64,000 nucleotides of DNA from positions 1 through 64,000 of the IMG/VR virus record IMGVR_UViG_3300037524_002067; one strand, written 5' to 3'. Numbering within the stretch: position 1 is the first letter of the stretch; every line of letters begins with the position of its first letter. The stretch comes from a virus. The translations under genes and the position numbers were made by a program. Of this stretch, positions 1-64,000 are shown one piece after another. The notes beneath the pieces are model-generated. The model was not told where the DNA came from, did not search any database, and worked only from the letters and a program-made list of their open reading frames with translations.

Positions 1-16
1 ATTCAATTTAATTTTG

Positions 17-112
17 TGGGGGAGTTTGGAATCGAACCAAGTGAGAAGTAACTTAAACAAGTGGCCTTCGAAGTGAAGAAGGAAATTTTGTAAGTAAAAA
101 CCCTTCTCCCCC
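17..112 (-). ncRNA. Y-RNA(Yrl)-like / tRNA-like RNA lacking a D arm
   Basis: Acceptor GGGGGAG/CTCCCCC-A, T arm TTGG-TTCGATT-CCAA, and internal GGCCACTTG...TTACTTCT motif shared with 219-350, 27017-27163 and 53557-53638. Confidence 0.55.
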
Positions 113-138
113 AATATTTTTATTTCAATGAACTTTTG

Positions 139-214
139 TGTGATCTATCGGAATCGAACCGATGTCAAGACCTGCCTCTTCAGGGCAGCGCTAAACCGTC
201 TCAGCTAAGATCAC
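139..214 (-). tRNA. tRNA-Phe(GAA)
   Basis: Cloverleaf; anticodon arm CTGCC-CTGAAGA-GGCAG. Confidence 0.85.
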
Positions 215-218
215 ATAG

Positions 219-350
219 TGGGGAAGGCATGGATTCGAACCAGCGACACAAAGTTTTTCAATAGAAGTATCTTAACAAGTGGCCTCCGTCAAGCGGATGT
301 AATTTTGCAAGTCATTACGACTTTTGCTCTACCAACTGAGCTACTTCCCC
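219..350 (-). ncRNA. tRNA-shaped Y-RNA-like RNA (anticodon arm replaced by a ~65 nt domain)
   Basis: Canonical acceptor, D (GCTC-AGTTGGTA-GAGC) and T arms; insert carries GGCCACTTG...ATACTTCT. Confidence 0.6.
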
Positions 351-357
351 AATTTTT

Positions 358-858
358 TTATTTCAATAAATTTCCATTATAGTTTTTAACTTCTTCTAAA
401 AAAATTTTTTCATCATGCTTTGAATGTTCTATACGATGACAATTAGAACACAACAACTCACATTTGTCAATTTCTTTTTTTATCACTATCCAACTTTTAT
501 TAGCAGCTGTTCCTATTCCAAACTCTTTATTATCATCTTTGTGATGAAATTCAAATGCTGCTACAGGACCTTTCCAATTACATCTATTACAAAATCCGCC
601 TTTATATTCTACTGCTGCAACTTTAGTTCTATATCTTCTAATTCTTGTATTACAAGAGTTACACCTTGAGCGATTTGCTTTGTTGTTTTCTATTTTGTTG
701 TTACAAATTTTACAATGAGTATAAATAAACTTTACACGATCTATAGAATATTTTTTAACCAACTTGCCAACAGTAGTTCTATGACATCCTACAATTTTAG
801 CAATTTCAGAATCATTTAAGCCCTCATTAATGTATTTTACCAACTCTTCTTTTTTCAT
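358..858 (-). CDS. HTH + HNH homing-type endonuclease
   Basis: N-terminal HTH (EIAKIVGCHRTTV); CxxC, EFHH and LCSNCH motifs. Confidence 0.85.
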   Translation of the reverse strand: MKKEELVKYINEGLNDSEIAKIVGCHRTTVGKLVKKYSIDRVKFIYTHCKICNNKIENNKANRSRCNSCNTRIRRYRTKVAAVEYKGGFCNRCNWKGPVAAFEFHHKDDNKEFGIGTAANKSWIVIKKEIDKCELLCSNCHRIEHSKHDEKIFLEEVKNYNGNLLK

Positions 859-945
859 AAGTTTTTATTAATAAATACTTATAAAAATTCTCTTTTGGTA
901 ACACATATAATGAGTTACTATAATTTTATCAAAGAACGTATCTTG

Positions 946-1018
946 TGGAAGGGGTCGGACTCGAACCGACATCACCAGATTTTCAGTCTGGCGCATTGAC
1001 CATCTTTGCTACCCCTCC
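946..1018 (-). tRNA. tRNA-Phe(GAA)
   Basis: Cloverleaf; CCAGA-CTGAAAA-TCTGG. Confidence 0.9.
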
Positions 1019-1143
1019 AAAATGCCTGAGATTCTCGCCCCAGGGCTTTATAACCGACTTCAGGCGTTCCTTCCTGATGATACCTGTAAATTCAGGTCTG
1101 CGATGCGCTCCTCTTTTCAATCGAGGGATGCGTTACGGGATTG

Positions 1144-1227
1144 TGTGACAGATCTGACTCGAACAGATGTCTCTGGTTTTTCAGACCAAGCGCTACAGGA
1201 TTTCTCCACCACCTCAGCTACTGCCAC
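1144..1227 (-). tRNA. tRNA-Phe(GAA) with expanded D loop
   Basis: Acceptor GTGGCAG/CTGTCAC, loop CTGAAAA, D loop about 10 nt longer than usual. Confidence 0.7.
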
Positions 1228-1351
1228 ATTTTAAAACATTGTGGGTTAGTTCTAACCTAACACGGACAATTGGGATCACCCACTCTGCCCTTTATGGATT
1301 CATCGTATTATCATTTGCATCCACAATGTTTTCAACAAAAAAAAAGAACAT

Positions 1352-1381
1352 AAAAAAACCCCGACTTTTTTGGTCGGGGTT
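1352..1381 (-). terminator. Attenuator terminator of tRNA array 1
   Basis: AACCCCGAC-CAAAAAA-GTCGGGGTT followed by a U tract. Confidence 0.85.
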
Positions 1382-1407
1382 CAAGTTTAAATTTCCTTAC
1401 AACGAAA

Positions 1408-1515
1408 TTAATTCATGACATACCCGACCTGGCTACTAAATAGCACAAACAACACTTGCACCAAAAAGAGTGCACGTAAGCTGCGAAGGTTAGATATGTT
1501 AGAATAATTTTTCAT
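1408..1515 (-). CDS. Attenuator leader peptide 1 (MKNYSNISNLRSLRALFLVQVLFVLFSSQVGYVMN)
   Basis: 35-aa ORF between promoter and terminator; GGTCGGGT in the ORF is complementary to the terminator 5' arm. Confidence 0.75.
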   Translation of the reverse strand: MKNYSNISNLRSLRALFLVQVLFVLFSSQVGYVMN

Positions 1516-1553
1516 TTGTTATAAATATACGTAAAAATTTGTTTTTCGATATT

Positions 1554-1582
1554 TTATACGTACAAAGGTAATATAAGTTTCA
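1554..1582 (-). promoter_or_regulatory. Composite promoter: TGAAAC-N16-CGTA with nested Bacteroidota -7 element TACCTTTG
   Basis: Same arrangement at 28950-28978 and 55032-55060. Confidence 0.7.
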
Positions 1583-2374
1583 GGTATTTGCAAGTTTATT
1601 TTTGAAATTTGACTTAAAGTGCTGAAAATCAATTTAAAAAATTTATTTAGTTTCCCAAAAATGATAGCATTTTAAGCAAGTGTACAAGGTGTAATATTCA
1701 CCATAGCTCATCAATTTACCTGGAACATGAGGTCCATTCACTCTTCTCATACGCTTTTCTATTCTCACATCCGATGATCCACATTTATGACAAGTTTTTT
1801 TATCTAACTCTTTTTCTTCTTGTTCAATCTTTCTAACTGCTTCACCCCAAGTGCAACGTTCCTTGAACATTACAAGCAATACCAATAATGTGTTCATATT
1901 TTACCCTCCTGTATTTCTTTTACAAAGTTTTCAAAATGCAAAATCAATGCTGGGTGATATCCATTTACAAGAAAAGGTGTTTGATTCACCTGATTCATTA
2001 TAACTGTTTTTGGATCAATATTCCAGATCTCATCCAATTTATGCACATTGTCTTTAAATTTCCCCTCAAGGTATATTTTAAAATCCTCACCTGCTTCAAT
2101 GAGTGTTTCATTAGATTCAGATCCTAAACTTGGATAATTAGCTCTGATAAAGTGTGGAAAATATTCTGTATTCATGTATTTTATTTTTTAAACTCTATTG
2201 TATCAACTTTCCACTCGACACATTCTTGTACAAAAAGTGGACCATAAAATTTATGAACCAATTCTTCTTTTACACAAACTTTTTTTGTCGTATAAAGTTT
2301 ATCATTAATTAAAAAAGTGTCTGGCTCAGACTTACAAGAACAAACAAATAGGACGATTATAAACAAAAACCTAT

Positions 2375-2674
2375 TCACTTTTTTCTATTATGTGTTTCGT
2401 TTCGATCATAAAAATCGCAAGGTTTTTTCTTAACCCACTCAATAAATTTTTGTATTTCTGGATGGACTTTTATTTTTTCTGGATCATTAAAATCTTTTTC
2501 AAGCTCTTTATTTGTCCAGATTGAATGCACTTTACGGTGGCAAATTTTGTGTAAAAACTCTGTTTCTTTTCCGCCACGAGATTTTGGAACCATATGATGC
2601 CTATCAATTGATGGGCCCTTCCACATATCTCTTTCACAAATTGGGCATTTATCTATAACAACTGGTTCACTCAT
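2375..2674 (-). CDS. Small HNH endonuclease
   Basis: CPIC, HHMVPKSRGG and HKICHRKVH motifs. Confidence 0.8.
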   Translation of the reverse strand: MSEPVVIDKCPICERDMWKGPSIDRHHMVPKSRGGKETEFLHKICHRKVHSIWTNKELEKDFNDPEKIKVHPEIQKFIEWVKKKPCDFYDRNETHNRKK

Positions 2675-3409
2675 AAGACTAAATTATTTATCAAACTTAA
2701 TTTTTAAGCCATGTGTTTCTTTAACCCTATCCAGTGGTGCCAATTTAAAAAACTTTGCAACATCAGCAGGATCTTCAAAAATCTCTGAAGTCCACCAAGT
2801 GTTTTTACCAAAAGAAATTTCATACACAGGTTCATTCTCTGTGTATCTCTTACCAGTCACAAGTCCAGCAACAATTCTGGCACCCCACATACCATTGTCG
2901 ATTATACCATATCGTGGTTGACCAATATGCTTATCTTCATTCATTTCTTTTTTAGTTTTTTACGCAATGAATCAATAGCTGGCTTCATATCTTTTATAAG
3001 CCAACGTTCAATATCTTTTGGGGAATAATTTTTATTACCCTCAAGCGATTCCCATGCCTCAATTAATTTTTTAACCTCTTTTCTCAATCGTAAATCTCTT
3101 TTGTCATTATGATTATAATATCTCCACGAACACTTAAACTTCGTCCGAATTGTTTTCCATCAAGCGCAACAGATACAGATTGACTCATTAAGTGTTGAAC
3201 CTGGAAGCCCTCTTTGATTTTTGCATCCATCCAGGTTTTTGCATAACTGGCTGTGTTGCATACAAAAGTTATTGTTTCAATCTTTTTGGTTTTTTGCTTT
3301 GCTGGAGTGCCAGACATAATGAGAACAACCAACAATACACTACCTATAAAAGCTACGGAATAAATAATTGCCTTTTTCATGATTCTATATGGATTATACG
3401 CAAAAAAAA

Positions 3410-4231
3410 TTAAATAGTTTCATATGGAACTGGTTCAATTCTTTTAATTGGTGCGTCATTTTGAAAATCGGTCTCAGCCAAAGCTTTTGTATCAATATAA
3501 GTGTCGTTGTTCAATTCATGACCTTTCATTTCTACATATCTGTATTTTCTTTTTTGGAGAAATTCTGGTACATTTTCGCCAAGCTCTATGTGTTCCAAAT
3601 AATACTTTCTGGTCATTGGCCCAGTGTGTTCATAAATGAAAGTGTGATCTACAGGGACCATACCGCCAACTTTTGGGGCTTTTCCATCATGAGCATCCAT
3701 TGTTGGAAAATAAATGAATCTACCACCACCAAATGGCTTGTATTCAAAAGCAATTGGTTGAGAAGATGAGGTTTCGTTTGTATCAAAAAAACAAACCGCA
3801 AAAGACCAACCAGCATATTTTTCTTGAAAAAAACTTTGTAATTCTTCTGAAATTTCAGGTCGTTTTTCCTCTGGAAATTCTGCTATGGCTTTTTTTACAT
3901 CATCAAAGTTTTTAGTTAAAACAATATCGTAAATTCCAAGTTTAAATCTTTCAACACTTAAACCTTTTGACAAAAACCCTCTTGATCTCATTCCGCACCA
4001 TTCATCCCACTCAGCTTTCTTGATAATGTCGTCAAGAAAATTTTTATAGTTTTCTGTGTTATGAAATAACGATTGTGTTGTTTCACCTGGAATCGGTAAA
4101 ATCATTGCATTTGGCTTTCCAGATTCATTTTTTACACTGTTGCTATAAGCAATAAAATGGTTTCCGTTCTCTAAAGGAAGAGATAGAATTTTTGTCTTTG
4201 ACAATGCGGCGGTGTTAACTGTGATGCACAT
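3410..4231 (-). CDS. Hypothetical protein
   Basis: 273-aa ORF in the co-oriented gene string; no function recognised. Confidence 0.6.
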   Translation of the reverse strand: MCITVNTAALSKTKILSLPLENGNHFIAYSNSVKNESGKPNAMILPIPGETTQSLFHNTENYKNFLDDIIKKAEWDEWCGMRSRGFLSKGLSVERFKLGIYDIVLTKNFDDVKKAIAEFPEEKRPEISEELQSFFQEKYAGWSFAVCFFDTNETSSSQPIAFEYKPFGGGRFIYFPTMDAHDGKAPKVGGMVPVDHTFIYEHTGPMTRKYYLEHIELGENVPEFLQKRKYRYVEMKGHELNNDTYIDTKALAETDFQNDAPIKRIEPVPYETI

Positions 4232-4718
4232 ATTTTTTTACTTTTTTTTACATATCAAAATCATCTATACAAGGACCCCCAGGCCACATCTGAGTGTGAA
4301 AAGGATCCACTTTACCACCTGGGTGGTTCCATTCGTCATACTTACACTTGCACATGCCATTGTGATAATTTTTACCATCACACATAGGGTTGTGCCCTGG
4401 TAAATATGGATAGCCATCATTTTCACTTCGCATATATGGCAATTCTTCTAATGATGGTCGTCCATATTCCTTTGCGTAATCACTAGGAAGTGGTCTACCA
4501 GTTAATTCCTCATACTGATCTAGTAATTTGTTTTCAATTAGAGCGGTAATAAATATTTTTTCATTTTCAGGTAATTGACATATCCAATTACGCACTTGGT
4601 TCGGATCATAATCCAATAAATCTTTACCATTTAATTTAATACCACATTTTAGTGGTGGTCCTTTATAAAGCATGACTTATTTTTTTTGATTAATATATTT
4701 TGGTAATTATATACTTAT

Positions 4719-4991
4719 TTACACTAATTCAAAATTTTTGAAAAAATCTTCAGCAATTATTCTCTTGCTATCAACATATACGTATTCAGAAAAGCAAGAA
4801 GTTAATATATCACCCTTAATTTCAATTAATACATTATAAGTTTTATCGCCCTCAAAGACATCATTATCATATAATGTTATATCTTTAAGGCACTTTGCAG
4901 TTGTTTTAATTATTTTCTCCACTTTACGACTTGTTAAATCAATTTTTATACTTTCTTTTTTATTTTCCATAAATTTATATTTTAATAGCAC
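4719..4991 (-). CDS. Hypothetical passenger protein
   Basis: ORF ending inside the left TIR. Confidence 0.5.
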   Translation of the reverse strand: MLLKYKFMENKKESIKIDLTSRKVEKIIKTTAKCLKDITLYDNDVFEGDKTYNVLIEIKGDILTSCFSEYVYVDSKRIIAEDFFKNFELV

Positions 4992-7900
4992 TAATATAGC
5001 TAAATTTTACTCCATTATCAATAGTTCCAACTATTTTAAATCCATTATGGATTAATTTGTTTACTATTTCGTTTTCGTCACCAAGCTCAAATAAAGGCTC
5101 TGCAATATAAATCATTCCCTTACGATTTAAAACCCTATAAGCTTCTCTTATGTAGTCTTCATAATTTGGTCCCCACAAAGCCAAACTAAATACACATACA
5201 TCAACACTTTTATCTTCCACATATGAACTTATATCTCTCATATCACAAGCTATTACTGTTTCATCAGCTGCTACGTGGTCAAAAGATATAACCTTATTGT
5301 CTGGAACACATGATTTAAATTCATTCATCCCACAACCAAAATCAATAATAACATCATTTTTCTCAGTTATTTTTTCGGCAATTTTCTTATATGGAATTTC
5401 TTCCCAATCTTTTATTGATTCTTTACGTAATGAATGATAGTGATGCCAAGAGTCTGGATTATCAATGAATTTTTTATTCATATTTTTTGACAACATGGTC
5501 TTACCAAGTCTATTGAATTCACTTAATTCTGACTCTATTTTTTGCCTACGAACTTCCTCATCAGTAATATCTGGATATAATCTGGTTTCTAATTCTTCAC
5601 GCTCTACTGTTAAGAATTCATTTTCTTTTAAACGTTTTAGCCATTCATCGAGATTGCTATTAGCATCTTTTTCTAACTTTTCTCTCTTAGGCATTAGTTT
5701 TTCTGGAATAATACCGTCTACAGCAGCATTAGCTATTGTGGCCTTATACATAACTTTTTCATATCTATCTTCGTCCCAATTAAAAGACTTTTTATCGTTA
5801 GAAATAGAAACAAGCGGAATAATAACATCCATTTCCTTGAAATTGGAACCTTTACGATTTACACGTTTTTCTAATTGATATAATTCCGCATTAGTCCAAG
5901 GTAACGAAAGTATAATTTCCCTATCAGATACTTTTTGTAAACCATCAACACCAGTTCCTATTGGTCGTGACCCAAGAAATACATCATACTTACCAGCAAT
6001 AAAATCAGAAATTGCTGGTTCTCTACTAAATTTAGCCGTACCGCCAGTATATACACCAACTTTAAAACCTAAGTTAGTCAAAAACTTATATATTCTTTCT
6101 TCCATACCAGAAACATAGTGAGTATAAATAACTGTTCTACCAATAGAAGTATTTATATATGGAACAATGGCCTCAAGTTTTTTATCAAGAACAAGAAGTT
6201 CTTTTGATGTAACGTCATCTTTATCAACTAAAGAAGCTTCCCCAAATAACTCATCAGCATTAACATTAATTATTGTGTGTTTATTGTCTTTTAATATATT
6301 GTCTTCGACATTTTTATGACGAATACCATAAGTAACCAATCTTCTAAATAGCTCTATACAATTAGAAATAGTTGCTCTGGTATTTACGTCATCTAATTTT
6401 CTAAATGTAATAAGTTCCAATAAGGATTTTGCTTCAGTTAAATCATTTATGACAGGTGTAGCTGACATTGCCAGTAAATAATAATCTGGATTTAATTTTC
6501 TAACTTCACCTATTAAACCAAGAATAACTTCTCTACGCTTACTTTCATCTCCATCACCACGTTGTTTTATACTATGAACTTCATCCAAAATTATGTAATC
6601 AAATTTATTTCTTTCCAATAAAGAAATAGCATAATTTGCAGCACCTTTTTGTTGAAAAGTTTCATAATTAAGAATAAGATAATTATGGTCTTTATCTTTA
6701 AACTTAATATTCTTCTGAAGTTTTGTATATATTTGCGTATCTGGAAATGCTTCTTTTATTTCTTTAGTCCAACCTCTGGTGTCAGATGTTCCTATTGTGG
6801 AATTAAATGTAATTACTAACACATTCTTTGCACCGATATATCTTCCAGCTAAAACAGCACCAATTGTTTTACCAGCACCAGCACCAGACCAATTCCCATA
6901 TCTCTTATTGGCTTTTAGTTTATAAGATATTAATTTTTGCATTAATAGAGGCTTATGAGGATATTCCCACCCTTTTGGTAGAGCCATATTCATAACTTCA
7001 TTATGCTCGCTTAAGAAGCGGTCTTTAATTGTATTTGGTAATGATTTATTTAAAACTAAATTCTCTATTTTGGTAACATCTAATTTTTCAGCCAATGTAT
7101 CATACCAAAGATTATTAATAGAATCATTAATTAAAAATTGAATTCTTTCATCATCTAATGATGCTGTAATAACATCATTATCCAATTCTTTTAATTGCTT
7201 AATATGAATCTCAGTGCTATCACATACTTTCTCTTTTTCATTTTCTTCATTTAGTAGTTCCTTTTCTTCTGACTCTGTTAATTCGTTCTCAATATCAGTG
7301 TGTATATGTTCAATCTCATCATCTGTTTTAGCAGTTATTTCTTTGATAATTTCTGCTGTCACATTTTCTCTTTCTTCAGAACCAGGCTCTGATTCTTGAA
7401 GTTTCTTTAATTGTTGTTTATTGATAAAATTGTATAAACCATTACTTTCAATAATAGTTAAAAGAACTGGAACTGAACATACATGAATAAAATTCTTTGT
7501 TTGTTCTAAATAAGAAATAAGAGCATTCTTAGACCATAAATGATTTCCAGTACCCAATGTGCCAATAAAATCAGCCAAACACTGCCATCCGTTATTTTTA
7601 TAAACTCTTTCTGGAGATGATGGAATATTATCTGGTTTATTACCAGAATTACAATAGTCAATCCACTCTTTATGTGATTTTAAACCAAGTTTTTGTATAA
7701 AAGTTTTCGCCTCTTCAAATGGTAAAAATAACTGTTCTATTTTTAATTGGTCAGCAATTCTACCTGTACCTAACCAATCACCAGCAGATATATATTGACC
7801 TTTATATTGCACCTCTGGTGATGCTGGTATGTTAAAAGGTTTATTTCCACTATTACAATACACTAACCATTCTGCTAAACTTTTCAATTTAAGACTATGT

Positions 7901-9306
7901 ACAATTTCTCTCGCTGTTTCAAATGGTAAATAACTTCCATCCCAACCTTTTGTTGTTCCAACCCAATCACCCATTGATAACCACCCGTCATTTTTGTAGG
8001 TATTGTTAGGGTTTGCTGGTATATTATTAGGTCGATTTTCTTTCCACCAAGATTTGTATTCATCAAAACTTTTTAAATTAAGTGTCCATACAAAAGCTCT
8101 TGCTTCTTTAAATGGTAAATATGTTTTTAATTGAGTTGCAACAACATTATTTCCCAACCAATCACCCATTGATACCCAACCTTTATCTTTGTAAATTTTA
8201 GCAGCATCAATTGGAACATTATGTGGTAATGTATTTGTTTTGTAATAATTCCTCCATTCAGTACCAGATTTTAAATTTAAACTACGTACATATTCTCTGG
8301 CTTCTTCAAAGCTTAACCAAGTTCCATCAAATCCAACTTTAGTACCCAAGAAATCATTCATTGAAATGAAACCAGAATCTTTATAAACTCTTCTAACATC
8401 AACTGGTATATTATTTGGACACTTATCTGTTTTACAAAAATTTTGCCACTCAGTATTTGACTTTAATTTTAATGAACGAACAAAAGAACGTGCTTTTTCA
8501 AATTCCATCCAAGTCCCATCAAACACAATTTTTGTACCAAGCCAATCTTGTGTAGAAATCCATCCTTTATTTTTATAAACACGTTCTGGCGTTACTGGTA
8601 TATTAAAAGGTTTTTTTCCAGATTTACAATAAGTTCTCCAGTCTTTTATATCTTTTAATTTCAAGTTTCTAACAAATGTTCTTGCATCTTCAAATGATAA
8701 ATACTCTCCATCCCAATCAATACCTAACCAATCATTAAAAGAAATCCACCCTTTATCTTTATAGGTTTTTTCTGGTATTGAAGGTATATTTTTGGGTTTT
8801 AAAGTTTTAGAATATTTCACCCATTCTGTTCTATTTTTGAGTGATTTATTTCTAACAATTTTCCTTGCTTCTTCAAATGATAAAAATTGTTTTTTGATAT
8901 CATGATTACTTATGGTATTTGAACCGAGCCAATCATTTAATGAAATCCATCCTTTATTTTTATAAACACGTTCTGGAGATGATGGAATATTATTGGGTAA
9001 CTTTTTACTTTTTAAAAATAATTGCCATTCTTTTTGATTGTTTAATTTTAGTGTATGTATATATTTTCGTGCTTCATCGTAATTAAGATAAACTCTGTTA
9101 AAGGTAGCAATATTTTTTGAACCTAAAAAATCAGCCCATGATAACCACCCATTGTTTTTATAAAACACATCTGGTGCTTTAGGTATTTTAGAATTATATT
9201 CTTTACTTTTACAATATTTTCTCCAGTCTATTGAATATGATTTAAAGCCAAACGTTCTAACGATTTTCTTCGCTTCTTCAAATGATAAGAAATCACTTTT
9301 ACTCAT
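4975..9306 (-). CDS. Repeat domain + SF2 helicase + SAM-dependent methyltransferase fusion
   Basis: Nine ~63-aa repeats (FEEAR..LKS..EW..P.NIP..P..YK..GW..DWLG); GAGAGKT, DEVH, SAT helicase motifs; C-terminal DFGCG...VFSLALWG (Rrp8-like MTase). Confidence 0.85.
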   Translation of the reverse strand: MSKSDFLSFEEAKKIVRTFGFKSYSIDWRKYCKSKEYNSKIPKAPDVFYKNNGWLSWADFLGSKNIATFNRVYLNYDEARKYIHTLKLNNQKEWQLFLKSKKLPNNIPSSPERVYKNKGWISLNDWLGSNTISNHDIKKQFLSFEEARKIVRNKSLKNRTEWVKYSKTLKPKNIPSIPEKTYKDKGWISFNDWLGIDWDGEYLSFEDARTFVRNLKLKDIKDWRTYCKSGKKPFNIPVTPERVYKNKGWISTQDWLGTKIVFDGTWMEFEKARSFVRSLKLKSNTEWQNFCKTDKCPNNIPVDVRRVYKDSGFISMNDFLGTKVGFDGTWLSFEEAREYVRSLNLKSGTEWRNYYKTNTLPHNVPIDAAKIYKDKGWVSMGDWLGNNVVATQLKTYLPFKEARAFVWTLNLKSFDEYKSWWKENRPNNIPANPNNTYKNDGWLSMGDWVGTTKGWDGSYLPFETAREIVHSLKLKSLAEWLVYCNSGNKPFNIPASPEVQYKGQYISAGDWLGTGRIADQLKIEQLFLPFEEAKTFIQKLGLKSHKEWIDYCNSGNKPDNIPSSPERVYKNNGWQCLADFIGTLGTGNHLWSKNALISYLEQTKNFIHVCSVPVLLTIIESNGLYNFINKQQLKKLQESEPGSEERENVTAEIIKEITAKTDDEIEHIHTDIENELTESEEKELLNEENEKEKVCDSTEIHIKQLKELDNDVITASLDDERIQFLINDSINNLWYDTLAEKLDVTKIENLVLNKSLPNTIKDRFLSEHNEVMNMALPKGWEYPHKPLLMQKLISYKLKANKRYGNWSGAGAGKTIGAVLAGRYIGAKNVLVITFNSTIGTSDTRGWTKEIKEAFPDTQIYTKLQKNIKFKDKDHNYLILNYETFQQKGAANYAISLLERNKFDYIILDEVHSIKQRGDGDESKRREVILGLIGEVRKLNPDYYLLAMSATPVINDLTEAKSLLELITFRKLDDVNTRATISNCIELFRRLVTYGIRHKNVEDNILKDNKHTIINVNADELFGEASLVDKDDVTSKELLVLDKKLEAIVPYINTSIGRTVIYTHYVSGMEERIYKFLTNLGFKVGVYTGGTAKFSREPAISDFIAGKYDVFLGSRPIGTGVDGLQKVSDREIILSLPWTNAELYQLEKRVNRKGSNFKEMDVIIPLVSISNDKKSFNWDEDRYEKVMYKATIANAAVDGIIPEKLMPKREKLEKDANSNLDEWLKRLKENEFLTVEREELETRLYPDITDEEVRRQKIESELSEFNRLGKTMLSKNMNKKFIDNPDSWHHYHSLRKESIKDWEEIPYKKIAEKITEKNDVIIDFGCGMNEFKSCVPDNKVISFDHVAADETVIACDMRDISSYVEDKSVDVCVFSLALWGPNYEDYIREAYRVLNRKGMIYIAEPLFELGDENEIVNKLIHNGFKIVGTIDNGVKFSYISAIKI

Positions 9307-9316
9307 ATATTTGTAT

Positions 9317-9547
9317 TTATTTCTTTTTTATAATTGTTTTTAACGCATCATTGAAGTCGATTTCAACTTCATTAAAAATGTCGTCCTGTAATTCTTTTAA
9401 AATCATTTTAAGCTTTACCAGCTCCGCATCACTGAACTGAGTCGTATGCTTTGATGATAATTTATTGCAGAATGTACCAAGAGGCATATTCATTTTTTTC
9501 GCCAGTAAACCCTTGTTGAGTTTCCATTTATTTATGAGTTTTTCCAT
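9317..9547 (-). CDS. Small HTH DNA-binding protein
   Basis: LAKKMNMPLGTFCNKL HTH-like segment. Confidence 0.6.
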   Translation of the reverse strand: MEKLINKWKLNKGLLAKKMNMPLGTFCNKLSSKHTTQFSDAELVKLKMILKELQDDIFNEVEIDFNDALKTIIKKK

Positions 9548-9590
9548 AGTGCAAAAATACTCATAATTTTTGATATTTGCAACTAAACTT

Positions 9591-10547
9591 TTAGCAATCC
9601 AGCACCAAATCCTTATATTTTATCTGGATAGAAATATTTCTAAGAAATCTATTAAATCTCTCGACTCCTGTCTCCATTCTTGTATTGTATCTAAATACAA
9701 ATTCATCAACATACCTCTGTAAATGCTTTTTACTGATGGTATGGTACACGCCAGATAATCCACGTTTCAATAATGACCAGAAGCCTTCCAAAGTGTTCGT
9801 ATGCACGTCACCTTGAACGTACTCACCAGTGTTATGTCTTACAAACTTATGGTCAAAGGTCTTAGATAATCCCTTGTATCCTTTCCATTCATCTGTATTT
9901 ATTCTACTGCCCTCTTCCAAATGTTTATTAATGAATATTTGTAGGTGCTTTCTGGTAGTGTTCGGGACAACCTCTGCTCTCAATTCGCCATCACGTTCTA
10001 TAATACCTACAATGGGAATTTTTGTTTTCACACTACGTCCTTGTGTACCAAAGATTCTTTTGTTTTTATGTTTGTTCTTTTCTTTACCGCCAATATATGT
10101 TTCATCAGCTTCGCATGTGCCTGTCAACTTATCTTTACCTGTATTTAAGCCAAACGCTGCTCTTATACGCTGTAACATAAACCAAGCAGTCTTCTGAGTA
10201 ACACCAAGGTCTTTGCTTAATTGTGTAGATGACATTCCTTTTTTATGAGATGTAACAATATAAATCGCAGCAAACCATTTCTGTAAAGATATCTTTGAGT
10301 CTTCAAAGATGGTTCCTACACGAACACTGTATATTCTTTCGCAGTTAACACATTTATATCTGCCTTTGCATTTATAAACTTTATCATGCTGACACTCAAG
10401 ATAAGGACAAGTAAGTTTACCTTCCCATCTAATCTTCTCCAGATACTTTTTACAAGTATCTTCTTTTTTAAAGTAAGTGAGCAATTCAAGTAGTGTATTA
10501 AATTTTTGTAGCTGAATCATATTATTCTGTTTATAAATAAATATCAC
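9591..10547 (-). CDS. IS1595-family DDE transposase
   Basis: Zn ribbon, EADETYIGG, TDEWKGY, HTNTLEGFWSLLKR and YVDEFVFRYN. Confidence 0.95.
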   Translation of the reverse strand: MIFIYKQNNMIQLQKFNTLLELLTYFKKEDTCKKYLEKIRWEGKLTCPYLECQHDKVYKCKGRYKCVNCERIYSVRVGTIFEDSKISLQKWFAAIYIVTSHKKGMSSTQLSKDLGVTQKTAWFMLQRIRAAFGLNTGKDKLTGTCEADETYIGGKEKNKHKNKRIFGTQGRSVKTKIPIVGIIERDGELRAEVVPNTTRKHLQIFINKHLEEGSRINTDEWKGYKGLSKTFDHKFVRHNTGEYVQGDVHTNTLEGFWSLLKRGLSGVYHTISKKHLQRYVDEFVFRYNTRMETGVERFNRFLRNISIQIKYKDLVLDC

Positions 10548-10642
10548 AGAATAATTGAAATGAATTATTTTATATTAAAATACTATGTAAATCATTGATT
10601 TTCAATATAATAAAGATTTATCTTGTATAAATAGATATATAG

Positions 10643-10918
10643 CTACCTATATTTTTTTACAAGCTCAATATTTGGAAGAACAAAAAGTCCTTTTGTGCCA
10701 CCATCTTCACTCCACACTGTACATTTTTCAACTGGAGACAACTTATCATACCAAGCCTTAAATTTGCACATTTCATCAATAAACATATCTTCCAACGTTG
10801 TAGTAAGACTTGGGTGATCAACAGCGTCACCACTTACATTTTCTCTTGGTATTTCTTTTACCTTATCAAAAATTTGATGCCATAGTGGGCTTCTTTTTAA
10901 GTTGCGAGTTTTTTCCAT
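10643..10918 (-). CDS. Hypothetical protein whose C-terminus was altered by the transposon
   Basis: Stop codon lies in the TIR; the reconstructed pre-insertion end is KKYINQKK*. Confidence 0.6.
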   Translation of the reverse strand: MEKTRNLKRSPLWHQIFDKVKEIPRENVSGDAVDHPSLTTTLEDMFIDEMCKFKAWYDKLSPVEKCTVWSEDGGTKGLFVLPNIELVKKYR

Positions 10919-11441
10919 AATTAAGCTTTAACTTCAAATCTTGATGGGTGGCACCAGTGAATTGTATCACCATTTGGAAGCTCTTCTCTACAATTGTAGC
11001 ATGTAATCCAATTGTGTTGAGATTTTAACCCAACATCAATGTGTTTTTGACCACATTTACACTCATACACTTCCTGAGCTGGATATTCTTTGTTCATTGT
11101 CAAATCTGGAGCTATTGTGTTTCCAGGTAAAAGTTGAACGTTTACACAAATGATTGTGTTGTCTTTTTCAATAGTTGTTTCTACAATTGCCATTTTATGT
11201 TGATTTTTAAAAAATTAAAAAATTGAGTCCCAAAATTTTGAACTGATAGCAGTCAAATGTTTTATTTTCGATTTTCCAATGCTCGGTATCTATGTTGTTA
11301 TCCAACAATTCTTTGAATATAGTTGATCTGGCTTCTTTTGAGCACCAAACGCTACAAATAAAGCCATCTGGTAATTCTTGTCCTTTTTTAAGCTTAATAC
11401 CAAGCTCAATAAGATCGTGTAAGTTGTTTATTTTTTCCATG

Positions 11442-12128
11442 TTATTGTAAGTCTTCAAATTGGCTTAAATCTATGTGTTGTTCATCTTCTCCAGCAACTT
11501 GTCTGTTTTGTATTTCACTATGTCTTTGAGTAGCATAAAACCAGTTTATAGATTTTGGTGGATTTAAAAAGTGATACAAAGCTAATGACATCATTTTTGC
11601 TGCTTCTTCAGCTGGCACCCTACCAGCATTTGTGCCAAGCCCAGGACAAACAACTGTATTTATTTTGCTTTGACCCATTGTGTTTGGCATCAAATACAAA
11701 TTATGTCTTTCTACAGCAATAAGCATAGCTTTCATAGCCATATAAACATAAGATGTTTTATTTATGTCCATTGGTATTCTCATTGTTGGGGTGTGAGCAA
11801 CATATTTATCTTTATGCCCAGGGTCTGCCATTTCATTTGCACGAACAATCATTGACGTGCCGATTGGTTGTTCACCCCAATATTCTTTAATAATTCTTTC
11901 TTGTACACGCTTCATCATTTGAATTCCGAAAAAGTCAGTGATACACTGATCCACACCGCCATCCATGAGCCCAAAAGAGTTGGCTGCGCTCACCACACAA
12001 TCTGATCGGTCCATAACCATTTCGAATGGCACATTTACAACTTCCACTTGAGGAAATTGTGCAAAGTGTTTTTTAAATGCCTCGAAAAGATCTGGTGTAA
12101 TTGCTGAGAGTATTAGTTTAAATGTCAT
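11442..12128 (-). CDS. Macro domain (ADP-ribose processing) protein
   Basis: VSAANSFGLMDGGVD, HTPTMR and PGLGTNAG motifs. Confidence 0.9.
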   Translation of the reverse strand: MTFKLILSAITPDLFEAFKKHFAQFPQVEVVNVPFEMVMDRSDCVVSAANSFGLMDGGVDQCITDFFGIQMMKRVQERIIKEYWGEQPIGTSMIVRANEMADPGHKDKYVAHTPTMRIPMDINKTSYVYMAMKAMLIAVERHNLYLMPNTMGQSKINTVVCPGLGTNAGRVPAEEAAKMMSLALYHFLNPPKSINWFYATQRHSEIQNRQVAGEDEQHIDLSQFEDLQ

Positions 12129-12416
12129 GTATCTTTTAGTTTTAAAACTTCTTCAAGTTGTGTTTTTACTTCTTCTAATTTTTTTCTATAAACAATAAGA
12201 GCGTTTTGAAAATTGTGTATAGCTTCAAGTTCTTTATTTATTTCCTCTGATCTTAGTTTATCTTTTTCAGTAACTGGCGGTTCAACCTCATATCCCATTT
12301 GCGAAATTCGAAGAACTCTACCACCAGCATTGTCGTGATAAGTAATTCCATCACTAACCGCTTTAATTTCTTTTTCAAGTGTCTCTTTAAATCCTTCCAT
12401 AATTTTTATCGTTCAA

Positions 12417-12839
12417 TTAATCTATTTTCATTCGTTTAAAACCCAGAGACTCTTTTTCTTTTCTTGCAATAACAAAAGCGAAGATACTTAAAAACAAACA
12501 AATTGCAAAATAAATGTTGGCCATAATTATCAACCATGGTCTTTCATAAAAATCTCCCAAAACCCAGCAAAAGCTCATCATAACCCAGAAAAATGCAGCT
12601 ACCAAAATAATGTGAACACTTTTCCGACCATCTTCATATGTTATTATAGAAAACAAAGACATCCACACCGCAAGAGCTCCACACAAAGTAGATGCATAAT
12701 TATAATTATTCATCCAAAAAAAATCCATCAAAAACCACATTAACGTAGCGCCAGTTTCAAACCTTTCATATGTTTTAAGCTTATGCATTTTCAATTGTTT
12801 CTTTGTGTGTAATTTTAGGGAATAAAACAACCTTCTCAA
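12417..12839 (-). CDS. Membrane protein
   Basis: About four hydrophobic segments; true start probably the Met at about 12788. Confidence 0.6.
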   Translation of the reverse strand: MRRLFYSLKLHTKKQLKMHKLKTYERFETGATLMWFLMDFFWMNNYNYASTLCGALAVWMSLFSIITYEDGRKSVHIILVAAFFWVMMSFCWVLGDFYERPWLIIMANIYFAICLFLSIFAFVIARKEKESLGFKRMKID

Positions 12840-14259
12840 GACTTCTTAAACTATTTAAAGCCTCATTTGCTTTGTTTGGTATCACTGGAAGATAATAAAA
12901 AGTAATCTCCAACAGAGCCTTGTAAAGCGTTCTAAGCACTAAAGCTCTCCTAAGAGGATCAACAGTTTTAACCCAGGGTTCGTTGGTTACAATGTACTGG
13001 TTAGCCTTTGTGCAAACATCATTTAAAGCACTCATTGCTGTTGTAAGGTCATAAACATCATAAAGAAAGCCCACCGATGTTAATTCACCAGCAAACACCT
13101 TTTCATATTCACTTGGAAGATGTTCATCAACACTAATCTCATACAAGTTTATAAGATGAATAACCCTGGCAATCAAATTTCCATAATTGTCGGCCAGATG
13201 TGAATTGTAAAGATTAACCAAGTGTTTCTCATCCCAAGAAGAATTTCCATAAAGTTGAATACCCGCTATGGTATAATACCTCACTGCATCAACACCAAAT
13301 TTATTAAGTTGATCAATTGGATCTGTTACATTGCCAACGCTCTTTGACTCTTTTTGCCCACTTTTATCTGTTATGGTTCCATGACACAATAAAACTTTGG
13401 TATGTGGCACTCCAGCAGCCAACAATAAACCTTGGAAAATTACAGCTTGAAACCTTAAATTGTCTGGGCCAAAAATCTGAACTGAGTTCTCCCAATACTC
13501 ATCAAAATTTTCTTTATCCAGATAATACCCAGCGATAAAAATGTAGTTACAAAGGGCCTCAAACCAGACGTAAATATTTTGAGAATCATCATTAGGTACT
13601 GGGATACCCCAAGGAACAACATTCTTATCTCTTGAGATTGATATATCCGCACATGACTCGATTAAGTTTTTCAATTCATTATGTTTGCTTAATGGACGAA
13701 GACCAGATCCAGAATCAAACCACTCAAGCAGTTGTGGCTTAAATTTGCTGAGAGCAAAAAAATAATTTTCCTCGTTTACATTTTGCAACTCTCTGTTTGG
13801 GTGATCCTGGCATTTGCCACCAACTAAATCTTTGTCAAATTTAAAAGCTTCACATCCTACACAATATTTTCCCTCATAACTTTTTTTGTAAATCAAACCA
13901 TTTTCTTTGCAATGATTCCAAAACTGCTTAACCTGCTTATGGTGTTTTGGGTGTGATGTTCTATAAAAAGAATTGTATTGAATATTGAACTTTAAACAAA
14001 ATTCTTTCCATTTAACTGCTAGACCATCCAAATACTCCTGTGTTGATATCCCAGCTGCAACAGAAGCATCATGTATTTTTTTACCATGCTCATCAAGACC
14101 AACATTAAAATGAACCTTGTTATCGCCAAGTTTTTCTTTAAAATACCTAGCCAATGTATCACCGACAACAAATTCAAACAGATGCCCTGCGTGAGGACTA
14201 CTGTTGGCGTAAGGCAAAGTACAAGTTATAATTTTTTTTCCTGTCTTACTTAATACCAT
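12781..14259 (-). CDS. metG: Methionyl-tRNA synthetase
   Basis: LPYANSSPHAGH (HIGH), GLDEHG, YCVGCE, ISISR, YVWFEAL and KESKS (KMSKS). Confidence 0.95.
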   Translation of the reverse strand: MVLSKTGKKIITCTLPYANSSPHAGHLFEFVVGDTLARYFKEKLGDNKVHFNVGLDEHGKKIHDASVAAGISTQEYLDGLAVKWKEFCLKFNIQYNSFYRTSHPKHHKQVKQFWNHCKENGLIYKKSYEGKYCVGCEAFKFDKDLVGGKCQDHPNRELQNVNEENYFFALSKFKPQLLEWFDSGSGLRPLSKHNELKNLIESCADISISRDKNVVPWGIPVPNDDSQNIYVWFEALCNYIFIAGYYLDKENFDEYWENSVQIFGPDNLRFQAVIFQGLLLAAGVPHTKVLLCHGTITDKSGQKESKSVGNVTDPIDQLNKFGVDAVRYYTIAGIQLYGNSSWDEKHLVNLYNSHLADNYGNLIARVIHLINLYEISVDEHLPSEYEKVFAGELTSVGFLYDVYDLTTAMSALNDVCTKANQYIVTNEPWVKTVDPLRRALVLRTLYKALLEITFYYLPVIPNKANEALNSLRSLEKVVLFPKITHKETIENA

Positions 14260-15556
14260 AATATTTTTTTAATTTATAATCAAACAAAACAAATCACTCT
14301 TATAATCATCACCATTTTCAATTTGTCTATACATGTTATACAAACCGACGCTGGTAATTGAATGTGTGAGCAATGTGTTTATGTCTTCTTTGGTTAATTT
14401 TATTGTTGCTGTGTATACATATGCCTTCTTCAACACATCTACAGCTTCTAAATATATTTCCGCATCCAGTTTTTCCATTCTTGTATTGTTGCTAAGAAAA
14501 ACCACAACGCCTTTTTTGTTCTGACACATCACGGAATCTTTGTGAAATATTACACACTCGTATGTAGAAGTATCTTTTGATATTTTTTTCAAAAAAAGAA
14601 TTTCTCCAGAGTGATCAGAAACACACACATAAGGTTTTCCATCAGAGTCCAAAAATGTTTTTATTGAACTTTCGCATTCAGTTATCGTCTGACTTCTAAA
14701 CAAAGAAGAAACAAACAAAAAAAACAATATGCAAGCAAATTTTTTCAATTTTTTAAACCCTCTCCTTTTTCGTTAACAATTTCAATTTTAATATTAAGAG
14801 CTTTTGTTATCTCTTTGAAACTTTCTATTAAAATATCTGGATCCTTTTTGTATCTATTTATTGCCAATCTGTAATATTCCTCTAGTTTGTTTTCATCTCC
14901 GTTGATGTATTTCATAGATCCTTTTTCGCACCAACCATCGGGAAAACAAATTGCTTCCCTAATGAAATCATCTATAAATCTATCAAACTTATGCCAAAAT
15001 AAAAACTTCATAATTTCCTCTCGCGTAGACCACTCCGTTAACCATTCATCAGAACTTTTCGACCAAAACCTATAAAGAGTTTCCTTGTTTTTCTTTTCTT
15101 TTATCTTTAAACTCCAACCCATATTTAGCTTAATGCAAATAATTTCATACCAGGAACAAATTTTAAATTACCAACAATTTCACCGATTTCATGACCCCAT
15201 TTATCCACAATAAACAAACGCTCATTTTTTACACGAATCAAATTAAGATAATGCAACCAATTAAGTTCAAATTCAAACGTTGGTTTCCATGGTAAAATTT
15301 CCCCACCAAATTTTTGTTCAATTTGTAATTTTGCGTTAAATACTATTTGCTCCATGACCATTTTATTCATTCCACACAAAACAGCAAAAACTTTATGATA
15401 CCAATAAATGTTGCTCCAATGTTGATGTGTAACTTTACAAAAAGGTATTTGTTCACCTTCGGCTGTTACCCAATTTTTTTCATAATATGTTGTCATTTTC
15501 GCTTTTTACATTTCTTTATACAAAATAAAATAAAAAAGGTTACAAAAACAATAAAA

Positions 15557-15770
15557 TGAGCTTAGCCGAGATTCTATTTTAACCTGCCATTTATCTCACC
15601 TTACGGTGGCCATCTTCTGATGGCTGCTCCAACCCGATCTCATAGACCCGCTCACCGTCTCGATCTGTTTGGATTGCTACCTCCTTGGTGATAACGGCTT
15701 TTTAGACCTCCCAAGTTAAGCGATGTAGTCTCGAACTTCTTCTAACATTGCTGCCAGCGACAAGTTCTCT
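15557..15770 (-). ncRNA. rnpB: Miniature RNase P RNA
   Basis: Conserved regions GAAGAAGTTCGAGAC, AGCAA, AGATAAATG and AATAGAATCTCGGCTA; P4 pairing; long flanking inverted repeat 15536-15794. Confidence 0.8.
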
Positions 15771-15830
15771 GTTTTGTTGTTTTTTGTAACCTTTTTAACT
15801 TATACGTTAAAAAAAAGAAAAGGTTTCTGA

Positions 15831-17735
15831 TTATGAAGTCCCTTTTATAAAGCTATGATAAATGCTTATAGCACCTTTAAGAGTTGGTCTGGATTGAAAT
15901 GCACGATGTGTGTTTGTCACATAGGTGATTTTGCCGTTTTTATCTTTGCTTTTCCACACCGCTGGTGTCGCCTCACCATTTGGACCATGATGCCAAACCG
16001 CATCAGCATCCATCACCTGTTTTCTCTCTTCATCGGTCAATGGCACTTTATTGTCTTTAAGTTTTTTAAACTTGGATTTTTTTGCTTCTTGAATATTGTC
16101 TTTTAAAAAACTTTGTCCTTTATAACCAACAATAACACCATATTCATCAATCATAAGACCCAGTTTTTTGGCGAGTTCATCTGCTTTATAATCATTTGGT
16201 AATTTACCAAACAAAGCCTCTCCTTCGCCAGGTGAATCTAATCTTTGGACTTGCCAATAATATCCGTTTAATTTTTTATCACCATATATTCTTTCGCTAT
16301 GGTATTTTTCGTTTGGAGCCTCGGAATCTGAATCAAATATAGCCCAACCTTGTTTTGACATATAATCACCATATTCTCTCTGGAACCAATCCACAAACTT
16401 CTTTATTTTATCATATGGATAAAATTGTTTAAACTCAAAATCAACTAAAGACCCTTCTGAATCAACACTTGCCACCTCTAAAAGTTTAGCTCTTACATAT
16501 CTTCTAAATTCTTTTAAATCTAATTTTGTCTGATTTGGATCTTGGTATGGCCATGGAGATTTTTCGCCTTGATGTCTTGCTAATATTTTATCCTGTGGGC
16601 TAAGTGGTTCTTCGCCAAATAAAAACAAATTATGTACGTTATCTAAACCAACCAACTTAGTTAATACACCAATTGCGTTGTAAGATTCTTCGTTAGCCAT
16701 ATTAAATAATTTGTTATCATTTGGGTCTCCTTCATTTCTATCAAAATCATAATCGAAGTCTATTGGCTTTATAAGAACATGCATAAAATCTGGCGAATCT
16801 GTTTGTTCAGAAAAATCTATAATTACATATACATATCCATTAGTAGAATGATTATTCCAATTTCTCCAAGCCCCATCAAACCCTGATCCATAAGTAAAAC
16901 ACCAAAGACTAGTACATCCTATATTTTTTATACCATCTGGACCAGTAACTTCCACAACCATCACATCACCTTTACTATATATTATTTCAAGTTCATCATT
17001 CTCGCTAACAACTTTTTTAATTTGATTTTTTGTAACTTTTGCTCCACCTAATAAATTTTCTTTTTCTTCAACAAAATTCATTAAATCTTCTAGTGAAACA
17101 TTTTTAGAACTAAACATTTTATCTGTAATAGACTGCTTCATTTTTTCGCTTCTATTACTTAAAAGTTGAAGGTGTGATAATACATATTCTAAATTGCTTT
17201 TATATTCTCTCAATTCGCCGCTATCTCTTTCAGTTCTGATATCACCCCTCATGTTTCTAGTAGCCACAGAAGGTAATTGTTTTATAAGCTCTAAAATAGT
17301 AGCTCTTTCTTTTAGCGCTCTAATAAAATCCCAAATATCACTTACTCCATTGATGTTAAAATTTTTAATTGGGAATACATTTTTATTATATTCTTTAAGT
17401 TGATTATGATAAAGCCTTATTGTTTTCCAATCATCCACTGATAACACATCGTTGTCAGTGTGAAGATGATCTTTTGTGTCTCTGGGGTCTATTTCCTCTT
17501 CATCATCTACACCAATTTGAGATAATGCCCAACGACCAGTTTTAATACTGCTTTGCAGCATAGCGTAATATATGTCAGTTATAATCTTTGTATAAGCATC
17601 TCCACCAGTTATGTGTGTAATGTACCTCTTTACTTCTGGAGATAGTTTACCAGGTTTAAAGTACACTTTTTCAGCTTGTTGAAGATTTTCAGCAAGAACT
17701 AAGGCTTCTTGTATTATTTTTCTAATTGATAACAT
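15831..17735 (-). CDS. Large acidic phage protein, possibly virion-internal
   Basis: R-x-x-I/V-x-x-x-L-x-E helix motif twice; TATTTAT motif upstream. Confidence 0.55.
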   Translation of the reverse strand: MLSIRKIIQEALVLAENLQQAEKVYFKPGKLSPEVKRYITHITGGDAYTKIITDIYYAMLQSSIKTGRWALSQIGVDDEEEIDPRDTKDHLHTDNDVLSVDDWKTIRLYHNQLKEYNKNVFPIKNFNINGVSDIWDFIRALKERATILELIKQLPSVATRNMRGDIRTERDSGELREYKSNLEYVLSHLQLLSNRSEKMKQSITDKMFSSKNVSLEDLMNFVEEKENLLGGAKVTKNQIKKVVSENDELEIIYSKGDVMVVEVTGPDGIKNIGCTSLWCFTYGSGFDGAWRNWNNHSTNGYVYVIIDFSEQTDSPDFMHVLIKPIDFDYDFDRNEGDPNDNKLFNMANEESYNAIGVLTKLVGLDNVHNLFLFGEEPLSPQDKILARHQGEKSPWPYQDPNQTKLDLKEFRRYVRAKLLEVASVDSEGSLVDFEFKQFYPYDKIKKFVDWFQREYGDYMSKQGWAIFDSDSEAPNEKYHSERIYGDKKLNGYYWQVQRLDSPGEGEALFGKLPNDYKADELAKKLGLMIDEYGVIVGYKGQSFLKDNIQEAKKSKFKKLKDNKVPLTDEERKQVMDADAVWHHGPNGEATPAVWKSKDKNGKITYVTNTHRAFQSRPTLKGAISIYHSFIKGTS

Positions 17736-17782
17736 CCTATATAAATATCATGTTTTTTAGGATATTTATAACAAAAATAATC

Positions 17783-18643
17783 ATGGGTAAAAAAATGACT
17801 ATATCAGAATTTAAGCAATTTGTAGTTGATGAAACTAAAAGGTTATATAAAATTAATTTGTTCAGAGAAGAAAGAAAAAGTTTAAGAGAAAACTTGGAGA
17901 CAGAAACCTCAATAGAACAAGAGGTCTATGATGAAATTGAGATGAGAATGCGACCAACTGATTCCAGATTACCATACGATGAAATTGTGGATATCGCCAA
18001 TGAATATGGAATGGATGAAGAAAATGTCGCCCAAATCATGTTTCAATATGTAGCCAAAAGAGAACAAGAAAAAGAGGAAGAACTTAAACAAACAATACAC
18101 TACATTATTAATCAAGATTTTGGTGGAGAAGCCCCAGATTTTAAAACATTTTATTCAATTTTTGTCAATTATGACGAATCTGCAAATTATGAAACAAATC
18201 AAGTACAACAAATGTATGACAAACTCACTAAAGACCCTAGTCAACTCTCTCTTTTTGAAAGGGTTTTTAAAAACGCTCTTTTGGAAATAAACACTAATTC
18301 TAACAACATATATTACAACAAATATCACACGCTCACAGTCAGAGAACCCATAATTACAGATGTAGTTAGTATTCTATCTAAAAACCCAAACGCTGTAAAA
18401 TTTACAAACAAGGCTGAATTTGATGCTTTTTCTGAAAAACAAAGATATTTTTCAGCCTCTCATTCACATTGTTTCTACACAAAAGAAGAATATGACAATT
18501 GGAGCAAATCTGGAAATAAACACAAAGATCCAGACTCAGAAGCATCTGTCATGGTGTTCGAAACTGGTAGAGAGCCAGTACAAATTTGGGATAACAAAAA
18601 CAGTATAGGCTATGTTGTACCAAGCGACAAAACATTAAAATAA
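17783..18643 (+). CDS. Hypothetical phage protein
   Basis: Acidic ORF; likely start MGKK after a TATTTAT motif. Confidence 0.55.
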   Translation: MGKKMTISEFKQFVVDETKRLYKINLFREERKSLRENLETETSIEQEVYDEIEMRMRPTDSRLPYDEIVDIANEYGMDEENVAQIMFQYVAKREQEKEEELKQTIHYIINQDFGGEAPDFKTFYSIFVNYDESANYETNQVQQMYDKLTKDPSQLSLFERVFKNALLEINTNSNNIYYNKYHTLTVREPIITDVVSILSKNPNAVKFTNKAEFDAFSEKQRYFSASHSHCFYTKEEYDNWSKSGNKHKDPDSEASVMVFETGREPVQIWDNKNSIGYVVPSDKTLK

Positions 18644-18711
18644 TTTTTGAAAGGGTGGTGTTTTTTAAAAAAGATCAATATTTATTATAAACAAACAAAA
18701 AACTAACAACT

Positions 18712-19062
18712 ATGGTACTTTTACTTAATTTAACAGCTCAACCACTAAAAGTTCAATATAATGTGGGCTCTAAAGTGTTTAATAAATCATTAAACCCAAA
18801 TGTTATAGTGGCAATGAAAAGCCTTACCACTGCAGAACAAATTATAAATCGTGGAGCCCTTGCAAATGAAGGTGTTACTATATACAACTTCGCTTCAAAC
18901 ACTTATTTTTCAAGAGGAGCTCAAGGAGGTTTTACATTTGGTACTGCAGCAGCACCATTTGGTTTTCAGTTTGTACCTAACAACACTAAAAAAGACGGCG
19001 TTACAAATATAACTTCAGCCACAATGAGTGGCGGAACAGCAATTCTTCAAGGATTTGTATAA
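18712..19062 (+). CDS. Hypothetical protein, paralog A
   Basis: Clearly similar to 19148-19501 (LNxxxxPLxVQY, NEGVTIY, FTFGTAA). Confidence 0.7.
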   Translation: MVLLLNLTAQPLKVQYNVGSKVFNKSLNPNVIVAMKSLTTAEQIINRGALANEGVTIYNFASNTYFSRGAQGGFTFGTAAAPFGFQFVPNNTKKDGVTNITSATMSGGTAILQGFV

Positions 19063-19081
19063 TTCAAACCCAAATAAACTC

Positions 19082-19111
19082 AAAAACCAGGACTAAAATC
19101 CTGGTTTTTTT
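19082..19111 (+). terminator. Intrinsic terminator
   Basis: AAAACCAGGA-CTAAAA-TCCTGGTTTTTT. Confidence 0.75.
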
Positions 19112-19147
19112 ATTTATCAAAGTATTTATTATAAACAAAAAAACAAT

Positions 19148-19501
19148 ATGGTAATCTTATTAAATCCAAAATCAACACCTTTAAGAGTACAATACTCTAT
19201 TGGTAACAAAGTTTATAACAAAGAAGTTAGACCTTATTTAATTACTGGAATGGAAGGTCTTGCTGTATCTGGTCAAATAATAAACAAAGCAGCTTTGGTT
19301 AATGAAGGAGTTACCATCTATGATTACGAACTAAACTCCTATTACAACAACGGAACCCTTGGACAATTTACTTTTGGAACAGCAGCTCCAGTTTATGCCT
19401 TCCAATATATTGGACACAATATGAAAAGAGAAGATTATACCACATATAACTCACCCACAATGAGCGCTGGCACCATTACATTGCAATCTTTAGTCGCTTA
19501 A
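19148..19501 (+). CDS. Hypothetical protein, paralog B
   Basis: Tandem paralog of 18712-19062. Confidence 0.7.
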   Translation: MVILLNPKSTPLRVQYSIGNKVYNKEVRPYLITGMEGLAVSGQIINKAALVNEGVTIYDYELNSYYNNGTLGQFTFGTAAPVYAFQYIGHNMKREDYTTYNSPTMSAGTITLQSLVA

Positions 19502-20110
19502 AACAGTCTTAATCTCAATTTTACTTTCTCGTATTTTTCCTGAGTTTTTTTATATTCAGCTGCAAATACTGCAGCTTTAAAGTTTTTTGAATCTAAGCGC
19601 TTTTTTAAAAACGCCATATATTCTTCCTCCTGTTTCCTGGTTGGTTTTTTATTTGCCATTAGTATTCTTTTTGAATAATTCCTGTATTCTTTCGATATAC
19701 ACACTAACATCTTCTTGGTTTAAATACTCAATATCTATTGTAAGATCTATTGCAAGCGCTCTCCTTCTTCTTTTAATGTAAGTTTTATCTACTTCTTGTT
19801 TTTTAAGCCACTCTTTTATAAATAAAACTTCTGTCATTGCTTACTTTTTATGAATTCTTTATATTTATTTTCGGCTTCTACAACACTTTGAGTATTGTCA
19901 AATTCTTTCATTAGAACAACCTTCTCTTCTTTTGTTAAATCAAACCCAGAAAGTATTTTGGTAACACATATAAGCTTTGAATTAAACAACTTAATTTGTT
20001 CCAATTCAACAATAAGTTCTTGATATTTCTGATCGCACCTATCATGTCGAGTTGTTTTTTGTAAATATAATAAAAAAAGAGCAATAATCAAATTGCTCTT
20101 TCTTAATTGG

Positions 20111-20181
20111 AGGCCCCGATTCGAATTTAACGAATCTAACAAGTTTTGCAGACCTGTGGTTAGTCTCTCACCCACGGGGCC
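20111..20181 (-). tRNA. Divergent tRNA-Cys(GCA) overlapping ORF ends
   Basis: Acceptor GGCCCCG/CGGGGCC-T, loop CTGCAAA, aberrant T loop. Confidence 0.6.
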
Positions 20182-20391
20182 ATATTATGTTTTTTTGCAA
20201 CGCGCTGATAAAACCGTGAAATTCTTGAAAAACCTTATTGATATTTTCTAAACCTGAACCTGAAACTGAAACCGATAATTCACCAAGAGCCTTTTGAGCT
20301 TCTATACACCCTTGTTTACTCAAATCTTTCAATTTTTTTAAGGACACTTTTCCATTTTTTATATCCAACCATTCTTTAACGTATAATACTA

Positions 20392-21147
20392 TCATTTAAT
20401 GTTATATTTTTTATTCCAAATTTCAATTTTTTGTTTTAATTCCTCTAGCGAAATAATTGATTTAGTTTTTTTCTTTTGATTATCAGTGTGAATTACTAAC
20501 CTACAATTAGCTGGGTGCTTAATTATATCAGGACTAACCTTGTTTTTAAAACCGTCATTTACACTATACATATGATCCCTACTTGCGCCACCCAAGTTAT
20601 TGTTTTTATTTGACGGGCTGTAAAATCCAAATTTGTTTATTAATGTTATATCAAACTCTTTAGGGTAATCATTAAAGCTAAAAACAAATTCACAAACTGG
20701 TCTATAATAATCATAATACTGTAATTTACATTCATCACATATAGTCTTTTTGCCAATCACTCTTTGATTTGAGCACTTGCTGCAAAATCTAATTTTTTCT
20801 TTTTTAAGTTTAATTTTTTTTACTTTTTTAGATGCAATTTCACGCAAAGAATCGCTAATTTTTTTTCTTGTTTCATCGCTGAGTATCCTCCCTCGATTAT
20901 TAAATGTTACAAAACAACTTCTAGAACAAAAAATTTTTTCAGAATAATTTTGAACTTTGAAGATCGTTTTACATTCTTTGCATTGCACTTCTTTATAATA
21001 TTCTTTTTCATCCTTAATACCTATTCTAAAGCATCTGTTGATTATGCTCCTATAAGATACATCAAAAATTTTAGCTATATCTTTACGTGCTTTTCCCTGT
21101 TTAGACAACTCTTTTAAAAGCTCATCTTTTTCTTTGCTCCATTTCAT
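20392..21147 (-). CDS. HTH/Zn-finger/HNH-like endonuclease
   Basis: N-terminal HTH, CKEC...FCSRSC, and SRDH...HPANC...N. Confidence 0.7.
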   Translation of the reverse strand: MKWSKEKDELLKELSKQGKARKDIAKIFDVSYRSIINRCFRIGIKDEKEYYKEVQCKECKTIFKVQNYSEKIFCSRSCFVTFNNRGRILSDETRKKISDSLREIASKKVKKIKLKKEKIRFCSKCSNQRVIGKKTICDECKLQYYDYYRPVCEFVFSFNDYPKEFDITLINKFGFYSPSNKNNNLGGASRDHMYSVNDGFKNKVSPDIIKHPANCRLVIHTDNQKKKTKSIISLEELKQKIEIWNKKYNIK

Positions 21148-21209
21148 AACTATAAATAGTATGAAAAAAAGACGATAATAACAAACGAGCTAATTGTGTG
21201 TTAGTTTTG

Positions 21210-21296
21210 AGAACATAGTCAGATTCGAACTGACGAACAAATTACTTTGTATAACGGTTTTGCAGACCGCTGACTTAACCACTCATCCATATGTTC
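21210..21296 (-). tRNA. tRNA-Cys(GCA) with long variable arm
   Basis: GCGGT-CTGCAAA-ACCGT; variable stem ACAAA-GTAA-TTTGT. Confidence 0.85.
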
Positions 21297-21300
21297 GTTG

Positions 21301-21373
21301 AGACACCTGAGAGATTCGAACTCCCGTAGCATGGGTTGCGACCATGAACCTGTAACCACTCGGCCAAGGTGTC
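21301..21373 (-). tRNA. tRNA-Cys(GCA)
   Basis: CATGG-TCGCAAC-CCATG (C33 variant); U73. Confidence 0.8.
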
Positions 21374-21405
21374 ATATTCAGGTGCCACTTCTGACACCTG
21401 AGATT

Positions 21406-22314
21406 TTAAGCAGCTTTTTTGTTTTTGTTCTTTTTGTACTTACCTGCTCTACGCGATTTCTTTTGTTTATCACAAACGAAGTCTGCAGCGCAATTAGCGG
21501 CCCAGCTGTGTGGCTTATACCTTACTCTGAAACCTTGACCTTCTAAAGCAGCCTTCGCTCCTTCGTAAACATATGAAGATTTATTCTTCACATCTTTGTT
21601 GGTCATAGAAGCAAGGTAGCTTCTAAGTTTAGCTGGTTGTGTAAGTTGAACATTCATTACATATTCCAACTCAGATTCGCTGATGTCATTCAACGAAAGA
21701 GTGTTTGTAGGATTTGTAACATTTATCAACCTGTCATTCTTTTCATCAATGAAGTATTGTCTTCCCTTGATAAGAACCTTGCCCTGAAGATCCTCTGGGA
21801 TTTTAAAACCAGGGTCGATGTTAATATCTACGTCAAGTCCAATCAACTTATTTTGGTGAGATGAATATCCAAGAGTTTGCAATTCTTCCATATTCAATCT
21901 CTTTACAAGACCATCCAATTCTTTTTCAAGGTAATTACCAAGATAAAGAACACGCTCAACTTCACCCCAGATCTTTCCATAGATGCTGGATTCTTTTGCA
22001 GCTTTTACAAGCGCCTTGTCTCTGTTTTTATCACCAGTCTTTTCAACCCATAATCTTTCGCTAGGTACAAGTTCTTTATTAAAGATGTAATGTACACCAT
22101 CACGTCTGAACTCGTCGTAAAACGCAACTACGGAAGCGTAAAGAGTATTTCTACCACGTTCAGAAGCATCAGCTCCTACGTAAACTTTTGTTCCAGGGAA
22201 CTTCTTTAAATAGCTCCGAACATATTCTCCAAGGTCTGGGATTAATTCACCACCAAACTTCTTGAACCCTTTTTCCATTGGAATTTTTTCTTCCATTTTT
22301 TCTACTGTTTTCAT
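21406..22314 (-). CDS. RNase H-like (YkuK/DUF458-type) protein
   Basis: VYVGADAS, DVDIN, KSS and KPHSWAANCAAD motifs. Confidence 0.7.
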   Translation of the reverse strand: MKTVEKMEEKIPMEKGFKKFGGELIPDLGEYVRSYLKKFPGTKVYVGADASERGRNTLYASVVAFYDEFRRDGVHYIFNKELVPSERLWVEKTGDKNRDKALVKAAKESSIYGKIWGEVERVLYLGNYLEKELDGLVKRLNMEELQTLGYSSHQNKLIGLDVDINIDPGFKIPEDLQGKVLIKGRQYFIDEKNDRLINVTNPTNTLSLNDISESELEYVMNVQLTQPAKLRSYLASMTNKDVKNKSSYVYEGAKAALEGQGFRVRYKPHSWAANCAADFVCDKQKKSRRAGKYKKNKNKKAA

Positions 22315-22323
22315 AAATATATC

Positions 22324-23139
22324 TCAATTTTTCACCATTTCCAATATTCCATAATTTTTGCACCACTTTCTTACAGCATTATCACTGACACCAAAATGTT
22401 TACCTACTTGTACAAAGTTTTTAAATTCTTCAAATGCTTTTAAAATTTCTGGCACCTTCGGAATTTTACTCTGTTCTTTTCTTGCATCTCCAACACAAGC
22501 AATACTACAATACAGTGATCCTATTCTTTTACAATCTTTACCACATTGTTTGCATTTGTTTTTTTCTTTAGGTGTTTTAGGCGTTTTTATTTTTGTTGTT
22601 TTTGCTTGTTTGTTTTTTAATACATTGTCTTTATTTTCAAAATTTTCTTTTCTCATCTCCGACTTAAAACTTAGCGTGTTTTTACCTCTATAGTTATCTT
22701 CCTGAGCGTGACAATTTGGGCAAAGTATCTTTAAGTTTTCAATTCTATTATCCGTGTTGTTTCCATTTTCGTGATGGAGTTCTGTTGGTATTTTTTTATA
22801 TTGCCACAAAGTCAATAAACAAGATTCACATTTTTCTTCTTTTAAACCTTCTATAATTAATCTATGTTTTAATTTGGTAGAATTTTTATAAGGAGAATTT
22901 TCAATTAAAATTTCTTCTAGTTTGTATTTCTTACCAAAATGTTTATAATTATCGCCATTGTTCCAACCTTGACCAGTGAAGTGAGAAATATCTACATTTA
23001 ATTCTTTAAATAAAAAATTTAAAGTCTTGTAGTTGCCTCCAGATGGTCGTATTTTTAATTCTCTACAAACTCCAGCAACTGATATATTATTTTTAATCGC
23101 TTCTCTTAATTGCTCTTCGTTGTATTTGTTTATTTTCAT
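22324..23139 (-). CDS. HNH homing endonuclease with HTH
   Basis: ELHHENGNNTDNRIENLKILCPNCH; C-terminal GVSDNAVRKW HTH. Confidence 0.9.
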   Translation of the reverse strand: MKINKYNEEQLREAIKNNISVAGVCRELKIRPSGGNYKTLNFLFKELNVDISHFTGQGWNNGDNYKHFGKKYKLEEILIENSPYKNSTKLKHRLIIEGLKEEKCESCLLTLWQYKKIPTELHHENGNNTDNRIENLKILCPNCHAQEDNYRGKNTLSFKSEMRKENFENKDNVLKNKQAKTTKIKTPKTPKEKNKCKQCGKDCKRIGSLYCSIACVGDARKEQSKIPKVPEILKAFEEFKNFVQVGKHFGVSDNAVRKWCKNYGILEMVKN

Positions 23140-23232
23140 GCTTTTTTATTATAAATAGTATGAAAAATCAAAAAAGAAGACTTAAGATTTAATATTATTT
23201 TTAAGTCTTCTTTTTTGATAAAACTCAACAAG

Positions 23233-23315
23233 TAGGGTAGGAGGGAGTCGAACCCTCACGGACTATGCCACAAATTTTTAAGATTTGCACGTGCTGCCTA
23301 TTTCGTCACTACCCC
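23233..23315 (-). tRNA. tRNA-Leu(TAA)
   Basis: CAAAT-CTTAAAA-ATTTG; class II variable arm. Confidence 0.9.
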
Positions 23316-23340
23316 ATAATTCAAAGAACATTTTATTTCA

Positions 23341-23374
23341 AAAAAAAAGGACCCAGATTTAAGTCTGAGCCCTT
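23341..23374 (-). terminator. Attenuator terminator of the Leu/Cys array
   Basis: AAGGGCTCAGA-CTTAAA-TCTGGGTCCTT followed by a U tract. Confidence 0.85.
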
Positions 23375-23402
23375 TTATCAAAAAAATACTTTTTATAGAT
23401 AC

Positions 23403-23516
23403 CTAAGAACTCAAACATAACGGTGCGCATAAACACAAAAAGCCATACCCTAGATCTGTTTTCACAGAAATAGATGGACTCATTGACCACGCTGTTATAT
23501 TTTGATTTCTTTTCAT
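23403..23516 (-). CDS. Attenuator leader peptide 2 (MKRNQNITAWSMSPSISVKTDLGYGFLCLCAPLCLSS)
   Basis: TTG TGT TTA TGC GCA CCG TTA TGT TTG run; GTTTGAGTTCTT can pair with the terminator 5' arm. Confidence 0.8.
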   Translation of the reverse strand: MKRNQNITAWSMSPSISVKTDLGYGFLCLCAPLCLSS

Positions 23517-23589
23517 CTTTTATAAATAAGCGGAAAAATTTCTTTTTCCAACACACAAATGTAATACTTTATTTTTTAATTTACAACAA

Positions 23590-23618
23590 TTATACGAAAT
23601 ATTTTTTAAAAGGTTGCA
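23590..23618 (-). promoter_or_regulatory. TGCAAC-N16-CGTA promoter (TACATTTG element downstream at 23556-23563)
   Basis: Recurrent motif pair in this window. Confidence 0.6.
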
Positions 23619-23821
23619 TTTTTTATTAATCCGTAAACGCTTTATAAGGTTCCCAACCCATTAACTCATAATGTTGCCTCATACAATCATCTATGTCTTT
23701 GCCAACAATTTCTCTAAGTTTTATAGCATCAGGTTCTAAAAGTTTTTTAGATCTTTCATCACCTTTTTCAACAACAGTTACACTATTGTTGGATTCTGCT
23801 GTGTAGATTTCTATTGTCATG

Positions 23822-24262
23822 TTATTGTTTTAAAATTGATTTTCTCTCAAAATCATCTTTTATTATTTGTTGTATTTTTTCTTTGGTGTAATCTTCGTTA
23901 TGTTCTTCAAGATGACAATTTGCACAAAGAATTATACATTTTTCCAATTCACTTAATAAAGTTGTTACCTTATTGTTACCCATGCTTCTAAGATCTAATT
24001 TTATTTTCTTTTCACTTGGATTCAGATGATGAAATTGTAACGCTGCCAAATTTTTATCATAACCACATTTCGAACAACAACCGCCTTTTAATTCTAACAT
24101 TTCGAGCTTTCTTCTATATGCTCTTATTGTTTGAGAATGATATGTATTGGTTTGCTCTTTAACTCTATGCCAATGATGTTTTTGCTTACATGTATTACTA
24201 CAATATTTTGTTTTTTGTCCATTAATTTCAACTGAACACACTACACATTTTCTAATATTCAT
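23822..24262 (-). CDS. Zn-finger + HNH endonuclease
   Basis: CSKCGY...LQFHH...LCANCH. Confidence 0.85.
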   Translation of the reverse strand: MNIRKCVVCSVEINGQKTKYCSNTCKQKHHWHRVKEQTNTYHSQTIRAYRRKLEMLELKGGCCSKCGYDKNLAALQFHHLNPSEKKIKLDLRSMGNNKVTTLLSELEKCIILCANCHLEEHNEDYTKEKIQQIIKDDFERKSILKQ

Positions 24263-24320
24263 AATTTTTCATTATAAATAGTTAGAAAATTATGAAGCTA
24301 TTCATAATCAACTAATTTTG

Positions 24321-24394
24321 TGCTCCAGCCGTGATTCGAACACGGGACCTCAGCCTTATGAGGGCTTCGCTCTAACCAACTGAGCTACAGGAGC
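24321..24394 (-). tRNA. tRNA(CAT), probably Ile2 (otherwise elongator Met)
   Basis: Loop CTCATAA; lies at the end of the Ile cluster. Confidence 0.8.
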
Positions 24395-24401
24395 TAGGAA
24401 T

Positions 24402-24653
24402 TTACTCTTTCCATTGAGTGTTTCTATTGTATTTCCAAGTTTTATATTCCCTGGTCTTGTACACATACACTGGCCTTCCACTTCCATGTCTTCCTTTTGA
24501 GCGCATGCTTTGAGGAGAACAGTCTATATAAAAAGAACCACTTCTTTTAGCACAAATGTAACAATAATCGTGATAATAATGTTTAGCGATTTTTGTATAC
24601 TCTCTGCTTGTTTTTGCTTTGTTCAGTTTAGCTCTGTTTCTGTTTATTGACAT
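24402..24653 (-). CDS. Small basic protein
   Basis: K/R-rich, CxxC, ends YKTWKYNRNTQWKE; start codon is sequestered in a hairpin. Confidence 0.65.
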   Translation of the reverse strand: MSINRNRAKLNKAKTSREYTKIAKHYYHDYCYICAKRSGSFYIDCSPQSMRSKGRHGSGRPVYVYKTREYKTWKYNRNTQWKE

Positions 24654-25294
24654 CGGTCATCGTTTTAGGGATTAACCTAACGACATCCAGATGCATATTT
24701 AAAAGTATTATTCATTTTTAAAAATTTATTTTTCACACTCAATTTCATGTTCTTCAATATCTTCAAAAGAAAATTTTTGATGGCATTTCAAACACATCGC
24801 AGAATTATTCCAATCCCAATCTGGTTGACCAAAACTATCTTCAAGCGGCTCTATTTTTTTCTTAGTTAAAGCTTTCAAGCACATCATAAAAAAATCAGCT
24901 TGCTCCTGGGTTTTGATCACCTTGCTAAGTGAAGTTTCTATTGGTTTTTCTTTTGACCAATCCACTTTTATCCCCTTAGTTTTTGCAAGCTCAATTATTT
25001 CATTAATCTTTTCTTGAACTTTTTGTTTGCTCAAATCTTTTTTCATGTTTCAAAGATACAAAAAAACTAGAACTTTAAGGTTTTAATGTAATATTTTCTT
25101 TTTTAGAATCACTGTAATAACTCACAGAATCCCCCTCAATTAATTTTTTAATTTGAGTAGCAGCGTCTTGAAAATCTTTTTTATAATGCTCAAGCTCAAT
25201 GCCACGTATAAATGTGGAACTCACAATAAGATCCACAATTTGTTCTTCTGTAATTTCTGTTTTCATAAAACAAATATAACAAATTATTTTCTTG

Positions 25295-25395
25295 TGAACA
25301 AGACGGGATTTAAACCCGTACATGGAGGTTGCAACTCATCCCTTTATCCATTCCAGCTATCCGTCTGGTGCGTCTGTCGTTTCCGCCACTTGTTC
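25295..25395 (-). tRNA. Atypical tRNA-like RNA (GAT in an 8-nt loop, very long variable region)
   Basis: Acceptor GAACAAG/CTTGTTC-A; T arm ACGGG-TTTAAAT-CCCGT. Confidence 0.5.
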
Positions 25396-25404
25396 TTTTA
25401 TTTG

Positions 25405-25482
25405 TGCGGATGGAGGGAATTGAACCCCCGACTGCTTCCCAAGGTATAAGCTTGGCGCTCTTGACCACTGAGCTACACCCGC
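25405..25482 (-). tRNA. tRNA-Ile(TAT)
   Basis: CCAAG-CTTATAC-CTTGG. Confidence 0.85.
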
Positions 25483-25488
25483 ATTTTG

Positions 25489-25572
25489 TAGTGACGGCGG
25501 GGATCGAACCCACGTTGACATTTCTGTCCCATCTTATCAGGATGGTGCCTCAAACCACTCGGCCACGTCACT
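25489..25572 (-). tRNA. tRNA-Ile(GAT) with long variable arm
   Basis: CCATC-CTGATAA-GATGG; variable stem GACA-GAAA-TGTC. Confidence 0.85.
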
Positions 25573-25652
25573 ATTTTTCCTATTAACTCTTCCACACTCT
25601 AACGTGAGTGGGTTGACAGAACTTCGGAGAGAATTTCTTCTCGTTCAGTTAG

Positions 25653-25726
25653 TAGTCATAGACGGACTCGAACCATCAACCTCCACGGTATCAGCGTGGC
25701 GCTCTAACCAATTGAGCTATACGACT
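25653..25726 (-). tRNA. tRNA-Ile(GAT)
   Basis: CCACG-CTGATAC-CGTGG. Confidence 0.9.
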
Positions 25727-26044
25727 ATGTGGGGGAAGCTTTGACATAGTGCATATGATATTGTCATCACTTTTTTATATTCCGCCCCTTCGGGTTTATC
25801 TCACATTTGTGAAAGAACGATATTTCTTAAGTTTTCAAGACTAAAATCTTGAACATTTTTTGCAAAAAACATTCTGTAGCTTTCGTTTTGATTCAAAGGA
25901 AACACTGTTATTACAACACTCCCAAATCTGGTGTGTTGTAACCAAACTCTTCTGAATCTATCTGCAAAAGAAGCAGCCAACTCCTTTTGTCTTTCATTCA
26001 TATTTACACTGTTCAAACTTTCCATTTTATTCCTTTATTTTAAG

Positions 26045-26130
26045 TCCCCCTGGTTGGATTCAAACCAACGATGGATTTTTACATCTCCATGTTAAAAGCA
26101 TGGTGCTATCGGTCACTAAGCGACAGAGGG
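26045..26130 (-). tRNA. tRNA-Lys(TTT) with long variable arm
   Basis: CCATG-CTTTTAA-CATGG. Confidence 0.85.
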
Positions 26131-26145
26131 TTATTTTATTTTTAG

Positions 26146-26218
26146 TTCCCCTGTCGTGAATCGAACACGACCAATCGCCTTAAGAGGGCGGAGCATACAG
26201 CCAGTTTGCTACAAGGGA
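26146..26218 (-). tRNA. tRNA-Lys(CTT)
   Basis: CGCC-CTCTTAA-GGCG. Confidence 0.85.
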
Positions 26219-26232
26219 ATATTTATTTTATG

Positions 26233-26305
26233 TTCCCCCGCTTGGAATCGAACCAAGCCTGAACGGGTAAAAACCGTTTGCCTACAGCCAGTTTGCTACG
26301 AGGGA
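26233..26305 (-). tRNA. tRNA-Lys(TTT)
   Basis: AACGG-TTTTTAC-CCGTT. Confidence 0.85.
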
Positions 26306-26408
26306 ATAATGATGAGATCATTGAACTCGTAGTTTACTGTACGAGCTCTTATCTTTTCTTCTGTTTATATTTGAACATTTTTTTCATTTTTATTTTTTTA
26401 TTTTCTAG

Positions 26409-26481
26409 AGCTGTAGTTCGGGCTCGAACCGAAAACCTTCTGATTACAAATCAGAGGCACCACCAATTGTGCTACTACAGC
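26409..26481 (-). tRNA. tRNA-Thr(TGT)
   Basis: TCTGA-TTTGTAA-TCAGA. Confidence 0.9.
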
Positions 26482-26491
26482 GTGTTTTTTG

Positions 26492-26576
26492 AGCCTATGG
26501 AGAGATTCAAACTCCCGATGGATTATTAGTCTCCTGCTTACAAGGCAGGTGCAATCGTTCACTATGCGACATAGGC
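26492..26576 (-). tRNA. tRNA-Thr(TGT) with long variable arm
   Basis: CCTGC-CTTGTAA-GCAGG. Confidence 0.85.
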
Positions 26577-26599
26577 AATATTTTATTTTAAAGAACTTG

Positions 26600-26670
26600 A
26601 GCCCGTAACGATTATGACATCGTGACCTTCAACGTACCAAGTTGATGCTCTCCAACTGAGCTATACGGAC
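26600..26670 (-). tRNA. tRNA-Thr(GGT) with aberrant T loop
   Basis: TCAAC-TTGGTAC-GTTGA. Confidence 0.75.
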
Positions 26671-26673
26671 TTT

Positions 26674-26767
26674 TGGGTGTACGATGGGATTTGAACCCAT
26701 GTTGTTTGCTTACGCTCTTCCTGCTTCACAGGCAGGTTCCTTCGACCATACTCGGACCACGCACACC
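26674..26767 (-). tRNA. tRNA-His(GTG) with long variable arm
   Basis: CCTGC-CTGTGAA-GCAGG; G-1:C73; encoded CCA. Confidence 0.85.
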
Positions 26768-26852
26768 ATGTTTGCCTGTTCCCGTTTCCAGTTAGAGGAC
26801 TTTGGCCAGAGTTTTTATGATGAGGAAAACTCGTAGGCAATTAAAACCAATC

Positions 26853-26930
26853 GGGGCAACAAAGAGGAGTCGAACCTCAAGCAACTAGTATATGGTACCA
26901 CTAAGGTACCTGCGCTCCACAGCTGCTGCC
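26853..26930 (-). ncRNA. Atypical tRNA-like RNA
   Basis: Acceptor GGCAGCA/TGTTGCC, T arm GAGG-TTCGACT-CCTC, GGTAC-CTTAGTG-GTACC hairpin; non-standard D region. Confidence 0.45.
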
Positions 26931-26936
26931 ATAACG

Positions 26937-27012
26937 GGTAACATATCGGGTTCGAACCGATTACCTCTTGAACCACAATCAAGCGCTCTAAACCAATTGA
27001 GCTAATGCTACC
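26937..27012 (-). tRNA. tRNA-His(GTG)
   Basis: CTTGA-TTGTGGT-TCAAG; G-1. Confidence 0.9.
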
Positions 27013-27016
27013 ATAT

Positions 27017-27163
27017 TTGTTGACGGAAATCGCACCAGCGATACGTGCTCTACCTTTGAGCTACACCCCCATTGTGAATTATTTGTGGGGGCGACGGGAC
27101 TCGAACACCGCAACCACGACTTTATAAGAGTATAGAAGTAGCATGACACATGGCCGTCAACAA
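27017..27163 (-). ncRNA. YrlA-type Y RNA (circularly permuted tRNA module)
   Basis: Terminal stem TTGTTGACGG/CCGTCAACAA; order is T arm, loop-closed acceptor CGCCCCCA...TGGGGGTG, then D arm. Confidence 0.75.
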
Positions 27164-27204
27164 TTTTTTCAATATTTTAATTTACAAAGAACGTTTTCTT
27201 TTTG

Positions 27205-27295
27205 CTCATTGGGTTGGATTTGAACCAACTTCTTCCTAGTCTAATGTTTCAAGACCAACCGACCATTCCTGCAGGGACCTTGGCCTAACCAATGA
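27205..27295 (-). ncRNA. Atypical tRNA-like RNA
   Basis: Acceptor TCATTGG/CCAATGA-G, T arm GTTGG-TTCAAAT-CCAAC, enlarged D and anticodon loops. Confidence 0.5.
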
Positions 27296-27303
27296 ATTTT
27301 TTG

Positions 27304-27375
27304 CTGCTCTGACAGGACTTGAACCCGTATTTATCTGTCTAACAAACAGTCGTTTTCCATTATTACTACAGAGCA
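27304..27375 (-). tRNA. Divergent tRNA-Asn(GTT) overlapping the HNH stop codon
   Basis: CTGT-TTGTTAG-ACAG; G73; weak D stem. Confidence 0.6.
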
Positions 27376-28139
27376 ATGTTTTTTATTTTTTCACTTACAC
27401 CTTTTTCTCTTAACTCTTCATGTATTTCTATGTGACAATTAGCGCAAACCAAAATACATTTATCTACTTCAATTTTTAATTTTTCAAAAGAATACGATTT
27501 ACCACCAATGGTGAAATCTTTTTCTTCTGGGTTTTTATGATGAAACTGCAAAACATTTGTAGACTTATTATATCCACAACATTCACATTTGCCACCTTTG
27601 TATTCTACTAACTTTATCTTAGTACGTTTACGCCATTCAATTACAGTCTGACTTTTTGTAACTGTTGGTTTTCGCACTATAATATTTTCTTCTCCAATTA
27701 TTTTCCTTACAGTTTGAACCGCTAGGCCAAAATAATAAGCTGTTTTTTTTAAAGATCTACTTTCAAAATAATGCCTTTTTAAAACATCGCTGTCAATTGT
27801 GGTTGCGTTGATATTTTTTGAAGACGCATTTAGTCTAAGGTGTGCACATATTTTTCTTAATTTATCATCTACAATTGATACTTTTTTTGAAATGCTGTTG
27901 TAAGAATCTCCAGAAATTCTCATTGCACGTATTTCACAGATAGTATCTTCTGATATATTTTTTAAAAAAACATCTTCTTTTACTTTTTTTAACCAACCTA
28001 ATGTGCCACCCAAATTTTCGTTGTTGACATGATACGAAACAGTAGATTTAGAACAACCTATTTGTTTAGAAATCTCATCAATAGAAAAACCATTTTTTCT
28101 AAGGTGTATTATTTTTTCTTTTTTAGAACCTTTTCCCAT
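27366..28139 (-). CDS. HTH + HNH endonuclease
   Basis: IGCSKSTVSYH HTH; CECCGY...LQFHH...VCANCH. Confidence 0.9.
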   Translation of the reverse strand: MGKGSKKEKIIHLRKNGFSIDEISKQIGCSKSTVSYHVNNENLGGTLGWLKKVKEDVFLKNISEDTICEIRAMRISGDSYNSISKKVSIVDDKLRKICAHLRLNASSKNINATTIDSDVLKRHYFESRSLKKTAYYFGLAVQTVRKIIGEENIIVRKPTVTKSQTVIEWRKRTKIKLVEYKGGKCECCGYNKSTNVLQFHHKNPEEKDFTIGGKSYSFEKLKIEVDKCILVCANCHIEIHEELREKGVSEKIKNIAL

Positions 28140-28199
28140 AATATTAACTTTTTATATTAATAAATAGAAAGAAAATTCTAATTTTCAATGAACGTTTTG

Positions 28200-28286
28200 C
28201 GTACCCTCCTGGATTCGAACCAGGGATGGAGATTTCCTCACGGCAGATTAACAGTCTGCTGCCTTTAACCACTCAGCCAAAGATAC
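28200..28286 (-). tRNA. tRNA-Asn(GTT) with long variable arm
   Basis: GCAGA-CTGTTAA-TCTGC. Confidence 0.85.
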
Positions 28287-28291
28287 TTTTG

Positions 28292-28364
28292 CGGGGGTGG
28301 GGAATTTCGAAATCACCGACCTCGATCTTAACAGGATCTTGCTCTGCCTCTGAGCTACACCCCC
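28292..28364 (-). tRNA. tRNA-Asn(GTT)
   Basis: GATC-CTGTTAA-GATC; G73. Confidence 0.85.
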
Positions 28365-28443
28365 ATGCATCGAGAGACTTTCACTCCCCCTTGTCTGGGT
28401 TGGAGGTCCATTCCTCCAACCCGTACATACTTTTTTCATTACC

Positions 28444-28677
28444 TTAAAGAACATCGCCAAGTTCATTTCGCAAATCTTTTTTGAGTTGTTGTCTTACTCC
28501 TTTTTTTAGTGAGCGATTTGCGTTTCTCACTTCTTCTTTTTTACTTTTACTCTTCAAGTTGCTTGGCACATCTTGAGAGTGATCTATTGACCATTTTCTT
28601 TCCTGGTTTTTCGAGAATGGGGTCATTTTTTTATGTTTACCCTCTTTCTTTACTATTACACCTTTTTGCTTACTCAT
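28444..28677 (-). CDS. Small basic protein, first gene of array 3
   Basis: K/R-rich 77-aa ORF directly after the attenuator terminator. Confidence 0.6.
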   Translation of the reverse strand: MSKQKGVIVKKEGKHKKMTPFSKNQERKWSIDHSQDVPSNLKSKSKKEEVRNANRSLKKGVRQQLKKDLRNELGDVL

Positions 28678-28707
28678 AATTTTAAAACTTTTTTGTCGAA
28701 CCTATAG

Positions 28708-28745
28708 AAAACAAGAAGGCCCGTTACTTGGTGGTAACGGGCTTT
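28708..28745 (-). terminator. Attenuator terminator of the Asn/His/Thr/Lys/Ile array
   Basis: GCCCGTTAC-CACCAA-GTAACGGGC followed by CTTCTTGTTTT. Confidence 0.8.
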
Positions 28746-28782
28746 CGGAAAATCTTTTAGCTCAAGTTTTAAATTATGCGCC

Positions 28783-28884
28783 TCATGATGTGTATCCTAC
28801 ATACCCGTATACCAACGTTTTATTAATGCATATATTATGCTTAATCGTTGTTGTTTTGGTTGTATGTAAGTTATTCATTAACAT
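28783..28884 (-). CDS. Attenuator leader peptide 3 (MLMNNLHTTKTTTIKHNICINKTLVYGYVGYTS)
   Basis: 18 of 20 core codons are N/H/T/K/I; ACGGGT can pair with the terminator 5' arm. Confidence 0.85.
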   Translation of the reverse strand: MLMNNLHTTKTTTIKHNICINKTLVYGYVGYTS

Positions 28885-28949
28885 GATTTCTTATATTTTT
28901 GTTTTTTATTGTTTCTTTTAAATAGTTAAAAAAATTTGTTTTCGAAGTT

Positions 28950-28978
28950 TTATACGCACAAAGATATATAAAGTTTCA
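28950..28978 (-). promoter_or_regulatory. Composite promoter: TGAAAC-N16-CGTA with nested TATCTTTG
   Basis: Recurrent motif. Confidence 0.7.
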
Positions 28979-30030
28979 GGTAAACACAAATATTTTTTCA
29001 ATTTTTATTTTAACTCTCTGATTAACAGATTGATATTTTTCCATCATTAGGTTCCAAAACAATGAAAATTCTACCGTCTTTATCCTTGTTCATTTGTGAA
29101 TCATAGTGATAGGCATTGTGTAAATAGGCAACATCATAAACATCTACACGCTCTGTGTCGCCTCCATTTGGTGGGATCGCGAAGTAGTGATATTCACCCT
29201 TATTATTGTGCATTTTTACTGCTTTGCGATTGTCTGGGAAAAAATCAAACTTAATTTCCATCCATTGAATCTCATATGGTTTACCAGTTGAACTGGGGTC
29301 ATTATATGAGTTGCCAGTCATGTGATGGAATGGAACAAAATCTTTATCCCTTGCATAGCCAGAATTTGGTTCAGACATTCTAAAATAAGCTAAATGATTT
29401 GCTTTAGAATCTGTATAATGTTCTTTTGGATAATAAAACAATTCCTCAAACAATGTTGTTTTAGCATCTTTTGGTCGTGGCAAAGAGTGATCAAGATGGT
29501 ATGGCTTGGCATAATAGAGAAGCATTGTGTTTTCGAGATACACAAACTTATCATCAATCCTTAACAGTGTAGAATAAGTAACTGTTTCATTTTTTTTGTT
29601 TATTTTTACATGTATCATCTTGTCACAATTATACGCCAAATTTGTGACAAGGTTACAATTTTTAGCCAATACTTTCTAAAAGATTATCTATTTCTTTTTG
29701 TGCGCAATCAGCGTTTTCAAGCAAAACATAAAGTTTGTTGATAACTCTTTTTCTATAGCTTTCCAGGGTGGACTTGTATGGCTTTGTAATTCGAAGAAGC
29801 ATTACATGTGAGTCAATAGAAAAATCTTGTTTCATGAATAAGTCGAAATACGTTTTTGTTGTATCATAATCCCTCATAAGAAGAGTTGGGACCATAGAAT
29901 CACAAATTCTATCCATTGCTGCGTCGCTATTTCCAGATAAATCAAAAATAACCGCTTCTTCTATTTCTCTGTTAATGTCAATCATAAAATTGTTTATAAA
30001 AACATAAACAAACATGGATAAAAACGAAAG

Positions 30031-30750
30031 TTATTCTATAATTTTTATTTGATCTTTGTTGAAAACGACATATTCATTGCCATTTGGCACTGTACTGTTT
30101 GGTGCTATAACACCATCATACCCATTTTCTTGCAATATTTTTGTAAAAGAATATGGGTTTAATATTTCGCTTATTCTAATTGGTAAGCCAGATATACCAT
30201 ACACTTCATATAATATTTTTGAAATTATCATGCTTTTTACATGTTTTTTGTTGGCTAATTCAGCTTCAGTTCTGTTATAAATTGTATAATCTTCTCCGTC
30301 ATATTCGAAATACACATGTTGGAAAGGTTCAATTGATCCTTTCATGAATTCCGCAGGAATATTTTTTGATTCTAGCTCTAAAACAATCTCATTTAGTTCC
30401 GACATTGTTTTACCCTCAAACTTAACATCTTTTAAACCACTTGTATTTGCAAACAACCTTACGATCCCACTACCTCCAATTGAAGTGTCTTTTACAATGT
30501 CTAATCTAAATGGTTTATTTAATTCTATTATTGCTTTTACTATTTTGTTTCCATATAAACCAGCTTCAATTTTTGAATCGCTGAAATAAAAACCATAGCC
30601 ATTCCAAGCGCCATCCGTGTTACTCCCTATGTAGTCGTTGCTAAAATCTTTAAAATTACTATTGGTTCCATGGAAAACAGTGAATTCTTCTTCGCTAATA
30701 ATTCCAGCAAGAGATTTTAAACGATTCTTATAGGTCTCTGATAAAATCAT
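30031..30750 (-). CDS. ADP-ribosyltransferase-like (ART-PolyVal type) protein
   Basis: FHGT...GFYFS...GYDGVI...EYVVF. Confidence 0.7.
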   Translation of the reverse strand: MILSETYKNRLKSLAGIISEEEFTVFHGTNSNFKDFSNDYIGSNTDGAWNGYGFYFSDSKIEAGLYGNKIVKAIIELNKPFRLDIVKDTSIGGSGIVRLFANTSGLKDVKFEGKTMSELNEIVLELESKNIPAEFMKGSIEPFQHVYFEYDGEDYTIYNRTEAELANKKHVKSMIISKILYEVYGISGLPIRISEILNPYSFTKILQENGYDGVIAPNSTVPNGNEYVVFNKDQIKIIE

Positions 30751-31955
30751 TATTGCATTCCCTTGTTTTTTTGCGCTATGAAATCATCATAAGACACATG
30801 TTTTGTGTCACTTATCAAATTTGGAGTTAATGGCTTTTTAAGAGCAAACCATTTTGAATCGTTGTTTCTATCATATGGTGGCCAAAAATATGGATCTCCT
30901 TCCCAACGTCTATTTTCCACAGGAACAACAAATTCAAACACAACAACTTCATCGCCTGGTTCCATAGCTGTAGCGTGAAATAAAGCGCTGGCAAAATCCG
31001 TAGAAACCATATACCAACCAGCGTTATCATAGCCCATAGCTCCAGATGTAAGACCATGTTGTTTAATGCCAGATTCTTTTTTTAAAGAAGTGCCATGATA
31101 TACTTTTATTGTTTTCTCTTTTGAAGACTCTTGTATTTTATTTTTTTTTGTAAAACCACATTTGCGCATAAATTTAACTTCATCAATCTCAATGTTCTCT
31201 TCTTTAAAATTTTTTAATTGATTTAAGGCCATCTTCTTTCTATTGTTCATGTCTTTTACTTGACACAATAAATCAATAATACCAGAAATCATCTCTTTAT
31301 TTTCTTCAGTTTCTCCATCCGCTGATTCATTAACGCCTTTGCTATGATCAAACATATTATAATCAGAAATCTTATCGCCAGGTTTAATCTGAATGGTATT
31401 TACAATCTTTTTCATATTATAAAGAACCATCATTTTTTCACCCCAACCAAATGGATTATCCACAATTTCATAATCAATTCCATTATTAATATAAAAAGAT
31501 CTTAAATATTGAGTATTGGTGGATTTAATTGCTTTCTCGTTTAATATAATGTTGTTAAATGCATAAGCTACTATTTTGCCATCAACAATAAATTTTGGAT
31601 TGGTTATTCTTTCCCAAATTTTTTTTCTTAAATGTTTAATAATATATGTATCAACAAACTGCTTTGCTTTGTCAATATCAATAAAAGCATCATTTATGTC
31701 AACACCTTTTTCAACTGTTACGATATAAAGTTTACGGCTACCTCTTGCATATTTTGCAGCAACATCATATTTTGTAATAAGATAAAGACCAGCTCCCCAC
31801 TCATATCTTCCATTCTTCTGAGCAATAATATCATCATAATCATCAAGATTTCCTCCATGCCAAAAATTCATTGTGTTTGGAATTGATGGTGGGACAATCT
31901 CTTCTCCGCGTAAATGCTCAGATAAAACTTTTTGTATATATTTTCTAAAATCCAC
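30750..31955 (-). CDS. Protein with two ART-like domains
   Basis: WHGG...GAGLYL and YHGTS...GL...WYMVSTD. Confidence 0.55.
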   Translation of the reverse strand: MDFRKYIQKVLSEHLRGEEIVPPSIPNTMNFWHGGNLDDYDDIIAQKNGRYEWGAGLYLITKYDVAAKYARGSRKLYIVTVEKGVDINDAFIDIDKAKQFVDTYIIKHLRKKIWERITNPKFIVDGKIVAYAFNNIILNEKAIKSTNTQYLRSFYINNGIDYEIVDNPFGWGEKMMVLYNMKKIVNTIQIKPGDKISDYNMFDHSKGVNESADGETEENKEMISGIIDLLCQVKDMNNRKKMALNQLKNFKEENIEIDEVKFMRKCGFTKKNKIQESSKEKTIKVYHGTSLKKESGIKQHGLTSGAMGYDNAGWYMVSTDFASALFHATAMEPGDEVVVFEFVVPVENRRWEGDPYFWPPYDRNNDSKWFALKKPLTPNLISDTKHVSYDDFIAQKNKGMQ

Positions 31956-32136
31956 TATTTTAATTCTATGTTATAAACGTCTTTCAAATATTTAACAAGA
32001 TCTTTCTTTTTCATGGTTAATTCTGGAAGATGAATTTCTTGATCTGACTTCTTCTTTGTTACTTCCAATAATGTTTGTCTAACGATTTTTCTAACTTCAT
32101 AAAAAACATTATTTTTGTCTATGTTCGTTTTTAAAC

Positions 32137-34926
32137 TCATCTACTAATACCTTTACCTTGATTTACATAATATCCTATATTATCTGCGTTTTTAAGCTGT
32201 TCTGAAACTGCTTTAAATAAGGCTTTGCCAGCGACGCTTAAATTGCCACCTGGTTTTCCATCTCGCATGTTTTGACAATAAATTCTAACTTCTTTTACTG
32301 CTTTAGCTGTTTGAAATTTATCTGTTGCGTTGTTCACAATATCTCTTGCATAAACATCAAGGTATCCAAGAATTGCCGAATGAACTTGCGCACTTTGAGA
32401 TTGCTCTATATTTGGTTTAACCTGATTATCTATTGGCTTATTTTGACCCATGGCAATAGAAGTCACTAAGGAGAGAGCTGCAATCAAATTCTGCGCCCAA
32501 CCCTCTTCAATCTTTTTTTTCTTTTCAGGTAAAGCAACAAACGCCTCAACTTCTGTTTCTCCATTTGCAAGCCTAACCGAACATCTGTTATATCCATCGA
32601 GCAATATTCCATCAACAACCACTGGCTCATTGTGTAAATCGTCTTCGTGTGGCCCCTCATTATTTTCGATATCGGAATCATATCTACCACCTTCTTTTTG
32701 GTATGCCTCATAGTATTCTTTAAAACTTGCATCGCTATTTAATAAATCAATCAAAGATATTTTTTGTATTTTAAAACTTCTGTGAGCTATCAAATTTTTC
32801 ATAAAATAATCTGGCAGATCATTAGAGTCTGGTGTAATATTTCTTATATGGTTATTTACATCTCTACCTGAAAAAATCCAATCGCCGTTAATTTGCTTTG
32901 CTTCTCTTAAACTAACTTTATGATAATGATTAGAGTAAACATCTTCAGTAAGACCAAAATCAACTAAAACAATTGCGTCTTGTCCACCTCTTTTTACAAT
33001 TCCATATGAGTTTAATCTTTGTAAATCTCCAATTGGAAGATCATAGCCTCTTATAAAATTAAAAATAGAATATACAAACTCATCTTCCCACATTTGTTTT
33101 ACAATCTCAGGGTCAACATCCATTTCATAATTTGGTTTACCTTTTGCTTTAACCTGATTGCCATAATTATTTATTGCAGCACAATAATCCTTAAAAGAAA
33201 AACCAACAATTCTTTCGAAATCTTCTTTAGATGCTGGTCTTGCTAATTCCATTTCCACCCACAAATTATCTTCATCGTATTCAAACACTTGTGCCAAAAC
33301 ATCTTTAATGTCATAATAATTAGAATATTGTATTTCGACTTCATTTTGAGCTATACCCTTACCATTCTTTGCTAGTTTCAACACCTTATCGTTATCAATT
33401 TTATAAACTATCCTTGAAGAGCCTGCTGCTAACCTCTGTAAATTGCTTTGACAATACTGAATACGCTGCTTAAAAGTTTTAAGAGCTTTAAAATAATTCA
33501 TGTCAAAATGTTGCGGATATTCTTCGTCTATTACAATTTCGTTTACTGTATCTATTTTTTTGAGCAAATGTTTTTCAATAAAATTTATAACTCTTTTTAT
33601 ATCATTCACAGAATAAAATTCGCCAATTATATTTCCATCTGCATATAACAAGTATGAATTTTTATTCATTCCAGTTTTTGTATCTTTTCTAATTAAACCT
33701 ACGGCAACTCTTAAATCAATACCATTTAAATTTTTTCTAGCAACAGGATTATCATAATTGAACAGGTTTGTTCTTATATCTTTGTTGGCATTTCCAAAAC
33801 GTACAACACCTGGAGGAAGATAATTTGATTCTATTTCTTTTTTTAAATCCAACGCTTGTTGTTTATTTAAAAACCCACCCTCAATTCCATTCTTATTTAA
33901 AACACTATTAATTTTGTCAATATTTGCCGCAACAACATTTTGTAAAACAAAAGATTCTTTAATTGTGTTTTTTACTATATCTCTTAACTCGTTTTTGCTT
34001 TCAACATAATGCTCGTAATGTTGTATCAATTGATTGTCATTTAAATAATATTTTACATTTTCAGGAGTAAAATTTACAATTTCCCTACCCTTAATTTCTA
34101 TACCATCATAACCAAGTTTAAGCATTTCTTGTTCAATAGAAGTATTGGCTTTAAATTCTCTTGCGTCTTTGTATTTTTTAAAAATCAAATTTTGTTGAAT
34201 CCATATCTCGGCAATATTGGCATCTCTAAAAACCATAGGGTTCTTTGGTTTTCCATTAACAACATAATAAACTGTTCCATACCCTTTTGCCATTGTTTTG
34301 TTGCTAAGCGGTACCATATATAAACCTCTACCAAATCTTGCACTTGAACCGTTGGCGACATCTAGTGTAGAATCTGAAGATATGCCTCTATAAGTCACAT
34401 TTTTTCTTTTCCATTTTTTATATTCAGCCATGCTAGGATCATATTCCTCTTCTTTGAATATGTTTTTATTCGATGAATCCCACTCACCTTTATTTTTTAC
34501 AGATTTCAACTGATTTGGTTCAAACACAAAACCGTCGAAATGACCATCTTTACCTGACAATATCGCCCCATCATAACCTAAACCTTTCAATTGACCAAGA
34601 CCATACTTTTCATATTCTTCCCAGCCAGCTGGATTTTGAATTGATGCGTATAGCTCCATGATATGACCACTACCTGCAGCCCCAACTTCTCCAGCTTCAA
34701 TTGCTGACTTGTTTGATGTGAACCATATGATCGGCTGGACCGACTTTTTTATGTTAAATTTACTGAACTTTTTGCTGGTGCCATGATAAACAACAATGGG
34801 CACCCCACCAGAGGAAACCTTACTACTGCCAAACCAAGCCTTAAAATTGTCATTTAGATTATTTAATACTGGTTCAACTGCTTCTTTTAAAATTTGATTT
34901 ATGAATTTTCTAAGTTCAAATGACAT
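32137..34926 (-). CDS. Polyvalent protein (two ART-like domains, kinase-like domain, ParB-like domain)
   Basis: YHGTS..GYDG; YRG..GRGLY..GYDG; GSSRIVY..LKLAKN..GDL..VLVDFG; PVVVDGILLDGYNR. Confidence 0.65.
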   Translation of the reverse strand: MSFELRKFINQILKEAVEPVLNNLNDNFKAWFGSSKVSSGGVPIVVYHGTSKKFSKFNIKKSVQPIIWFTSNKSAIEAGEVGAAGSGHIMELYASIQNPAGWEEYEKYGLGQLKGLGYDGAILSGKDGHFDGFVFEPNQLKSVKNKGEWDSSNKNIFKEEEYDPSMAEYKKWKRKNVTYRGISSDSTLDVANGSSARFGRGLYMVPLSNKTMAKGYGTVYYVVNGKPKNPMVFRDANIAEIWIQQNLIFKKYKDAREFKANTSIEQEMLKLGYDGIEIKGREIVNFTPENVKYYLNDNQLIQHYEHYVESKNELRDIVKNTIKESFVLQNVVAANIDKINSVLNKNGIEGGFLNKQQALDLKKEIESNYLPPGVVRFGNANKDIRTNLFNYDNPVARKNLNGIDLRVAVGLIRKDTKTGMNKNSYLLYADGNIIGEFYSVNDIKRVINFIEKHLLKKIDTVNEIVIDEEYPQHFDMNYFKALKTFKQRIQYCQSNLQRLAAGSSRIVYKIDNDKVLKLAKNGKGIAQNEVEIQYSNYYDIKDVLAQVFEYDEDNLWVEMELARPASKEDFERIVGFSFKDYCAAINNYGNQVKAKGKPNYEMDVDPEIVKQMWEDEFVYSIFNFIRGYDLPIGDLQRLNSYGIVKRGGQDAIVLVDFGLTEDVYSNHYHKVSLREAKQINGDWIFSGRDVNNHIRNITPDSNDLPDYFMKNLIAHRSFKIQKISLIDLLNSDASFKEYYEAYQKEGGRYDSDIENNEGPHEDDLHNEPVVVDGILLDGYNRCSVRLANGETEVEAFVALPEKKKKIEEGWAQNLIAALSLVTSIAMGQNKPIDNQVKPNIEQSQSAQVHSAILGYLDVYARDIVNNATDKFQTAKAVKEVRIYCQNMRDGKPGGNLSVAGKALFKAVSEQLKNADNIGYYVNQGKGISR

Positions 34927-35346
34927 ACCAATAAATAGTTTTTAAAAGCAAAAAGCCGACCATCACAGATCGGCTTTAAGCTTCTTTTTTAGGACTTTTC
35001 TCTGTTCTTAACCCAGATGCCATCCTTAAGTTTGTAAACCCCTTGTTTAACCCATTTTCCATTTACCTGGAACATGTTTTCAAGGTGTATTACTGTAATT
35101 TTCCAAACTTTTGGAAAACGGCTCAATGCCGTATATTCCTTAGCCAGTTGGATGGCTTCTTGTTCTGCGATCTCTCTGTCTTTGTTACCAGGAGTACTGG
35201 TTTCAACCCAGAAAGAGGGGGCGTTAGCGCCAGTAACACTGGTTAGCTGTACCCTCCATAGGCGTGTTTTGTTGTTCATAAGAACATTGTTGACAATTAA
35301 TCAACAACGACCTAAGAACTATTAATATGTGTATTTCTTTTCATTA

Positions 35347-36030
35347 TTATTTCTTCAGCAATTCTAATTTACCTTTCATGAATTGTTTAAGACTTGTTTC
35401 TTTTCCAGTTTCATGATCAATAACTCTATCGTCTTTTTCACGATACGTTCTTTTTTTGTCTGACCTTTCACCACTTCCTATTTGAGAATTACGTAAATAG
35501 TTCTGATTCTTAACTCGATTATCTTCAAAAATTTTTTTCAGTTTTTCAGTTAATCTTTCCCAAGCGATTACTTCATTTTTTTCACGATCTCTAGAACCTT
35601 CAGATCTTATTACAATTCCAGAAGGGTGATGTATTAGTTGAACACATGATTCGACTTTGTTCACATTTTGTCCTCCTTTACCTCTACTTCTTACATAATT
35701 TACTGTAACTTGATTTTTATCTAAGAAAAATTTTTCTTTCTCGTCAGTTGATAAAATTGCTACACTTAAAGTAGAAGTATGAATTCTACCACCTCTTTCA
35801 TTTGGCGGAATTCTGCACCAAGAATGAACCCCGATTTCATTTTTAAAGAACTCTTTTACACCATTTCCAGTCAGTCAAATTGATACTAAACCAGGAGTTC
35901 AGTGCTCACTGCTAACAACAAAATTATTGTTTTTGGCTGCTTTAATATACATAGCCGCCATATCCTTAACTAACATTTTCGAATCGTCACCTCCCGTGCC
36001 AATGCGAATTTCAAAAACAATGGTTTCCAT
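35347..36030 (-). CDS. prfA: RF1-like class I release factor (no N-terminal domain) with two in-frame UGA codons
   Basis: One frame: EIRIGTGGDDS ... TGA (35899-35901) ... TGA (35875-35877) ... NEIGVH..RIPPNERGGRIHTS ... GKGGQNVNKVES ... GSGERSDKKRTY. Confidence 0.85.
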
Positions 36031-36137
36031 AGCTATAAATATACATCTTTTTTAAATAAAAATCAAATTATTTATATAGTCTTTATGTTGACCATCGAGA
36101 CAATTTTTCAACTATGTATATTTAAAAAACACATAGT

Positions 36138-36884
36138 ATGAAAAAAGAACTAACCGAAGAACAAAAAGAGTTACGCAGAGCATATAAAAGAAAGTGGGAA
36201 AAAGAAAAAAAAGAAAAAATGAGTCCAGAAGAAAGGGAAGTCAGAAGAATTTATATAAACAATTGGAAAAAAGAAAAAAATAAAAAATTAACTCCAGAAG
36301 AGAAAACTAATCGTAAAGAATATCAAGAAAAATGGCGCAAAGAAAACAGGGAACATCTCGCTCAATGGCATCGTGATTATAGAAAGAAAAATCCAGAATC
36401 CAATAAGATAAACACTAAAAACTATCGAAAAAATAACCCAGAAAAATCCAAACAGAGCACTAAGAAATACAAAGATCGCAACAAAGATAAAGTAGAAGCC
36501 TATAGAAAAAAATACAAAACCAGAAAAAATGAATTGCAGAAAATAAAAAAAACAACCGATCCGCTATTCGCTCTTTCAACTAAAATTAGACAAACTATTC
36601 TAAAGTCTTTGGGGAGAAAAACAAAAGGTAGTTCCAGAACAGAAGAAATTTTAGGTTGTTCGTTCTCTGAATTTAAAAAATACATTGAGTCAAAATTTCA
36701 ACCCTGGATGTCATGGGATAATCGTGGCAAATATAATGGAGAATTAAATTACGGATGGGATCTTGATCATATTATGCCTTTAGCCTCTGCAAAAACAGAA
36801 AAAGAAATTATTGCCCTAAATCACCATACAAATTTTCAGCCACTTTGCAGCAAAATAAACCGAGATATAAAACGAAACAATTAA
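36138..36884 (+). CDS. HNH-like endonuclease with a charged N-terminal helix
   Basis: LGCS..F..YIE, MSWDN, WDLDHIMPL, NFQPL; it reads on the + strand (ATG AAA AAA GAA at 36138) although the track labels it -. Confidence 0.8.
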   Translation: MKKELTEEQKELRRAYKRKWEKEKKEKMSPEEREVRRIYINNWKKEKNKKLTPEEKTNRKEYQEKWRKENREHLAQWHRDYRKKNPESNKINTKNYRKNNPEKSKQSTKKYKDRNKDKVEAYRKKYKTRKNELQKIKKTTDPLFALSTKIRQTILKSLGRKTKGSSRTEEILGCSFSEFKKYIESKFQPWMSWDNRGKYNGELNYGWDLDHIMPLASAKTEKEIIALNHHTNFQPLCSKINRDIKRNN

Positions 36885-37330
36885 CCAAAGACATTTTTTA
36901 AAACTTTTTCAACCAACTCCTTCTTCAGCTCTTTTTTTAAATCCTCTATAGATTTTAATAGTTTCTTTTCGGTCTCATCAAAATTTGAATCTCCATCATA
37001 TAGTTGAATACATGTGGTTAAAATATCGTAACCAACTTTTTTATATCCACCAATGCGATCTATTGCGTTTGAAAAATCACTATCCCCTGGTTTAACCAAA
37101 CGAATCATTTCCCAGTAATCATCCATTAATACTCTGGAATCTTTTACCAACGGGTTTACAGCTATAATAGCACTTTCAATTTTTTTAAAAACTTGTTTTT
37201 CTTCATCTCTCAGTCTTGTTGCTTCTTCATACTTTTGAGATCGTATAACATCGTTTTTTTTGATTTTTATATCTTCAAGTTGCTTAACAAGTTCGAAAAT
37301 TTCTTGTGGTAGATATAGATAGTGTTTCAT
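36881..37330 (-). CDS. UvrB/UvrC-motif protein
   Basis: KNDVIRSQKYEEATRLRDEEK. Confidence 0.6.
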   Translation of the reverse strand: MKHYLYLPQEIFELVKQLEDIKIKKNDVIRSQKYEEATRLRDEEKQVFKKIESAIIAVNPLVKDSRVLMDDYWEMIRLVKPGDSDFSNAIDRIGGYKKVGYDILTTCIQLYDGDSNFDETEKKLLKSIEDLKKELKKELVEKVLKNVFG

Positions 37331-38069
37331 GTCATTTATACGTATTAAATTAAAAAAGATTGCATCAAAGCTGCCTTTTTGGGTGGACTGTTGGTAAATC
37401 TTGGGCTATAGTCTTGGCAGAAATATTTTTTATAACTGGAAATTGGATATCCTCAAATTTTATTTTTGTTGGCTCATAGACAATAACTGGTCTTTTTATA
37501 AAGACATCATTTTTATAATCGTAATCTTCCCCATTTATAACCCAATATCTAGAATATTGAGTTGCTGTAACTCCTTTTTTGGTTACATATTTATTAAAAA
37601 ATCCATGCACAAAATCATGCCCACCTCCAACGTGATAAAAATATTCATTTCCAAATTTAAAATCAGTTTTTTGCTTTTCCTTTAAATTTGCAATCGCTTC
37701 TCTTAATTCTCTTTCAGTGTCTTCTTGATATTTATAATCAAGATGAAAAGTTGGTTTATCATTTTTATTATCTTCCATTATACAAAATTTGCTTTGTTCT
37801 TAGTTATAATATAATGACTTTGACATCCATGTCTATGCGCTAAAGAAGGTGCCACTGTAACCCTTCCGCTATTGTCTGTTTCAATAGTCCAACCATCATT
37901 TTTTCCATCACCCACTCCATTAATAGAATTAAGATTAATATAGGTATCCATGCCGCACCCGCAAAAACACTTGTGTTTAGCCCCCATAAATTCTTTGCTA
38001 ATATAAAGTTTCCCTTCTTCGCACAAATCATTTGCTGGAAGATATTCTTCACACCACACTGGCTCTATT

Positions 38070-38765
38070 TCAACTTGTTTTATTGTTTTCATTCATTATT
38101 TTTTCTAAAATATCCGTTTCTTTCAGAATCTGATCCCATTTTTCTTTTTTCATTTTCTTTCCATAATCAGATGTAAATTCTGCAGCTGCAAGAAACTTTT
38201 TTTGACCTTGTATAAAATCTTGGACGCTAATATTGAGTTCGCTTGATAACCCCATAATAGCTTGTTGGAACCAATTGTATTCTAACACTTGCATTATATC
38301 TGCGTCACGAATAATTCTTTGATATTTGTCTAAATCTTTCGATTCAATGATATAAGGATACTGAGTTGCATCAAGAAGATTGTCCACAAATTCAATGTTT
38401 TCATCTGTAACATCAATATTTTCATCTTTTATAAATTTTTTGATACCAGTTTTTGCGTCGGCCACATTTTTATCATCTTTGTGTTTACCAGCAGAATGGT
38501 TATAATCATGCATGATCGCGGCAATCATTGTCCACTTTGCATTTCTACCATCTAACAACCCTTCTGTTTTTAAGCCATAATAAACATGCCTCAATACAGT
38601 TAATAAGTGGTTTAAGTTGTGATAAGGAGCATAATTAGAGGTGTTGTTCTTCACAATATATTTTAAGGCTTTTTTTAGAAAGTCATATTTATCTATAATT
38701 TCCAAAACAGATAATTCTTGTTCTTCCAAACCAGCAAGATTTTGCATTTTATTTTTTTCGTTCAT
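38070..38765 (-). CDS. HD-domain phosphohydrolase
   Basis: YHNLNH, MHDYNH and RDAD motifs. Confidence 0.8.
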   Translation of the reverse strand: MNEKNKMQNLAGLEEQELSVLEIIDKYDFLKKALKYIVKNNTSNYAPYHNLNHLLTVLRHVYYGLKTEGLLDGRNAKWTMIAAIMHDYNHSAGKHKDDKNVADAKTGIKKFIKDENIDVTDENIEFVDNLLDATQYPYIIESKDLDKYQRIIRDADIMQVLEYNWFQQAIMGLSSELNISVQDFIQGQKKFLAAAEFTSDYGKKMKKEKWDQILKETDILEKIMNENNKTS

Positions 38766-39342
38766 TTTTTTTTAATTCAGAAATACATACTTGTAAAGGA
38801 TCCACTCCATATTCAAAAATTACTTCATATAATTTAGAATAATCAAATAACTTGTTTTTTAAAACACCTTTTTGAATTTTAGATTTATATAAACATCTTA
38901 ACAAATTATCATTTAAGGCAAATTCAAAATCTCTATTTATAATAGCTACCGATTTTTTGTGCCAACGTTCTTCCCAATTACTTTCCATTGTAACTAAACA
39001 ACCTATTTTGTGTATCAATTAAAATCTTCGTCATACTCTTTAGCTTCTTCTCCAGGTAAATAAAAACGATCTTTATCGTAATTCCAATGCCTACCATCAT
39101 ATATGCTCAAAGCAATCCAAAAGCCTAAAAGTTCTAGATTTAAATAAAAACCCGCATGATCACATTTGCGAGTTAATTTTAAAACAATAAAAAACCAACT
39201 CCAGTCCTTGTGGATTCCACCTTCAAATTCAATTGCCTTGTTTTTTCCTAACTTATTATAAAAACAAAAGTGATTATCCATAAAAGGACTCTTAAAAAAT
39301 TTCATATCACAAAGATAAGAAACCCAGACGAAATTTCAAAAT

Positions 39343-39609
39343 CTATTTTCCGTATGTATCTTTTAAAAATGTAAATAGAACTCGTTGATCAACAAGCTCT
39401 GCGCCAGCACTAATAGCTATTTGTATTTGTTCACCACGAAGATCGTAGTGAGGCTGATTTTTAGATTTGCCAGTGCGTTTATTTCGTTTATTGTTGTACC
39501 AACATTTATTTACTCCTATTTTTTCAGCGAAGGCATGCAAATTAGGAATTGTGTCGGCCACCAAATGGGACCAACCATCTGCACCAGGAGGATCAATTAA
39601 TACTTTCAT
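39343..39609 (-). CDS. DUF4031-like protein
   Basis: WSHLVAD...LHAFA..IG...HYDL. Confidence 0.7.
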   Translation of the reverse strand: MKVLIDPPGADGWSHLVADTIPNLHAFAEKIGVNKCWYNNKRNKRTGKSKNQPHYDLRGEQIQIAISAGAELVDQRVLFTFLKDTYGK

Positions 39610-39623
39610 AAATGTCTAAAAAT

Positions 39624-39653
39624 AGAAAAGCCCCCAGAATTTCTTCCAGAGGC
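39624..39653 (-). terminator. Terminator after the large ncRNA
   Basis: GCCTCTGGAA-GAAA-TTCTGGGGGC followed by TTTT. Confidence 0.75.
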
Positions 39654-39662
39654 ATCTAATAC

Positions 39663-40488
39663 CAGCCTGAGATTACAGCTAAGTGTCCCGATCTTTGTGT
39701 TGCAGATTACTGTCTCCTGCAGTTGTCCAGCCACCTTTCGATGCGCTATTCGGTAATTCCGATTGCTTACGGCAATCAATCTTTTCGACTCATCAACTCT
39801 GCAGCTACTCATCCTACACCTGTATGCCTACCGATATAAAACTTTGTTCTACAATACAACATTCCTTGTGGGTTTGTTGCTCCTGGTTCATCTCGCGATG
39901 CCAGGACATGAGGAACCTTTTGACTCTATCGTCCACAAGTCTTTTACTTTTTGTCTTTTTCAAAATAAAAGTGTCGGGCTATGAACCCAACCATCATTGG
40001 TTGCGCTGGAAGACGGGCTCATGGATGACAATTCCGATTTTTGCAAATCAGTATATTGTTCCGCCTCCCTGGAGGTTTTGGCAAACCTCACTATTAATCT
40101 CGACAACTCTTTCACTTGTGCGTTTCTCAACACACAGAGGTTTTTAATTACCTAAATTAATTGACTTATCGCATTTGCCTTGCCTGGCTCACACTAATTA
40201 AGTCTCGACTTTTCCTTACAGCTTTACGCTTTCAGCTACCCAAATTTTTAAGTTGGATAGCAGGCCCTGAGATATTAATCCATTGGTACCTGTACTAGTC
40301 TCGTGCCTGGGTATTCTATTTAGAGCAAGCTCTAACAAGACGGAAGTTTAGCAATCTCCCTTTATTCACCATTACTGGGTTTATTTTTTCCCAAAAACCA
40401 GGTTCCAAACCTGACTTTTGTTTAGATCATCCGCAAATGATCCAGAACTTCACCAACCTTATGGTTGGGAGCGACTCCATGCAGCCGC
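39663..40488 (-). ncRNA. Large structured ncRNA, GOLLD-like
   Basis: ~830 nt, GC-enriched, no credible ORF, many hairpins; 3' GAGTAG...GTAATCTCAG; promoter TATATTTG and boxA-like motif upstream, terminator downstream. Confidence 0.6.
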
Positions 40489-40785
40489 AAAATTTTTCAA
40501 TAAGTTTAAAGAACGTTTTCTTTTGTGTTGCAAATATATAAACTCTTTGCGCAATTTCAAAACGTTTTTTTCAAAAAACTTAAATTTTTTTATAAGCATT
40601 TGATTATCAACCTTTGTTTTTTATCTAGACAAAATCTAGACGTTATAAATAACATGAAATGGGAAGCCAGTCTTCCTACACGGCTGGGTAAAGCAAGTAC
40701 ATTTAGACATTACTGTCGCCTTGGATTTGCCCCGCCCTGGGTTCGAACCAGAATTTAACAAACACACTTCAATATTTTATAAAAT

Positions 40786-40948
40786 AGAACTAATGAATGG
40801 TATGGGGAGATGTTGAATCAAGACTTATGCCCACTCACCTCAGCATTACCTGTAAGTAGAGATTGGAGTTAACCAATTAACCTTTTACCTGTTCTCAATT
40901 GCGGCTCTCTAAGCATCAAACAGGAATTGCACCACTTTCAATAGTTCA
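40786..40948 (-). ncRNA. Putative structured ncRNA
   Basis: Closing stem GAACTATTGAA/TTCATTAGTTC; GC-enriched and non-coding. Confidence 0.4.
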
Positions 40949-41136
40949 TTTTCAATATTCAAAGAACAAAACTAAGTGTGGGATTCGATTTTTATATCCC
41001 TACCCACATTTCTTATGTTTCATCTGACTAAAAGCAGGAAACAAATGGTCGATTAGTTTTTTACGATCTAACTTAGTTTCTAAACCCAAGGGTTATTGTT
41101 GAGTTATACGCAAAGATATTACAAAGGTTACAAAAA

Positions 41137-42048
41137 TCAAATATTTTTTTCATCCAAATCTTCATTTGAACCAAATTCATCATTGTCAATCAAATCAGAA
41201 TCCTCTAATATCATACCAATTTGTGGTTTTTCTTGTGGAACTTCAGTGGTATCTTTTTTTTCTACAACTGGTTTATCCTTTGAATCAAGTAAGATTAGGT
41301 TTTTAATGTGAGACAAAACCCTATCACCACTTTCTTTAAATCTTATATCTGCAAAACCTTTATCAACTTTTATAACAAAAGCCATATCGTCTATATATTT
41401 ACCAAGATATCTATGATCTTGCGAAGTCATTGCTTTTTCATCCAAACGTACCCAATCTCCATGTTTTAAATCTTTTAACAAAGATATTTTTTGAGTAGCC
41501 AAACGATTTTGGTAATAATTTCTAAAAAACTCTACCATAATTAGCTTACGATCATTAGAAAGAGGTTTTAATGGTTCGTCACTTTTTATTTCTTCTCTGT
41601 CCCACTTAGGACCTATCAACATAGCTGTAACACATATTTCTCCTATTGGACGAACATAATGCCATCCATCAATATGGGTCATATCATAATAAGCACCACC
41701 GTTTTCCAAAACAATTGTACATATTTTTGACGGTTCCTCAAGTCCTTTTCCATAACCAAGACCCATCTCATATTTTCCAGAAATTACATGCATAGCACTT
41801 GGCCAAGGATGCGGATGAAATAAAGCTTCTTCAGTTTTACATGCATGAATCCAATGTAAAAGCACTCTATAATTACCTATTTGAGCCCAAATGCGTTCTA
41901 CAATTGGCGGATGATAATCAATCATGATTGATTGCCAATTATTTGGGTCTTGTAAAAGCCCAAGCAAAACTTTATCTTCAATTTGTTGTAGTTTTTTTAT
42001 CATTTTTTTATTGTAACTTTGTGTCATAAATTTCGTATAAAGATACAA
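41137..42048 (-). CDS. Cupin-fold protein
   Basis: HPHPWPS...GKYEM...WHYV. Confidence 0.6.
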   Translation of the reverse strand: MYLYTKFMTQSYNKKMIKKLQQIEDKVLLGLLQDPNNWQSIMIDYHPPIVERIWAQIGNYRVLLHWIHACKTEEALFHPHPWPSAMHVISGKYEMGLGYGKGLEEPSKICTIVLENGGAYYDMTHIDGWHYVRPIGEICVTAMLIGPKWDREEIKSDEPLKPLSNDRKLIMVEFFRNYYQNRLATQKISLLKDLKHGDWVRLDEKAMTSQDHRYLGKYIDDMAFVIKVDKGFADIRFKESGDRVLSHIKNLILLDSKDKPVVEKKDTTEVPQEKPQIGMILEDSDLIDNDEFGSNEDLDEKNI

Positions 42049-42299
42049 ATAACTGAGCTAAAATGGAACAATTGCTAAATAAAAACTATGATTTTGTTAT
42101 TTTTGCTGATCAAAAATCACTAGATAGAATCAGTAAAAAAATAGCTTTTTCATGCGCTAAAATAACTCTTGTTGAAGATAATTTTTTACACATAAAAACA
42201 GTTTTTAATTTCAATGAAATACTTGATAATTTAAATGACGAAAACTGTAAAATACAGATGGTTGGAGAAAAAACTGGAATTGCTATTGATGCTCCGTGT

Positions 42300-42944
42300 T
42301 TAAATTAAACTCATTATTTTATCTTGAGTTTGCACATCTACAGTATCCATAAAGGATAACAAACCCATTTCAACAGATGGGTTATTTTTTTTGTAAACCC
42401 TTTCTTGTTTGGCATCAACCACCCATTGTGTGCCATTAACATTCACAGTTGGCAACACATTTTTTTCTTGAGTTGAAACTTGTTTTGGTGGTGCTGAGGT
42501 TAGCTTTTTCAAATCTTTATCAGTAAGATTAAAATCGCCATTTTTATCTTTTTCAATGTAGTCTTTTAATCTGTCTATATTCAAATGTATCTGTGTGTTT
42601 TTTGGTCTATATGTACTATCGCCAAAAACAATAGTTTCCATATCATTTGCCCTTATAACTACCCACACGAAACTACCCTCAGAATGCTCTGTTTTTCCAT
42701 TAACCTCTTGATGATAAACATATTTGTTTGGGCCTTTCATAAGTAAAATGCCAACATTATCTTGTCCAGGAAAATTAACCTTGTTAACAAATTCAATCAT
42801 TGACTTTATTTTTGATTGAATTTCTGGTTTTTCGTTATTGAAATTTGTAAACGTGCTTTGTAATCTATCATACACCCTTTCTTTAAAGTGTGGAGTTGCC
42901 ACAGCCTCTTTCAAGATGTTTCTTATGTATAAACGCAAGTTCAT
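42300..42944 (-). CDS. Hypothetical protein
   Basis: N-terminal LRLYIRNILKE motif. Confidence 0.55.
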   Translation of the reverse strand: MNLRLYIRNILKEAVATPHFKERVYDRLQSTFTNFNNEKPEIQSKIKSMIEFVNKVNFPGQDNVGILLMKGPNKYVYHQEVNGKTEHSEGSFVWVVIRANDMETIVFGDSTYRPKNTQIHLNIDRLKDYIEKDKNGDFNLTDKDLKKLTSAPPKQVSTQEKNVLPTVNVNGTQWVVDAKQERVYKKNNPSVEMGLLSFMDTVDVQTQDKIMSLI

Positions 42945-43004
42945 TTTTGTTTATAAATAGGTCAAAAACAAGAAAATAACACCTATTTATAAACAAAAAA
43001 GATA

Positions 43005-44780
43005 ATGGAACTTAATTTTGACCCAGAAAAAATAAAAAAACTTCTTGAAAACATGGAAACTAGGCAATTAAAAAAGCTTAGTGAAAAATTTGAAGATGAT
43101 GATGAGGAAAATCTAGGCGTTTATTCAAGTGGTTTTGATGCTTCTGAAATGGATGGCGATGCTTTAGCTGCTGCTATGGCAGATTTCAAAAAAGATAACA
43201 TAGATTTTGTACCATTAGGGAAAAGTAAATTCGAAAAAAATCTTGACATTGATCAAATGAAGTCAGATCTTTCTGCTGACAATTTAAATTTACCAAAACG
43301 TAAAGCTGAGTTATCAAAACACCAAAACACTCTAGATAAAAGATATAAACATGAAAAAAGATTTGGCGTTGGTTCTTTAAATGAGTGGGAAGGACCTCAA
43401 CCTGGAGATTCAGAATATCACAATCCAGGTCCAAATAAAAAACAACATGGCATAAGCAGATTTAACGAAATAGACTGGCAAGTACTCCACGAAACTTTGG
43501 TTGCAAATGAAGAGTTTATGAATACTGGCAAAGTAGAAGGTAATCCAAGATTCTATAAAATATACGCCAGCGATCTTACAGATTCTGATGAGGGAATGTT
43601 GACAAATGAAGACTTAAATCTTTTAGTTGCACATGATATTGTTAATGTATATAAAAACAATATAGAACTTGTTGATGATAAATTTTTAGATTACAATACA
43701 TTTTATCAAGCAGTTCAAGATGCGTGGGCTAAAGGATTTCCTCCAGTTCACAATGATAACAGTTCCGAGATGCCTTTTTTAAGAGGTAGAGAACTTGATG
43801 AGGAAGTAAGTGATGAAGAAGAAAAGGAGTTTAATTTTGATCAAAAATCTCTTTATCATTTTCTACAAGATGCATTTGATCAACTTTCCATTTACAACGA
43901 AGCTGAAGCAGCTAAAATTTTAGAAGCTGAACTTTTAAAGTATTATGATATCAAACCAAAAAAAATGTTTGAAGGTGCTGGCTTGATTAGGCCAAAAGAT
44001 GCTAACGGTATTGATATTACAAATAAAGCAAGAGTTAAACACCTAGAAAGTGGCGCTGTTGGACACGTTTTACACCCTGGATACAACAATGGAGAACAAA
44101 CAATTCATGTAGCTTGGCTAGACAATTCATTATCACAAATGCCACCAAAAGAAGTTCTTCCGTCTGAAATCGTTGTAGATGACGATACAAGAGTTGTTAG
44201 AGAAGCAACAGCTCGCACTATTTCTAATGGTAGAGCTGCAAACGCTAGACCAGAAACTTACCCAGCGTATTTTGAAAGAGATGTAAACAACAAAAATTTA
44301 GCTTACACTGGTGTACCAGAAATGTCTCTTGCAAATAAAATTTCAAACACAGAACTTGATATTATGGCAAACGTTAAAGCTATGAACGCTCAAAAAGAAG
44401 ATCCACTTATGAATCTTGTACCAAAACCAGCTGTTGAAACTATAAAATACACAATGTATGAAAAAGAAAGACTTGAAGAAGGTTATGATTTTGCAGCAGA
44501 TGAAAGACAATTTTTTAACCAATTAAATCAACAAGAGCTTGATCAATATGTTGGAAAAGAAATAAAAATTATAAATTCTGATATAGTCATAGATCTTGCT
44601 AATAATAGCGAAAAAAGATTGAACTCTATAATGGATGATCTTAAAAATGAATTAAACTCTCAAAGAATTAAAAACAACAGAGTTGTGGCTAGTGATTATT
44701 TAGATACACAGTGGGTATTTAACATAAACAAAGTTGATGACAACAGCGTGTATTTAGAATTTGAAGGTACTGCAAAATAA
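43005..44780 (+). CDS. Large acidic phage protein
   Basis: 591-aa ORF after CTATTTAT. Confidence 0.6.
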   Translation: MELNFDPEKIKKLLENMETRQLKKLSEKFEDDDEENLGVYSSGFDASEMDGDALAAAMADFKKDNIDFVPLGKSKFEKNLDIDQMKSDLSADNLNLPKRKAELSKHQNTLDKRYKHEKRFGVGSLNEWEGPQPGDSEYHNPGPNKKQHGISRFNEIDWQVLHETLVANEEFMNTGKVEGNPRFYKIYASDLTDSDEGMLTNEDLNLLVAHDIVNVYKNNIELVDDKFLDYNTFYQAVQDAWAKGFPPVHNDNSSEMPFLRGRELDEEVSDEEEKEFNFDQKSLYHFLQDAFDQLSIYNEAEAAKILEAELLKYYDIKPKKMFEGAGLIRPKDANGIDITNKARVKHLESGAVGHVLHPGYNNGEQTIHVAWLDNSLSQMPPKEVLPSEIVVDDDTRVVREATARTISNGRAANARPETYPAYFERDVNNKNLAYTGVPEMSLANKISNTELDIMANVKAMNAQKEDPLMNLVPKPAVETIKYTMYEKERLEEGYDFAADERQFFNQLNQQELDQYVGKEIKIINSDIVIDLANNSEKRLNSIMDDLKNELNSQRIKNNRVVASDYLDTQWVFNINKVDDNSVYLEFEGTAK

Positions 44781-45621
44781 AACGATAAACATATGAAGTT
44801 TTTTAGTAACGATCCAAAAAAAACAAGAACTTACTCAGGTAAGCTCTCAAAACAATCTAGTTGGTTTAAAGTAGATAAAGATATTATCTTTGAAGATTCT
44901 TTTAAATATTGGTTTGCTCTTATGTGGCAAAACAAATATTTACATATAGGTGTTGTTGGTTTTATAGCTACAATAATTGAATTATTTAAATATAATGACC
45001 TGGTAGATACCTTTTACAAAAACATGCATGCAGATGGTTTCTTGGGTGGTTTATTTACATTTTTTGGGTGCATTATATTACCAGCAATGTTTCTTGTAGT
45101 TTTATACAAGGGATGGTGGCAATATTTTGACGACATGAAAAAGGGTATATCTAGATAATGGAAGTATATATAAATAGAGAATCCACAGGTCAAAAAATAG
45201 TTCTGAAAAATGGGCATGAAAAAACTTGTATTTCTCAAACAAGATCTGCTTTATTAATCGCCCCAAACAAATTAGAAATCGGACTTCTTTCACCAGATTT
45301 TATTTTACATATTGGTGAAATCGCTTATGAAGTTTATAACAGAGGTTATTTGTTAAAAGTGAACGATAACGAATATGCCTTTTTTCAATATGGAAATGTA
45401 TTATATGAGATCTTGAATTCTGAACTTAAAAAAGAACTTGAAAATGATCCAAAAATATTTCTTGAAGGTGGGGGTATAAAACCAAAAATATTGAGTTAAA
45501 TGCTCAAAAAAATACGACCTAGGGCCGTGGCTAGCGAAATCTAGTCGAAACCTCACCTAAATCGCTATCAGGTGGGGTTTCTTTTTTTGTTTTTCTATTA
45601 ATATTTATATAAAAATAATTC

Positions 45622-46818
45622 ATGATAACACCATATAAAAAACCTTCTCAAACATCTACAAAACCAACATCAAAAACGCAGCCAAAAAGCAGAGATAAAG
45701 ATGTAAATGATGTTTTAAAAAGAAAAATAGATAATATGCTTTCTTTCTATACGAGAAGATACCCATATAATTTTATAGAGTCTGCTAGTGAACAATTAAA
45801 ACACTATATAGATTCTGGTCAAATAAAACAATTTCGTTTTGATCTTGGTGGAAACTCTAAATTAAACACATTGCTCACAGCTGGTTTAATGACAATTGCA
45901 ATTAATAACAATGATGATAATGCTAAAAAAATTGTTGAGAAATCTCTTTTACCTTCAGAAAATCCAATTTTTAGAGACAGAATAATAAGGAGCTACAACA
46001 GTAGTGGAAGTGCTGAATTTCCTATTGAAAAACTTACTAACGATGTAATTAAAATAGTTGATGATTCATTTCATTATGCATTTAATGATGCCTGGAAACA
46101 ATGGATCCACGATAACACCAGGGAAAACAAAATTATTCTTGGTGGTTTTATCGGAGAAATTGACAGCAGACTCACTGGAAAACAGGGAAAATTTACAGGT
46201 AGTGGATTTCCACACCGATGGAATTCTTATAATAAAAGCCCAAACAAATTCAAACAAGAGCCCGCTGGACCTCAAAAAATAGATCAATCTAAACACACAA
46301 TAAGCGATATTGTTAAATACATTTATGGTAAAAAAGATAATGAGGGTTTTGCTAGAATGGATGCATTTAATAAAGCAAATGCTGAAATATACAAGCTTTT
46401 ATTTACCAATATAAAAAACCCATTAATTGCAAAAGCATTTGATGGAGTTGTGGGTTCTAAATTAGATTATGATGAGATAGCGAGCTCAAGCAAAGATTTC
46501 AAAAAAGATCCAAAATTTGTAAAAAGTGTTTTTCAAAATTTACAAAAAAGTGCCCAAGCTGTAAACTTCATTAATAATACATACAAAAAATTTGGTCTTA
46601 AATTACCAAGTTTTAACACATGGACGGCTTCAGACTTAAATAAAGGACCTTCAGATAGAGGAGAGCTCACGCCAGAAAAACCAGAAATTGGTAGGGATCC
46701 AAAAGGAAATCTTGCAAAAATAAAATACGACAAATATGGTGAAAAATCTTATATACCACTTCAAGAATTAAGAAATATCATCAAAGAGATATTACAAAAA
46801 CTATTAATAAACAACTAA
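45622..46818 (+). CDS. Hypothetical protein
   Basis: C-terminal ELRNIIKEIL motif. Confidence 0.55.
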   Translation: MITPYKKPSQTSTKPTSKTQPKSRDKDVNDVLKRKIDNMLSFYTRRYPYNFIESASEQLKHYIDSGQIKQFRFDLGGNSKLNTLLTAGLMTIAINNNDDNAKKIVEKSLLPSENPIFRDRIIRSYNSSGSAEFPIEKLTNDVIKIVDDSFHYAFNDAWKQWIHDNTRENKIILGGFIGEIDSRLTGKQGKFTGSGFPHRWNSYNKSPNKFKQEPAGPQKIDQSKHTISDIVKYIYGKKDNEGFARMDAFNKANAEIYKLLFTNIKNPLIAKAFDGVVGSKLDYDEIASSSKDFKKDPKFVKSVFQNLQKSAQAVNFINNTYKKFGLKLPSFNTWTASDLNKGPSDRGELTPEKPEIGRDPKGNLAKIKYDKYGEKSYIPLQELRNIIKEILQKLLINN

Positions 46819-46830
46819 AAATCCAACATT

Positions 46831-46983
46831 ATGGCAGCAGCAACAGCAAAAAAACAAACCGCTTCACCAACTCTTAGAGTAAAGTCAAAGAAAAAAAGAC
46901 CTGGGGTTCATAGCAAAAAAAAGCAAGCTAATTTGAAATCTTCTAAGAATTATTCTAAGAAGTATGTTGGTCAGGGTAGATAA
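46831..46983 (+). CDS. 50-aa basic protein not in the ORF track (…RPGVHSKK…KKYVGQGR)
   Basis: Clean ORF between two + strand genes. Confidence 0.65.
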   Translation: MAAATAKKQTASPTLRVKSKKKRPGVHSKKKQANLKSSKNYSKKYVGQGR

Positions 46984-47013
46984 AAAATTAAATCATCATA
47001 AAAATAAAAGAAT

Positions 47014-47736
47014 ATGACACAAAATGAGTCAAAAGGTTTATGGGCCAACATACACGCCAAAAGAGAAAGAGGAGAGTCTCCAGCAAAACCTGGAGATAAA
47101 GATTATCCAAAAAAAGACGCTTGGGAAAAGGCTAAAAACGAAAACAACAACTATGTAGAAGATAACGAAAAAGAAGGTGGTTATTATAAAATGACTCTCT
47201 TGAATATAAAAAGCATGTCAGAAGATATTAATGATTTAGTTGGCGAAGATGATGATTTACCATCGTGGATTCAAGATAAAATTACAATAGCTGAACACAA
47301 CATGGATGCTATTTTGGGCTATCTAATTTCCAAAAACCCAGATGCTTTTGAATACGCTTCAGATGATGAAGACGAATTAGACGATGAAGAGCTGGAGGAA
47401 GCTTGCAATTATTTAAAAAAATCAAACAAATTCAAATCAAAAGATGGCAATTTTGAATTATACGAACTAGATGAGAACAGCAATTCCGACTTAAACGAAG
47501 CAGAGTATCAAGGGAGAAAAGTTAAGTTGGGAAAAATAATGAGAGGTGATGTAAAAAAATTTAAAGTATTCGTAAAAAAACCAAACGGAAAAATTGTAAA
47601 AGTTAACTTTGGTGATCCCAATATGAGAATTAAAAAAAATATTCCAGCAAGAAGAAAGTCTTTTAGAGCAAGACATCGTTGTGATAATCCAGGCCCAAGG
47701 TGGAAAGCTAAATACTGGGCATGCAGAACTTGGTAA
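47014..47736 (+). CDS. Conserved phage protein
   Basis: GLWANIHAKR N-terminus; KVNFGD...RRKSFRARHRC...YWAC C-terminus. Confidence 0.65.
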   Translation: MTQNESKGLWANIHAKRERGESPAKPGDKDYPKKDAWEKAKNENNNYVEDNEKEGGYYKMTLLNIKSMSEDINDLVGEDDDLPSWIQDKITIAEHNMDAILGYLISKNPDAFEYASDDEDELDDEELEEACNYLKKSNKFKSKDGNFELYELDENSNSDLNEAEYQGRKVKLGKIMRGDVKKFKVFVKKPNGKIVKVNFGDPNMRIKKNIPARRKSFRARHRCDNPGPRWKAKYWACRTW

Positions 47737-48233
47737 AATTAAAAATGAAATTCTTTGTTTATATACTACTTTTTTTCAACCTCAACCTGATTGCGGCGCA
47801 AGAGTTTTGCGACTATTACGAAGACACAACAAAAATGCAATTGGTAAGAGTGGACATGAAAGAACAAATGAGAAACACTCTATTTGAGTGTTTAAAAAAT
47901 GGTGACATAAAAGATATCATGATATTTTTAGATCCTAGTCTAAACTTCATTTATGTAAAAGACACTTCAGTTATAAAAAATCAAATTGTCACCGAATATG
48001 AAGCTATAGAAATATTAAAAAATGTTGAAAAGGTTGATTACAATTTTTTTAAAATACAATATGATCTATATCATGATGGAAATTATATGATCATAGCTAG
48101 ATTATATAAATCAGATATGGAAATTATTCCACTAATGAACATTTACTTCATTTTCTCAAAATATAGCTTCGTTAAAGCCATTGCAGTGCAGTGGGGAATT
48201 ACAAAATAAACATACTGGGAAATTAAAAACTAG

Positions 48234-48318
48234 AAGCGGGGGTCAGATTCGAACTGACGTTCTCTTTCGAGTTAAAGGTTATGAGCCTTCGCTGGATCCA
48301 ACTCCAGTCGACCCCGCA
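48234..48318 (-). tRNA. tRNA-Met(CAT), initiator-like, with long variable arm
   Basis: 1:72 mismatch; loop CTCATAA. Confidence 0.75.
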
Positions 48319-48323
48319 ATTTG

Positions 48324-48468
48324 TTGCAATGGTTGGAATTGCACCAACTTTCTCTGACTTAGCGCCAGCGAGTTTTAGGTAGATAAATCCACAAACTACA
48401 AACACATATTACGTAATTCTATGTTTGCTAAAAGGATTCCATATAACCTTCTGTCTCTCTCCATTGCG
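48324..48468 (-). ncRNA. tRNA-shell RNA (acceptor and T arm with a large insert)
   Basis: CGCAATG/CATTGCA-A; T arm GTTGG-TGCAATT-CCAAC. Confidence 0.45.
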
Positions 48469-48481
48469 AGAGTTTGTTCTG

Positions 48482-48565
48482 TACCAGCGGTGGGACTCAA
48501 ACCCACAATACCACAGGGTATCCGCTTATGAGGCGGACGCAATTATCACATCTGCTCACACTGGC
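48482..48565 (-). tRNA. tRNA-Met(CAT) with long variable arm
   Basis: TCCGC-CTCATAA-GCGGA. Confidence 0.8.
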
Positions 48566-48606
48566 ATATTTATAGACACCATTATAATGTCTATAAATTT
48601 TTCTTG

Positions 48607-48877
48607 TTGAATAGACAGGATTTTAACCTGTGAACACGTTATGTGATCTGTGTTACACACAGACGGTTTTAACACTTACCTACTATCCATGACATGATTT
48701 CTCATTTACTAATACTGTTTCAATTAGATCGAGCGTTGCATGCCACGCCGAGAGAGTTCGTGTTTGGCGGATGTTATCTCACTCACAACTATCAACACTA
48801 TGTTTAGATGCTGGGATGTTTTGCATCCATCTTATCAATTACACTGAATGGTGAAGCACCAATTCCAGCATACTCAA
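48607..48877 (-). ncRNA. tRNA-shell RNA with a ~200 nt insert
   Basis: TTGAGTA/TATTCAA stem, D-like GCTGGAATTGGT, T arm ACAGG-TTAAAAT-CCTGT. Confidence 0.45.
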
Positions 48878-49025
48878 TATTTTCAAAACCATTTTCTTTG
48901 GTTATCAAAGACTCACTCTCGCTAATAGCTCCAGTAAATTTATCAAACCCTTTTTTGTTTTCAATCTTGCCAGTTGAAGGATTGTAATAAAATTAATTTT
49001 TACCTATTTATAATAAAACAATTTT

Positions 49026-49709
49026 ATGAAACCACTTTACACTACTAAAGAATTTAATTTAGCTAAATCTTTTGATAAATTACCTTGTGAATGCTATCAT
49101 TGTAAACAGCCATTTTTAATTTATAAAACTCGAATTGTTGATGTTTTAAGACCAAATAATAAAGTTAAAACAAAAGCAAAATATTGCTCAAAAGAATGCT
49201 CTTCAAAAGCTAGGAGTTTAAAAATAACCTATCAATGCCATCATTGCGGAAAGGAATGTGTTAAAAAAGCATCTCAAATCAAACTATCAAAATCAGGGTT
49301 TAATTTTTGTTCAAAACATTGCACATCTTCTTATCATATTAAACATAAAAACTACGGAACTAATCGTTCAAAACTAGAACAATGGATTGCTGAACAATTA
49401 ATTATAAAATATCCAGATCTTAATATTAAATACAACGATACTGAAACACTTAACGGATTAGAATTAGATATTTATATCCCATCCTTACAGATTGCTTTCG
49501 AATTAAATGGCGTTTTTCATTATGAGCCAATTTTTGGACAAGACAAACTTGACAAAACAATAAAAAAAGATAAGAACAAAATGAGCCTTTGTTTAGAAAA
49601 CAAAATTGATTTATGCATAATTGATACTACGTCACAAAAATATTTTAAAGAACATACTTCACATAAGTTTTTAGACATTATATTAAACATAATCCAACAG
49701 CGTTTATAA
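49026..49709 (+). CDS. Zn-finger + PD-(D/E)xK-type endonuclease
   Basis: Repeated CxxC and YCS..C; ELDIYIPSLQIAFELNGVFHY. Confidence 0.75.
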   Translation: MKPLYTTKEFNLAKSFDKLPCECYHCKQPFLIYKTRIVDVLRPNNKVKTKAKYCSKECSSKARSLKITYQCHHCGKECVKKASQIKLSKSGFNFCSKHCTSSYHIKHKNYGTNRSKLEQWIAEQLIIKYPDLNIKYNDTETLNGLELDIYIPSLQIAFELNGVFHYEPIFGQDKLDKTIKKDKNKMSLCLENKIDLCIIDTTSQKYFKEHTSHKFLDIILNIIQQRL

Positions 49710-50228
49710 TTTATTGAATTGAATTCTTAAATCATGGATCTTTCTTTGATAATCTGAAACACTGATTTCTTTGGTGTTTGACGTTTTCTTCGTCAACTCA
49801 CTACGCATTTCATCTTCCAAAAATTTAATCCTCTCCTGAAGTTTTAACTTCTTCTTTTCTTGATTTACCATCACGTTCTTTTTTTAGCTCATTAATTATT
49901 TCTTGTAACACAATTGCATGTCGAGCATACACAGTCATTTGTGCTTTTATTTTTTCTATATGATCTATGGTTGTTAATTTTGATTTTAATCTATAACCGT
50001 CTCCATCATCATTGTTTTGATTTTGCATTTGTTTCTCTTTCTTCTTTCTACCGCATTGTTATAATCTACAACACACGTATCAATGTCATCTTCATATATA
50101 CGACATTTAATTTTTAAATTGCTTATTACATAAAACATTGACATAAACATCAAAGCTACAATAAGCGTTTTTTCCTTTTTTCAATTTCAATTTTTCATTT
50201 TTTTGTTTTTTTTTATTTGTTTTTCTTG

Positions 50229-50301
50229 AGCAGAAGAGGAGAATCGAACTCCCGTCCACGACTTGGCAAGCCATTGTAATAAGCCACTATACGACTTCTG
50301 C
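50229..50301 (-). tRNA. tRNA-Gly(GCC)
   Basis: Loop TTGCCAA; U73. Confidence 0.85.
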
Positions 50302-50375
50302 AGGAACAACCTCAGTCAACATTTTGCTACGAGTTACTGACGTAGTTTGGAGTTAACCTCTGGTTGCATTTTTTG

Positions 50376-50446
50376 AGCAAAGTATCGGATTCGAACCGCA
50401 CCCCGACATTGGAAGTGTCGTGCTCACCCTTCGAGCTCTACCTTGC
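50376..50446 (-). tRNA. tRNA-Gly(TCC) overlapping the HNH 3' end
   Basis: CGACA-CTTCCAA-TGTCG. Confidence 0.8.
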
Positions 50447-51059
50447 ATTTATTTATGTTTCTATTTCTTCCTCCGTGTGTATCTAAAGTCGCATTACAAT
50501 TTGGACATAATATTCTTAAATTTTCTAATCTATTATCGTTGTGAACGCCGTTTTCATGATCCAAAATTAAACTCATATGTGCACCATTCCATTCCTCCCC
50601 TTGCCCACACATTTCACATTTATTTTGTTTCAACCCCTCCCTATATAATCTATTTTTTAAAGATACAGTGTTGTTATAGGTTGAATTTTTAATTAATACA
50701 TTTTTTAAATCTATTTTTTTACTAAAAATAACTTGTTCTCCTTTATAATCAAAATGAGAAATATCAACCTCATATAAATTTATGTATTTTATAACTGTTT
50801 TACGATTCCCGTGCCCATCATTTAATTGTAATTTTCTAACAGCATCAGAATAACTTCTTGAATTTTTTATTATTTCAATAAATTCTTCTTTTACATATCT
50901 TTTGCTCCTCAAGTTTAATTTTAACTCTTTTGCTTTGTGTTTTACTGAATCTTTACTTCTATTAAGATTAACCATACAATAATTGACCCCGTATTCAACA
51001 TAATTAGAAATAACAAACTCAATTTCTTTTTCACTCCATTTTTTTGGTATTTTTTTCAT
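50424..51059 (-). CDS. HNH homing endonuclease
   Basis: LDHENGVHNDNRLENLRILCPNC. Confidence 0.9.
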   Translation of the reverse strand: MKKIPKKWSEKEIEFVISNYVEYGVNYCMVNLNRSKDSVKHKAKELKLNLRSKRYVKEEFIEIIKNSRSYSDAVRKLQLNDGHGNRKTVIKYINLYEVDISHFDYKGEQVIFSKKIDLKNVLIKNSTYNNTVSLKNRLYREGLKQNKCEMCGQGEEWNGAHMSLILDHENGVHNDNRLENLRILCPNCNATLDTHGGRNRNINKCKVELEG

Positions 51060-51120
51060 TGCTCTTTACTTTTATTATAAATATTGCCAAAAAAAGCAAA
51101 GTGCAATAAAAATGTTTTTG

Positions 51121-51203
51121 AGCGAGTTGGGGTAGTCGAAACCCCATATATGCATTGGAAGTGCATCATAATACGCCTTTAAGCTCCGTTATACTAAACT
51201 CGC
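51121..51203 (-). tRNA. tRNA-Gly(TCC) with expanded D loop
   Basis: ATGCA-CTTCCAA-TGCAT. Confidence 0.75.
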
Positions 51204-51456
51204 AGTTTACACATTTTCCTTTAATTTTCAGAGGGCGGCAATGTGTTAGCCTTTCTGCTACTCTTTATAAAACACATCCTGCATATTCGTCCCTAAGGAT
51301 AATGTTATTTTGCAGTGCATCCCCTTAAAGGAATGACGGAGGATATCCGTTTCTTGTGCTTCAATTGGTATGGGCATTGTAAAAAACAAGACTACAAACC
51401 CATCTTTACAGCGTTACACATCTACCCGTAGCTAGGTCACAGACATGGCGCAGTCG

Positions 51457-51575
51457 TGGGGAGAGCTAGACTCGAACTAGCATAGCCATTTAAGGCAGCG
51501 TGGTTACGACCACACAATGCTTACCGTACCGAGCTTCGATGATCAGTCGAAAAGCGTGTACATTGCCACCTCCCC
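51457..51575 (-). tRNA. Atypical Tyr-like tRNA with a ~40 nt D-loop insert
   Basis: Acceptor GGGGAG/CTCCCC, loop TCGTAA, Tyr-type variable arm, normal T arm. Confidence 0.45.
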
Positions 51576-51601
51576 AAATAATTTTTTTGATTTAAATACG
51601 A

Positions 51602-52063
51602 TTAATCGTCTTTTTTGCTGTTAGCGTATTTAACGCCCATTATCGTTCCAATAATACTGAAACTGTTTGTAAGCAAGATGCTAAACATATTGCTCCATGT
51701 TGATTCTATGATTTTTACCTCATAACCTTTTACAAGAGCTAGAACATATAACCCTGTTGTAATTAATCCAACTCCAAGTATAATCCCAAGAGCAACTTTT
51801 ACAATTTGACCAACCAATTGATTTTGAGTTTTCTTTTGTAAAACTTCAAGTTCATGAAGCGCATCTTCTTTTTCTTGAGCGTTTTTTTGGCTTTGCTCCA
51901 AATGCCACTTGTTTATTCTTCCAACACTTGTGCCAAGTTCACGAGCAACAGCAAATTGATTTTCAACATCTTTACCATTAAGTTTCCCTGTTCTTAAATA
52001 CTCTTCATAAAGCTTTATTTTGTCAGGTGTAAATTCATTGCCAGATGTTTCTTCTTTTGCCAT
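51602..52063 (-). CDS. Two-TM membrane protein
   Basis: Two hydrophobic helices; likely start MAKEE. Confidence 0.6.
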   Translation of the reverse strand: MAKEETSGNEFTPDKIKLYEEYLRTGKLNGKDVENQFAVARELGTSVGRINKWHLEQSQKNAQEKEDALHELEVLQKKTQNQLVGQIVKVALGIILGVGLITTGLYVLALVKGYEVKIIESTWSNMFSILLTNSFSIIGTIMGVKYANSKKDD

Positions 52064-52135
52064 TGTTCGTTGTTTTTTTACTATTATAAATAATAACAAA
52101 AAAACTTCGGGCACAGGTTTTTAAAAAATAATTTG

Positions 52136-52221
52136 TGGAAATGACGGGACTCGAACCCGCATTAGAACTTTCGTCCGTCCTGATTGCAAATCAGGTGCCT
52201 AACCAATTAGACTACATCCCC
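52136..52221 (-). tRNA. tRNA-Ala(TGC) with long variable arm
   Basis: G3:U70; loop TTTGCAA. Confidence 0.85.
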
Positions 52222-52226
52222 ATTTG

Positions 52227-52300
52227 TGGAGGTAAACGGATTCGAACCGATGACCCCCTGCGTGCAAGGCAGGTGCTCTAGCCAGCTGAGCTATACCCCC
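52227..52300 (-). tRNA. tRNA-Ala(TGC)
   Basis: Canonical cloverleaf; G3:U70. Confidence 0.95.
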
Positions 52301-52421
52301 AATTTAAAAAAATATGGCCTGGCATTGTGTTGATCAACCATGTATATCTCTTGTATACACAGCCAAGTTCGCCAATTTGTGTTACCGTAAAGAGAATGAA
52401 TAGGTAACCACCATATTTTTT

Positions 52422-52946
52422 TTATTTCCACATTCCACCTGAATTCAATCTTTCGATTTCTTTTTCAAGTTTCTTTTGTTTTTTCTTTTCAATGAAATCA
52501 TCAAATTCTTTTAAAAGAGATTCTGGAATCTCAATTCCTTTATCTGAAAATTCTTTCAAAATCTCTTCTCTTGTAAAAGTGTGCTCAACAATTCCATCTG
52601 TCCACTGATCACGCCATAAACCCCAACCTCTTTTTCCAACCAACAAAGATTTCATGATGTTTGGATGTCTTGTAATGATTGGTTTTCCACCACCATACTG
52701 ACCATTTTCAAATTTTCTGAAACAGTTTTTTACTTCTGGACCATTCACATCAAACTCTATTTCTTTATCCACTTGTGAACCACAAAACGTTATCAATCCT
52801 TTTCGATTGATATCTAAGAAAAATTTAAACATCTTGTTGAAATTATCGGAATACTTCTGAAGTTTTCTGTCTAATTGTGTTCCAATTTCTTTTTTTCTTT
52901 GCTCAATTCTTTTGAGTCTTTCATTGGTTAGCTTCTCGCTCCCCAT
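52422..52946 (-). CDS. Hypothetical protein
   Basis: Start trimmed to MGSEK to avoid overlap with tRNA-Tyr. Confidence 0.55.
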   Translation of the reverse strand: MGSEKLTNERLKRIEQRKKEIGTQLDRKLQKYSDNFNKMFKFFLDINRKGLITFCGSQVDKEIEFDVNGPEVKNCFRKFENGQYGGGKPIITRHPNIMKSLLVGKRGWGLWRDQWTDGIVEHTFTREEILKEFSDKGIEIPESLLKEFDDFIEKKKQKKLEKEIERLNSGGMWK

Positions 52947-52988
52947 CGCTCTTTCTCGCCTTTCATAGATTTTGTTTTTAATTGTTTG

Positions 52989-53070
52989 TTGGGGTGATCG
53001 GATTCGAACCGACTCAGCCAAGGCAACAGTTTTACAGACTGTCCTAACTCTCCAGCGTTAGCGCACCCCA
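52989..53070 (-). tRNA. tRNA-Tyr(GTA)
   Basis: ACAGT-CTGTAAA-ACTGT. Confidence 0.85.
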
Positions 53071-53078
53071 ATTTATTC

Positions 53079-53156
53079 TGGTGGGATAGAAGGGACTTGA
53101 ACCCTATGCGGTTGAGTTTTACAGACCCTCCGACTCTATTGCCTTGGCATTATCCC
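53079..53156 (-). tRNA. Divergent tRNA-Tyr(GTA)
   Basis: Loop CTGTAAA; encoded CCA; weak D stem. Confidence 0.65.
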
Positions 53157-53275
53157 AGTTGTAATTTTTGTCTAGGTTTTCTTCCTAACAATTGCTTTTA
53201 GAAGCTGACACATCCTCTGACGTGCCATCCCATGTACTTAGGGTAGCCTTTCAGCAACTTCTAAACTTTTTAATG

Positions 53276-53362
53276 CGGGACTGAAGGGAGTCGAACCCTC
53301 TACGAGATTTTCATCTGCACCACATAGACAGTGTGGCATACCAGCCGTTATACGCCAGCCCC
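53276..53362 (-). tRNA. tRNA-Asp(GTC) with long variable arm
   Basis: CCACA-CTGTCTA-TGTGG; G73. Confidence 0.85.
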
Positions 53363-53393
53363 AATTTGATTTTTATCTAGGTTTTCTCCTAGT

Positions 53394-53469
53394 TGGCAGT
53401 GCATACGGGGGTCGAACCCGCTCCTCAACCGCAGACAACGGCGCATCTTAACCATTTGACCTATGCACT
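53394..53469 (-). tRNA. tRNA-Asp(GTC)
   Basis: GCCG-TTGTCTG-CGGT; GCCA end. Confidence 0.85.
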
Positions 53470-53482
53470 ATTTTTATTCTTG

Positions 53483-53551
53483 TCATCAAGGCTGGATTTC
53501 CACCAACAACCTCCCTGTGCACGGGACTCTTAGATGTTGAGCTACTTGATG
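53483..53551 (-). ncRNA. Degenerate tRNA-like RNA
   Basis: Acceptor CATCAAG/CTTGATG, D and T arms, shortened anticodon arm. Confidence 0.45.
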
Positions 53552-53556
53552 AAGTA

Positions 53557-53638
53557 TGATGGTAATTGTGAAGCTATGTTTTTCGATTGGAAGTCAAATG
53601 CCCTAACGGGCTAGAAGTAAGCAAACACATGGCCATCA
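53557..53638 (-). ncRNA. Minimal Y-RNA-like RNA
   Basis: Terminal stem TGATGG/CCATCA with GGCCATGTG...TTACTTCT motif. Confidence 0.5.
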
Positions 53639-53643
53639 ATAAG

Positions 53644-53723
53644 TACGCTGCAGTGGGATTTTCACCCTCGGTTACATCTCATTCCTCACGTGGAATGTAT
53701 CTTAAAAGTTAGACGACACAGCG
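53644..53723 (-). ncRNA. Degenerate tRNA-like RNA
   Basis: Acceptor CGCTG/CAGCG; CATTCC-ACGTGA-GGAATG arm. Confidence 0.4.
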
Positions 53724-53802
53724 ATTTAATTTCCTACGGGGTTGAAACTTGCGTATGAAGAGCGACTTCACAGAGACAAATAACAACTCACCCGTTTATG
53801 TG

Positions 53803-53876
53803 TCGAGTAGACTGGAATCGAACCAGCTAACTGATGCTTCCAGGGCACCCGTGCTTATAACCTTAGTCACTACTCG
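53803..53876 (-). tRNA. Divergent tRNA-Pro(TGG) overlapping the HNH stop codon
   Basis: GGTGC-CCTGGAA-GCATC; C1:G72, A73. Confidence 0.7.
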
Positions 53877-54508
53877 TTTTTTTTATTATTTTTACCAGCA
53901 TAAGTTTTTGTTTGACTGTGACAATTAGGACAAAGAAATCTTAAATTTTCTATTCTATTATCGTTATTCACCCCATTCTTATGATCAAGTTGTAATACTA
54001 TTTTTTCATTCATCCACTCTCCTCTATTTTTGCATTTTTCACATGCATATTCTAATAATTCTTCTTTTAACAATCTTCTTTTTAAAGCGTGTTGACTGTA
54101 ACTTGAATTTATGATTAATATCTCATTTATATCTTTTCCTTTTTGTCCAGTTCTTTCTCTTCTAATGCCTTTAAATTTTTGACCTTCAAAATGAGAATTA
54201 TCTAAGTTGTTTTCAACAATTCTTTTTTTTATAGTTCTTATATTAGAACCTGTTGTTTTAATTTTAAATCCTCTACATATTTCAGAATATGTTGTTGATG
54301 TTTTTACCAATTCTTTTAATTTAGTTACATCATATTCTCTTCCAAGTCTTATTTTAAAATGTTTTAAATTTAAATTTAATTCTAATGCTATTTCTTTTAT
54401 TTTATTAAAAGTATAACCATTGTTTTTTAAACTCATTTTAGAACATACCTCACTCAAAGAAGTACTATTTTTTATTGCACGTTTTAATTTATCTTTATCT
54501 ATTTTCAT
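53870..54508 (-). CDS. HNH homing endonuclease
   Basis: LQLDHKNGVNNDNRIENLRFLCPNCHSQT. Confidence 0.9.
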   Translation of the reverse strand: MKIDKDKLKRAIKNSTSLSEVCSKMSLKNNGYTFNKIKEIALELNLNLKHFKIRLGREYDVTKLKELVKTSTTYSEICRGFKIKTTGSNIRTIKKRIVENNLDNSHFEGQKFKGIRRERTGQKGKDINEILIINSSYSQHALKRRLLKEELLEYACEKCKNRGEWMNEKIVLQLDHKNGVNNDNRIENLRFLCPNCHSQTKTYAGKNNKKNE

Positions 54509-54634
54509 ATATTTTATTTATAAAAAAATACGAAAAATAAAAGTATTAAACAAATTATTTCAATCAATTAGACCAACTCACGCAACTCCTGATATGAAGT
54601 TTTTGATTTAAAACAAAAGCAACAAAACAAATCG

Positions 54635-54707
54635 TCAGGGTGACAGGGGTTGAACCTGCGACCTCCTGGTCCCAAACCAGGCGCTCTCCCAACTGAGCTA
54701 CACCCTG
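54635..54707 (-). tRNA. tRNA-Pro(TGG)
   Basis: CCTGG-TTTGGGA-CCAGG. Confidence 0.95.
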
Positions 54708-54789
54708 AAGTGCTGTGGGTTTTGGAGTACCCACAGCTAAATTTCCCAATATGTCAAAGATCTCATGTTATTTTTTAACTGAAATAACC

Positions 54790-54825
54790 AAAACAAAAAA
54801 CCCGCTCTTTTTAGGGAGCGGGTTT
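54790..54825 (-). terminator. Attenuator terminator of the Pro/Asp/Tyr/Ala/Gly/Met array
   Basis: AAACCCGCTC-CCTAAAAA-GAGCGGGTTT followed by a U tract. Confidence 0.85.
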
Positions 54826-54855
54826 GTTAATTCCTTTTGTTTGTATCACTTGTTT

Positions 54856-54984
54856 TTATCCAAGCTTTCTAAAAGTCAAAACATATCCGCTCCCATAGCT
54901 ATAATCATAAGCTGGGGCATACCCTGCACCGCCCATCATCGGGGCTGCTGGAGTAGTTGCTGAATATGTAGTTACTGTTTTCAC
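54856..54984 (-). CDS. Attenuator leader peptide 4 (MKTVTTYSATTPAAPMMGGAGYAPAYDYSYGSGYVLTFRKLG)
   Basis: 17 consecutive P/A/M/G/Y/D codons; GGGAGCGG is complementary to terminator CCGCTCCC. Confidence 0.85.
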   Translation of the reverse strand: MKTVTTYSATTPAAPMMGGAGYAPAYDYSYGSGYVLTFRKLG

Positions 54985-55031
54985 CTGTATTGTTTCTTTT
55001 AAATAGTTAGAAAAAATGTTTTTCTGAAAAT

Positions 55032-55060
55032 TTATACGTACAAAGATATGTTAAGTTTCA
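55032..55060 (-). promoter_or_regulatory. Composite promoter: TGAAAC-N16-CGTA with nested TATCTTTG
   Basis: Recurrent motif. Confidence 0.7.
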
Positions 55061-55115
55061 AGAATACGCAAGTTTTTTTTGAAAAAATCTTCTAAGTGAT
55101 TAAAAATCAGCTGAA

Positions 55116-55706
55116 TTAATTTTTTGTACTCAACATTAAATCCTTCACGTTCTGTACACAAAATCCATGACCTTCCCTTCTGATCAGCTCATAAATCACA
55201 CCTGTAAGCTCAGATGGTTTTGTGAATACCTGCTCTAATCCTGGGCATTTCAATGGTTCTTTAGAAAGAAATTCTCCATATCCTTTATCGGCCCACTCTT
55301 GCATTGTAGCTGCCACATCATCCACCTGGAAGGCCATGTGATGAATTCCTCCTACACCATCTCTAGCTTTAACCCAGTCTCCAACAATAGAACCTTCTTC
55401 GCCATCAGATATAAATATCTCTGGTGCCACATGATAAACCTGGTTAATATCACCGAATGGAAAGTTTATTGCCCAAGGCAAATTCTCGCTCACCTTTTCA
55501 GATGGCACAAGCACAAGACAATTGGCCTCTGTACCATCATCAAATTGCAATTTAAAGCCATCTGGAAGATCTTCAGCAATTCTATACCCAAGGCAATCAA
55601 TAAAGAACTGAGCTGTTTTATGACGGTTTTTGACCCTATAGGCCACATGGTCTAATCTCATTTTTTGCGTTTTTTGAATAAATAGGAATAAAAAAACCCC
55701 AGACAA
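55116..55706 (-). CDS. VOC/glyoxalase-family protein (HPPD C-terminal-like)
   Basis: LDHVAYRV, GIHHMAF, QVFTKP and YELIRR; real start probably MRLDH. Confidence 0.8.
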   Translation of the reverse strand: MSGVFLFLFIQKTQKMRLDHVAYRVKNRHKTAQFFIDCLGYRIAEDLPDGFKLQFDDGTEANCLVLVPSEKVSENLPWAINFPFGDINQVYHVAPEIFISDGEEGSIVGDWVKARDGVGGIHHMAFQVDDVAATMQEWADKGYGEFLSKEPLKCPGLEQVFTKPSELTGVIYELIRREGHGFCVQNVKDLMLSTKN

Positions 55707-55735
55707 GTCTGAGGTTTAAATTTCTAAAAGTGGTC

Positions 55736-55927
55736 TTACCAACCCTCTTTTTTTACTCCTGCTGCAACAGCTGCTTCTGCAGTTTCTTTAGACATTATAA
55801 GGGACATTTTATGACCATCTTTCGACGCGCCCTTACAAATGTATCCACCTTTTGATGTTAAGCTAATAATGGGATCTACCATTGCTTCTTTTTGTTTAGT
55901 CTTAAGACAATACGCTTCAATAATCAT
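55736..55927 (-). CDS. Small DUF5679-like protein
   Basis: AYCLKTK...KG...G.KMS. Confidence 0.55.
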   Translation of the reverse strand: MIIEAYCLKTKQKEAMVDPIISLTSKGGYICKGASKDGHKMSLIMSKETAEAAVAAGVKKEGW

Positions 55928-56010
55928 AATTTATAGTTTTAATTGGTTTAGTATAAATATAGTCACTTTTTATATAAGTACACAATATTTAAAAAGAAAA
56001 ACGTTGATAG

Positions 56011-56889
56011 TCAGGTGTTTTCTTTGTAGAACTTAAAATAATACGCTTCCATTGGGTTTTTACTCATTGTTTCAAAATTACCTTTTCCTAAAAAAAGCTC
56101 GTCTTTTCTAATACCAGTACCAATAATATTAATCATTTTTTTATTTTTAAACCACTTCATATCGTTTGGATTTCTAATCCATCTAACCAAAAAATCGTTA
56201 TAATAAATTTTAATAAATTTTTCAGAATATATACATTTTATATTTAATGTTTTATCTTGATCGACTATTTTGCCGTGTTTGCCAGCTTTTAAATCATAAT
56301 GTAAACCTGGTTTTATTTTAGAATCCCCTAGGTGTATATTTGTCTCTATTCTTTCTTCGTATCGACCATATTCATTTGACAAACCCTCCATTGGATCTAT
56401 TTCTGGTGGCCAAGAATCTTCGGCAGATAACCATGTAGCTGGCCACAAAATAGCGCCACCTGGCATTTTTATACTCCACTCATAAAGACCATATCCATAA
56501 GAATTTCGTGAAGCTATTAAACCTATACCAAAAGGAATTGTGACTGGTGTCAAATTATCTTTTGGTTGTTCTCCAGGATTTACAATATAAGTGGTAACTG
56601 TTTTTGTGTTATTGGTAACTTTACAAAACAAACCATTTTGATTAATTTCTATTGCTTCTGGGTCATACCACTGTTGTAAATCCCCAGGATGATAATCTCC
56701 CCAAGCTTGATTTTTTCTGTAATGATTTTCAAGTTCAACCATAGTCATGTTTTTAAAATCATGGTGTGTGTCAAGTTTAAATTTTTCACAACTTATTTTA
56801 AAAAATCCTTTTTTGATTTTAAAAATATTATAAAGAACAAAATTTTTAAAACCTAGTATTTTGTTACACAATTTATCACTTATAATCAT
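56011..56889 (-). CDS. GH16 family glycoside hydrolase
   Basis: YGLYE...LWPATWL...WPPEIDPMEG (ExDxxE). Confidence 0.85.
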   Translation of the reverse strand: MIISDKLCNKILGFKNFVLYNIFKIKKGFFKISCEKFKLDTHHDFKNMTMVELENHYRKNQAWGDYHPGDLQQWYDPEAIEINQNGLFCKVTNNTKTVTTYIVNPGEQPKDNLTPVTIPFGIGLIASRNSYGYGLYEWSIKMPGGAILWPATWLSAEDSWPPEIDPMEGLSNEYGRYEERIETNIHLGDSKIKPGLHYDLKAGKHGKIVDQDKTLNIKCIYSEKFIKIYYNDFLVRWIRNPNDMKWFKNKKMINIIGTGIRKDELFLGKGNFETMSKNPMEAYYFKFYKENT

Positions 56890-57396
56890 ATTTTTTTCTT
56901 ATAAATAGATTGTGTTTTTAAAATCAAGTGTTTACTAATTATTTCTTATTTTTAAAACTAGGTTCCATCACATTCTCAACCACAACAAATGGTAAACGTT
57001 TACCATCAATAAGATAATCTCTTTTATCGTGTATTGTACTTTTAGTATGTGTTTTATCAACTTTAGTAACAGTTATTTTAAGACGCGGACCTTTTGCTGA
57101 TTTAATCCTATGAATTTGAAGGTCGCCAGGTCCACCGCCATACCAAATATCTTGACTTCCCCAACCATGCTTTTTTCTATACCATTCTCTACCACCATTC
57201 TCTTCGATAAGATATTTGAATGTTTCATCAAAAAATGGGTTTGGAATTCCTAAAATATCGCAATCCCCCCCAACGGTTGCAGTCATTAAATCAACATTGT
57301 ATTGACCTCCACATGATTTACACTCACACATTCTCCATTTTGTATGAATTAGTCTAACAACATCGTGACATTTTTTACAATGAATGAGTTTCATAT

Positions 57397-57840
57397 TTAT
57401 TTATTTCCAGTGCTGCCAAATCCGCCAGTTCCGCGATCCGTAGACCCCAATTCTTCTACGGTTTCAACCACTTCAAATTCGGCTACTTCATGTTTAGCAA
57501 AAACCATTTGAGCAATACGCTCACCATGTTCAATTTTTTGATGATCCGTTGATGAGTTGAATAAAATAACTTTTATCTCACCTCTATAATCGGCATCTAT
57601 CGTGCCTGGTGTGTTAAGTACCGTAATTCCTCTTTTTGCTGCCAAACCGCTACGAGGTCTTACTTGTCCTTCGAAACCCAAAGGAATTTCCATAAAAAGA
57701 CCTGTGGGTATAATTTCTCTTCCGCCTGGGGTTATCATTATTGACTCTTCAAGGTTTGCTTTTAAGTCAAATCCAGCAGCACCAGCAGTTGCATAAGCTG
57801 GTAATTCATTTTTTGATTTGTTTACAATTTTTATTTTCAT
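57397..57840 (-). CDS. dut: dUTPase
   Basis: [22 protein letters not shown] and [10 protein letters not shown]. Confidence 0.97.
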
Positions 57841-57855
57841 ATGCAGTATTTATTT

Positions 57856-59298
57856 TTAAAAAGGTAAATCTTTATTTGGGCCATTTCCACTTTTGGATGT
57901 TTTTGGATTCATAATTTCATTCCAATCTAATCCTTGCGAGCTTTTTCTCGAATTGTTGTTGATTTCAAATCCAACTGGGGTCATTCTTTCTTTTGATATG
58001 CTTTCTTCATCAGCCATATCATATACTTCTTGCAAATCTTTGTTAAGTGTTTCTACAACTGATTTAAGAGTATCAACAGTTATTTTTTCAACTTTTTTTG
58101 AAACGGCGTAAGACATTATTGCTTCAGATAAGTTTTTTATTTGGGCACCAGTCATTGTGCCACCATCTTTATCGAGAATAATTTTATCATAGACCTGCTT
58201 CAAAACTTCTTCAACTACTTTTGGTTTATCTTTTTTTGAATCGAATAATATTCCATCAAAATAATGCTTCACACATAAAATTGAATTTATTTCATCGAGC
58301 GCTCCAAATTTTACAACTTTATCAATACGCCCTGGACGTTTTAGAATACGTGGTTCAATTCTTTTTGGGTGATTTGTTGTAAAAATAGAATAACAACCCT
58401 TCTCTGTTTTTGGCTGATTTATTCCATCAAGATAATTAAGAATTCCAGAATCGCTCCATGGAATTGTGCTTTCAGCGTCTTCTAGTATTATAAGTGTTGG
58501 CATTTTAGCTTTAGATACATTATATGTGTGCATCATAACAGCTTTTAAATCTGTTGCAATTACAACACACATTCTTTTAGAATACTCCTGAGCAATCAAC
58601 ATTGCAGCGCTTGTTTTTCCTCCACCAGGCTCACCAACAAGAAGCATTCTCCTTGATCCTGGTTGAGAAAATCTTGTATAATAATCGACGTTATCAAAAA
58701 ACTGTTTTATATCTTCTTCTACCAACTTTATATTTTGATGAAAGACCACATTTTTTTTAAAATCTTTTGGTTTAATTTCTTCATAATTCAACACAGCACC
58801 AATTGATGGTGCTATGGTTACATGTATTTTATAAAGACCTATTTTTGGTTTAGAATTTATTTTGGCTTGTTGATGTAGGTACCTATAATAGTTATTTATT
58901 GTTTCTTTAGATCCAACTCCATAAGTTTCAACTATAGAGTTTCTACCAAAACCAACAACTCGTTGCGAGTAAATTAAAAAACTCTCATCGCTAAAACTCA
59001 ATTTAAATATACCAGATTCTGCATCGAATTTAACAGCTCTTGTTTTTTGATCAAAGCTGTGAGATAAAACCATATTTGGCAACACATCGTTTTTTATTGA
59101 CTCTATTTTTATAGGTTTAAAAACTTTTGAGTCTTTGTTTTTTGATTTGGAGTTTTTATAAATTTCTTCTCTTATTTTAGAAGGGCTTATTGCAAAGTCT
59201 AAAACAGCAACAGCAAACTCATCTTGTTTGCTCATTTCTTTAAAATTTGATCTAAGAACTTTGATTATTTGATCTCTTTGGTTTTTCGATTCAGCCAT
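57856..59298 (-). CDS. AAA+ ATPase
   Basis: GEPGGGKT, ILED, TTNHP and RPGRID. Confidence 0.9.
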   Translation of the reverse strand: MAESKNQRDQIIKVLRSNFKEMSKQDEFAVAVLDFAISPSKIREEIYKNSKSKNKDSKVFKPIKIESIKNDVLPNMVLSHSFDQKTRAVKFDAESGIFKLSFSDESFLIYSQRVVGFGRNSIVETYGVGSKETINNYYRYLHQQAKINSKPKIGLYKIHVTIAPSIGAVLNYEEIKPKDFKKNVVFHQNIKLVEEDIKQFFDNVDYYTRFSQPGSRRMLLVGEPGGGKTSAAMLIAQEYSKRMCVVIATDLKAVMMHTYNVSKAKMPTLIILEDAESTIPWSDSGILNYLDGINQPKTEKGCYSIFTTNHPKRIEPRILKRPGRIDKVVKFGALDEINSILCVKHYFDGILFDSKKDKPKVVEEVLKQVYDKIILDKDGGTMTGAQIKNLSEAIMSYAVSKKVEKITVDTLKSVVETLNKDLQEVYDMADEESISKERMTPVGFEINNNSRKSSQGLDWNEIMNPKTSKSGNGPNKDLPF

Positions 59299-59370
59299 GT
59301 GAAAATATTTGGTTTATGCGAATATACGAAAAAAAATAAAAACCCAGACTTTTTTATTAACCTGAGTGTG

Positions 59371-60183
59371 TTATTTATTTTCAACTATGTGTTTTTTAAG
59401 CTCTTTAACGCAGTCTTTAAGCTCTAAAATCTGTTGTTTCAATCCCTTAACCTCTTCATTTAAATTATCATTATTATCACTAACCATTGCATCTACAAAT
59501 ATTGAATTGGTTATAGAAAGACCTATTATACCGCCAAAAAACATTAACAAGGAAAAATATAGCTTTGAAAATAGCCCAACAATATGACTACTTCTACTAG
59601 CAATAAGATCTGGGATTGTATTCCAACCTTCAACAGAAAAAACTTGAAATGTTGAAAATATTGCATCTATTGGCGTTGAAAAATACTCTGGGGCAAGATT
59701 TTTAAAAATTGCACAAGATAACATTGAAAATATAAATAGAAGAGTAAAGAAGCCAAAGAACACCAAATAAGAAGAGTTAATAGCTCTTCTTAAACCTGGT
59801 AAAATACTGTCAACTTGTGGAAAATATTTAAGCAATCTAAAAAACTTAAACACTCTAAAGACCCTAAAGATAAGCAAAATCTCAAGATCAAAAACAAAAA
59901 CTGAAAACAAAGATGGAATAGAAACCAAAATAAGAACAAAATCCATCTTATTCCAACCAGTACTAATATAGACTTTAAAACTTCTAGTCTTAATCTTTAA
60001 ATACATTTCGCAAATAAATGCAATCGTAAACAGTGTTTCAAAAAAATTCAGAGCTGGTATTTCAACTCTGAATTCTTGTATAAATATTACAATTGCATTT
60101 AACACGATCATTGCCAAAATAATATTGTTATTTAGCAATAATGTCTCAATATGTTTTTTAAATTTTTTGAGTTTTTTTAGCAT
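59371..60183 (-). CDS. Voltage-gated ion channel (BacNav/Cav-like)
   Basis: 6 TM; S4 RVFRVFKFFR; filter FQVFSVEGW; C-terminal coiled coil. Confidence 0.9.
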   Translation of the reverse strand: MLKKLKKFKKHIETLLLNNNIILAMIVLNAIVIFIQEFRVEIPALNFFETLFTIAFICEMYLKIKTRSFKVYISTGWNKMDFVLILVSIPSLFSVFVFDLEILLIFRVFRVFKFFRLLKYFPQVDSILPGLRRAINSSYLVFFGFFTLLFIFSMLSCAIFKNLAPEYFSTPIDAIFSTFQVFSVEGWNTIPDLIASRSSHIVGLFSKLYFSLLMFFGGIIGLSITNSIFVDAMVSDNNDNLNEEVKGLKQQILELKDCVKELKKHIVENK

Positions 60184-60202
60184 TAAATTTCATGTGGATT
60201 AT

Positions 60203-60682
60203 TTAAAAAGTTTTAGTGAGCCCTAAACTCACATAGTTGGTTCTTGACCAATTGCTATATTGGACAAAATATCCCAGGTTGTTTGGCATATAACAAAAAC
60301 CTGCGCCGTATTCAATAAACATCGGCAATCCACTTTCTCCATAAACGCCAACACCAAATAAACCATATAAACTAACAACATCAGTTATAGATTTTGACAC
60401 AGATGTTTTAAATTCAAAGAATGACCTGGTAGAAGAAGTTACAAGAAAATTTTCATATCCTAGAACAAGACCAAGATTTACGTTTTTGCCCACGACACCA
60501 ACTTCAACTGAGGGGTATGAAGCCTTGCTAAAATTGTTTATGGATTCATCATTTGGATCCACATGTCCAATAGATACTCCAATTGAAGCATAGGGTTTCA
60601 ACTTTGTTTTTGTTGAGTCTGTTTGTGCATATGAGCACAGGCTGATCAGAATAGCCACCATGATTGTAATTGTTTTTTTCAT
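60203..60682 (-). CDS. Secreted beta-barrel-like protein
   Basis: Signal peptide, alternating strands, C-terminal Phe. Confidence 0.55.
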   Translation of the reverse strand: MKKTITIMVAILISLCSYAQTDSTKTKLKPYASIGVSIGHVDPNDESINNFSKASYPSVEVGVVGKNVNLGLVLGYENFLVTSSTRSFFEFKTSVSKSITDVVSLYGLFGVGVYGESGLPMFIEYGAGFCYMPNNLGYFVQYSNWSRTNYVSLGLTKTF

Positions 60683-61808
60683 TTGTTGTTTTTTTTATTT
60701 GTTTTTATTTTCTTCAAATTCTGTAAGTATTTTAGCAAATTCTAATAAACCAATTTGATCATCTATGTGATAACAATCCACATATCTATCAACTTTTAAT
60801 TTGCCAGACTTACAAAGCTCGGCCATTTCTCCACGATTGATTGGAATATACTCTTTTTTTAATATTTCAGAATATTCTTTTTTATAACCAAGTTCAATTA
60901 ATTTTTCGTCCAATTCTTCGTTATACACTGGTTGAGATACATAATCATCTGGAGAAATACCGCCACCATCTCCACCAGCTCTTACAGTTACACCAAGCTT
61001 TTGTACACGTGTAGGATGCGGTTTGTTATATAGTTCAAGAGCAACATCCAAAGGTAAACCATTTTGATCTTCTTCTACTCTAGCGCTCCAATAATACCAA
61101 CGCCTTGAAAATGTCCAGCGACCAATTTTGCCAACATAAGAATAAGGTACCTCAGTGTTGCCTTTATTTATTTTTATTGCTGGTATACCAGCTAAATACA
61201 ATTCTTCTAAAATTGTTTTATCGGCTGTTGGTTCTCCTGCTAAATTTATCATTGTTATTTTATTAAGCTATATCTACGAACACCTGAAGCTATAGTTTTT
61301 GGAACCCCAGATTTCCCCACAATCAAATCACCTTCAAGCAACACAATAGTCGAATCATCACATTCAACATTATAGAAGGTATCAACGTCTCCATTGTTAT
61401 ATGTAACTGTAATGTTTAAAACCGTGTTGTTTCTGTTGCAAGATACTAACAAAAACACAAACAATATAATCAGTATTTTTTTCATCATTATTATTTATTA
61501 AGACAAGCCAACATGCGCCAATTCATCCATGCTTTTATACCTTGATTTATTTTGCCAGGTTGGTGCGTAAAAATCTTTTTTTCTTTGTAACATAGCATCT
61601 GGTATTAAATTTGGGTGTCCACCATTTATTAAGTGATAATAAAAACTCAATCTATGAACATCAAATGCACCAACGGTAAGATGATTTCTGTTGTCCATAT
61701 ACCATGTTTCATACAATTTTCTATTAGGAAATTTATAATGAAAAGAAACTTGATAGAAATATTTTTCTACCCATTGTTGAAAACCTATTGGATCATCTTT
61801 TTTCATTT

Positions 61809-62693
61809 TTAAAGTGTTGGGAATAAACCATAAATTTCATCTACCAGAGACCTAAAAGCTTGCGACAAATGAATATCTGGTCTCCAAGCCAAACCTCTTT
61901 CCATTAGATCATATTCTCTTACGATGTTTGCTCCTGGGATTATATCACCATTACTTGCGCGTTGTCTACCCATAACCCAAATGGTATCTGATACAACACA
62001 AGTTGCAAAAATATCATGCGATACAATAATGATCGTATTCAACTCGTGCATATTAGCAACTTTAAGAATAAAATTAGAAACTTTTTTGATCATGACTGGA
62101 TCCAAACCAGAAAATGGTTCATCCATCAACAAAAAGTTGTTTGAACACAATATCTGTTGAGCGATTGCCACTCTTTGTTTTTGTCCACCAGATAATTGAG
62201 CTGGGTAAAAATTTTTTCTTTTATCCATGTCAAACTCTTTAAGAATGTGTGTGATTCGATCTTCTCTTTCAGTTTTGTTTTTAAACTTAATTGCTGCTGC
62301 AACTTGCAAATTACCATAAACTGTTCTGTGTTCAAACAGTGGATAAGACTGTTGAATCACTCCGACCCTTCCAAGTTTAACTGGTTCCTGTTCTTCGCCA
62401 ACAAGAATTTTTCCAAAGGCGTGTTCTTTGTTGTCAAGCGGCAATATACCAGAGAGCAATTCAAAAAATTTAGTTTTTCCAACGCCTGATGGTCCTAACA
62501 TACCAACAATTTGCCCTTGTGTCATGTCAGGTCTAACAATGTTTTTTATTTCAATGTTTACGTTTTTCAAAATGTTGGTTCCACCAACAGATTCAATTTC
62601 TCCAGTCTCTTTATTTTTTCTCATTGTGTTTCCAAGAGTGAGAGAAACATTTTCCACCTTTAATATGGTGCCTTCTTTTTTATAGCTATACAT
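61809..62693 (-). CDS. ABC transporter ATP-binding subunit (NitT/TauT-like)
   Basis: GPSGVGKT, LSGGQKQR, MDEPFSGLD and SHD. Confidence 0.95.
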   Translation of the reverse strand: MYSYKKEGTILKVENVSLTLGNTMRKNKETGEIESVGGTNILKNVNIEIKNIVRPDMTQGQIVGMLGPSGVGKTKFFELLSGILPLDNKEHAFGKILVGEEQEPVKLGRVGVIQQSYPLFEHRTVYGNLQVAAAIKFKNKTEREDRITHILKEFDMDKRKNFYPAQLSGGQKQRVAIAQQILCSNNFLLMDEPFSGLDPVMIKKVSNFILKVANMHELNTIIIVSHDIFATCVVSDTIWVMGRQRASNGDIIPGANIVREYDLMERGLAWRPDIHLSQAFRSLVDEIYGLFPTL

Positions 62694-62695
62694 AA

Positions 62696-63514
62696 TTAAG
62701 ATTTTTTGGTTTGAAGGTTGCCGTATGGGAAAAATATATTGTACAATACCCCAAACATGTAATCAATTAAAATTCCAAAAATAAACAAACTCAATTGAGC
62801 GGCGAATAAACCATCTAATTTTAAATGTTTACTGGCGTTTAGCATCATTACTCCAATACCGCCTTCTGAGCGAACAAGACCCTCAACAAATGTAAGCATA
62901 GTCCAAACTATTGCAAAATTTGATTTTACAGCTATCCACATTTCATGTGCCTTACCAAGTATCACCCTTTCATAAAATATTCTCCACTCGAAACCAAATA
63001 TAGTTCCTGCGTGGTTATATTCAACTTTCGTGACACTGTTAACAACATTAACCATAGAATTTACAATAAAAGATGTCATACCAAAAACCAATAGCTTTAC
63101 TTTGAGGTCATGACCAGTGGTTGACATTAATGTAAAAATAAAAGAAAGTCCTATCATTGGAAGAAATCTTGTTTTTTCAGCAACAAAAGAAAATGATTTG
63201 AAAAAATTAAGACTACTGGCATAAGCCAAAATTAAAGAAATTAATACAGATATCCCAAGAGCTTTAAAACATAATGCTGCGCTAATAAAAAGGTCTTGCA
63301 TAAGACCTTGTGTTCTAACCATCTCAACCCAAGCAGAAAGAATTTCGCCTGGTCTTGGAATAATAGGTGTAGATATATAAATCCAATACCAACAAACAAT
63401 TAATAATTGAGAAACAACCATCATTGTCATAGCACTCTTACTAATTGCTCTGTAAGGTGTAAACATGTTTATAAAAGTTTGAGTGATGTTATTTTTTTGT
63501 GCTAAAGATTCCAT
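62696..63514 (-). CDS. ABC transporter permease (NitT/TauT-like)
   Basis: Multi-TM; IPRPGEI and EGGIG motifs. Confidence 0.85.
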   Translation of the reverse strand: MESLAQKNNITQTFINMFTPYRAISKSAMTMMVVSQLLIVCWYWIYISTPIIPRPGEILSAWVEMVRTQGLMQDLFISAALCFKALGISVLISLILAYASSLNFFKSFSFVAEKTRFLPMIGLSFIFTLMSTTGHDLKVKLLVFGMTSFIVNSMVNVVNSVTKVEYNHAGTIFGFEWRIFYERVILGKAHEMWIAVKSNFAIVWTMLTFVEGLVRSEGGIGVMMLNASKHLKLDGLFAAQLSLFIFGILIDYMFGVLYNIFFPYGNLQTKKS

Positions 63515-63616
63515 TATTTTTTTGTGTTATATAATTTATACGCATTACAATATAAAAGGTTACAAATAAAAAAGGAGAGATAATATTACCTCTCCTTTTA
63601 AAAAATTATATACCCA

Positions 63617-64000
63617 TCATTTTACCATAAGGATCTCAACCCTACGGTTTTTTGCTTTTCCAGCACTTGTGTTGTTATCAGCTATAGGTTCACTTGGACC
63701 TTTACCAACAACTTGAACGAAGCGGTTATTTGGATAATTTTCGTATGATTTATTTTGCAACCATTTTTTTACAGCATCAGCTCTAGCTTGAGAAAGCTCT
63801 CTATTTACGTCAGCACTTCCAGTGTTATCTGTGTGGCCAAAAATTTCTACTTGTAAACCACTTGCAATATTCAACTCATCGAACAATTGATTTAGTGTTT
63901 GTTCAGCCGCAGGAGTAAAGTTTGCGCTGCCAGTTTCAAATTCAATTTTCCACACACGCTTAGCGATTGTTTCTTTGTTCTCGCTGGTATTCGAGTACTC
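63617..64000 (-). CDS. OmpA-domain protein (5'-truncated by the window)
   Basis: FETGSA, GHTDNTG, LSQARA and KNRRVEI. Confidence 0.9.
   Translation of the reverse strand, partial: EYSNTSENKETIAKRVWKIEFETGSANFTPAAEQTLNQLFDELNIASGLQVEIFGHTDNTGSADVNRELSQARADAVKKWLQNKSYENYPNNRFVQVVGKGPSEPIADNNTSAGKAKNRRVEILMVK

Follow-up and report, generated by a model that had tools for sequence, protein, structure and literature searches.

A codon-matched leader that probably gates a phage tRNA array by ribosome-mediated transcription attenuation

The leader that lies ahead of the fourth tRNA array of a phage genome, and which is here called leader 4, is in our judgement quite likely to be a ribosome-mediated transcription attenuator gating that array, and the phage probably makes these tRNAs only when ribosomes decode the matching codons slowly. 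This reading, proposed in a preliminary description of the same DNA, is supported by sequence statistics, by comparison of paralogs and orthologs and by co-variation, and the predictions that it makes at the level of sequence, for the codon set, the start codon, the antiterminator and the Met codons, were fulfilled. The sequence itself shows the open reading frame (ORF), its codon match with the array, the terminator, the complementary segment and the conservation of all these; that the ORF is translated, how the switch is timed, that readthrough is regulated and how far the transcript extends are inferred from sequence and comparison alone. With somewhat less assurance, we also favour a broader view, in which the tRNA blocks of this phage are expressed on demand, each with a leader peptide that polls exactly the tRNAs of its own block and, as soon as one of them is short, opens a terminator. 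If so, these would be the first tRNA genes attenuated by a leader peptide, with a built-in sensor of tRNA depletion. The DNA studied (the window) comprises the first 64 kb of a single virus record of 154,343 bp (G000), with 32.5% G+C. All 37 tRNA genes are on the minus strand and grouped in blocks. The features of the leader 4 unit and of its paralogs are collected in Table 1; the coordinates given in the preliminary description were rechecked against the sequence and all of them are correct.

Table 1. Coordinates of the leader 4 unit, of paralogous units and of paired tRNA genes, in the numbering of G000
Feature	Position	Strand	Basis
Promoter-like site	55071-55041	-	pattern match
A-rich 5' untranslated leader, 56 nt, without Shine-Dalgarno sequence	54985-55040	-	side-by-side reading of five units
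Leader 4 ORF, 42 codons and stop	GTG 54984-54982 to stop 54858-54856	-	ORF listing
Control run, codons 12-28, n = 17, only Pro/Ala/Met/Gly/Tyr/Asp	54951-54901	-	
Region 1, outer strand ACAUAUUC, codons 6-8	54962-54969	-	minimum-free-energy folds
Region 2, antiterminator strand GGGAGCGG (54894-54887) followed by AUAUGU (partner of region 1)	54881-54894	-	
Intrinsic terminator	54825-54798, T-run to 54795	-	terminator scan and folds
Conserved 12-nt box TTGACATATTGG	54757-54746	-	ortholog comparison
Hairpin between terminator and tRNA-Pro	54737-54712	-	ortholog comparison
tRNA array 4	48233-54707	-	ARAGORN, Rfam, Pfam
Unit 1593 (leader 1), leader rich in Phe, Leu, Val, Arg	array Tyr, Phe x2, then contig end		
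Unit 28989 (leader 3), leader rich in Asn, His, Thr, Lys, Ile, Met, Leu, Cys	array of exactly those tRNAs, 28286-20108		
Unit 77509 (leader 5), leader rich in Ser, Arg, Trp	array Ser x3, Arg, Trp x2		
Normal/long tRNA pair	52226-52300 vs 52135-52221		
Normal/long tRNA pair	53394-53469 vs 53275-53363		

In the proposed mechanism, a host promoter of the Bacteroidota type would start a transcript whose first feature is the 42-codon ORF, and a ribosome would read the 17 Pro, Ala, Met, Gly, Tyr and Asp codons while the RNA polymerase nears the terminator. Should charged tRNA for any of the six amino acids be scarce, decoding would be slow and the ribosome would lag in the control run, where it would keep the helix between regions 1 and 2 open; the freed region 2 would then pair with the emerging 5' arm of the terminator, the terminator would be blocked and the polymerase would continue into the Pro, Asp, Tyr, Ala, Gly and Met tRNA genes. 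With fast decoding, the ribosome would either cover region 2 or clear it and let regions 1 and 2 pair again, in which case the terminator would form and transcription would halt at about 54795. Such a circuit would amount to negative feedback, in which a block of tRNAs is provided as the need arises. The shortage itself might be due to a mismatch in codon usage, to a loss of host tRNAs caused by the phage or to anticodon-nuclease defences of the host.

The run of 17 consecutive Pro/Ala/Met/Gly/Tyr/Asp codons reported earlier is present, and nowhere else in the six reading frames of the 154-kb genome is there a run of this six-amino-acid set as long, the runner-up being 11. The earlier remark that such GC-rich codons are improbable by chance in an AT-rich genome also holds: the run has 59% G+C (vs 32.5% for the genome), and since the six residues make up 27% of all residues in long ORFs, the expected number of runs of 17 over all six frames of the genome is only about 8e-5. 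The codon set was said to equal the isotypes of the array, and from 54707 down to 48233 ARAGORN indeed finds only those six, arranged as Pro, Asp x2, Tyr, Ala x2, Gly x2, Tyr, Met x2. Every codon of the control run can be read by the anticodons of the array (TGG, TGC, CAT, GCC, TCC, GTA and GTC), including the rare codons GCC, CCG, GGC and GGG, each of which accounts for 4-14% of the codons of its own amino acid. ORFs as short as this one are seldom called by gene callers; a protein search with the 42-residue leader 4 peptide matched a single cluster (P0001).

The correspondence between leader and array is not confined to leader 4. Counting leader 4, G000 has at least four paralogous leader units, and in each of them the leader agrees with the array that follows it. 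Promoter and 5' leader recur at 1593, 28989, 77509 and, in a degenerate form, at 82506, and the 5' untranslated leader is conserved between the paralogous units. The array of unit 1593 is cut by the end of the contig (Table 1), and in a related record of 189 kb (G001) an array of this type goes on with Val, Leu and Arg tRNAs. G001 has also an extra unit, in which six consecutive Gln codons precede four tRNA-Gln genes. As in leader 4, the leader run is the longest of its own set in its own genome for leader 3 (25 vs 15), leader 5 (13 vs 7) and the Gln leader of G001 (6 vs 4), the Phe/Leu/Val/Arg set being the exception. Tabulated against each other, leaders and arrays give a strongly diagonal pattern, and the match extends to the anticodon level: leader 1 uses the Arg codons CGC and CGT and its array has tRNA-Arg(ACG), while leader 5 uses AGA and AGG and its array has tRNA-Arg(TCT), accompanied in relatives by tRNA-Arg(CCT). 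Pattern scans of viral and metagenome contigs revealed about 25 further leader-array loci, which belong to the same five classes and keep the array of their class.

Two loci with the same promoter depart from this layout. The degenerate copy at 82506 (G000:C1:81480-82506, outside the window) has an ORF of only 2 codons, and downstream of it are a gene that resembles peptidyl-tRNA hydrolase 2 (recognized by eye) and a tRNA with the anticodon CTA, which would read amber. The metagenome contig Ga0307377_10012100 (L032) carries the promoter with a tRNA-Met(CAT) at +40, then a 24-codon ORF with only three Glu codons, a terminator and three tRNA-Glu genes; this Glu unit fits the leader-array pattern less clearly.

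Orthologs of leader 4 were found in other viral and metagenome contigs and fall into five diverged lineages, G000 itself included (G000+L045+L127; L001; L086+L088+L090; L091; L092). Behind four of the orthologs the array is complete (G000, L091, L092 and L127), and there it contains the six isotypes only, with Met last; the leaders retain Met codons where the Met tRNAs stand at the far end of the array, 5-7.5 kb downstream. The start codon, which is ATG in three lineages and GTG in the other two, is at the same site throughout, every gap in the ORF alignment has a length divisible by 3, and in the 8-codon block common to all orthologs the variable columns are distributed over the three codon positions as 0, 0 and 4. 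The leader 4 ORF thus behaves as a coding sequence, by comparative criteria; that it is translated, and from which codon, is inferred. The match is imperfect, as the run of some orthologs includes a codon for Asn, Ile, Leu or Lys, for which the array has no tRNA. A near-identity search of positions 52000-58000 against GenBank phages returned short tRNA matches only, and a search for relatives through the adjoining gene of the glyoxalase family found none in viral contigs.

The terminator of leader 4 consists of a 10-bp G+C-rich stem (54825-54816 with 54807-54798), an 8-nt loop and the T-run, and a spacer of 30 nt separates it from the stop codon of the ORF. The complementarity to the terminator noticed in the preliminary description is borne out, as region 2 contains the exact reverse complement of CCGCTCCC (54821-54814), which spans the 5' arm of the terminator and two bases of the loop. 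This perfect 8-bp duplex has a predicted energy of -18.8 kcal/mol (RNAduplex), equalled or exceeded in 0.4% of shuffles of the upstream RNA. In all seven leaders that we tested, the best upstream partner of the 5' arm beats the shuffles (p from 0 to 0.034) and is located in the ORF just 3' of the control codons. The leader 4 lineages have four different terminator stems, and the sequence of region 2 differs to match each of them while keeping its position in the ORF (codons 28-35). When the segment after the control run is considered, the cognate duplexes have energies from -14 to -19 kcal/mol and most non-cognate ones from -7 to -14 kcal/mol, the exceptions being pairs of lineages with similar stems. 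This diagonal pattern is obtained only once the comparison is limited to that segment; with whole ORFs the diagonal disappears, as the C-rich arms then find partners in the G+C-rich control codons. Region 1 is predicted to pair with the segment just 3' of GGGAGCGG, in a long-range helix that would enclose the control run. A helix of this kind, involving codons 6-8, is present in the minimum-free-energy folds of all five leader 4 lineages, with changes among orthologs that give mostly G-U pairs, and helices of the same topology are found in leaders 1, 3 and 5.

Besides the terminator and the long-range helix, the minimum-free-energy fold of the full-length leader (z = -2.75) has small hairpins within the control run. 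In a partial transcript, in which the 3' arm of the terminator has not been made yet, the 5' arm is paired with region 2 (P about 0.8). Simulated co-transcriptional folding with a ribosome mask reduces this pairing to P of 0.2-0.4 when the A site is at codons 27-37, that is, when a ribosome that has passed the control run sits on region 2. The pairing is weakened only in this case, and therefore a ribosome lagging in the control run would leave the antiterminator free. The ribosome-free partial transcript likewise favours the antiterminator (P of 0.79), and in equilibrium folds with a complete terminator and the ribosome mask, the terminator wins at almost every position of the ribosome. Equilibrium folding with the full terminator was therefore rejected as an on/off test, as it cannot separate the two states, and the switch must be kinetic. 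Because the antiterminator is preferred even without a ribosome as long as the 3' arm has not been made, the off state must depend on timing too, either through a ribosome on region 2 or through renewed pairing of regions 1 and 2. The stop codon lies 29 nt past region 2, too far for a ribosome halted there to cover it, in contrast to the trp leader.

These last points leave some room, although not much, for a sensor of another kind, in which the ORF is matched to the array by its codons but acts without a hairpin switch, through Rho-dependent termination, RNase processing or the stability of the tRNA precursor, and the terminator is merely a fixed partial stop. With a complete terminator the antiterminator is never favoured at equilibrium, region 2 is too distant from the stop codon to be masked in the classical geometry, and the conserved box and structured hairpin before the first tRNA resemble an RNA-level signal, all of which would agree with such a sensor. 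It does not account, however, for the change of region 2 along with four different stems at a constant position in the ORF, nor for a pairing that exceeds shuffles in every leader tested, observations that are hard to explain unless the pairing between region 2 and the terminator is under selection. We retain the attenuator as the preferred reading of leader 4.

The promoter of leader 4 comprises TTG (-33, 55071-55069), 20 nt, and TAnnTTTG (-7, 55048-55041), followed by a conserved start region, and the ORF begins 57 nt past the -7 element. We take it to be of the Bacteroidota type, by its likeness to the Bacteroidetes consensus. The extended motif was also found in 34 contigs of bacterial genomes (L093-L126), where it stands ahead of ordinary genes and where the leader-tRNA unit occurs in none. 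It precedes queA in Bacteroidales and, in genomes of Flavobacterium, a conserved small gene whose product has about 85 residues. The distribution of the motif points to a host among Bacteroidota, possibly Flavobacterium.

The 87 nt between the terminator of leader 4 and the tRNA-Pro at 54707 contain the box TTGACATATTGG, which starts with TTGACA and is kept in G000, L045, L127, L001, L086 and L092 while its flanks differ, and a hairpin whose shape, and not sequence, is conserved among orthologs. The box and the hairpin may be a processing signal or a promoter, and the box could be a second promoter. The presence of a TTGACA-containing conserved box in this gap, the strength of the terminator and the use of the same promoter motif by ordinary genes might suggest that leader and terminator form a separate gene for a small peptide or RNA, and that the array is transcribed constitutively from a promoter of its own. 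We regard this as improbable: no TAnnTTTG element follows the box, L091 lacks the box and yet keeps the leader 4 unit, and it would remain unexplained why codons and arrays agree in five families of paralogs, even at the level of the Arg anticodons. Moreover, at eight loci of the Gln paralogs the first tRNA begins 4-12 nt past the T-run of the terminator, which leaves no room for a separate promoter, and the Gln arrays very likely depend on readthrough; for the array of leader 4, the same dependence is inferred by analogy with them. A mere coincidence, i.e. a low-complexity Gly/Ala/Pro/Tyr-rich micro-ORF that happens to lie beside a tRNA cluster, can be practically dismissed, for although Gly/Tyr/Ala-rich low-complexity peptides do exist and the amino-acid set was compared with the array only after the run had been noticed, so few runs are expected in the whole genome, the run is the longest of its set for four leaders at once, and the match between codons and array is conserved in diverged relatives from several samples.

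As to the transcript predicted by the attenuator reading, a terminator scan revealed no strong minus-strand terminator inside array 4, and the downstream end of the array is the point where plus-strand genes converge. A single match of the promoter type was found within the array (49397-49369, minus strand, antisense inside the plus-strand ORF 49026-49709), and it could feed the last Tyr, Met and Met tRNAs independently of leader 4. In one metatranscriptome library, a contig of 197 nt identical to positions 54746-54942 bridges the terminator. This is only weak support for readthrough, as carry-over of DNA is not excluded and the depth is about 2. The library, the sole source of RNA data, is available as contigs only, with patchy cover (depth about 2) that leaves much of the array uncovered, and it is uninformative on the ends, strand and level of the transcript.

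The architecture of leader 4 resembles that of the enterobacterial leaders thrL (Thr, Ile), ilvL (Ile, Leu, Val), trpL, hisL, leuL and pheL, all with a promoter-proximal short ORF that contains a run of regulatory codons. As in those leaders, the 5' arm of the terminator has a potential partner in or just behind the ORF; an upstream strand that can sequester this partner is known from those leaders and is suggested for leader 4 by the predicted folds. The closest in design are the thr and ilv leaders, in which several amino acids are also sensed by one leader. The phage units differ from enterobacterial attenuators in that tRNAs are regulated instead of biosynthetic enzymes, that six isotypes would be sensed by leader 4 and up to eight by leader 3, that the unit is found in a phage, where every tRNA block has a paralogous cassette of its own, and that the promoter is of the Bacteroidota type with no Shine-Dalgarno sequence. 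Membership in the Rfam families Thr_leader, Trp_leader and Leu_leader was rejected, as the scores of 25.1, 22.3 and 21.2 bits are below the gathering thresholds of 55, 41 and 50 (E of 0.25-0.83) and the matches are mostly on the terminator. By the type of target, the closest known case is the pheST attenuator of Escherichia coli, in which the leader peptide PheM, rich in cognate codons, senses the supply of charged tRNA and controls readthrough of a terminator. There too, as proposed for leader 4, a leader peptide controls the terminator of a gene of the translation apparatus, but the regulated gene is cellular and encodes an aminoacyl-tRNA synthetase, and a single amino acid is sensed. T-box riboswitches share this logic, as they too exchange a terminator for an antiterminator ahead of translation-related genes when one particular charged tRNA runs short; however, they bind uncharged tRNA directly and need no ribosome. 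We rejected the identification of leader 4 as a T-box: RF00230 has no match in positions 47500-55500 at E values up to 1, and there is no specifier loop or T-box motif.

Why phages carry tRNA genes has been debated for decades, and to our knowledge the control of their expression has been hardly addressed in this debate. Phage-encoded tRNAs have been found to replace depleted host tRNAs and thereby to bypass host defences that target tRNA (PMC10264068, PMC11555353). The systems described there concern the sequence of the tRNAs and rescue by them, and they provide a plausible reason for supplying tRNAs on demand; PMC10264068 makes no mention of attenuation, leaders, promoters or terminators, and our full-text searches of the literature found no account of tRNA genes connected with a leader peptide or controlled in this way. 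If the attenuator reading is true, the phage gauges the speed of decoding for defined sets of tRNAs and tops up only those that are missing. A codon-matched attenuator would then tie phage tRNA arrays to the tRNA-targeting defences (PMC10264068, PMC11555353) and to host shut-off, and classical attenuation would be extended to a new class of regulated genes and to hosts of the Bacteroidota type without Shine-Dalgarno sequences. The cassettes are compact and modular, comprising a block of control codons and a terminator, and the idea is thus directly testable with reporters; they could also be used as natural sensors for the availability of tRNAs.

Array 4 includes several genes that do not encode tRNAs. 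Pfam identifies two HNH endonuclease genes (54508-53870 and 51059-50424, minus strand) and, in the plus-strand ORF 49026-49709, a zinc finger with an endonuclease-like tail, while two further ORFs within the array match no Pfam family. Relatives have different inserts at these places, e.g. PD-(D/E)XK and GIY-YIG genes in L127. Endonuclease inserts that vary between relatives are as expected of mobile homing elements. Just past the first HNH gene there is a tRNA-like element (53803-53876, minus strand) that scores 31.9 bits with the Rfam tRNA model (threshold 29), was missed by ARAGORN and has no readable anticodon arm. Many isotypes in the window, Ala and Asp among them, are represented by pairs of genes with the same anticodon, a tRNA of about 74 nt and a longer copy of 84-89 nt (Table 1), and both Met(CAT) genes of array 4 (48233-48318 and 48481-48565) are of the long kind.
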